Origin: Haliotis rufescens
Taxonomy: Eukaryota
DNA: 64,000 bases
Assembly: GCF_023055435.1 (NCBI RefSeq)
Contig: NW_025964112.1
Span: forward strand, 60,202,001-60,266,000
Reading direction: 5' to 3'
Of the stretch, positions 1 through 64,000 are shown piece after piece. The first letter of the stretch is position 1; each line of letters starts with the position of its first letter. The notes under the pieces are model-generated. The model saw only the letters and a list, made by a program, of their open reading frames with translations, was not told the origin of the DNA and ran no database searches. A program made the translations under genes and the position numbers.

Positions 1-165
1 ACCTTGAATATGCAAATGCTTGTCAGATCTGCTGTAAGATCCAGCCATGAAAATGAGATCATTACAATGAGATTTCCGTCCAGCCAGAGCAAGACCTAAG
101 CCCCCAAATCAACACTCGGACATACGAATATTCGCCAAATTCCATTACGTTTTTCTCTCCGTCAC

Positions 166-221
166 AAGAAGAAGAAGAAGGAGAAGAGGGGTAAGAAGAA
201 GAAGGAGAAGAAGAAGAAGAA
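166..221 (+). repeat. (GAA)n/(GGA) purine microsatellite
   Basis: Imperfect aagaagaagaag... run directly abutting the 5'-truncated LINE. Confidence 0.9.
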
Positions 222-1430
222 ATTCAGGGAATTGACACCCTCACACGAAGCATCATGTCAGACAATAGATCCACCACCCTCGCTCTTCCCTCAATCGCTT
301 ATATTTACCAATCATTATGGGAGGACGTGGTTTGATTAACGTTGGGGCTTTTCATGATAGAATTTTTTGGTGCACTTTTGCACACATTTATTTGTTTGGT
401 GATCCTCTTGTGAAGCATGTCAAGACTCATGATGAAAACAAGGCATTCCACAGTTTTCTAAAACGAGCCAGGGATGTTGGGCATAATCTCAATGTCGGTG
501 TTGATTTTGTTGATGGTTCTGTACTGCTTGGCGGTACAGAAATGAGTGTCAACCGAGCGAAGTGCCATATCAAGTCGGCCCAGACTCAGTTTTTAAAGGA
601 GAGGCTATCTGAACGACCACTGCATCGAGTTTATGTGTGCAATCCTGCAGAGTCCTTCGCTTGGATGAAGTCGTCTGGCCTGAAAAGCCTGAGTGAAACA
701 GAAGGCTTTCTGTTTGCTGCTCAGGACCAGTCACTTCCCACTCGAAACTGTCCGTGTGTGATTTTGCATCAAAATGTAAATATGAAATGTAGATTATGTA
801 ATGAATGTAATGAGACTGTCCAACACATTGTCAGTGGATGACCAGCTTTGGCACAAACGCAGTCTCTTAAGCGACATGATGGAGTGGCTCGATCCTTTTA
901 TTACTGTATTGCTTGTGATTTTGACACTGAGGTACATCCATGGTACGACCCAGAATATGTAGAGGGCGTCATGGAAAATGATAAATACAAAATTCTTTCC
1001 GTATACAGCCTCAGACGTATCAAGGCAATAAACCTGATCTTGCCCTTTTTGATAAATCCAATGAAATCATTTATATTGTTGAATTTTCTGTCCCTTTTGA
1101 CACTAAAGTGATTGCGAGATTCAGGAGACACATGGTAAAAATGCGGACCTCGCTTTCGAAATGTCTCGCTTGCATCCCTAGTACCAAGTTGTCTGACTGC
1201 CCATTGTTCTCGGTGCCTTAGGTTTTGTACCTCCCAATCTGTTGACTGACATTGGGAGAGTGCCCCGGTTTGCTTCCAGGAATACAGCCCTTCTGACAAC
1301 CTGGGTATTGCAGAAGTCTGCAGTGGGGGGAGTCTTCACATTCTCCGAAAAGTTTTCGTTGGGTTTGACTCGACAGCGCTTCCTGGGAAAAGTCCCTTGA
1401 CCTGTATTATCATTACTATTATTAATACTA
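222..1430 (+). mobile_element. Decayed, 5'-truncated RLE-type non-LTR retrotransposon (R4/Dong/NeSL-like), C-terminal region
   Basis: Frameshifted translation gives HHPRSSLNRLYLP..GGRGL, ETEGFLFAAQDQSLPTRN, a CCHC-like knuckle CRLCNECNETVQHIVSG* (stop at the last Cys) and RHDGVAR. A (TAT)-rich tail lies at ~1405-1430. Confidence 0.8.
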
Positions 1431-2519
1431 TCTACGCATTTTCACTGAACATATCTATGTCTGTATGTGTCTACATATGCGTATATATCCTCTCGGTATC
1501 AGCTGTTGTGTTTTATAAGAAAAAAACTTAACTTAACTTGACTTGGAATACAGTGTAACCCATTCTCGTCACGGGCTAAGGGCATAATGGCTTGTGTGTG
1601 TAATATTCAAAAGGATTTTTTTCTTTTATATATTTAATCAATATATCGTTCATTAAACTTCCCCTTATACTGAATGAAGTTTCTTTAATCTTGTCAAAGA
1701 ATATTCCCTGATCATCCAAGCCACTGTCCCAATACCGCGTTCTCCTCTCTGTTATTTTCGTAAGACTGGACCATTAAGAACCGGCACCATTGAGATCAAA
1801 AAGCAAATAAGCCTCACAGCGCCCATGGCCAGAGCAAATTAATACATGTTTTCCTTGTACAGAGCTCTAGCACCGAGACTCCAATTGTCCCCAATACAGA
1901 GCTTAACACCCCCTCAGATCCGCCAAGAGGCGTTTATTGACCAAAATCCAATTTCTTCTCCTTCAGTCGAGTTTATTGTTTGTATTAAGTTTCATTCTTG
2001 AGTCCGCTGTACTGGTGAGCACAAATCGACTCAGTTGTCATAACAACAGCAGTTCATACATTGATTGGTCAGGCATTGATCTGAGATCGATATTGTATGA
2101 TCCATCCTTTGTCTGGGTGTCCACGCTGCCAAAACAAGGACATGTTTGAATGCTTCCATGTTCACATTCCATTATTGATGTCACGTCAGAACGGATACTG
2201 AATCAAGAGACTTGATCGGAAAGGCTTTGAGTTTGGGAATTGCCATTGACCAAAGTCAGCAGAAAGCAGAACTCGTTTCGCAGGACAGCTTGACTGGCTT
2301 TCAGGTACCGTGACAACGAGACGCATCCCCTGTTGTAGAGATCCGACACATGTGGATTCGTATCCCAGGTCCCAAACGATTTATTTTAGCATTAAACAGA
2401 GAGTCAATGGTTATACCGTGTTGCGCCACTTTGAGTTTATATTTCTTCAACTGTCACTGTTACCCTTAAGAAGACACGCTGCTATTCCCGTTTCTTTTAT
2501 CAATAACAACAATTCCAAT

Positions 2520-2728
2520 ACCATTTTAACACGATACCCCACTCAGACACAGTATAATGACTCCAAGCCGACCAGTCCTTCTTTTATTCCTAGCACTGCA
2601 GGGCGTCTCCAGGCAGAGTAACAACAAGTACCATCTTTAACGTGTTTTCGTATGACCCATCCGGGGATAGAACCACCGACCTTACTCTCTCCGGGCAGAC
2701 GCTCTATCCACTAGACCACGGAGGCGAT
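2520..2728 (-). mobile_element. Family B SINE (Meta/MESC-like), partial copy
   Basis: Reverse-complement match to the head and core of 11733-12084. Confidence 0.8.
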
Positions 2729-3819
2729 CGGCAATATCAGAAACAACATGTATTAATATAATAGAGGTTATTGTGTGAATACAGTTCTTGAAAGATATGT
2801 ATATAGATCGAAAACAATGTGTCTCGAAATTACAAAATCGATCCATGGTATCCGGCAGATTCGCTGACCAAGGGACATAAATTATTTATCTAACCTCACA
2901 CAACTGGCCACAGTGTAATCCCAGTTCAGTTCTGTATTCTCATTCTCAAGTTTTCTGCATATTAAGTATGTTTTTGTCCTCGAGAGGGTATCAGAGGCAT
3001 AGTTTGCTTGTTAACCGATCCACTTTCCAATTTGTTGAAAATAAATATTTATAATGCAAAACACGTCTTACATATTGTTAGTGTTATGAGCAGTGGAATA
3101 TAAAAGGATCCCTCCAATCACTCCATTTTCAATTACACGGTGGGTCCTAAACCTAGTTTTTGACAGAATCCAATATGCTGTTTTTCCAAACGCCCTTCCT
3201 GAAATGTTGTTCTGCACAGCTCATGAACTTTTCAACCCGCGGCAATAGCACATCTGAGACACTGATGCCAGCATTAACCGCTTGTTAACAACTATTCAGA
3301 CACATGCAGCCATTGTTGCTGGGATGCTGGTAAAGTAAGGAAAACGTATGTGTAGTGACAAATATTTCTTGCATTTACATGCAGTTATTATGATTAGCAT
3401 GGTTAGAAAACATTTTGAAAAGAATATCATCAAGAAATATTGAAATTACATCTGGGATGTAGACACGTCCTACATGTCGAGCAAGACATACCTACCCTTT
3501 CGCGAACACCTGGAGTCATCTTTTATTTTGCAGTTATCCATTCCCATAATTTTCCTCACTATTTAGCCTTGTTCGCCCCATTGAACCCGTTTCGGCGGAT
3601 ATTCGAAATTGTTTGTTCTCTGGCGTTGACGATTTCAGTTTCTACATCTCAAAAGACATGGTTTCCTCTAGGCTTACTAAATGAGTAAGGGCACTTTGAT
3701 GGAGTTCTACTATTAGATGGATATTGTGAACTGCGCTATTTCTTTGATTAGAATTATCATTAATCTGTATAATTACATTGTCTGTTTCCTGATAAAAGGT
3801 AACCTGATACAATCAACAC

Positions 3820-4245
3820 AATATACTTGCATGGTCTTATTACATAGTACTACATCAAACGGGCCTTGTTTGGGTATTGTGGCTGAACATATGGATAAAG
3901 TAATCCTATATACTTGCATGGAATTATTATGAAGTACTACATGAAACGGGCCTTGTTTGGGTATTGTGACTGAACTTATTGTTAAAGTAATTCTATATAC
4001 TTACATAGTCTTATTACATAGTACTATATGAAACGGGCCTTGTTTGGGTATTGTGACTGAATACATGAATAAAGTAATCCTATATACTTGCATGGTATTA
4101 TTACACAGTACTACATGAAACGGGCCTTGTTTATGTATTGTGACTGAATACATGGATAAAGTAGTCCTATATACTTGCATGGTATTATTATGAAGTACTA
4201 CATCAAAAGGGCCTTGTTTGGGTATTGTGACTGAGTATAGATACA
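3820..4245. repeat. 87-bp tandem repeat, ~5 copies
   Basis: tatacttgc motif recurs at 3822, 3909, 3996, 4083 and 4170. Confidence 0.9.
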
Positions 4246-5657
4246 GAAATCCTAATCACAGTTAACAAATTGTTTCCACGCAGCAAAGAGGAGAGTAGAA
4301 GGCGTCAAGTCAGCTTAGCACCAGAACCGAACCCCCTTTTGCAAAAGCAATTAGAAGTGTCAAAAACTATTTTGTTGGAGTAGGCGTCCGGCAATAGCAG
4401 TTAAGTGACGACGTAACCCCTAGGGTAGAGAAAGAAGATGTCGAAGGTGTGCCTACCCCTCGGGTCTAGTCATTACCCCCCACTTAGCATCTCGCGAGAG
4501 CTGCCCGTGGGGTACGACTTACAATTAGGGATGCACGAACTGCGATTTATAGTTGGAATGTTCCCTGAAGGAAGGCGGCATTTAAACTGTTACTGGTTCT
4601 TACAAGGAAAGCAGACGTGGCTGGTACCCTAGGCATACCTTTTATAGTTTAAACAAAAAGTAATCAATATTTTCTGGTACTGTGCACTTTCTCGTATGAA
4701 AACATTTCGATAATTTGACATTTTGTTGGAAATATCGACAATACTTGTGAACAAGGTCATGTATGGTGACTATTAAAACCACACGATTACATTGTATCTC
4801 CTATCACAATCAATGAAAGTTACAGCCACTGCGTATTTTCAACACTTTGACAATGCAGTACACATAATATCGAATTCGAATTTCAAAATTTATTCATATG
4901 TCAGAAATGATTCAGTTATGAAAGAGGAACATCCATCATAAAACGACAATCACTACCGAATAAAGGTCAAAGTTCCACATATTTATTCTTTGAAACGAAT
5001 TAATGGCGCCTACATGTAATTCCTGGCCGTATCATCCAGTGCTGTACTGTGACCAGGAAAACTGAATGGTACCCCAGTAAACAACCCCATTATCATAGCA
5101 GAGGAGATGTCTAGGATCTCGCCCATTCTCATCTCTCACTCTGGCTTCAAATCGATAATGTTGATTGGTTTACACTCGGATCAATATAGCCAGTGAACGC
5201 TCACTGTTACTCCATTCTGAGTCCCTACCAAACTTGCCCTCCTGAGGAACAAGGTCGTGTTGAACGAACCCTTTTCATCGCCCGCCTAGATCAAAACAAG
5301 ATGCGCAGTAATACCAAGTACATTGAAGTTTTATCGTATACAATGAAAACATTACACGGCATAACTTCAAATGCAGCACCTATGATGAAAAAAGTGTTGC
5401 ATTAAAACCAATTCCGGCTATTGTTTAAATATTTGAATATGGGCTTTTGGTTAAGATTGTGATGGTTGTCATAGTAACATATGTGACACGTCCATTACAG
5501 GACGAAAAAAGAGCACGACACGCAGTAGACAATGTCAGCTAATGATAACGTGTTTCGCATTTCTTTTTTACACGAATTAAGTGGAATATACACCAGACAG
5601 CGATGGAAGAACTACGTCGGTTCCATATTTATACAACACCATTCTCGTCCACGTGGA

Positions 5658-5820
5658 GTGTGAGTGAGTTTGGTTTTACGCCGCTTTTAGCAATATTCCA
5701 GCAATATCACGGCGGGGGACACCAGAAATGGGCTTCACACATTGTACCCATTTCGGGAATTGAACCCGGGTCTTCGGCGTGACGAGCGAACGCTTTAACC
5801 TCTAGGCTACCCGACCGCCC
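5658..5820 (-). mobile_element. Family A short tRNA-derived SINE
   Basis: Near-exact reverse complement of 11265-11429, with A/B boxes, (ACTC)n tail and imperfect TSD ctcgtccacgtgga/ctcgttcacctgga. Confidence 0.9.
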
Positions 5821-5944
5821 CTCGTTCACCTGGAACTGTGGTATGTACACACAGGATGGCACGAATGTCTTAGCTTTGGTGCGAGACCTAATTCAAAGGT
5901 CATGGTGAAAATCTTGGGCGTTCTGTTATCCTATTATTTGTGTG

Positions 5945-6100
5945 TTTGTTTTTTTAACGTCGCACTCAGCAAAAATCAAGCTATATAACGGCGGTCTGTA
6001 AATAGGTCTGCACAAGATAACCCTGTGATTGACATCATAAGCATCGATCTACGTTATTGGGATACCATGACATGCAGCAACCAAGTCAGCGAGCCTCAAC
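5945..6100 (-). mobile_element. Family D retroposon, diverged 3' part
   Basis: cgcactcagcaa..ggcggtctgtaaata..aaccaagtcagcgagcc matches 50893-51143. Confidence 0.75.
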
Positions 6101-6337
6101 AGCAAGCCGAAGAATTACGTTTTTCAGGACATCCAGTTTGGTCGGCGAGCAATCAATTTGGGGGTATAATCTGAGGCACAATAAGTTTTTCCAAAAAATT
6201 CTGGAATAAATTATTTCTTTTCAAATGATGGGACCCATATCGCTATAACAGTTTATGATACTCTGTGGTATATGGTACTCTCTGCTATATGGTACTCTCT
6301 GGTATATGGTATATGGAATGGCGTCACATGAGATTTA

Positions 6338-6950
6338 TAACACCAGACCATCACCTTCGCATTGGTCCGGAACAATCTCTTAACACCAAACTATAACCTT
6401 CACATTGGCACGGAACAATCTCTAACACCAGACCATCACCTTCACATTGGCACCAAACAATCTCTAACACCAGACCACCACCTTCAAATTGGCACCAAAC
6501 AATCTCTAACACCAGACCATCACCTTCACACTGGCACGAAACAATCTCTAACACCAGACCATCACCTTCACATTGGCACCAAACAATCTCTAACACCAGA
6601 CCATCACCTTCACATTGGCACCAAACAATCTCTAACACCAGACCACCACCTTCACATTGGCACCAAACAATCTCTAACACCAGACCACCACCTTCACATT
6701 GGCACGGAACAATCTCTAACACCAGACCATGCACCACCTTCACATTGGCACCAAACAATCTCTTATACTAGACCACCACCTTCACATTGGCACGGAACAA
6801 TCTCTAACACCAGACCATGCACCACCTTCACATTGGCACGGAACAATCTCTTGTACTAGACCACCACCTTCACATTGGCACGGAACAATCTCTAAACACC
6901 AGACCGCCACCTTCACATTGGCACGAAACAAGCCCTTATACTAGACCATC
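6338..6950. repeat. 42-bp minisatellite, ~14 copies
   Basis: Unit aacaccagaccatcaccttcacattggcaccaaacaatctct. Confidence 0.95.
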
Positions 6951-8634
6951 GCCTACATATTGCCTCGGGATAATGATATAACACGCAAACATCATTCCAG
7001 ATCCCACTTGTACAATACAATGTTAGTGCTACGAGAACCGTAAGTTTATGATGGAGTATCTTAGTTAAGATCGTCGTAGCGCTAAGGTCGCTTGTGCAAG
7101 TGTATGCCGGTGTGTTGGCCCGGAACAGTGGTTTTACACAAGGATGTCACCTACTTACTGTCCCAGAACGTTTCTATGTAACATCAATTGTTGGACGACA
7201 TCACACGCACACCTCCACCATAATGATGCCGTTACAGTCATCCCCAGAGACCATAATTCCGGCGTACAGCACAGCTGATCGCGGAAGACAAGTCACACTG
7301 CATTACTTATTCATCGCCATCTTTAAGCCCTTTGTCAGCTCGGTATTGTATAGGAGGACTATTAGTCTACGACGGATATTCTGAAAGGACTTGATGGCGT
7401 AATGCATATTCAAGATTATGAAGTCTCAAATGGTGTTTTTGCTTGACATTCTCATTTTGATCAATGACACATACCTTAAGGAGCGTGACGTGACAGTCTT
7501 AGTTGATCACAATCTTGTATTTCTCGAGGGATGTTTGTTTGTTTGTCTGTCTGTCTGTCTGTTTGTTTGTTTGTACCTTGGGGGTACGATGACATGCATG
7601 TAGTCAACCCAGTCACCGAGCAGATCCAACCGATCCATTTGGTCGCCTCTTTCGACCAGCATAGGTTACACGGTTCCTATTACAACCCGGAAGAAGTAAC
7701 AAACCTGACTAACACGAGATTATCCCCAACGCAAAGCTATCTTGTCATGCTAACGTTATCGAATTCTAACGATTATATTCACATATGCACGCACTCATCA
7801 TAGCCACGTGGAGCTGCATTCAGTATTGTGTACCATTGAACGATACTTCTTGTTTGCTAAATAGAATCCTAAGTGGCTTCCATGACATGGCTATCGACAT
7901 TCAGTAGAGACCTTTCAAAAACTAGCAGTGGCTTGGTAGTCATTTCTAAAAGATACAGGGCTGCATATTTTCGTCATAATTACACGCGTGTTTTAGAACA
8001 GGCTTCAGACAATAGATCTGCAGTATGACACAAAAGCCCATCCTGGGTTTGAGAAAGCACATTTGGTCACGGAAACCTATATGCCGCTATGGCGTGGGGT
8101 ACTGCACACTGACTCATCGATCTCCTGGCCTGTTTTTGCAGCGTTCTGGATTAGGCAATTAACTATTCAATCGATGGAATACAAACTGCGGAAACCATGG
8201 ATAGAGAAACCCTTCCACATCTTCACCACTCACTTCACTCCGTTAAGTGGAAACACCAGTCCTTGATTTAATCATTATTCATGCTGATACAGACCGATTC
8301 AAGGTAAAGGTTATACAATTCATGTCTCTATTTGTAGGATAGGCTAGGGCATGAGAGTGCTGGTACATACGGTGTGCAGTTATACGACCCAGTTCAGGAC
8401 GATGGTTAAATCAAGGGAAGGACACCTTGTAACATTACTCGGTAGAGCAGAACTTGCTTATCCTTTTCGTGAAGACCTGGTGTAATCACTGCCTTTTTAG
8501 TGATCCATTCATCATTATTTTGCCTTTTACGTCATATTGAATCTATTTTGGCAGATATTGAAGATTGATTATTCTCTGGCGTTAACATTTTGAATGAACC
8601 AAATAATTACTGACACCACATTTGAGGTGGTCAG

Positions 8635-8765
8635 GTGACATGATATCGCCGTATCCCGACGGTGAGGATCGTTGCTTCTGATTACAACCACTGGTGTGTC
8701 TGGCCCAAACTCGATTATTTAGTCAGTCGTGATACAGATGGAATATTGCTTAATGCGGCGTTAAT
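8635..8765 (+). mobile_element. Family D retroposon, strongly diverged remnant
   Basis: gtggtcagg..cactggtgtgtctggcccaaactcgattattt..ggaatattgcttaatgcggcgttaa. Confidence 0.6.
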
Positions 8766-8769
8766 TCTC

Positions 8770-10330
8770 ATGTTAACTGCAGGACTCCTCAATGAACCCA
8801 GTGCCTATTGCTCTCAGTGGTTTAGAGAATGTTGACTGACAGGATTCTGTCTGAACCCAGAGCCTATTACTCTCAGTGGTTTAGAGAACGTTGACTGACA
8901 GGATTCCTCACCGAACCAAGTGCCTATTGCTCTCAGTACTTTAGAGAATGTTGACTGGCAGGATTCTGTCTGAACCCAGTGCCTATTACTCTCAGTGGTT
9001 TAGAGAATGTTGACTGGCAGGACTCCTCAATGAACCCAGTGCCTATTGCTCTCAGTGGTTTAGAGAATGTTGACTGACAGGATTCTGTCTGAACCCAGAG
9101 CCTATTACTCTCAGTGGTTTAGAGAACGTTGACTGACAGGATTCCTCACCGAACCAAGTGCCTATTGCTCTCAGTACTTTAGAGTACGTTGACTGGCAGT
9201 ATTTCCTACTGAACCCAGTGTCTATTACTCTCAGTGGTTAAGAGAATGTTGACTGGCAGGATTTATCACTGAACCAAGTGCCTATTACTCTCAGTGGTTT
9301 AGAGAACGTTGACTGGCAGGATTCCTCACTTAACCTAGTGCCTATTACTCTCAGTGGTTTAGAGAACGTTGACTGGCAGGGTTCCTCACTGAACCCAGTG
9401 TCTATTACTCTCAGTGGTTTAGAGAATGTTGACTGGCAGGATTCCTCACTGAACCAAGTGCCTATTACTCTCAGTGGTTTAGAGAACGTTGACTGGCAGG
9501 ATTCCTCACTTAACCTAGTGCCTATTACTCTCAGTGGTTTAGAGAACGTTGACTGGCAGGGTTCCTCACTTAACCTAGTGCCTATTACTCTCAGTGGTTT
9601 AGAGAACGTTGACTTGCAGTATTCCTCACTTAACCTAGTGCCTATTACTCTCGGTGCTTTAGAGAATGTTGACTGGCAGGATTCCTCACTTAACCTAGTG
9701 CCTATTACTCTCAGTGGTTTAGAGAACGTTGACTGGCAGGATTCCTCACTTAACCTAGTGCCTATTACTCTCAGTGGTTTAGAAAACGTTGACTGGCAGG
9801 GTTCCTCACTTAACCTAGTGCCTATTACTCTCAGTGGTTAAGAGAACGTTGACTGGCAGGATTCCTCATTGAACTCAGTGCCTATTACTCTCAGTGGTTT
9901 AGAGAATGTTGACTTGCAGTATTCCTCACTGAACCCAGTGTCTATTACTCTCAGCGGTTTAGAGAACGTTGACTGGCAGGATTCCTCACTTAACCTAGTG
10001 CCTATTGCTCTCAGTGGTTTAGAGAATGTTGACTTGCAGGATTCCTCAATGAACCCAGTGCCTATTACTCTCAGTGGTTTAGAGAATGTTGACTGGCAGG
10101 ATTCCTCACTGAACCTAGTGCCTATTACTCTCAGTGGTTTAGAAAACATTGACTGGCAGGATTCCTCACTTAACCTAGTGCCTATTACTCTCAGTGGTTT
10201 AGAGAACGTCGACTTGCAGGATTCCTCACTTAACCTAGTGCCTATTACTCTCAGTGGTTTAGAGAACGTTGACTGGCAGTATTCCTCACTTAACCTAGTG
10301 CCTATTACTCTCAGTGGTTTAGAGAATGTG
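8770..10330. repeat. 60-bp minisatellite, ~26 copies
   Basis: Unit agagaacgttgactggcaggattcctcacttaacctagtgcctattactctcagtggttt; copies align in register with the 60-nt lines. Confidence 0.97.
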
Positions 10331-11264
10331 TTTTTATACCGCCGACGATAAGGATCGCTTTGACAACAGAACAAGTCCAATGGATTTTACATAACTAAAT
10401 CGTATTTTTCCGACGATCCATCTTAAGTAAATTTTAAGATGATAAAAACAAATCTTTGTCGACCTTCAAACCAAAATGTTCACTATGGAATCTACAAACC
10501 GAAAAAGGAAAGTCTGGCCCTATTTAAGAACGGTGAGCTAGTTACTAGTGTTAACTGACAGCTCGCCAGAAAAGTCTGATCTGAGATGGTCAATTTCATG
10601 TCTTCTAACCACTACCACGTACACTGAACATGCTGGTAGATTGTTGAGATTTATGTTTATTAACAAGCTGTGTGTTGTATTCACGTCACAACAAGGTATG
10701 GATTATTTCAAAAGACGAGATACTTTAAAAGATGCTGAATATATGGTGATAGCGCCGTCACGCACACGACAATAATTAGCCACCATTGATCGGCATCAAA
10801 CTACTTGGTCAGGCTGTATCTGTTGGAAACCTCCTTCACAGATGCATTAGGAACGTCAATAGTCCTCAAAAAGCTAGCTCTCGAGAAGAAATTACTAACA
10901 AGATAAAATAAAGTTAGAGCCTAATAAGAGTGTCCTTAATTGGCTAAAGTGATTGGTTTAGTTTGTAATTGTTCCTGTGAGTGAAGATTGTGTCTCAATA
11001 TTTAACCTTGTCCTTGATTTAGATTCAGTGCAGTCATCGTATTCATCAGTGCGTGAGGGTATGAATGATTTATATCATGATATGCTTACAGGAAAGGGTT
11101 TGTCGCGTATATTAACAGGGGTGTAGAGTGTTACAAAAAACATATCACAAATACCACTGCACTAAAACGGTTACGTAGTGCCGATGGCTAACTTCAACGT
11201 GTACAGAATGGTCACTGAAATATTATCATATCTGAATGCACTTGCCTTCTTCAGGGCTTTTGGC

Positions 11265-11429
11265 GGGCGGTCGGGTAGCCTAGTGGTTAAAGCGTTCGCT
11301 CGTCACGCCGAAGACCCGGGTTCGATTCCCGACATGGGTACAATGTGTGAAGCCCATTTCTGGTGTCCCCCGCCGTGATATTGCTGGAATATTGCTAAAA
11401 GCGGCGTAAAACCATACTCAGTCAGTCAG
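11265..11429 (+). mobile_element. Family A short tRNA-derived SINE, full length
   Basis: A box TAGCCTAGTGG, B box GGTTCGATTCC, tail ctcagtcagtcag, TSD tcagggcttttggc on both sides. Confidence 0.92.
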
Positions 11430-11732
11430 TCAGGGCTTTTGGCAACCTAATGTCAGTCATCTCAAAGCTTACATTTGACAGTTCTCATTCTCACAATGAA
11501 GATCACAATAATGATATCACCCATGAGGCCATCCTTGAGATCTCCCATGATGAGATCACCGCCGCTTTCCGCCGTCCGATGACACAATATTCAATGGCTG
11601 CTGTGAAGTACGGTGTATGATCTCGCGAGATTAAAAATGAACAACACAGGTCAGTCTCCAAGTTAGTTACGAGTCGTTCATCCATTGAACTGCAGCTTAT
11701 CTAATTTGGATTATGTATTGTCATTCGCAGTG

Positions 11733-12084
11733 GACCTCCTCCGTGGTCTAGAGGTAGAGCGTCCGGTCGGAGAGCGGAAGGTCCGGGTTTCGATCCCCGA
11801 CCGCGTCATACCAAAAGACGTTAAAAGATGGTACTTGTTGTTACCCTGTCTGGCGCTCGGCATTAAGGGGCTAAAGCAAGGACTGGTCGGCTCGGAGTCA
11901 GTATACTTTGTCTGAGTGGGGTATTCATGTTAAACTGCGGCATGCTATCTCAGTGAGCTAGCACTATAAATCGGCATCAGTCCGGACTAGTACAAGCAGC
12001 CACACAAACACACACACGTACATGCACGTCGCTATATAAGTGCAATAATCTTGGACGCGACGTTAAACCCCATTTCACCTCACC
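11733..12084 (+). mobile_element. Family B tRNA-derived SINE with Meta/MESC-like core, full length
   Basis: A/B boxes (TGGTCTAGAGG, GTTTCGATCCC), core cgcgtcataccaaaagac...cagtgagctagcactataaa, tail (cacct)n, TSD tcattcgcagtg. The core-domain name is from recalled resemblance, not a search. Confidence 0.88.
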
Positions 12085-12754
12085 TCATTCGCAGTGCAGT
12101 ATAGGTTCGTACTAATATAGCACTGTAGTGTAGTCTTTGTCGCTCAACATGGCAACCGTGGATCAAAAACCCTTACCTTCTACCTATAAAATAGTAAATG
12201 ATAATATGTTTGAAGAACCATGTCATATCTCATATAGTCAAATAGCGACGTAGCACGTGGCACCTTGTTTTAATGCAGTATCACTTGACATTAACTTTAA
12301 ACGGTTACAAAGACAAATTGTGAAATTGCTTAAGAATAAAATACCGTTATACAATATGGCGTGATATCGACATTTACATAACAAGATTGAAATTGTTTTG
12401 TGTTGGACATGGCGCTAGCTGCAACTGCAAAAGGCGGTTTTGAATTGAAACATGAGGTTATATTTAACTTCGTGAAGCGCTATCAAGTTCCAAAGTCACT
12501 TTTTTATAGCGAGGTTAACACCAAATGCGTTTCGTAAATGGCGTTACGTGAAACTCCACATCGCTATGTAACAGTTTCAGATGAAGCTTTGAAACATCAC
12601 TGCAGGATACAGCTTAATCGGATTAGGGTCTGGATGCGGCTGGCAGATGTAAATCTGTTCATGTTGAATCATTACCGCTGGTATCCTCCGGGTCAAGGAC
12701 GGTCTCGTCACAGTACACAAGTTGTAGTGTAACATTCCCAGTATTGTAATTAAT

Positions 12755-13465
12755 TGTCAGATCATACAACTTGTACTACTGAACAACATCCCCTGTATCG
12801 TCAGATTATACAACTTGTACTATTAAACAACATCCCATCTATCGTCAGATCATACAACTTGTACTACTGAACAACATCCCCTGTATCGTCAGATATTACA
12901 ACTTGTACTATTAAACAACATCCCCTGTATCGTCAGATTATACAACTTGTACTCTTAAACATCATTCCATCTATCGTCAGATAATAAAACATGTACTCTT
13001 GAACAAAGTCCCCTGTATCGTCAGATTATACAACTTGTACTATTAAACAACATCCCCTCTATCGTCAGATTATAAAACTTGTACTCTTAAACAAAGTCCC
13101 CTGTATCCCCAGATTATACAACTTGTACTATCAAACAACATCCCCTGTATCGTCAGATTATACACCTTTGACTAGTGACATCACTTGTTTGGTCAGATTA
13201 TAAAACTTGTACTTTTGAACAAAGTCCCCTGTATCCCCAGATTATACAACTTGTACTATTGAACAACATCCCCTGTATCGTCAGATTATACAACTTTTAC
13301 TAGTGACATCACTTGTTTGGTCAGATTATAAAACTTGTACTTTTGAACAAAGTCCCCTGTATCGTCAGATTATACAACTTGTACTATTGAACAACATCCC
13401 CTCTATCGTCAGATTATACAACTTGTACTGTTGCACAAAGTCCGCTGTATCTTCAGATTATACAG
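12755..13465. repeat. ~44-bp minisatellite, ~16 copies
   Basis: Unit atcgtcagattatacaacttgtactattaaacaacatcccctgt. Confidence 0.93.
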
Positions 13466-14221
13466 CGAGTATTAATGAACAATGTACCATGTATTGCCTG
13501 CTTCTTGTGAAACAAATTGCCGTGGAGATTCGTGGCAAAACACGTCCAATAGATGACGTCGCGGTATTCGTGTCAAAGATAATCTGTCACTATTGATTGT
13601 CTTTGTCAACACCTCGGCTGCAAGTTGAATAAGCCTATTTCACAAACCAGGTAATCGAAAATGCTAAAAATCCATAAAAGGATTATAGGAAACTGTTTGT
13701 TCATGTTCGTAAGCTAAGAGGGGTTCTATCAACGCGGGTGGGATTGTAATGAGTCGCTGGAAATTCTCCATGCAGGTCACATCAACAGGTTGTGTGCGTT
13801 AATGGCACAAATCATACGAACCGTCTTTGTGTGATACGTTTACTATTCAATAACAGGCCTCAACATAAAGTGTTGCAATTAGACAGATATTCCTATTCAG
13901 ATCTTCAAATACTTGGTTCGAGTGCATGGCGCATAACAGTCAATTGCTTTGGGGTTGTTTTTTTCTTTTTTCTGCAATAATCACTAGGTTTCATACACAG
14001 GTCCACACAATTTTAGTTCGAGTATATCACAATTATTGTATGTGGGTAGGCAATATCAATTACTTGTTATTGTCTTGTTAGCTGTGGTGGGTTTATTGAT
14101 GTATTTACTTTTAATCTGGCTTCTTTCACAATAAAAATTGCTGAGGATGCAGCCCAAATTATAACAACATCGGTAATCGGAACCGGAACATTGTTTTGAT
14201 TCAGATCAAAATCCTACTCAC

Positions 14222-14619
14222 CGAATGAAGCGATGAACTTGGTGCTCATGAAGTAGGCCAGTAGCTCTGATATGTGGTTGATGACAGACGCCAGACCAAA
14301 CAGTGTGGGGCTGCCCCCCAGATCCTGCAAGTGCCAGAACAGGAAAGTGAAGATGATGCCGATCCCAAAGCCCATAAACCAGGCGATGAAGAGAACAGAG
14401 ATGTACTTGTATGTCCCTAGCATCTTGATGACCGTCATCCATTTACTCATGAAGGGGTCTCCGGAGTAGTCATAGTCCCCGGGTGCAACCGCTCCTGGGG
14501 CCTTCAGGGCATCAGTTACCATGTCATGGTCCTTCCCAAGACTTATATGAAGAGGCCTATCTGATCCAGGTTTCTGGTCGCCCTGATATTGTTGTTGCTG
14601 CTGTTGTTGCTGCTGTTGT

Positions 14620-14651
<32 letters not shown>

Positions 14652-15899
14652 CTGCTGCCATTCTTGCTGCTGTCGCTGTTCCTGCTCCTGAACTCTTTGC
14701 TTCTCAAGTTCAGCATGGGTATATGCATCATCGTCATCCTCTTCTATAAGTCTCTGTCTGTCAATTTTCTTAATGCCTGTTATTGTTTGTTTAACTTTGT
14801 CCTTCACCTTCATAGTAATCTGAGAGAGGACTATTTCACGACCTTGACCTTGGTGATCAAATCTGAGCTGCAAGGCCGTGATGAAGGCACAACTCATGAG
14901 CACAGTGAACACTGCAAAACAAACCACGTAGTTCTTCTCAGCATGATGTTGTGTCCCACAGGGATGTTGAGGGAACGTAGTGGAGTGGTCCAGGGCAAGA
15001 CCCACGAAGAACATAGATAAACCCCATCCAAGCGATCCAAACATTCTTTGTCTTCCGTAGTTTTCCGTGTCATCACCCAAAACAGCTAGAGTAACAGAAT
15101 CTGCGAATGTTATTGCAGGTGCGCTGAAGAACTCTCCAATAACAACAAGTAGCAGTAGAATAAAGAACACCTCCTGGACCTCGTCTTCTCGATAGACGAT
15201 GGTGCTGAAGGGCGAGTGCAACAGACCTTTCACGTCAGATTCATTGGCATTGGCGTACTTTGTATGGTCAAGTCGGCGGGGACTCTCACCTGTCCCCCGT
15301 CTGTGACGCATCACCAGAATATTCTCCTTCTCGTCGTGATGACGGGTGTACAGGTTCCTGGCCATGCCAAGTTGTTCCTCAATGTGGAAGGATGTCTCCC
15401 GTCTCTCCCGTCCTAGTGGTGTGATGAGGATGTCGTGAGTGCCGTTGTTGTTGATGCACCGTTCAGCAGGTGGAGTCACGAATGCTATGGCCAAGGTAAA
15501 GATGATCCAACAAAACAAGGAGAAAAGTAAAAGTTCCTTTGCGCGTTTGTATCTATCCGCAATACCACCCCAGAAAGGCGCGCTGAGAAACTCAATGAAA
15601 GGACGGAATCCTATGAGGACACCGCTCTGTGAGGGGTTCATACCAAGCTGCTTGAAATAAATGGCGAGGAGGGGAAACAAGGAGCCAAAGGCTCCGAAGA
15701 AGAAGAAATAGAATAGTTTGCATATGAGTAAATCCCGGTTGACCACAGTAAATAAAGTGTCGATGAGGTCCCGTGGCCGTGCAGGGTTCGGGGGGCCGGA
15801 GTTGAGACGTTTGGCGGTGTGTTGGTACTCACGGTCTTCCGTGGGCTGGGGGTAGCCCTCAGATGCCGGAGTTTCTTCAGCGTCGAAATCAGTCGCCAT
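14222..15899 (-). CDS. MFSD6: Major facilitator superfamily domain-containing protein 6, large first coding exon (gene continues toward lower coordinates)
   Basis: ORF carries MFSD6 signatures KLFYFFFFGAFGSLFPLL, APFWGGIADR, YGRQRMFGSLGWG and FTFLFWHLQDLGGSPTLFGLASVINHISEL. ATG context is aagATGG, and a G|gtgagt donor lies at 14222/14221. Confidence 0.93.
14589..14657 (-). repeat. Coding CAG/CAA repeat encoding Q23
   Basis: 69 nt of mixed ctg/ttg triplets in frame in the MFSD6 central loop. Confidence 0.95.
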
Positions 15900-17474
15900 C
15901 TTGTTGAAGCGATTTGAGTAATGTCCTAAGGGGCTGATCTAGCGATCAACGCCGAATTAATGTAGACTGGTTTAACACGTAATACTAGTACTTTTCGGCA
16001 TCCTCCTAATCTACCCGCCTTCTTCAAACAATGTCGACAACAGTGTGGCACTGGACAGACCTAATAAGCAGACGACAGCTTCAGTTACTACAGAGTGGTA
16101 GTGTGGAGCGTCACAGAGTCATCTTACAACAAGAGCACCTCTGCACCGATGTCTGCTGACTGAAGCTCTGCCTTGCCTAAACTGCAGCACAAGACACGGC
16201 CGGGGCGGTATTTACCAATAATCCACTGAGCTATTTCCAGTGATGGTGGTCCGCGACAGAAGCCTGGTACCGACAACCACTCCGCAATTACAGCAGATCG
16301 ATACAGACTTTGGCGGGAAACTCACGCTCCGTTGGGCAGAAAGACCTCTCTATGTAGATATAGTACATGGTTTGCGCTGTAGCGTGTGGCTGACACGGGG
16401 ATCCCAGTGGCACACGTTGCACACTGAGAGGGTGACGAGTTAAAAAAAGAAGAACACAACTTACCAGTGTAATAGAGTAATAGGCTTCAACACAATTTGT
16501 AGCAGCAGTGATGGATGACTTATGAATGTTTGCTGATTAGGGATTACTAACAAGAGGCACTGCCGTGGTATATCCACAAGGGAGCTATTGCTGTAGGATG
16601 GCGTGTTATAAGGACATACTGTAGAAGAGGGAGTTGTGATGACTTATGCCACTTTAATGGGAATATAGTACAGCAACGCTCATTAACATTTTTTATTTCA
16701 AAATATACGTTTATCATTTTCGTATCCGTCCTAACATGATCCTGGTCTGTTTTTATGTCTCCCTTTCAATGGAACAGTCTTCCAACTATCACTTTAACTT
16801 TAAATCCGTTATCGCAAACATTGGTATCTCACCCTCCTATGTTGTGAAGATTGCATCGTTATGTGTGTTCGTGTATCTAGATGGGAGAAAATACAGATGT
16901 TATCTATGGTAGAGTGAGTGGGCATATCGTGAAACTGATCGAGTGACTCAGTGGATCGTACATTGTCAGCATCAGCAACCGTTAGGGCAAGCAGCTATCA
17001 AATACACTCCTGAACACCAAACCAGCAATATCACAGGAGTTGTTGGTAATGAACTACATTCAACCCACTTGATGTAAACCACCCTTAACAGCCACGTCAA
17101 GGGATATACCTCTTTTTAATTATTACAATACTTTACATTTAATTAGGGGCCGACCATTTAATAGTCTGGGAGGGGCCTGGGATTATATCGAAAACAAATT
17201 GTCCCAGAAAATGGGAAAACAAAATTAATTATATAATGTATATTGTCTGCAAGATAGTCATTGTAAACATATAATTAAGTCTCATAGTTTTTATTTTGAA
17301 AAAGATCTAGTCTCGATACAAAAAAAACATCCATTCGGTCCCTTACAAGCATTTCTCTATCACAGTCACTGACTACGAGTTATGAGACGGCCAAGGTATG
17401 TCCCAGCAGTGCCTACGAGTTATTCATACTAGATCAGTGCCTACAAGACACACGTCTCTGAGACCGACTAGTCT

Positions 17475-19320
17475 ATATGATCACCCTCAACACACCAAGT
17501 CAATCTCAACCTACCAGGTCACCCTCAACCCACCAGCCTGTATGATCACCCTCAACCCACCTGCCTGTATGATCACCCTCAACCCACCAGCCTGTATGAT
17601 CACCCACAACCCACCTGCCTGTATGATCACCCTCAACCCACCAGCCTGTATGATCACCCTCAACACACCAGCTTGTATGATCACCCTCAACCCACCTGCC
17701 TGTATGATCACCCACAACCACCAGGTCACCCTCAACACACCAGCCTGTATGATCACCCTCAACACACCAGCTTGTATGATCACCCTCAACCCACCTGCCT
17801 GTATGATCACCCTCAACCACCAGTCTGTAAGATCACCCTCAACCCACCAGCTTGTATGATCACCCTCAACCACCAGCCTGTATGATCACCCTCAACACAC
17901 CAGCCTGTATGATCACCCTCAACACACCAGCCTGTAAGATCACCCTCAACACCCCAGCCTGTATGATCACCCACAACCCACATGCCTGTATGATCACCCT
18001 CAACACACCAGCCTGTATGATCACCCTCAACCCACCAGCCTGTATGATCACCCTCAACCCACCAGCCTGTATGATCACCCTCAACCCACCAGCCTGTATG
18101 ATCACCCTCAACCCACCTGCCTGTATGATCACCCACAACCCACCAGCCTGTATGATCACCCTCAACCCACCTGCCTGTATGATCACCCTCAACCCACCAG
18201 CCTGTATGATCACCCTCAACCCACCTGCCTGTATGATCACCCTCAACCCACCTGCCTGTATGATCACCCTCAACCCACCAGCCTGTATGATCACCCTCAA
18301 CCCACCTGCCTGTATGATCACCCTCAACCCACCAGCCTGTATGATCACCCTCAACCCACCAACCTGTAAGATCACCCTCAACCCACCAGCTTGTATGATC
18401 ACCCTCAACCACTAGCCTGTATGATCACCCTCAACACACCAGCCTGAATGATCACCCACAACCCACCTGCCTGTATGATCACCCTCAACCACCAGCCTGT
18501 ATGATCACCCTCAACACACCAGCCTGTATGATCACCCTCAACCCACCTGCCTGTATGATCACCCTCAACCCACCAGCCTGTATGATCACCCTCAACCCAC
18601 CTGCCTGTATGATCACCCTCAACCCACCAGCCTGTATGATCACCCTCAACCCACCTGCCTGTATGATCACCCACAACCCACCAGCCTGTATGATCGGCCT
18701 CAACCCACCTGCCTCTATGATCACCCTCAACCACCAGCCTGTAAGATCACCATCAACACACCAGCTTGTATGATCACCCACAACCCACCTGCCTGTATGA
18801 TCACCCTCAACCCACCTGCCTGTATGATCACCCTCAACCCACCAGCCTGTATGATCACCCTCAACCCACCTGCCTGTATGATCACCCTCAACCCACCAGC
18901 CTGTATGATCACCCTCAACCCACCTGCCTGTATGATCACCCACAACCCACCAGCTTGTATGATCACCCTCAACCCACCTGCCTGTATGATCACCCTCAAC
19001 CCACCTGCCTGTATGATCACCCTCAACCCACCAGCCTGTATGATCACCCACAACCCACCAGCTTGTATGATCACCCACAACCCTCCAGCTTGTATGATCA
19101 CCCACAACCCTCCAGCCAATGTGATCACCCTCAACCCACCAGCCTGTAGGATCACCCTCAACCCACTGGCCAATGTGATCACCCTTAACCAACCAGCCTG
19201 TATGATCACCTACAACCCACCAGCCTAAATGGTCACCCTCAACCAACCAGCCTGTATGATCACCTTCAACCCACCAGCGTATATGGTCACCCTCAACCGT
19301 CCAGCCTGCATGATCACCCT
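17475..19320. repeat. 30-bp minisatellite, ~60 copies
   Basis: Unit tgtatgatcaccctcaacccacc(a/t)gcc with occasional 29-bp variants. Confidence 0.97.
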
Positions 19321-20034
19321 CTTGAGGCCAGTCTATCACAGGCCTCCACTGCTAATACCAAGCGGTGTTAGCAACTGCAAGAAGTGAAGTTTTTTGCGCC
19401 TTGGGCCTATTGATTGTGTCTCGGCAAGCTTCATCAATAAAGGAGCAACCAGCAGCCCGACCTCACGAGACAAGGCAATGACGAAAAGAGCAAATAAGTT
19501 CCCGCTCATTTTCACACCGTTGATTGTGTTTATTACGAAAATGCTTATGTGATAAACGGCTCAACAACGTGGAATATAAAGCTGGAGGGTTTCCAGTGGA
19601 TATACTGATGCAGTAGTAGTTATGTCATGGCAACACTAGACATGATGTGAGGACTGACATTTAACCCAGGCGCGTATGTTTAATATTTCACACCGCGCTT
19701 TTTTACATAAACAGCACCTGAATTAGCAAAACCCACTATATCATGTGTTTTAATAAACACGTCAACCAGATCACAATTATCACAATTTGTTATTCTTGAG
19801 ATTTCCAAATTGATTTCACGTTGTACCGTTTTTAGAAGATTTTGAATCCATCAATTTGTCCATTACCCTCGGGAATGGTTGGGAGTAATTCTATAAGCCT
19901 ATTCAAAAATATTTGTACGTGCTGCCAATGTCTGATATGTTCTGCGGTGTGGCAGGCATGGGAATAGTTGTGCCCACAACAGACTTCACTAGCTTATGGG
20001 GGTGTACGGAGAGCGAGTCTCGAAGTCTTCGAAG

Positions 20035-20215
20035 GCGCCGCAATTCGCTGTGCAGAGCTGATCCGGGTCCATGTGCGTGTCAGCAACTTCAATATCATTG
20101 GTTCGAATCCCGGTTCGCCCCGATTATTTTTCAGGTTTGTCAGCACCGGATACGTGCTCGTGGGTTTCACTTAAGTGGCAAACATCTTAGAACTTCATCA
20201 CATACGGAGCTTACG
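20035..20215 (+). mobile_element. Family C SINE, partial and diverged
   Basis: aaggcgccgcaattcgctgtgcagag..ggttcgaatcccggttcgccccgatta..aggtttgtcagcacc. Confidence 0.75.
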
Positions 20216-20359
20216 TGATGTAACTGTAATACTGTTCAGTATTCAGTAGCCAAGGGCGAATGCCGTTAGCGGAGACGTAGCCTAGTGCTTAACTCAAGTT
20301 ATCCATCTCCTTTGTTTCAGGGACAAATGGTTTGTGGTGGTAGGCTGATGGATAGATGA

Positions 20360-21110
20360 GAGAATAATGATGGAAGAATAGTGGTTGACAAATAGAAGCC
20401 AATGGTGGAAGAATAATGTATTATGTTTTGACAAATAGTGGGCAATTGTAGAAGAATAATGGATAATGGTTGAATAATAGCGGTCAATGGTGGAAAAATA
20501 AGGGATAATTGTTGACAAATAGTGAACAACGGTGGGAAAATAATGGATAATGGTTGACAAATAGTGGACAATGGTCGGAAAATAATGGATAATGGTTGAC
20601 AAATAGTGGACAATGATGGGAAAATAATGGATAATGGTTGACAAATAGTGGACAATGGTGGGAAAATAATGGATAATGGTTGACAAATAGTGGACAATGG
20701 TGGGAAATAATGGATAATGGTTGACAAATAGTGGACAATGGTGGACAAATAATGGATAATGGTTGACAAATAGTGGACAATGGTGGGAAAATAACGGATA
20801 ATGGTTGACAAATAGTGGACAATGGTGGAAGAATAGTGCTAGTGGTGGAACAATAGTAGATAGTGGTGGAAGAATAGTGGTTAGTGGTGGAAGAATAAAA
20901 GATAGTGATAGAAAAAAGTGGATAGTGAACGCAGAATAGTGGATAGTGATGGACGAATAGTAGATAGGGGTGGAAGATTGTGGATAGTAGTGGAAGAGTA
21001 GTGGATAGTGGCGGAAGAATAGTGGTTTGTGATGGAAGGATAATGGATAGTGGGGGAAGATTCTGGATACTGATGGAGGAATAGTGGTTAGTGGTTGAAG
21101 AATAGTGGTC
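20360..21110. repeat. 42-bp (2x21) minisatellite with degenerate flanks
   Basis: Unit ggataatggttgacaaatagtggacaatggtgggaaaataat. Confidence 0.9.
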
Positions 21111-22007
21111 AAAGTGTTTGCTCATCTCGCCAATGTCAAATTAATCAATGCTTGCTATGCGTGAAGGCCACACGATGCCAGGAAACTCATGTGAAAAGCA
21201 CAGAGGCTTCCGATTCCCAAATACAGGTTACATATGAAACGTTTCACCTGTTACCATCATGAAATCGGATGCTACGGAAGATTTACCATCGTACAGCCGG
21301 GAAATGTTATACCGAGTTCTCCCTTTGACAGATTGATGGGTGGGACGAATTGTTTCCCTTGATAAGCTGATGAATCAATAAGGCCGTTACACACACACAT
21401 GCGCCTAATGCAGATAATATGGCTACTTGTACCTAATTAATACACCAAAGTACATGTCATCTTGGCGGGGTAATTAAGGAAGACGCAAAGCACAATGTAT
21501 ATGAAAACATACCTTTTAATATATACACTGCCTGTCGGGGTTTCTTAATGGGAGACGTGAATTAACCTTATCAGTATGCATGGATGTGTTTGCATAGTAT
21601 GGTAGCTCAGAATTATGCATAAATGTCTACCCTCGCTCTAGTACAGCAGATTGGCAGTCTTAGCCTGCTTTCTTCAAGTCCTCCACAACACTTCTTTCGC
21701 CGAATACTAGTAGCTTGTATCGATGTATCAGTTAGCGATTCCACCTATTAAACAGTCAGCTTCTAACAGGGCAATTATGATCTATATTATAAATAGTTTA
21801 AACATAAGCACGTATGGTTCTTACATCGGCAATGTAATATTGATCGTATCAGCGATCCTTTAAGTCAATATGTGGCGGTGTTAAAAATACGTTGCAACGT
21901 TTTGTATATGTGACCCAAACGTAAATGTTTAACATATGACACATTAACAAATTAATTCTGTCCGTCTGTCGATCGATCTGACTAAAACAACATCTCGACC
22001 TAAAGCT

Positions 22008-22352
22008 TGAAATGGGGTTTAACGTCGCGTCCACGATTATTGCACTTATATAGCGACGTGCATGTACGTGTGAGTGTTTGTGTGGCTGCTTGTACTAGTC
22101 CGGACTGATGCCGATTTATAGTGCTAGCCCACTGAGATACTATGCCGCAGTTTAACATGAATACCCCACTCAGATACAGTATACTGACTCCGAGCCGACC
22201 AGTCCTTGTTTTAGCCCCTGAATGCCGAGCGCCAGACAGGGTTACAACAAATACCATCTTTTAACGTCTTTTGGTATGACGCGGCCGGGGATCGAAACCC
22301 GGACATTCCGCTCTCCGGGCGGACGTTCTACCACTAGACCACGGAGACGGTC
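22008..22352 (-). mobile_element. Family B SINE, full length
   Basis: High-identity reverse complement of 11733-12084. Confidence 0.9.
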
Positions 22353-23817
22353 GATCTCATTTGGAGCCAAACGGACTTTGAATTAGTGACTTGAGAAACT
22401 GAGACATCTAGGGTGGCCCCTGTACATGATTTTGTTTCACTCTGTGTTTAACGTTCTTGTACAGAAGGTGAGACCTTCATAAATTATCCTCTCTCTCGAA
22501 AATGTACATGACTCCTGTGGTCTCGAAGACACTGACACAAAGCAATTATGTCCAACATTGAATACAGACATGTTCTTGCTTCAGTGTCGGGATCAGTGTG
22601 CTTGCTGCAGCCGAACGAGTCTAGTTTTCCCGCTAACTTGACGTGACAGACGACAGTGCCACGTAAGGCCGACACTGTGTCCTCCTAATTACATATTCTA
22701 TTACGGAGATCGATAAGTCATCTAAACAAAGCAGCAGGCTCATCCAAACAGCCTTCTCCCTAATTAGTGGGTACACAATCAATGGCTCCGACAGGCTTCT
22801 TACATAAGACGAAATCTGCCAGCTCATTAGTAGAGCCCGCTATTTCAATCTCGGTCGTGGTTGGCGATGTCGTCTGTCACGCTGTTATGGTGGAGTTTTT
22901 GTAGTTGTGGGTGGATTGATATTAGATATTGGAAACCGCATCAACGGTAGTCATGGAACGGATCTAATAACACTTGCACAGAGCGTGTGTGTCGCCGAAT
23001 GAACTAATACTGAATGTAAATCGTGATAAAGACGTTGCTGTAAAACCTTGACTGGAAGACGATTCGACCTTGAACTCTACAGTAGTCTCTATTGCGATGT
23101 AAGACAACTTGTTTTGCATGTTCTGTTAAACGTAGGTCAACGTCAACAAAATAGTTAATAGGGAAAGGAGGGGACTCTGTTTCCTGCAATGGTATTTCAA
23201 AACGCACTGCATGAACATGCAATAAATAGTTTGAGTCACTTAAGAGTGAGTGAGTGAGTGAGGTTTCAGCAGCATTCCAGTAATATCAAGGAGTGGTGCA
23301 CCATCACCAGCAAGATTGTACCCATGTGGGGAATCGAACACGTGTACCAGGCTAACCCTTTTCCTGGGAAGGAATATCCGCGAGGAACCAGTGAGCCTCC
23401 CTTTTTTAAAACATAAATCATCAAATTTAAAAAAAATGAAGCGAAATACTAATTTAATGCCCTCAAATAAATTATATTAATTTGACACTGTCGGTTCTCT
23501 GCCCATTTTGGAGAAGGTTCAATCGAAATGAACTCTAATCCCCTTGCATTCATTTCCTACATTTTATTCGACACCATACCGGCCCTATGGGACTGTCTCT
23601 TGGCCTAGGTTGGAGGCGGTGAGGTAACATGGGGTTTAAGGTCGCGTTCAATATTATTGCACTTATACAGCGAAGTGCATGCACATCCGAACTTATGCCG
23701 GCTGTATAGTTCCATATAGCGAGCCAACTCCCTCTCTCTCCATTTCTGCGTGAAGATCTGATGACACCTCCGTGGAAGGTGAATCCCCGAGAAAACTGTT
23801 ACCCCTCAATCTGAATG

Positions 23818-24096
23818 TTTGTTGTTTGTTTTGTTTGTTGTTAAACGCCGCTCTCAGCAATATTCCAGCTATATGAGGGCGGTCTGTAAATAATCGAGTT
23901 TGGACCAGACAATCCAGTGATTGACATCATGAGCAACGATCCACGTAAGTGAGATACGATGACATGCATCAACCAAGTCAGCGAGCCTGACGAGCCTGAC
24001 CATCCGATCTTAGTCGACTCTCACGACAAGCATAGCTTGCTTTTACGGCAAGCATGGGTTGCTGAAGACCTATTCTACCCCAGATCTTCACGGGTC
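23818..24096 (-). mobile_element. Family D retroposon, full length (double-hairpin variant)
   Basis: Ends ..gatcttcacgggtc; short imperfect TSD ctgaatg/ctggatg. Confidence 0.85.
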
Positions 24097-24665
24097 CTGG
24101 ATGAAGGAAGGTCAGTTCTTGAGCCAATCACAAGTCAGCTTTCCAAAACTTCGAACTGAGGAAAAGAAATCCCCTACCGAAAACATATCTACCCCTAAAA
24201 GGACACCCTTTTGGGTGCAGACGCCTTGTCGCTCAGAATTGAACGATGTATAAATTTTCAACACTATAATAGCTCGGCTTTATGTCTTAGAAGCCTCAAC
24301 ATTCATTTGTTGTTCATTAAATCTTCCCGAGACAAGCGTGTCTACTAATCTGTATCAAAGCCTAGTTCTAAAAACAAGACTTTGATAGACTAGTGGACAC
24401 TCTTGCCTTGGGAAAATGTTTGCGGTTTAGAAAGTTCAGCTGTCAAGGACTCCTATGGAGGTAGTAGATGTAATTTCGACAGACTGACAGAGGAATACAA
24501 AAGAAACAACATTTAATCCAACATGCGTTCCCCTGGCTGGGTCCAACAGGAAGGAAATACCAGTTATTGATGATGCAAGTGTTTATTTACAATGTATGAC
24601 AATACAAGTGATTATTTACAAATCATGACAATTCAAGTTTTGTTTTACAATGTATGATGATGTAA

Positions 24666-25214
24666 AGCAGCTCTCACACTTTGCCGAGTTGGTTGCCGAG
24701 CTCTCCCGAGCCTAACTCGGTTAGGACTCGGGAAGAGACTACACATATACGAGTATCATACGAGTACGCTACGAGTGTTACGAGCCCCATAGGAGTCCAA
24801 TAGAAGTCCAATAGGAGTCTAATAGGAGTCTATTAAGAGTTGCATAATTCGGGGGGATTTTTTCACATGATTGAACATGGAGGCTCGTATAGCTCGTATT
24901 AGACTTGGTCAACTCGGCAATAAATTTTGCAGACGATCCTCATACGAGTTCTGTACGAGCACCACGAGGTCGCCACGAGGGTACTACGAGTAGGACGATT
25001 TTGTTACGATTGTGTTACGAGTGTGTTACAAGTGTGTTACGAGTGTGTTACGACTTGGCTAGCGGCCCCAGTGTTTTGAGCAGTTCCAAAACTCTCGTCG
25101 ATCAGTACGAGGTATCCCGAGTTACCCCGAGTTTAGTACGAGCTCCATACGAGTACCCCCGAGTCAGCTCGGGTCCATACTTGGGACGCAGCTCGGCAAA
25201 GTGTGAGAGCCCCT
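24666..25214. mobile_element. MITE, PIF/Harbinger-like
   Basis: TIRs AGCAGCTCTCACACTTTGCCGAG / CTCGGCAAAGTGTGAGAGCCCCT with TAA on both sides; interior rich in ACGAG/CTCG motifs. Confidence 0.8.
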
Positions 25215-26943
25215 TAATTCCGAATGTGTGTCAGTTACAACGCTGAGACTTCAACATACTTCTTCAACAAACAAAACACTCATCCCCAAACATCTAAAAA
25301 CGATGACGTTGTTCTTGCAGTTGATTCTGAGCAAGGAATTCACTAGCCATTCTGACCTTGCAGTTTAACAAGGAAAATTGATGCAACTATAGGTCATTAT
25401 TCAAAATCATATAGAAATTATATCAACCATACGATAGCTTGAGTCCGAAAAATCACTAGACTCTGTTGACTACGGAAGTAGAATTAACGAGCCCGATACG
25501 ATTCTTTGGTATCAATAGATTCTAATGGCTTCTCCATTACAGAATAAACTGCCCATACAGAAACAGCAACATGTAGAAACTTCAGTATGTTAATGAGATT
25601 TATCATCCAAAACTGGCTCCCACAGGAGATATCCTTGGATGAGATCAAGCGATATCTACACTGTAGATATAACTAATTATATGTTCAATTATAGGTGACA
25701 AAATGCAGTTGTGGTGACCACAATATTCAAAGTATGTATGACAATAAGTATGTATGACAATAAGTATGTACTACAACAGAAATCAATTGAGAAAGTGTAT
25801 TTCAAGTTTTGGGGACAACAGAGAGCTTGAGTTGTTGCAACTAAAGCGCTTGGTTGTAAATTAAAATTTGAGCATATACAGAACCATACATGTTAATAGG
25901 CTAGTATCAGCTCAAGAAACTTCCCAAAACACTTCACTCAATATCTTTGCTAACACGAAAGATTTTTGTTTAATTTTGTCATGGTAGAATGAAGATAAAC
26001 ATCTACAGGTAACCTAGTTCTGCATTGAAAACATGGTGTGTTTAGTCTCTATACAATTGGCAGCATAACATTGTATATCTGTAGATGTGCTCCAAATATC
26101 ATGTAACCATAGTAACCTACGATCCCTTGGCTCTGCATGGTAATTATTGTCAGTCTCCCCTTCTGACCCCAGACAATAAGCTTTGTTATCTTCACCTCAC
26201 ATCCTTGGGCTCACATCTATCTACTGATTGACATCACAAGTAAATTACACTCGGGCACACGTGATTCTGATTGTAATTGACAAATGAAAACCTTTAATGA
26301 AAGCTAGGCTATCCCTCTTATCAAGCAATTAAACATCCATCACCTAGAATATACCTGAAAAAAGAGCATCTCTCTGTATTCCCTCCCCATTCTATCTGAA
26401 CCAACTGTGCCTCATCCTAAAACTACTGATTCCAACCCCCAAGCATTCTCCTTGTGCCCCACCCCTTGTCCCCTACTCCACCTGATTCCACCCCCCTGAG
26501 GCGTGAGGCAAACACGTGTCAGAGCCACTCTCCTGCCCCACCCCTTGTCCCCTACTCCACCTGATTCCACCCCCCAGCACAGAGAGCCACATACATGTCA
26601 GAGCCACTCTCCTTCCCCACCCCTTGTCACATCCCCTTCTCAACCTGATTCCACCCGCCTGAGGCGCGAGCCACACCCGTGTCAGAGCCACTCTCCTGCA
26701 CCACCCCTTGTGTTGTCCCCTGATCCACATCATTCCACCCCCCAGCACCCAACCCCCAAGCATTCTCCTTGTGCCCCACCCCTTGTCCCCTACTCCACCT
26801 GATTCCACCCCCCTGAGGCGTGAGGCAAACACGTGTCAGAGCCACTCTCCTGCCCCACCCCTTGTCCCCTACTCCACCTGATTCCACCCCCCAGCACAGA
26901 GAGCCACATACATGTCAGAGCCACTCTCCTTCCCCACCCCTTG

Positions 26944-41995
<15,052 letters not shown>

Positions 41996-42260
41996 GATGA
42001 TTCTAACGTATTGCCTACGATGAAAGCAAACCTTTCATTGGTTAATGTTCTGATCTAAACCGGAAATACAATATTCTACCAATCAACAGCTACATTACAA
42101 ATGAAAACATCGAAACATGTGTTTACAACTCCCCACGACGTTGTTTTTGTAAGGAGCAATGTTTACTGTCAGCGCTGACATCGCTGTAGGGAGTTAATGT
42201 GATGAATAATCGCGGTTTTGTTCACAACATCATTGAAACATACTAACGTTTTTGTCCATA
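41996..42260. promoter_or_regulatory. Putative bidirectional promoter shared by RNF113A and CRPPA
   Basis: Divergent ATGs are 265 bp apart. An inverted CCAAT pair (ATTGG ~42037, CCAAT ~42079) flanks an ETS-like ACCGGAAAT (~42060). No obvious TATA box. Confidence 0.7.
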
Positions 42261-45200
42261 ATGAGCAAATCTGTTGATTTTAATTGTGGTGTTGTACTAC
42301 CAGCTAGCGGAACTGGTGAGCGAATGGGCATTTGTACACCGAAACAGTTTCGTGATGTTTTAGGCAGACCTTTGATCGTCTTCACGATTTCAACATTTCA
42401 CAGGTGACCGATACAGAGTCAGATAGTCTTGGTTATACATTCAGTGGGTTATTTGCACTTGAAAACATATTCATATTAACTGCTTTAATCCAAAGATCGT
42501 CTTTGTAATTCTATTCTCAATTCAACGAGAGCTTTTATTTAAATCAAGTACAAAGCGATGATAACCCAGGAGATCGAGCAGCTAACTCATCAGCTCATTT
42601 ACTCCCTACCTGCTCATCAAGCGAATCATGCTTAATTCAGCCATATTAGTGAAACTAATGGAAGCCGTCAAGCAAGTGATACGTTACATGTCAACCAGTG
42701 TCAGTCATTCAATTTTGTATTTTTTATTCACTGCGAACAATATCACAATATATTTCCAAGTTTGCCCCACAAGGGCACTTAGATTGGAATCCTAGCTAAA
42801 TCCATGATGTAGGACAGTTATTTTTTTCTTTCAAATAAGCATGAACGTGATCATTGATGATGAAAATCAAAAGGTCCTTGTCTAACCCTTATGTTAAGAA
42901 TGATAGATGTAGTGTCGTTAGATTCGATTACTACAGCAACATACTCCAACAACTTGTGTATTTTGAAAAATTTATGTTGTCCGGAGCATGATTTAATTGT
43001 CTCATCAGGGTGTGTAATGTGTATTTTCCGTGAAGTATAAGCATGAATTCTTTGTTTACAACTGATGACTTGTAGAGTATACAGCGTTAGAAACTAACAG
43101 TTTTAGTCCACTAGTCCTTAAAATGATTCGTCACGATATGGCTGAAATATTGCCGATGTGACGTAAAGCATTAACTCACTCACTCACATAACATATAGCA
43201 AGACCCTTAAAAAGGGCTAATTTCTTCTGGTCCTTATGATACCTTAACTATTGGGCACTTTGGCAAGGACTATAGGACTAGTGCCAATTTCTAACACTGG
43301 TATATGTGTGAAAGGTTTCCATGGATCAAGTTCATCATTGTGACAGTGTCGGAGAGCTGCAAGGACACCATGCTCCAGCTGGTGACAGACTACAACCTAC
43401 ACAAGGTCACTGTTGTTGCTGGGTCTACAACAAGGCACAGATCTATCTACAATGGCATCAAAGCAGTTCCAAGTGGTACATCCGAATGAATAATAATATA
43501 CAGTATTAATAATGATTTAGCAATAATAGAAAACATGTAACACAATGATATAACCATTAGTTAGTAGGATGAACATTCACACATACATATATGATTTATT
43601 TGCAATAACAAGAGTGTGTGAAACGGATTTGTGCAGAAATTGCAATATTATAGGTGTAACCATGGTAACAATGTGACACGATGTGGTTTGTAAGCAGGGA
43701 GAAACACAGCAATTGAAGGCATGTTTCAAATTACAGTAAATTTAATCTCAGTCAAGTATCTGTGGTTTGTGCTTTTAAACAAAACAATATGCAAGGTTTG
43801 CTTAATGTTCTACACAGGATTGCAGATTGATCTTTTAGTTATCTTTTTCTTTCAAGGAATCTGTCCTATTGTTTCCTGAACATGATGAATGTCTGTCATA
43901 CATCCGAGTAATCTCTGTATATAATATGTGTGTCAATTCATTGCTTATTAAATTGTTTGATAGGCATTACTTATGTTTCTCATGTTTACACTGGCATCCT
44001 ACTGGAACATTACGCAACCATTTAGCTTAAAATTCCAGTAAGGTAGAATTATGCAGTGTTACCTCCCTTAGCAGTTCAAGGATCCTCTGGTTGTTGGTTA
44101 TGATGTCAGATCACCCATACTTTGTTCCTTGATCTATGGTCATGATATGAATCACTTTGGGCTTCTCACCACACAAATGGAGAGAAACCTACCAGGTGTT
44201 TTAGATGATGTTCTCTTGACTGTCATAATTGATATGATACTTTTCAATAACCATTCAGTCTTGTTTAGTTTAATTTCAAATATTCAGAAGAATCAACAAT
44301 GAAAAAAATACTGTCAGTAGCTTCATCTACCACTGATTGATAATGTTTTTGCAATTAAAAAAATCGATGTGTAGTATATCATTACTCAGTAGTGATATAC
44401 TACATGTTGATTTTTTTAATTGCAAAAAATTCAAAAATTCCATCTCGGACATGTCCGGCGCATATGACCGTTTTCGGACCTGCATTACTGCATGCTATGG
44501 AGTGCTGTAGAAGCACATGGTATTGTTTCCATTACAGCAGTGCCACACATACTGTGCGTGAACTGTGTCAGGCGTGACATCATCAGTGTATGACGCCATC
44601 GTCAGTAAATGATTGGATGTTTTCTTTGTGATTTGCCCCAAATACACGACGCTCTGGTTGTCATTTTAAGACATAATGGTACCCATGATAACACACTGAT
44701 ACATGCCCACTGTTTCAGTATGCAGTGCACCTGATGTTGTCTTGATTCATGATGCAGTGAGAATATTTGGTGAAGAAGATCTCATCCGAGACATTGCCTT
44801 GGCTGCCAACAAACATGGGGTAATGATCTTTGCTATTCTTGTTAATCCTGACCATGTTTATGTGGTGTGGTAGCCTAGTTGTAACAGTGTTTACTCATCA
44901 CGCCAGAGTTCTATCCACCCACAGGTACCATGTGTGAAGCCAAGTACTGGTGTCGTCCCCCCCCCCCCCCCCCCCCACATCATCGCGGTCTTGCGGGAAT
45001 ATTGCCGCAAGCTGTGTGAAAACCATACTCACTCAGTTACCCACTCAAACATGTTGAGTATTCACATCATCAGCAGACCTGTGAAGATCCGGGGTAGAGT
45101 AGGCCTTCAGCAACCCATGCTTGCCGTAAAAGATGACTTTGCTTGTCGTTAAAGGCAACTAACGGGATCGGGTGGTCAGGCTCGCTGACTTGGTTGATGC

Positions 45201-48200
45201 ATGTCATCGATCCCAATTGCGTGGATCGATGCTCATGATATTAATCACTGGATTGTCTGGTCCAGACTCGATTATTTACAGACCGCCGTCATATAGCTGG
45301 AATATTGCTGAGTGCTGCATTAACCAACAAACCAACCAACATCATCATCAACATGTGACAAGATGCTGTGTAACACGGAATTATTGTTTTTTTATGTGAA
45401 TCTCATTGTCATGCATGCATCATGCGTGAAAGTATGTGCTACTAAGTTATTAAGCTGTCACTAAGACATTGTTATTCTGCCAGGCATCAGGAGTGACCCG
45501 TCCCCTCGTATCCACGGTGATTGCGTCCGATTCTGAAGGGATGTTGACAGAGTCCCTAGACAGAAATCAGTACGCTGCGAGCGAGATGCCACAGGGCTTT
45601 AAGTACCACGTCATCAAACAGGCCTATGAGAAGGTAATCATAATGCAGATGAGAATAGTGTTTCAGTATTACCTCGTTTAACAGGCCAACGAGAAGGTAA
45701 TTCTAAGACAGACAGCGACAAGGATTTACACATGAGGGAACCACACTGAGGAATTGATAATCACATATGGTATAATTTACTTTCATTATGTAAGGTGGAA
45801 ATGTTCTAATGCCAGAATTTAATTACTTGTTTTACTGATTTTTATGCCCAAAAATGCCTGAAGGCAGTAAGGAAAAAAAACTGTTTTCCACATAAAAAAA
45901 TCACAGACTACCGGTAAACATATCACTGGATGGTAGAAGGGTCCAGGCTAACATTCACCATCCTTCACCTTTTGTTATTGGGGAGACCCGTGAAGATTCC
46001 GGGGTAGAATAGGTCTTCAGCAACCCATGCTTGTCGTAAAAGGCGACCAACGGGATCGGGTGGTCAGACTCGCTGACTTGGTTGATGCATGTCATTGATC
46101 CCAATTGGGTGGATCGATGCTCATGATATCAATCACTGGATTGTCTGGTCAAGACTCGATTATTTACAGACCGCCGTCATATAGCTGGAATATTGCTGAG
46201 TGCGGCGTTAAACAACAAACCAATCTATCTATCAATCTATCAGTTATTGGGGAACTAATGAAACAAGTTCAAGCAGGCCTAAACTGTCCACAGACTGTGA
46301 CCCAGTGTTTTGATCAATTTGACCAGTGTGTCAGTTACCCCTTGACCAGTCAAAGCCACATCAGACTTTGCTTCAGCCATCGGGGCAAGGGTTAGGGACT
46401 GACATCACTTCAAAAAGGGGTCTCTCTTTTGCAACAGACAACTTTAGAGCTATTCAAATGTAATCAGTGCATGTTTTGTCTCATTTCTGCTGGTGCATAT
46501 ATCCCAGTCTCATTTTATGAAGAGTAGAAAAATGTAGTCTTACTTTCTACTTGCCATCAAAAGTTCTGCTCTGATGAAAGACGGGTTGTCTGTGAATCAT
46601 TCCCTTACTTGTGCTCATTCCTCCAGGTTGTAGTCAGCCCAGATTATAGTTTCAGTTTATCATTTAACTTAAGCATTTATCCATGACATAAGCTTATGAC
46701 ATAAAAACATGTATGTCATACCCCAATGACATAAGTATGCAAATAAGATATGCAAATTAGATAACCGGAAGAGCGAGCGGTTTGATTTGAAACTATATAT
46801 TATAAGTGAAGTTACACCAGAGATATAATCAGATTACACAGAATCGTTGTTGTTACCGTTATTAAAGTTTCAATTATTCTGCAAAAGTCTGTTCAAGTAT
46901 TTTGTTTAAAATAATCCGAGGAACTTTTTTTCTCAGCGAATTGTTTATTTTGGTTTACATGGCTATGGAAAACATGTATCACTACGCACGATCTATACGT
47001 AAGATTTCGACAAGTTGCTGATGTTAATGTTTAATGCAATTATTCCTTAATTTGGAAGCAAAAATGTGAAAATGATAAAAAGAATTCATCACGAGTGTTT
47101 TTTAATATGGGAAATATCAACCTCGTCCCGTTAATCGGTATTTGCCTCGCCAAAGGCTCGGCAAATACCTATTAACTAAGACTCAGTTGATATTTCCCAT
47201 ATTAAAAAACACTTGTGATGAATCCTCTATATATGTGCTGAGAAGTGTATGAAGCACATCTGACTCACATCAAAAAGCATAGATTTGAAGATTTACATTT
47301 TATTGACAGAGTACTGACTTTGATTTTGACTACGGTACTGAGTGTCTTCTGCTGGCCAAGAAGTATGCCGGGGTGAACGCGTGTATCGTGCCAGGCAAGC
47401 CCTACTTATGGAAGGTAGGCATATTAACATGCAGGTGTCGAATCAGTGTTGACAGGAGGTCAATGTACAAGTAAAGCCTCAGTGTTACATTGACAACACA
47501 AGACTACAGGACATTATGTCAGAGCTCCAGATAAGCTTTTGGTGTTGTGGGTATTTTACCCATGCATTTTAAAATCATTGGGTATCAGTAATTCTATCTG
47601 GGTATTCAAATTTCTGTTACCCACTAGTTTTTACAAATGTGGGTATTTAAGTTAAATATTTAAAAACACTTCATCTAGTCCCTGCAAACTGTTGTCGTGT
47701 GGGTTCGAGAGCTTTATAGGACTCAAAAATACTGCGATACTTCCACAAGAAAGTGTGATGGCAAATGATCATGATGTAAGTATTGTAACTGTCATCGTGG
47801 AGTTTGGCAAGGTTGACGGAATGTCCGTATAAAATTTCAAAATAAGTTTGATTTGCTAATCGAATACGCAGGGTTACTTCACATTATTTTGATGATACAC
47901 ACTAGTTTTATTTTTGTAGCGTATCTGTAATGTTCGTTGCGTATTTGATACACTTGAATTTTATTTCACTGCATATTTCTCCATTTCTGATGCGTATTTT
48001 ACGCAGATACGCAGCTTATCTGGAGCTCGGCATTATGTTACTATTTCTAATCAGCTGATTATAAAGTTATTTTCCTCAAAACAAAATTTTGAAATACGTT
48101 AAGGATTAAGTGCTTCTTATTGTGTTTTCAAAATACTGGAAAGGATCACTTGTTAAACAAGAAACTAGTGTGCAGAATCCATTTTTTTCAACAATGTTTT

Positions 48201-51200
48201 AGAAAATACCAGGAGTTAGAACAGTATGTTGATATATTCTGGATGGAGTAACTTCCTGACTTGGACTGTTTCCTTTCTGCCCAGGTCACCCACAAGAAGG
48301 ATTTATATGCTGCAGAAGCCATGTTGAAAGGTACTTCATCATCATGAGACCCGTGAAGATTCCGGGGTAGAATAGGTCTTCAGCAAACCATACTTGCCGT
48401 AAAAGGCGACTATGCTTGTCGTAAAAGGCGACTAACGGGATCGGGTGGTCAGGCTCACTGACTTGGTTGATACATATCATTGATCCCAATTGCGTGGATT
48501 GATGCTCATGTTGTCAATCACTGGATTGTCTGGTCCAGACTCGATTATTTTACAGACCGCCGTCATATAGCTGGAATATTGCTGAGTGCGGCGTTAAACA
48601 ACAAATCAACCAATCATCATCATGATTATGCAGGGATTGATCTAGGCCTACCCATATCCTGATATTCAGTTCCAAATCTGAAGCAAATATCAGCAATAAT
48701 TAACAAGTAGGAATTAAGGTTTACCACTTGAGGTTAATATGACTGATGGTATGGCTTTGGAGAGGTCAGTGACATGTTTAATTCAACATGATTAAATTCC
48801 ATGCATGTTAAAGTACCTCCGAATACAAGAAAATGATAACTTAAATAAAATAATTTTGAAATCTTTGGTAGGCATTAGAAGTTGCAAGAACATGAAGACC
48901 TCAATGTGAATAGCCTCCATTGCACAAGATGGACGATCATTAGAAATACCATCCTCTATGATAAAATCACCAGCTACAAATGTTGTATTCGTACCTCATT
49001 CAACTGCAGTTGTTGCTGCCAATATCACTCAATACCATTGTCATTTTTTTTTAAATTTTATTTAATATTGAGCAATATGTACATGAGTAATAAACTTCAC
49101 TCATTCCTGTAAAATGCTGTTTTTATTAGGAGTATATATGCAAAATATATCTTACTTGTTTTCACTTGTTAGACAAATTTGAAATGCTTTAGTTGTAATA
49201 AAAAGGATATCTCTATTTGATCAGTAACTACTGGTATCAATTATCATTGTATTTGGGATATAACAGCAATGATCTTGCTCAAAGTTTGATGGGACATGCT
49301 TCCATACCATTAAAAAAAATTGAAATATTTTGGATCACAGTCAGTCAGTGTCCCAGAAAATGAACCAATTTGAAACCTTGTAACCATGGTAACAGTAGGG
49401 TGGGACATACTTCCATACCATTCCGAAAATTATAATATTTTTGATGACAATCAGTCAGTGTCCCAGAAAATGAACCAATCTGAAACCTTGTAACCATGGT
49501 AACAGTAGGGTGGGGCATACTTCCATACCATTCCGAAAATTGAAATATTTTTGATGACAATCACTCAGTGTCCTAGAAAATGAACCAATCTGAAACCTTG
49601 TAACCATGGTAACAGTAGGGTGTTTGTTTTCACAGAGCAGTTTCTCCAAGTGTCCATACTGTCCACAAGTGGCCAAGCCACGTTAGTGGACACCCTTGAG
49701 AGGGAGCTGTGCACTGCCCTGAGATCCGAGCAGGTGAGGAAGGACTGAGGATGTGAAGTTGTGAGAGTCTGGGACTGTTGTTTTTGTACAAGTGAGAAAA
49801 AGGAGAAAAAAAACAACTTTTCGGCAATAGATGGCTTAATTATGTGGCATGCTAATTTGAAAAGTATGTGAGTGAAACAAAGTCAAAAATATTTATGATG
49901 TATAGTTTTGTAAGTGTGTTGTAAAATATAAAAACTAAAATGTATAGTTATGTATGTTGTGAAATGTAAAAAATACATTGTATAGTTTCATAAGTACGTT
50001 TTGAAAGTATTAGAAATATAATGTATAATTGCCAAACTAGGCTGGAATTCTTGGGCTCGACCGTAGCGCCACCAGTGGTTATTACGAGTTATGTTCCTTC
50101 TAAACCTCTCCTATGGACCAATCAGATTCCACCTCTCGTATCACTTGCATTTGTTTCACACAAAATGGTGGCGCCCAGTCAAAACGATCTGATTGATAAT
50201 CAAGATCTATATTGTGGTCTTACATAGCGAAGTGCATCAAATCACGTGAGCACCTTGATTAAAAACATGAAAAGACTTGGAAAATATATGTTGACAACGA
50301 GTTGGCGGTGCACATGCTTAGCAAATCCTGCAATCGACAGAAATCTGCACGACATTTTACAAACCGGAGTTCGATTTCGGTGCACGATTTTGATTGGACT
50401 ATGCATAGACTCGTTAGCCCAGCCAAAATGTAACTTCATAAAACCAGCCTAGTTCGGCAAGGGTGGAAACTGGACTTTTATAGTAAGTTAACTCACTTGC
50501 CTCGGGAAGATGGATGTATTGTTGCAGAAGTATATTGAATACCCCATGTGATACTCTGCAGGTGAAAGTGACATCAGAGATAATCCCCAAATCCAACTCC
50601 CCCAGTGAACATCCCAACACCTTCATCCACATCCACACCTCGCAGCCCAGTGACTGGTCAACTCTGAACCCTGCCACCCGTCCGTGTGGTGACCGCCTGT
50701 TGTTTGACCACTGCCACATCCATGTGTTTCTTCTGGACCCGACCCAGGTGTCCGCTCAGCATCACCAACTGAGTGTCCACTTCAAACAACTAGCCAAGCA
50801 GCTGCAGGATCAGCATTTCATAGTGTACGCTGTTCTAGCTCAGGTACTTCCCTCCCTCAATACAACTAACCTAGCTGTATAGTTTCATGATGGTTGGTTG
50901 GTTGGTTGGTTTGTTGTTTTACGCTGCACTCAGCAATATTTCAGCTATATGACGGCGGTCTGTAAATAATCGAATCTGGACCAGACAATCCAGTGATTAA
51001 TATCATGAGCATCGATCCACGCAACTGGGATCGATGACATGCATCAACCAAGTCAGCGAGCCTGACCACCCGATCCCGTTAGTCGCCTTTTACGACAAGC
51101 ATGGGTTGCTGAAGACCTATTCTACCCCGGATCTTCACGGGTCAGTTTCATGATGAGAACATAAAGTTTCTGAAAAACAATAGCTAGCATATTCCAAAGG

Positions 51201-51392
51201 GCCTCACATCATCCTCTCTTTTTTTATTTAGCCTGCTCTGGTTTTACCATCTTAACAATAAATAAAAGCCAGGTGTATAATAAGTCCTATGTATTTCAGA
51301 CAACAGAAAGCAGTGAAGCAGTGTCAGCAATGGTAAAGCATCTCGTCTTCCACAGAAGTACATCCCTCGCAGGGCAAGTCTTCCTTGTGTGA
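42261..51392 (+). CDS. CRPPA: D-ribitol-5-phosphate cytidylyltransferase (ISPD), 9 exons, 392 aa
   Basis: Exons 42261-42403, 43315-43475, 44719-44819, 45484-45633, 47310-47414, 48285-48330, 49636-49733, 50562-50843 and 51300-51392. All are GT-AG with consistent phases (1179 nt). Motifs: [58 protein letters not shown] and C-terminal LAGQVFLV. Confidence 0.92.
44862..45045 (+). mobile_element. Family A SINE, diverged, with poly-C expansion
   Basis: ggtagcctagttg..catcacgcc..tgtgtgaagcc..ggaatattgc..aaaccatactcactca. Confidence 0.7.
45076..45340 (+). mobile_element. Family D retroposon, full length
   Basis: Starts GACCTGTGAAGATCC; (CAAC)n tail; TSD catcatca(g/a)ca. Confidence 0.88.
45985..46242 (+). 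mobile_element. Family D retroposon, full length (single-hairpin variant)
   Basis: Starts GACCCGTGAAG; TSD gttattgggga. Confidence 0.92.
47083..47226. repeat. ~140-bp near-perfect inverted repeat (hairpin), probably the end of a non-autonomous DNA element
   Basis: attcatcacgagtgttttttaatatgggaaatatcaac...gttgatatttcccatattaaaaaacacttgtgatgaat around gcctcgccaaaggctcggc. Confidence 0.85.
47520..48030. mobile_element. hAT-type MITE
   Basis: TIRs CAGAGCTCCAGATAAGCT / AGCTTATCTGGAGCTCGG with a perfect 8-bp TSD CATTATGT. Confidence 0.9.
48348..48613 (+). mobile_element. Family D retroposon, full length (double-hairpin variant)
   Basis: Starts GACCCGTGAAG 17 nt after the CRPPA exon 6 donor; TSD tcatcatcatga. 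Confidence 0.92.
49290..49621. repeat. ~110-bp tandem repeat, 3 copies
   Basis: gggacatacttccatacca...gtaaccatggtaacagtagggt at ~49291, 49402 and 49512. Confidence 0.9.
50035..50453. mobile_element. Putative MITE with short TIRs
   Basis: AACTAGGCTGG ... CCAGCCTAGTT; composition differs from the AT-rich left flank; no clear TSD. Confidence 0.5.
50893..51143 (-). mobile_element. Family D retroposon, full length (single-hairpin variant)
   Basis: Perfect TSD agtttcatgatg, (GGTT)n tail, ends ..atcttcacgggtc. Confidence 0.93.
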
Positions 51393-52254
51393 CAGGAGTT
51401 GTCTCCCTTCTCCATAATCATTGCGTCTTCTCATCCTCATCTTGTTTCTGATACTGTCAAAAACACGTACACTTTATATAACACAAACCTCGATATTCAT
51501 CTACCATACTTTTGAAGAAAACTCTTAAGAAATATGTAAGCAGGTACTTTTCAGGAACTGAATTTCAGGAATAATTTATCTCTCATACCTGACCTACAAT
51601 TGTTTGCTCAGTTTTATTGTTATATATTCATATCAATGATCGGCATCAAGCACTATTACCAAAACAATATCTTACTGACTGTTGTTCATGATTTCTGCTC
51701 ATGAATATTTTATTTTGGCTTTTTTTTTCTCTTGCACAAGTAGGTTCGAGTCCAGACTAGTACAAGCAGATACACACACACGTGCATGCACGTCGCTATA
51801 TAAGTGCAATAATCTTGGACGCGACGTGAATCACCTTTCGCCTCACCTTGTGCACATGTAAAGGTGCGCACCCATGGCAGATGTACCTATACTGGTCATG
51901 CAACAATATCTGTTTGGTTGGCTTTATGATATATCTGGTTGTATTATAAAACATGATCTCAATCTTTGAATTTATAGACTGTTACAGTTTACCTGTTTTT
52001 CAACATAATACTAGTTATAACACTAGTTATAACAGCAGGTTTTGTGTGTAAGGTGGGAAACCACTATGGCTCATTTATTGTACATGATACTTGAAGGTTT
52101 GGAGGTGTTTGAATTTTAGTACCCCTCAATGAAGTCTTTAATGAGGGGAGTTGCCACTGTATAGCAACATTTCAAATGTCTCAGATTTCAAAAATGAAAA
52201 ACATCCTGGATGATAATTTGATATGAAACAGTCAAAGTAACAAACATTCTACGG

Positions 52255-52530
52255 AGGCGGGCACAGGTGGCCCAGTCGTCTAAGGCGCCACGATTCCCTG
52301 TGCAGAGTTGCCTCCCTTGGACACGCCAGAAACCTATGATTGTGGGTTCGAATCCCGGTTCGCCCCGATTATGTTTCTAGGTTTGTCAGCACCATACCCG
52401 TGCTCATGGGTTTCACGGAAGTGGTAAACGTCTGAGACCTTCATCACTTCGGGCTTTCCTCCCACATGAAGCTGACACGCCGTGATATAACTGGAATACT
52501 GTTAAAAGCGGTGTTAAACACAACTCACTC
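52255..52530 (+). mobile_element. Family C SINE, full length
   Basis: A-box-like TGGCCCAGTCGT, B box GGTTCGAATCC, tail aactcactc. Confidence 0.9.
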
Positions 52531-52772
52531 TACGAAGACAATGGATGAAAGTAAGAGGAAGGATAAGGGTCCCTTTTGTCCATGAGATATGCATAATGAG
52601 GAAAAGCTTTAGATAGGTCCTTGTGAGAGTTAGCAGATGTGTTCATATAAATGACAATGAGAATTTGTTCATTTCAACAGTTGCATGTTTGGTACCAAAT
52701 GCACAGGTAAGATTAAGGTAATATGTTAAAAGATCCGATATCAGAGGGGGTTTATAATGTTCTTTTCTAATA

Positions 52773-53097
52773 CCGTATTCGACATAATAAGCGCCCCTCT
52801 CTAATAAGCGCCCACAGCGATATTTGCTAATATATTGGCTAGTGAACAATCCCAATCAGCACCCCTTCCGATTGATCAATGACTTATTTATTTGTGTATA
52901 ATACGCACTCGTGTGTTTTAATACCCTTAATTATGGGCAATAAAATTCTTGAAAAATATATCTGTCGTATGTAAACATTTCAGGCTGTTAGCATAAACCA
53001 CGAAATTTACGATCTTTCAACTCAAAATAATATTCTAATAAGGGCCCCCTATTTCTAATTTTGAGAGCGCCCTGTGCGCTTATTACGTTGAATACGG
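52773..53097. mobile_element. TA-TSD MITE, copy 2 (inverted relative to 35598-35941)
   Basis: TA-CCGTATTCGAC..AATACGG-TA; interior is the reverse complement of copy 1. Confidence 0.85.
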
Positions 53098-53655
53098 TAG
53101 TTTTAAATGAGAATGTTTTGACCCAAGCTTTCTTTGTCGATGATGATAAAAACAGTACAACCATACTGAACAAGAAGTTTAGGATCATGAATATATTTTA
53201 GGATTTAAATATCCCAAAAAATATTCATGATCCCTAACTGTTTTCATTCAGTATTTGTTGTAAAAAATTGTTTTGTCTCACAGACTGCTCCTACTAGTCA
53301 TATCTTCCCTTGAAGTCCGACATATCTGCCTGTTTATCTTCATTTAGCCATTATAATGTATTTGGGATTTTTTTGGGATATTTAAATCCTAAATCCTATG
53401 TTTATCCAACTGACCATAGATTAGCCATGCTTTTGCATGTGTTTGTGAGGGGTGCCACTGGTGGGGCAGGGTACACCCACCCTTTCACTAACAGCTGGTA
53501 CCGTCACCATTTGATAGTGATTCATAAACATATACTCATACAGAGTCTCACTCAGAGTCGGAATCGTACAATCAACTCTGCTTTTAGCAGAATTTTTCTA
53601 TGAATATGGAAAAGGTTTTGTCACTTTTTTATACTGTTATAAGATTGAAATAATA

Positions 53656-55010
53656 CTGTAAATCTTGAAATTAATACGAGCGTGAATTAAATGCGAAAAA
53701 TGCAAGTGGTCTTTGTTCGCATTAATTAACTACGGGGGTACGCATTTATGTCTCCATAATGACGATCAACAATAAGACGGCCTCACTGCACACTTTGGAT
53801 AGTGGAAATACCAATTTGAATGTAAACAAAGCATGGTTTAATGAGCAGCAGTTGTAACAAGTATAAAACAATGTCATCCAAAGAATAGGAATTACACTAT
53901 GGGCATCCAGTGAGTTATCACCACTGGTGTCAAGAGTTCTAATGTTCTCATGGAAATTAAAAAAAACTGTTTTGCTGGATTTAATAATCGACACAAAGCA
54001 TTACGTAGATGTAAATACGAAATAACAAAACAACTGAAAAAGTACTAGTCTGGATTTGCTAGTTTTATCTCAGTGCTCAATACAAAATGTACTTTACAGG
54101 AGGTAATTTGTAGGCACTTTCAACATTCAAAAATAAAACTAAGTCCAAATTGACATGGCAGAAACAGGCTATAGGCATTTTGCAAATTAGCCTGGAAAAA
54201 AGTTATCAAAACAACAATAAAAATAACAGCTATGTTTATGTACATAATAATAATGACATGTAAGTTGTTGTTTGAGAAGGGAATATGTTACTTTTACGTT
54301 CTGATATTTTGACGATGATTCACTACCCGACAATGCCACTCACAAATCACTAACCACTGACAAATCACATGCACGTGGGTTTCAAGCACCTGTTTTCACC
54401 TGTCGTCAAGGTGTCATAGGTCATGGACATTCACCTTGTTCTACTAACTCCTGGTTATGCTCAGTTTCACAATAGTCTGTTTTGTTCATATTTTTGCACA
54501 CTTTTACGTGTAAAAAAGACAACAAAAACCTTTGATAAGCTGTATTTGTGCCAAGGCCCAATTAGTACTAATGAGTTGTTTGAATATTTATATATTTTGT
54601 ATATTAACTGAATTTATTTAAAATCTGAGATCGAAAAAACAGTGTTTTTTCATTTCCGTGAATACTTTACCCACTCGTGTCAAGCTTGTTGACACCTTCT
54701 GGCATACCAATCAGTGAACTGTTCTTGGTTCAATTATTTTATTGCCTTTGAACTTCATTAATGCCAGTCAACAGAGTAAACATATAAACTGTGTGTTGTA
54801 TTTAGGAAAACACTGTTTCTTGTTTTTACGGAAGTGCTCTACTCAGTTATAATAAGCAGTGCTATTTGCTGTTTGATTGGGTTAAGGTAAGGATATGTAT
54901 CATTCCACTGGGAATAGGGGTGGAGGAGTCGCATTGATATTGAGTCGCATTTTTGGCAAGGGGTCAACAGTCATATTAATTTGGAGACGCATTTATTTCA
55001 AGATTTACAG
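53656..55010. mobile_element. ~1.35-kb non-autonomous DNA transposon with TA TSD
   Basis: TIRs CTGTAAATCTTGAAATTAATACG / CGCATTTATTTCAAGATTTACAG flanked by TA; no transposase ORF. Confidence 0.72.
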
Positions 55011-55254
55011 TATGTTATAACTTGTGAAGATGATGACTGGTGCTTGATGGGGGATTATGCAATGGTGAATGCTTGTTACGTTTGTGTTTTTATTCATTTA
55101 TTGTTCTGAAGCAGTGGGTGCTTCATGCATGATATATATATCAATACTCCACATATACTTTTATCTCTGTTTACATAGATCTTGTATCCATTATTTTGTA
55201 TGTATTGAATAAAGGAAATGGCACAAGCCAGCAGCATTTTGTGTGTGATCTACT

Positions 55255-58110
55255 CGTTTTGACCATCGAAGGCTACACAATGACACAAGACCTCGAAGGT
55301 TCCACAGTGACACGTGCCATCAGCCTTATGTGTGTGGTATATTGACCAGCCAAGGCTTCACAAAGACACGTGCCATCAGCCTTATGTGTGTGGTATATTG
55401 ACCATCCAAGGCTCCACAATGACACAAGCCATCAGCCTTATGTGTGTGGTATACTGACCAAGGCTTCACAAAGACACGTGCCATCAGCCTTATGTGTGTG
55501 GTATATTCACCATCCAAGGCTCCACAATGACACAAGCCATCAGCCTTATGTGCGTGGTATATTGACAATCCAAGGCTCCACAATGACACAAGTCATCAGC
55601 CTTATGTGTGTGGTATATTGACCATCCAAGGCTCCACAATGACACAAGCCATCAGCCTTATGTGCGTGGTATATTGACAATCCAAGGCTCCACAATGACA
55701 CAAGCCATCAGCCTTATGTGTGGTATATTGACCATCCAAGCCTCCACAATGACACAAGCCATCAGCCTTATGTGCGTGGTATATTGACAATCCAAGGCTC
55801 CACAATGAAACAAGCCATCAGCCTTATGTGTGTGGTATATTGACAATCCAAGGCTCCACAATGACACAAGCCATCAGCCTTATGTGTGTGTATATTGACC
55901 ATCCAAGGCTCCACAATGACACAAGCCATCAGCCTTATGTGTGTGGTATATTGACCACCAAAGGCTCAACAATGACACAAGCCATCAGTCTTATGTCTGT
56001 GGTACATTGACCAGCCAAGGCTCCACAATGACCCAAGCCATCAGCCTTATGTGTGTGGTATATTGACCATCCAAGGCTCCACAATGACACAAGCCATCAG
56101 CCTTATGTGTGTGGTATATTGACCACCAAAGGCTCCACAATGACACGTGCCATCAGCCTTATGTGTGTGGTATATTGACCATCCAAGGCTCCACAATGAC
56201 ACGTGCCATCAGCCTTATGTGTGTTGTATATTGACCACCAAAGGCTCCACAATGACACAAGCCATCAGCCTTATGTGTGTGGTATATTGACCATCCAAGG
56301 CTCCACAATGACACGTGCCATCAGCCTTATGTGTGTGGTATATTGACCACCAAAGGCTCCACAATGACACAAGCCATCAGTCTTATGTGTGTGGTACATT
56401 GACCAGCCAAGGCTCCACAATGACCCAAGCCATCAGCCTTATGTGTGTGGTATATTGACCTACAAAGGCTCCACAATGACCCAAGCCATCAGCCTTAAGT
56501 GTGTGGTATATTGACCACCAAAGGCTCCACAATGACACAAGCCATCAGCCTTATGTGTGTGGTATATTGACCACCAAAGGCTCCACAATGACACAAGCCA
56601 TCAGCCTTATGTGTGTGGTATATTGACCAGCCAAGGTTTCACAAAGACACAAGCCATCAGCCTTATGTGTGTGGTATATTGACCATCAAAGGCTCCACAA
56701 TGACACAAGCCATCAGCCTTATGTGTGTGGTATATTGACCATCCAAGGCTCCACAATGACACAAGCCATCAGCCTTATGTGTGGTATATTGACCACCAAA
56801 GGCTCCACAATGACACAAGCCATCAGCTTATGTGTGTGGTACATTGACTACCCAAGGCTTCACAATGACACAAGCCATCAGCCTTATGTGTGTGGTATAT
56901 TGACCACCAAAGGCTCCACAATGACACAAGCCATCAGCCTTATGTGTGTGGTATATTGACCATCCAAGGCTCCACAATGACACAAGCCATCAGCCTTATG
57001 TGTGGTATATTGACCATCCAAGGCTCCACAATGACACAAGCCATCAGCCTTATGTGTGTTGTATATTGACCACCCAAGGCTTCACAATGACACAAGCCAT
57101 CAGCCTTATGTGTGTGTATATTGACCATCCAAGGCTCCACAATGACACAAGCCATCAGCCTTATGTGTGTTGTATATTGACCACCAAAGGCTCCACAATG
57201 ACACAAGCAATCAGCCTTATGTGTGTGGTATATTGACCATCCAAGGCTCCACAATGACACGTGCCATCAGCCTTATGTGTGTGGTATATTGACCATCCAA
57301 GGCTCCACAATGACACGTGCCATCAGCCTTATGTGTGTGGTATATTCACCATTGAAGGCTCCACAATGACACAAGCCATCAGCCTTATGTGCGTGGTATA
57401 TTGACAATCCAAGGCTCCACAATGACACAAGCCATCAGCCTTATGTGTGTGTATATTGACCATCCAAGGCTCCACAATGACACAAGCCATCAGCCTTATG
57501 TGTGTGGTATATTGACCACCAAAGGCTCCACAATGACACAAGCCATCAGCCTTATGTGTGTGGTATATTGACCACCAAAGGCTCCACAATGACACAAGCC
57601 ATCAGCCTTATGTGTGTGGTATATTGACCAGCCAAGGTTTCACAAAGACACAAGCCATCAGCCTTATGTGTGTGGTATATTGACCACCAAAGGCTCCACA
57701 ATGACACAAGCCATCAGCTTATGTGTGTGGTACATTGACTACCCAAGGCTTCACAATGACACAAGCCATCAGCCTTATGTGTGTGGTATATTGACCACCA
57801 AAGGCTCCACAATGACACAAGCCATCAGCCTTATGTGTGTGGTATATTGACCATCCAAGGCTCCACAATGACACAAGCCATCAGCCTTATGTGTGGTATA
57901 TTGACCATCCAAGGCTCCACAATGACACAAGCCATCAGCCTTATGTGTGTTGTATATTGACCACCCAAGGCTTCACAATGACACAAGCCATCAGCCTTAT
58001 GTGTGTGTATATTGACCATCCAAGGCTTCACAATGACACATGCCATCAGTATTCAGTTAGTGATAGTGTGCCCATCACAGACTCGTGACTGACACAAGCT
58101 ATCAACCTTG
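55255..58110. repeat. 56-bp minisatellite, ~50 copies
   Basis: Unit gccatcagccttatgtgtgtggtatattgaccatccaaggctccacaatgacacaa. Confidence 0.97.
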
Positions 58111-58282
58111 TGTATGTGGTGTTCTGCCCACTTCAGTGCTCACAATGATAGGTCATATATGCGTTGTGAGAGATGTTAAAAGCAAATGTGACTCTCGGTT
58201 ATTTGAGCTAACATCCGTTGTGCTGGTTTCACGCGACTTTTATTAATTAACGGAGATGAAAAATAGAACATTTTATTCAATT

Positions 58283-58513
58283 GATTGTTTGTTGTTTAAC
58301 GCCGCATTCAGCAATATACCAGCTATATGACGGCGGTCTGTAAACAATCGAGTCTGGACCAGACAATCCAGTGATTGACATCATAAGCATCGATCTACGC
58401 ATTTGGGATACGATGACATGCATCAACCAAGTCAGCGAGCCGATCCCAATCCCGTTAGAAGTCTCTTACAACAAGCCTGGGTTGCCGGGATTCTAACCGG
58501 GATCTTCAGGGGT
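58283..58513 (-). mobile_element. Family D retroposon, diverged
   Basis: Ends ..gatcttcaggggt; TSD tttattcaa. Confidence 0.82.
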
Positions 58514-58863
58514 TTATTCAAGTGAGAATGAACGCTATACAAATACATGGCAAGTTTGTGTGGAGCCAATATCTGTGTTCACATCATTGTCATCTACAAA
58601 CATTAATTCATGTTAATATGAGATTTCTTCGTTTTCATCTGGGTCGGTACTGTTATGTTGGATGTCAAGAATAATTTGCAAGACGGTTAGACGACATAAA
58701 CATACATTTAGACATGATATATCTTCAAAAACAATTGTACACAAAATTTAACATATGGCAAGCTTTATAAACGAACGTTAATAACACATTTGAGAAGTAA
58801 AGTATCATTCAATAAACTGACCCACTGAACCTTTCATACATTTTAAAGCTTTCGTTGATATGA

Positions 58864-59140
58864 GTGAGTGTGAGTGAGATGGGTTTAACGCCGCTTTTAA
58901 CAGTATTCCAGTTATATCGCGGCGTGTCAGCTTAATGTGGGAGGAAAGCCCGAAGTTATGCAGGTGTCAGACGTTTTCCACTTCGGTGAAACCCACGAGC
59001 ACGGGTATGGTGCTGACAAACCTAGAAACATAATCGGGGCGAACCGGGATTCTAACCCACAATCATAGGTTTCTGGCGTGCCCATGGGACGCAACTCTGC
59101 ACAGCGAATCGCGGCGCCTTAGACAACTGCCCCGTGCCCC
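58864..59140 (-). mobile_element. Family C SINE, full length
   Basis: TSD tcgttg(a/t)tatga; (GAGT)n tail. Confidence 0.9.
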
Positions 59141-59464
59141 CTCGTTGTTATGATGACACACAACACGCATAAATGTTCACATGTACACACAGAAATGGAG
59201 TGCGATTGACAGGCTTCGGTAATTAATGAGCAAAATATTGTCAATAATGATTCACGTCTTTAATATAGGCAGACTTAAGACAAGAATGGCAAACGGACAG
59301 AGTCTATATCGTAAACTGCTTATGGTAGAACATTTTATATGATCGTTTGTAAGTTTGTCATCCTGAGGTAATACTTCCCATGTAGTTTAGTAAAAGACGT
59401 TCCCCAACAAATCGAAAAGACAATTGGTTGATTAACATTTATTTTGCAAACATTTGTCCATATA

Positions 59465-59628
59465 CAGTAAACTATGGTTATAACGAACTCAAAGGGACCA
59501 CTAATTTTAGTTCGTTATAACCGTTGTTCGTTATAAGCATATATACACAGCAAATGTCCGGGACAAAAAAACAGCTCGTTATATCCGCAAGTTCGTTATA
59601 AGCGTGTTCGTTATAAACACGCTTACTG
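59465..59628. mobile_element. Small pogo/Tigger-like MITE
   Basis: TA-CAGTAAAC..GTTATAACGAAC / GTTCGTTATAA..TTACTG-TA, with repeated gttcgttataa. Confidence 0.8.
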
Positions 59629-59921
59629 TACACGATTAAAAAATATAAATGTATGGTCTATTTCCAACATACACTTATAAAATATATACGTATGCTTTCA
59701 GAATGTGGTGTTACTTTCTATGAGACAATGAAGAGTGGGGTTTCAGACTGGAACTGTTTTAATGCAATCGTACATTCCGCGCTTCAAAGAAACAATTTCA
59801 TTTTTTGATTCGAAAAAGTGAAGAAAAGAATCTCGACATTGACTACAACTTCAAAAACTATCATGGGTACAAACGATAAGAGATTATCTGACGAGCCTGT
59901 CCTGTAGGAAGCTGTTGTGAT

Positions 59922-62573
59922 TCAGGACAGGACCAGCTTCTCCAGCTGCAGCAGGGGCGCCTCCACCAGGATGGCCAGCAGGAAGGAGAAGATATACGAC
60001 ATGCACACGTAGCCGAAGAAGCGGTACACCTGGAATACATAGCAACGTGTGTCAGAGATTTTGTAAATGACTTTGAATAGTTTTCAGTCAGCGCCCAAAC
60101 ACATACAATATATTTCTCTGACAGGAGATCCCACAACTCATTAACTTATCGGAACTTCCAGCAGTTGGATGATTGCGTGTGGTGACTGTCACTGGGCTGT
60201 AGCCAAAACTCCTCGCGACGTGGTCGTGCGTTGCTCCTTGGTGTATCATGGTGTATCTCTGTAGCATGTTATTTGACGGCGGGTTGGGTGTGAATGAACA
60301 GTTAATCGCCCCTTACCCATATCTTTGTCGGTTGGCATGCTGCAAGTACAGCAAAAGATTCACTTCAAACTGAAGTTCCGCTGATCCGGGTACTGTGGCA
60401 CGTGGTTTACTCGGCATATTGTTTTGGTTGTGTTTGGGCGGTTAATTCTCAGTTATAATTGACACTATTCGGAGTTTGGAACCAACGTGGCCAAATTTGA
60501 GTTCGGTAACGTCTTTTTACCCGCCAGTTATGTTATTCATGTCCATCATGACGATCTTATAGTAATAGTTTTCCAGAGCTTGAAACAGAAAGGGAAAGGA
60601 AATCATGTGAAGCTTTTAGTCTCGTGAGGGGAAGTGGGATGTTTTCCGAATTTCTAATGGTATAAGTATTTTTGGAAGATACCGAAATTGGTAACATATA
60701 TTTTAAGTAAGGTGCGGGCTAAGATATATTTTATATAAAATACTAGTTTAGAAATATAATGATGATCGCGGAGTGGTTTTGGTAGCCTATTAATGATTCT
60801 GACTGCTCTGCTCCCATTTGTAGTCTCTCTATGCTATTTCTCTGATCTATTCTACATTCATCCCAAAGCTCACGTGCGTGTTCAAAATGGGGCCTAATGA
60901 AAATCTTATAAATATTAATAAAAGTGTCTCGGTTTGACATATATTTTCTTTATGAGTTTATCATTTTTTACGTTCTTTTAACAATATTGCTCACATGATA
61001 AAACCACTTGGCGGTTGATTCGAACGTAACACCAAAATGTTTGTGCATTTTAACTGTATTAATTTCCTTCCCATCAAACTGTAAGTTCATTATATCTATA
61101 TTTTCCTCAAGTGAAAATATAACAGCTTCCAGTTTATCAGGGTTGTATGGAATCAGCCTATTCATTTAATAAAGTTAAATTTCTGTTCAGATTACTTTGA
61201 ATCATTGAGCTGCATCTGGAAGAAACCCCAAGTGATGTAGGATTTTGCTACACATGTTGTTAAAATCGTCTTACATTTTATAAATTACTTTGCTATACTG
61301 CTGTTGTCATTGTTCTGTTTTGAAATGACCTACATCTGTATAGTTATTATGTTTTAGTGAACAGTGAGAACATTATTGAAGCTCAGCTCTTTTTTTACAA
61401 AGCCAAAGCATATCAGCCCCAAAATATGAAGAAAAGAAAACATGACTCTACCCAACACCCGAATATCAAATGGTCCGCACCTTCGTGTTTTTCCTTTTTG
61501 TGAACAGTTCATTTAATCTATTTTGACAGTAAGTTGAATGTCTTCATTAACTGGAACGATTGTTTTTCCGCAAGAGATAGTAAAGAGTATTGTATGCTGT
61601 TTCAAAGTGTCACAACCTCTTAAACATTTTTTCACACTTGACAAAATGATCTTGCAGAGGTACTTACGATGTACCCGGATGTAAAGTAGATGAGGGATCT
61701 CGCTGTCGAAGTTTCAGTCAATATGAACATGAGATGAATGAGGTAGGCCCCGTATGTGAGTCGAGAGAGAGGCTGCCACCAGTCCCAGGACAACATCCAG
61801 TTCACGATACCTGTGGGAGGGGCATTGTATAAATAGGTGTACAAGCTCCATTAATTAGTCAGTCAAGTAGTCGATTGTTTTCACTATATAACGTCAACGC
61901 CAGAGAATAACCAGTCTCGATTATCCGTCGAAACAGATTCCATAAGGCGTAAATGTCAAAATAGCGGTGAACATTATATGAATGGATCACTGAAATTTTA
62001 AATTCATTTTTATGTTCCCCTTCTCTTGTGACTGATATACAAAAAGATCACGGTACTGCAAATACAAAACATTAACGGTGCTCTGAAATACATAATAAGT
62101 CAAGTAGTCAATTGTATTAAATTCATTTTATGTTGTTGTTTTTCTTGAATATGTATTTGAACATTGGTCAATTGCACTGTACCGAAAACTCCCATATCAT
62201 GCACGCATCTCGTCCTCATCAATTTTGTGCTTGTCACAAGCAAACAGTGAGACTGCTTATATGGCAAACTCCATGTCATTGTTAGTACAACATTGTCTGT
62301 GGCCAACACGAAGCTTGTTTCAACTGAGCATTACAGGACACAATCGTACCTACTTTTGTAGCACACATGGTTGAACGCACCTGCTTTCCCCTTGCAGCAC
62401 ATGAAGATGACCCATGCCAAGACCAGCCCCCACACGGGTCTATACAGCGTCTCGTGAGCCGTCCTGGCTTCCACTCCCCAGCCTGGTCTCCCTTCAGCAT
62501 TGGCGTCATAGGTCGCCAGAGTGCATGCCCCGGCCGCCACCAGTGCCAGGAGCCAACCCACACCCTGCAGGAA
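59922..62573 (-). CDS. NRF-6-like / acyltransferase-3 family membrane protein, last three coding exons (5' part lies beyond or was not found)
   Basis: Exons ~62573(or 62564)-62381, 61810-61668 and 60029-59922 join in phase. They give LYRPVWGLVLAWVIFMCCKGKAGIVNWMLSWDWWQPLSRLTYGAYLIH...LAILVEAPLLQLEKLVLS*, a typical NRF-6/OAT C-terminus. Confidence 0.88.
60500..61170 (-). mobile_element. Decayed CR1/L2-like LINE, ORF2 3' fragment
   Basis: YNPDKLEAVIFS..HKHFGVTF..KW..HVSNIVKR and YKIFIRPHFEHARELWD..IERLQ, with frameshifts. Confidence 0.75.
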
Positions 62574-63059
62574 CTGGAAGACATTGATAGTGGATCGTGT
62601 TTAGGTTGTTTATTACCCTTGTTTGACACTCTGAAACATCCTGATTAGCTAACTTCAAGATATGGATTTACCCTTTGTTCTGGAATTGCGAACAGTAATT
62701 CAGTGTGTCGTGTCCCAAATATACTCTCCAAAATAAGTAGGGGATCATGATATATAATTGTTATGATCGGTTGTCAGAAGAAAGATTAGCTTTGGGAAAT
62801 GACTCCCAGTGATAGAACGGTTTGCTAAGCAAAACCTCACGCCCCAACACAGCCCACATTGCACGTGTACCATGCATTTCCTCCGTGCACGTTGGTAGGG
62901 TGTCGTTCTTGATTTTGATACTTCAGGGAAAGGTCGTCAAATAGCACCGAGTCAATAGTATTGTTGATTTTAATTATCAGCAGTAACATTTAAGTCTTCT
63001 AATCTTGCTTAAATGAAGTACTTGTGATGAGTTTGGGAAATCCGCCGTCTACAACGTGA

Positions 63060-63395
63060 TGAATGCATGAGGGTTATTTGCATGCTTCGTACTCAGCGAG
63101 AAGTTGCCAATATGTTCACTGTGTTTCAGTCTGTGATTTGCAGACTTTCTAACAGATTTCTGCAGAATATAATGTTTATGATCGGCCCCTCAAGGGGCTC
63201 CTCGGGTCAAAATCACAAGGATCGTTAATAAGAAACCAGGATTTAGAAAATCGAGTCCAAACAGCCAATCAAATCGATGTTCACTCGCGCCAAGCCAAGG
63301 GAGTTCATGTTACAGACCACGCGATTAGAAATCGTCTGCATGCAGCTAATCTGTATTCTCGGCGAACACGTGTCGTACCACCGTTAACAACCCGT
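63060..63395 (+). mobile_element. Tc1-like transposase N-terminal remnant
   Basis: Frameshifted TQREVANMFTV..DRP..GAPRV..DRLIR..AIRNRLHAANLYSRR..PPLT. Confidence 0.65.
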
Positions 63396-64000
63396 GGAGT
63401 TCCGGGTGAGAAATGAAATTTCATTCGGTTGAACAGAATGAATTAGAATGAAATTGATTTCTCATGAAGGTAAAGCCAGTCATAGAGAGAGGTTATTCAA
63501 GGTAGAGGGTGCTACCGGAAGGGGTATACATAGGAATTGCAAAGCCCGGGTAGTTCAATCTCTCCTGTGGTGTCGCCGTTACAGTGCGGTCAGCATGTCC
63601 TGTGCAATATGGTTATGATCATTTTCTGTTGTCAGGTGTTGGCAGTCTTGCTTCAAGACAAATATCGTCACAGTGACTGCATGGTTCTGAACCACAAAGC
63701 ATGGATGGTACCTGGTACATGCATGCATCTTACAGTAGGATGTTACAGTGTCGGTGATTGGCGTGGTTCTGACATGATATGGATCAAGGCTACTGACGCT
63801 ATTTAGTTTGTAAAGTAAAATTTCAATGCATAGTAAATTCCTCGGCGAGTGTCACAGAGGAAGCCATTTTGTGCGTTTGTGGTTTATATCTGACTTGACG
63901 AGGTTTTGGAAGAGAATAGCTCTTCAGCAGCCCATGCTTGTCATACGAGAAGACTGTGCTTGTCTTGAGAGGCGACTGACACTACTTTGCCGAACTGGGC

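What the first reader, a model, noticed from the sequence alone, without database searches (positions are those of the whole stretch)
45985..51143. Headless retroposon family D: identical, structured 5' end without a tRNA promoter, a candidate ribozyme-led or internal-promoter element
Seen: seven TSD-flanked copies (5' ends at 24096-, 39329-, 45076+, 45985+, 48348+, 51143- and, more diverged, 58513-) all begin at essentially the same base, GACCCGTGAAG. All end in the ggaatattgct..gcggcgttaaa + tetranucleotide tail shared with the tRNA SINEs. No Pol III A/B box is visible, unlike families A-C. The first ~110 nt have dense pairing potential: ACCCG with CGGGGT (or the later ACGGG), TGAAGATC with GGTCTTCA (pseudoknot-like), a GTCGT-AAAAG-GCGAC hairpin followed by TAA, and a GTCAG-GCTCG-CTGAC hairpin. 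Known: random 5' truncation gives ragged ends, whereas some non-LTR elements (R2, RTE, L1Tc/ingi) define a sharp 5' G with a self-cleaving ribozyme. Inference: this is a bipartite non-autonomous LINE derivative whose 5' end is set by a self-cleaving RNA or an internal promoter. By eye I could not fit it to a canonical HDV, hammerhead, twister or pistol consensus, so the fold could be non-standard.
Basis: partly seen in the sequence, partly recalled or inferred. Interest (0 to 1): 0.75.

Follow-up and report, generated by a model that had tools for sequence, protein, structure and literature searches.

The report
Abalone SINE with a LINE-derived head
This is a very abundant short jumping element whose folded first 70 bases were copied from the leader of a long jumping gene, a type first described in molluscs in 2016; it left that gene's self-cutting RNA behind and does not look self-cutting itself.

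Summary
Family D is a real SINE-like retroposon of about 231 nt with target-site duplications. It has tens of thousands of copies, a sharp 5' end, no tRNA head, and a hairpin tail shared with the tRNA-SINEs.

It fits the published "LP-SINE" kind (Matetovici 2016, which includes Haliotis). I found a source-type LINE in the same genome. It encodes an endonuclease and a reverse transcriptase. Its RNA starts with a 57-nt, nearly P4-less HDV-like ribozyme candidate. A module 78% identical to the D head follows directly. D begins exactly where the ribozyme ends, so D lacks the ribozyme.

Nothing supports self-cleavage by the D head:
- Rfam gives no match on it.
- Its first base is G in only 76 of 100 sampled copies, against 100 of 100 for the ribozyme-led LINE.
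- All 100 sampled LINE modules still have the ribozyme in front of them.

One hairpin of the head is well supported by compensatory changes, and a 5'-terminal pseudoknot is plausible. I infer, but have not shown, that the 5' end comes from a transcription start at A2 with a variably added G.

Earlier reports of this scan reached similar conclusions on other windows of this genome.

The parts
45985..46242 (+). Reference copy of family D: 231-nt element plus a (CAAC/CTAT)-type microsatellite tail. Flanked by the TSD GTTATTGGGGA at 45974-45984 and 46243-46253.
45985..46054 (+). Head module of about 70 nt, homologous to the LINE 5'-UTR module that follows the HDV-like ribozyme candidate in L227-L232.
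45985..45990 (+). 5'-terminal GACCCG. It is the proposed 5' strand of pseudoknot PK1, pairing with CGGGGT at 46000-46005 in the loop of hairpin 1. G at 45985 is the variably present first base.
45991..46019 (+). Hairpin 1: TGAAGATT (45991-45998) pairs with GGTCTTCA (46012-46019). The loop holds the invariant CCGGGKTAGAAT. This is the helix supported by compensatory changes.
46024..46054 (+). Short closing stem CCC (46024-46026) / GGG (46052-46054) around hairpin 2, which is GTCGT (46033-46037) / GCGAC (46043-46047). The 22-nt unit holding hairpin 2 varies in copy number between copies.
46062..46078 (+). Hairpin 3: GGTCAG-ACTCG-CTGACT, at the start of the body.
46172..46209 (+). 3' tail hairpin CGCCG...CGGCG with loop ..ATATAGCTGGAATATTGCTGA.., followed by TT of TTAAAC. 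Shared with the tRNA-SINE families and similar in architecture to the LINE 3' end.
45076..45327 (+). Full-length D copy with two 22-nt units. TSD ACATCATCAGCA / ACATCATCAACA.
48348..48601 (+). Full-length D copy with two 22-nt units. TSD TCATCATCATGA.
50914..51143 (-). Full-length D copy, 94.8% identical to the reference copy. TSD CATCATGAAACT.
23838..24096 (-). Older full-length D copy (80.8% identity). No clear TSD was found by the script.
39092..39322 (-). D copy whose first ~22 nt are diverged or truncated.
58292..58513 (-). Older D copy that starts at the A (AACCCC); its TSD runs up to that A.
5950..6096 (-). 5'-truncated D copy covering element positions 82-231.

Best explanation
Family D is an LP-type SINE, a short retroposon built from LINE parts. 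Its first ~70 nt are a folded module copied from the 5' UTR of an I/Nimb-like LINE of this genome. In that LINE the module sits directly 3' of a 57-nt, nearly P4-less HDV-like ribozyme candidate. D begins at the first base after that ribozyme, so D does not carry it. A body follows, and then a 3' hairpin plus microsatellite of the kind this LINE group carries; this presumably lets the LINE's reverse transcriptase copy D (inferred). The sharp 5' end of D is therefore not made by the LINE's ribozyme. It is most likely not made by self-cleavage of the head either. I infer that D RNA starts at A2 by transcription initiation. The G in front would then be a variably added base, as a cap-templated G would be. 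The module would act at the RNA level, for instance as a 5'-terminal pseudoknot and hairpin recognised by the LINE machinery or guarding the end. Shown here: the homologies, the anatomy, the covariation in hairpin 1 and the variability of the first base. Inferred: which polymerase transcribes D, the cap, and what the module does.
For: - Copy number and sharp end: 14,724 exact 5'-end matches, with unrelated flanks in 58 copies.
- No small-RNA head.
- The LINE: full-length RF02682 matches (46 rows; 693 exact start motifs). Six fetched copies read flank | ribozyme candidate | D-like module. cmscan gives E 0.002-0.005 and 29-31 bits. ORF2 has APE and RT domains. The fetched copy has the TSD TATGAGGTAT and an (ACTC)n tail.
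- Head homology: 52-53 of 67-68 columns identical; BLAST E 1.7e-12.
- Tail: 24 invariant columns across the LINE end, two D tails and two tRNA-SINE tails, with different stem sequences that still pair.
- Structure: on 11 rows, hairpin 1 is 89.6% paired and 4 of 7 pairs change on both sides. PK1 is 84.4% paired with one such pair. Slid controls give 32-55% paired against 88.8% for the structure (similar).
- First base: G 76, T 12, A 7, C 5 in 100 otherwise perfect copies. The LINE start has G in 100 of 100. TSDs abut A2 in L018, L002 and window copy 58513. Position 2 is A in 14,724 of 16,726 matches.
- The kind is in print: passages of PMC4758252.
Against: - No RNA data bear on the start. Three small-RNA runs gave only 4-34 reads and no pile-up at the first base.
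- Cap addition is only one reading of the variable G. One-base fraying by the reverse transcriptase or a wobbling start site would look the same, and position 2 is also somewhat variable (about 9% of dispersed rows).
- If the module were a promoter that starts at its own first base, ribozyme-less LINE copies should exist. None was seen in 100, so any promoter function must need the D context or master loci.
- Predicted folding energies are no better than shuffles (z from -0.85 to +1.42 in 9 sequences).
- PK1 is mostly invariant CCC/GGG, and in the youngest subfamily its second pair is an A.G mismatch.
- The similarity of the D tail to this LINE's tail is below BLAST detection, so the true partner may be a related LINE.
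- I could not compare D with the published Hdi_LP/Hmi_LP or Nimb-17_LMi sequences, because figures and supplements are not held.
Confidence: 0.6

Rival explanations
1. The D head is itself a new self-cleaving RNA, or a substrate of a cellular endonuclease (for example RNase P acting on a tRNA-like pseudoknot). It would be cut at its own 5' edge, so read-through transcripts would be trimmed to G1.
For: The 5' end is sharp and the flanks are unrelated. The 5'-terminal bases can pair with the conserved hairpin loop. The loop CCGGGTTAGAAT resembles a tRNA T arm (CCGGGTTCGATT in the tRNA-SINE). In trypanosomatid L1Tc/ingi the shared 77-nt 5' piece is both promoter and ribozyme (cited in PMC4758252).
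Against: No Rfam ribozyme matches at E<=10, nor on 8 loci holding diverged modules at E<=1. In the LINE, 100 of 100 sampled modules keep the ribozyme in front, so the homologous module is not cut at that edge before retroposition. The first base is G in only 76 of 100 copies, against 100 of 100 for the ribozyme-led LINE. The head lacks the P3/L3/P1.1 core that is plain in the LINE ribozyme.
Confidence: 0.07
2. D is transcribed by RNA polymerase III from a cryptic internal promoter, for example a T-arm or B-box remnant in the head or box-like motifs in the body. That would make it an ordinary SINE whose small-RNA origin has been eroded.
For: The loop GGGTTAGAAT differs from the recalled B-box consensus GGTTCGAAT at one base. 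16 of 28 bases match the T-arm region of the tRNA-SINE (read by eye). There is no TTTT run in the young copies. The copy number is very high.
Against: No tRNA, 5S or 7SL model matches. The same module lies inside a LINE 5' UTR behind a ribozyme. The stem sequences change while pairing is kept, which points to an RNA-level role rather than a DNA box. The mismatch falls at the B-box C that I recall as critical. No A box lies at the right distance.
Confidence: 0.13
3. The sharp end comes from a few master loci with an external (upstream) promoter. The head would then be a passenger that matters only for the LINE machinery or RNA stability.
For: The LINE context shows that the module does not create ends by itself. 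Distinct successive subfamilies exist, as a master-gene lineage predicts: K=T forms with 9,413 matches, GGGGAT-stem forms with 68, and the young form with 14,724.
Against: Nothing identifies such loci. The 58 flanks examined share nothing. This rival overlaps with the best explanation rather than excluding it.
Confidence: 0.17
4. D copies are 5'-truncated products of a longer element (the LINE or a longer SINE), stopped at a reverse-transcription hot spot.
For: D starts exactly at the 3' edge of the ribozyme in the LINE alignment. Ordinary 5'-truncated D copies also exist: 29 of 45 unbiased tail-reaching hits start after position 7.
Against: No longer copies were found. The body of D is unrelated to the LINE beyond the module. 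LINE-type modules are always preceded by the ribozyme (100 of 100).
Confidence: 0.03

Closest known systems
LP-SINEs ('LINE promoter' SINEs) of gastropods and bivalves, including Haliotis Hdi_LP/Hmi_LP (Matetovici et al. 2016, PMC4758252; passages read)
   Same: A short, TSD-flanked retroposon with 3' tandem repeats. The head of about 70 nt is homologous to the first part of a LINE 5' UTR (Nimb/I and RTE LINEs in the paper) instead of a small RNA. The tail is shared with tRNA-SINEs of the same genome. The host genus is the same according to the scan's earlier notes.
   Different: I could not see the published sequences, so identity with Hdi_LP is unproven. The paper names no mollusc source LINE, no ribozyme next to the module and no RNA structure for the head. 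Here a source-type LINE in the same genome, its HDV-like ribozyme candidate and a covarying hairpin are shown.
RIME/ingi and L1Tc with the Pr77 5' signature in trypanosomatids (as cited in PMC4758252; otherwise recalled)
   Same: Non-autonomous derivatives and LINEs share only the 5' extremity. An HDV-like ribozyme defines the LINE RNA 5' end.
   Different: There the shared 77 nt are themselves the ribozyme and promoter. Here the SINE starts after the ribozyme and carries only the neighbouring module.
HDV-like ribozyme-led non-LTR retrotransposons (R2, RTE, Baggins; recalled, Ruminski et al. 2011) and minimal P4-less 'theta' HDV-like ribozymes of gut phages (recalled; lead from notes s1-816303 and s1-816319)
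   Same: The source-type LINE fits this pattern: G1.U at the base of a 7-bp P1, a 6-bp P2, a 3-bp P3, a 7-nt L3, a CC/GG P1.1 and almost no P4. Its first base is invariant.
   Different: Family D itself has none of these features. The Rfam score of the LINE element (29-31 bits) is below the family's gathering score of 44, and cleavage is untested.
R2 5' RNA pseudoknot bound by the R2 protein (recalled: Christensen 2006; Kierzek 2009)
   Same: A conserved pseudoknotted RNA lies near the 5' end of a LINE RNA, close to a ribozyme, and could be a protein-binding signal.
   Different: There is no sequence relation and no binding data here. This is only an analogy for what the module might do.
tRNA-derived SINE families A-C of the same window
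   Same: The same 3' hairpin tail and the same style of microsatellite end, hence probably the same LINE partner group.
   Different: They have tRNA heads that Rfam recognises. D has none.

Membership tests
LP-SINE | Short non-autonomous element with variable TSDs and 3' terminal tandem repeats | tested here: met
   TSDs were found in 23 of 45 full copies examined. Tails are microsatellites.
LP-SINE | Head homologous to the 5' part of a LINE 5' UTR, not to a small cellular RNA | tested here: met
   52-53 of 67-68 columns are identical to the module of an APE+RT LINE, with BLAST E 1.7e-12. No tRNA, 5S or 7SL match.
LP-SINE | Homology to the LINE limited to about the first 70 nt of the SINE | tested here: met
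   The BLAST match covers D positions 15-66, and nothing else in D matches the LINE 5' 517 nt at a meaningful E-value. The alignment is good to about column 71.
LP-SINE | Head homologous to Nimb-17_LMi, I-3_DR and RTE-9_CPB 5' ends and to the published Hdi_LP/Hmi_LP | not testable with these tools
   Repbase sequences, figures and supplements are not held. The text contains no sequence.
LP-SINE | The head works as a promoter (the name's claim) | not testable with these tools
   This is untested in the paper too. LINE copies never start at the module edge (0 of 100), which speaks against a self-contained start site there.
HDV-like self-cleaving ribozyme (for the D head) | Match to a covariance model of the class | tested here: not met
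   No ribozyme family matches at E<=10 on 45900-46300. The same library does find the LINE's ribozyme candidate.
HDV-like self-cleaving ribozyme (for the D head) | Nested double pseudoknot with a 3-bp P3, an L3, a P1.1 and a C in J4/2 | tested here: not met
   Read by eye. The 5' end can pair with ACGGGAT, and CAACCC with GGGTGG, in HDV order. But there is no P1.1 partner, hairpin 2 is 5 bp with a 2-nt spacer, and diverged relatives do not keep the P1-like pairing: L099, L090 and L210 pair that segment elsewhere.
HDV-like self-cleaving ribozyme (for the D head) | Invariant first nucleotide in retroposed copies | tested here: not met
   G in 76 of 100, against 100 of 100 for the ribozyme-led LINE.
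HDV-like self-cleaving ribozyme (for the D head) | Self-cleavage in vitro | not testable with these tools
   This needs a bench experiment.
tRNA-derived SINE | tRNA-like head with A and B boxes | tested here: not met
   Rfam tRNA hits occur only at 11269-11340 and 22277-22348, which are other families. None lies on D. ARAGORN found 0 genes.

The most novel reading that the evidence does not exclude
The ~70-nt head is a conserved 5' recognition module of I/Nimb-type LINE RNAs: a pseudoknot plus hairpin placed right behind the ribozyme. The SINE would have taken it so as to mimic both ends of its LINE, using the 3' hairpin for priming and the 5' module for end protection or for the second-strand and 5'-joining step, much as the R2 protein uses its 5' RNA. 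That would be a new functional class of LINE/SINE RNA element, shared across animal phyla and distinct from promoters and ribozymes.
Probability: 0.25. Interest if true: 0.65.

Novelty: new member of a known kind. Interest (0 to 1): 0.35.

Why it matters
SINEs are defined by Pol III heads taken from small RNAs. LP-SINEs are the one published exception, and how they make their 5' end has been open since 2016. This window adds three testable points to a known kind:
- A source-type LINE exists in the same genome.
- In that LINE, the borrowed module is the piece directly behind an HDV-like ribozyme, and the SINE left the ribozyme behind.
- The SINE's first base behaves differently from the ribozyme-made LINE end.
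These points narrow the question to transcription start versus RNA-level recognition, and they give clear constructs for bench tests. The finding is not a new ribozyme, and this scan had already reported the same family on other windows.

Tried and rejected
- The most abundant LINE of the genome is an I-clade family (ORF2 of 1260/1279 aa, RT plus RNase H). It is neither the head donor nor the tail partner. It starts AGTTTGTACTCC and ends in (GTAA)n.
- Flanks of partial D hits gave no shared LINE sequence, only nested or composite D copies and tRNA-SINEs.
- A metagenome scan with the loop motif gave 120 loci. About 9 carry a module-like context (L067, L070, L088, L090, L094, L099=L128, L102, L153); the rest look like chance matches. 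None has a long ORF behind the module or an Rfam ribozyme in front of it.
- The viral scan gave 6 matches, which I took for chance and did not inspect further.
- Twelve K=T loci and 14 GGGGAT-stem loci were older D-superfamily copies or tandem arrays, apart from L197 and L207, whose downstream sequence is not D-like; none was shown to be a LINE.
- Ten 'non-D-looking' loci were mostly interrupted D copies (L218-L220, L222-L226). L217 is an intact module on an unknown element, and L221 is a tandem array of head-like units.
- RF01788 (the mosquito RTE ribozyme) gave nothing useful in the genome.
- Predicted folding energies are not better than shuffles.
- The sequencing runs were uninformative: 4-34 small-RNA reads per run, and contigs of one run labelled RNA only by guess.
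- The literature has only the 2016 paper on LP-SINEs. Two searches found no paper on the structure or processing of this head.
- I considered deriving D's first 12 nt from the ribozyme's CGTGAAGA. I judged this a coincidence, because the GGGGAT-stem relatives lack it.

Full report
**The observation.** The motif GACCCGTGAAG occurs five times in the window with at most one mismatch. Shuffles gave a mean of 0.64, and none of 100 reached five. In the alignment the seven copies share about 231 nt, have unrelated 5' flanks, and end in the same hairpin tail followed by different tetranucleotide repeats.

Five copies start at the same G. The copy at 58513 starts at the next base. The copy at 39329 is short by about eight bases and diverged at its start. 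A 22-nt unit that contains hairpin 2 is present once or twice in the window copies and up to four or more times elsewhere.

Rfam finds only two tRNA-like heads in the window, both belonging to other SINE families. It finds nothing on the D head even at E<=10, and ARAGORN finds no tRNA.

**Size and age of the family.** The head finds copies all over the 1.33-Gb genome, with 640 first-look candidates of which 40 were scored. Exact pattern counts are:
- 14,724 for the young 5' end, with a W four bases upstream.
- 9,413 for the loop variant with T. All 12 loci fetched for this variant are older D copies.
- 68 for a variant whose hairpin stem reads GGGGAT...ATCCCC. It occurs partly as dispersed old copies and partly as tandem arrays of about 52 nt.

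Among 45 unbiased hits that reach the tail, 16 start within the first 7 bases. The rest are truncated, nested or split by the 22-nt repeat. In 58 copies listed with 30-nt flanks, nothing conserved lies upstream.

**What is in print.** Notes from earlier reports of this scan pointed to "LP-SINEs". I read passages of Matetovici et al. 2016 (PMC4758252). The paper describes TSD-flanked short retroposons in Littorina, Haliotis and oysters. Their first ~70 bp are homologous to the start of the 5' UTR of Nimb-clade and RTE LINEs of a locust, zebrafish and a turtle. They share tails with tRNA-SINEs. The authors suggest promoter use and possibly Pol II, call for experiments, and mention the L1Tc/ingi 77-nt promoter-ribozyme as a parallel. 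The paper gives no RNA structure for this head and names no mollusc LINE. Two full-text searches found no later work on the matter. I could not see the published sequences.

**Finding the LINE.** The most abundant LINE is an I-clade family with RT and RNase H. It has a different start and a (GTAA)n end, so it is not the donor. Following notes s1-816303 and s1-816319, I searched the genome with the Rfam model of a small HDV-like ribozyme, RF02682. It returned 46 end-to-end matches, most of them 57 nt long, at 25.6-31 bits, below the gathering score of 44.

Six fetched copies have unrelated 5' flanks. Each then carries the same 57 nt, followed at once by a sequence that aligns with the D head. 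In a small search, cmscan gives E values of 0.002 to 0.005 for these. Read directly from the sequence, the 57 nt have:
- a 7-bp P1 beginning with a G.U pair,
- a 6-bp P2,
- a 3-bp P3,
- a 7-nt L3,
- a CC/GG P1.1,
- almost no P4.

Downstream of one copy lie an ORF of 464 aa and an ORF of 1043 aa with endonuclease and RT domains. After a frame change there is a weak RNase H piece. Then come a 3' UTR, an (ACTC)n tail and the TSD TATGAGGTAT, which matches the 5' flank. This is therefore a full-length LINE of roughly 6.9 kb.

**Relation of D to that LINE.** The D head and the LINE module are identical in 52-53 of 67-68 aligned columns. BLAST gives 84.9% identity over 53 nt with E 1.7e-12. The first base of D aligns with the first base after the ribozyme. 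Beyond about column 71 the two are unrelated.

The LINE's 3' end has a hairpin (GTCAC...GTGAC) whose loop reads like the loop of the D and tRNA-SINE tails, followed by TTAAA and a microsatellite. The alignment has 24 invariant columns. BLAST does not detect this similarity, so the real partner may be a relative of this LINE.

**Structure.** I counted pairs on two alignments of independent lineages. These were young and old D, GGGGAT-stem relatives, four LINE copies and two metagenome relatives. With 11 rows:
- Hairpin 1 is 89.6% paired, and four of its seven pairs change on both sides. One pair shows AU, UA, CG and GC.
- The pairing of bases 1-6 with the loop CGGGKT (PK1) is 84.4% paired, with one pair changed on both sides.
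- Hairpin 2 is nearly invariant.
- Sliding the partners drops pairing from 88.8% to 32-55%.

With 7 rows the picture is the same, and the short closing stem is only 66.7% paired in fixed columns. Its register differs between lineages: CCTGG/CCAGG in L099, CCTCC/GGAGG in L090, GCCCC/GGGGC in L153.

Against a strong fold, minimum free energies are no better than shuffles (z from -0.85 to +1.42 for nine sequences). The sample is also small, with many single decayed copies.

**Does the head cut itself?** Four results argue against it:
- No ribozyme model matches the head, while the same library finds the LINE's element.
- The head lacks the P3/L3/P1.1 core. The HDV-like threading I could draw for D is not kept in relatives.
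- In the first 100 listed copies with an otherwise perfect 5' end, the first base is G 76, T 12, A 7, C 5. Three of the T rows belong to one tandem array. Position 2 is A in 14,724 of 16,726 matches. In the TSD analysis of 45 full copies, 23 had a TSD. Of these, 13 have one G between TSD and A2. Five have none: three are clear, and in the other two the G is itself part of the TSD match. Five have other short extras. The ribozyme-led LINE has G as first base in 100 of 100 listed copies (693 matches).
- In 100 of 100 listed LINE-type modules, the ribozyme's 3' end stands in front (519 matches). The homologous module therefore does not create a 5' end at its own edge before retroposition.

The last result also weighs against a self-contained start site at the module's first base in the LINE context.

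**What sets D's end.** This is not shown. A first base that is usually G, sometimes absent and then replaced by flank-like bases, is what a cap-templated extra G on an RNA starting at A2 would give. That effect is recalled from work on L1. One-base fraying or a wobbling start would look alike.

RNA data did not help. Three small-RNA runs laid on 45900-46300 gave 6, 34 and 4 reads with no pile-up at the first base. The fourth run is contigs whose RNA label is a guess. Runs under five coded species labels (organisms A-E) hold about the D share of the sampled words, so the element appears to be shared nearly unchanged by several runs' organisms.

**Verdict.** The reading as a bipartite LINE derivative is right. 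The ribozyme reading is wrong for D, although a ribozyme candidate does head the source-type LINE. The promoter reading stays open. The thing belongs to a published kind, and this scan had already reported it on other windows (notes). The added value here is the side-by-side test of the SINE's and the LINE's first bases, and the exact junction between ribozyme and module.

Noticed in passing
window 36930-37630: A 77-bp satellite (9.1 copies, 95% matches). Its unit resembles D positions ~22-110 (GAATTGGTCCCTAGCAGCCTATGCTGGTCGTAG...GGGTGGTCAGACTCGGT). It appears to be derived from the head region of a D-like element.
   Followed up: partly
L007 1073-1621; G000:C1:866876-867452; L198, L200, L201, L208, L209, L221: Tandem arrays built from the head. 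There are ~145-nt units of D positions 1-~135 with junction CCCAATTGC|GACCCG. There is a 48-nt-period array of CCCCGTGAAGATCC units. There are ~52-nt arrays of the GGGGAT hairpin, sometimes sitting at the 5' end of an otherwise normal SINE copy.
   Followed up: partly
L018 1501-1870; L009; L024: In L018, D is inserted into another D at about position 113 (TSD ATCGTATCCC). L009 and L024 hold composites of a full D followed after its tail by D positions ~116-231. This suggests a preferred target or template switch at CCCAATTG, which resembles the tail repeat.
   Followed up: partly
L227-L232 positions 61-117; 693 exact starts genome-wide: A 57-nt, nearly P4-less HDV-like ribozyme candidate forms the exact 5' end of an APE+RT LINE. 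The first base is G in 100 of 100 listed copies. The Rfam RF02682 score is 29-31 bits, below the gathering score. Earlier notes of the scan describe the same element.
   Followed up: yes
L050, L061-L064 and the 150 rows: A very abundant I-clade LINE with intact ORF2 of 1260 or 1279 aa (RT plus RNase H) and 16,953 first-look RT candidates. It starts AGTTTGTACTCC and ends in (GTAA)n. One subfamily carries a D tail fragment inside its 5' region (L049, L061).
   Followed up: partly
L010 about 2352-2534 (minus strand): A small element with terminal inverted repeats CAGTAAACTACGGTTA...TAACCGTAGTTTACTG sits inside an old D relative, between TA dinucleotides. It looks like a MITE.
   Followed up: no
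window 45076, 48348, 51143 copies: Three of the four clear TSDs contain CATCATCA or CATCATGA, which resembles the CAAC/CATC-type tail repeats. This may reflect microhomology between target and tail during priming.
   Followed up: no
window 46138-46180: In small-RNA run X22, reads lie mostly antisense to the D body, with 7 and 8 molecules beginning at 46166 and 46168. The numbers are very small. They may be silencing small RNAs against the SINE.
   Followed up: no
window 45995-46012 versus 11310-11335: The invariant head loop (GAAGATCCGGGKTAGAAT) matches the variable-loop and T-arm part of the tRNA-SINE head (GAAGACCCGGGTTCGATT) at 15 of 18 bases. This may be a T-loop-like motif or an old tRNA origin of the LINE module.
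   Followed up: no
L217 (G000:C1:11601779-11602418): A module with intact loop, a different stem (CTAGG...CCTAG) and CCCC at its 5' side, followed by sequence unlike D or the LINE. This is an unidentified further carrier of the module.
   Followed up: no
window 8653-8764 and 8772-10326: A diverged D-like 3' part (77% identity to positions 114-227) is directly followed by a 60-bp tandem repeat of 26 copies.
   Followed up: no
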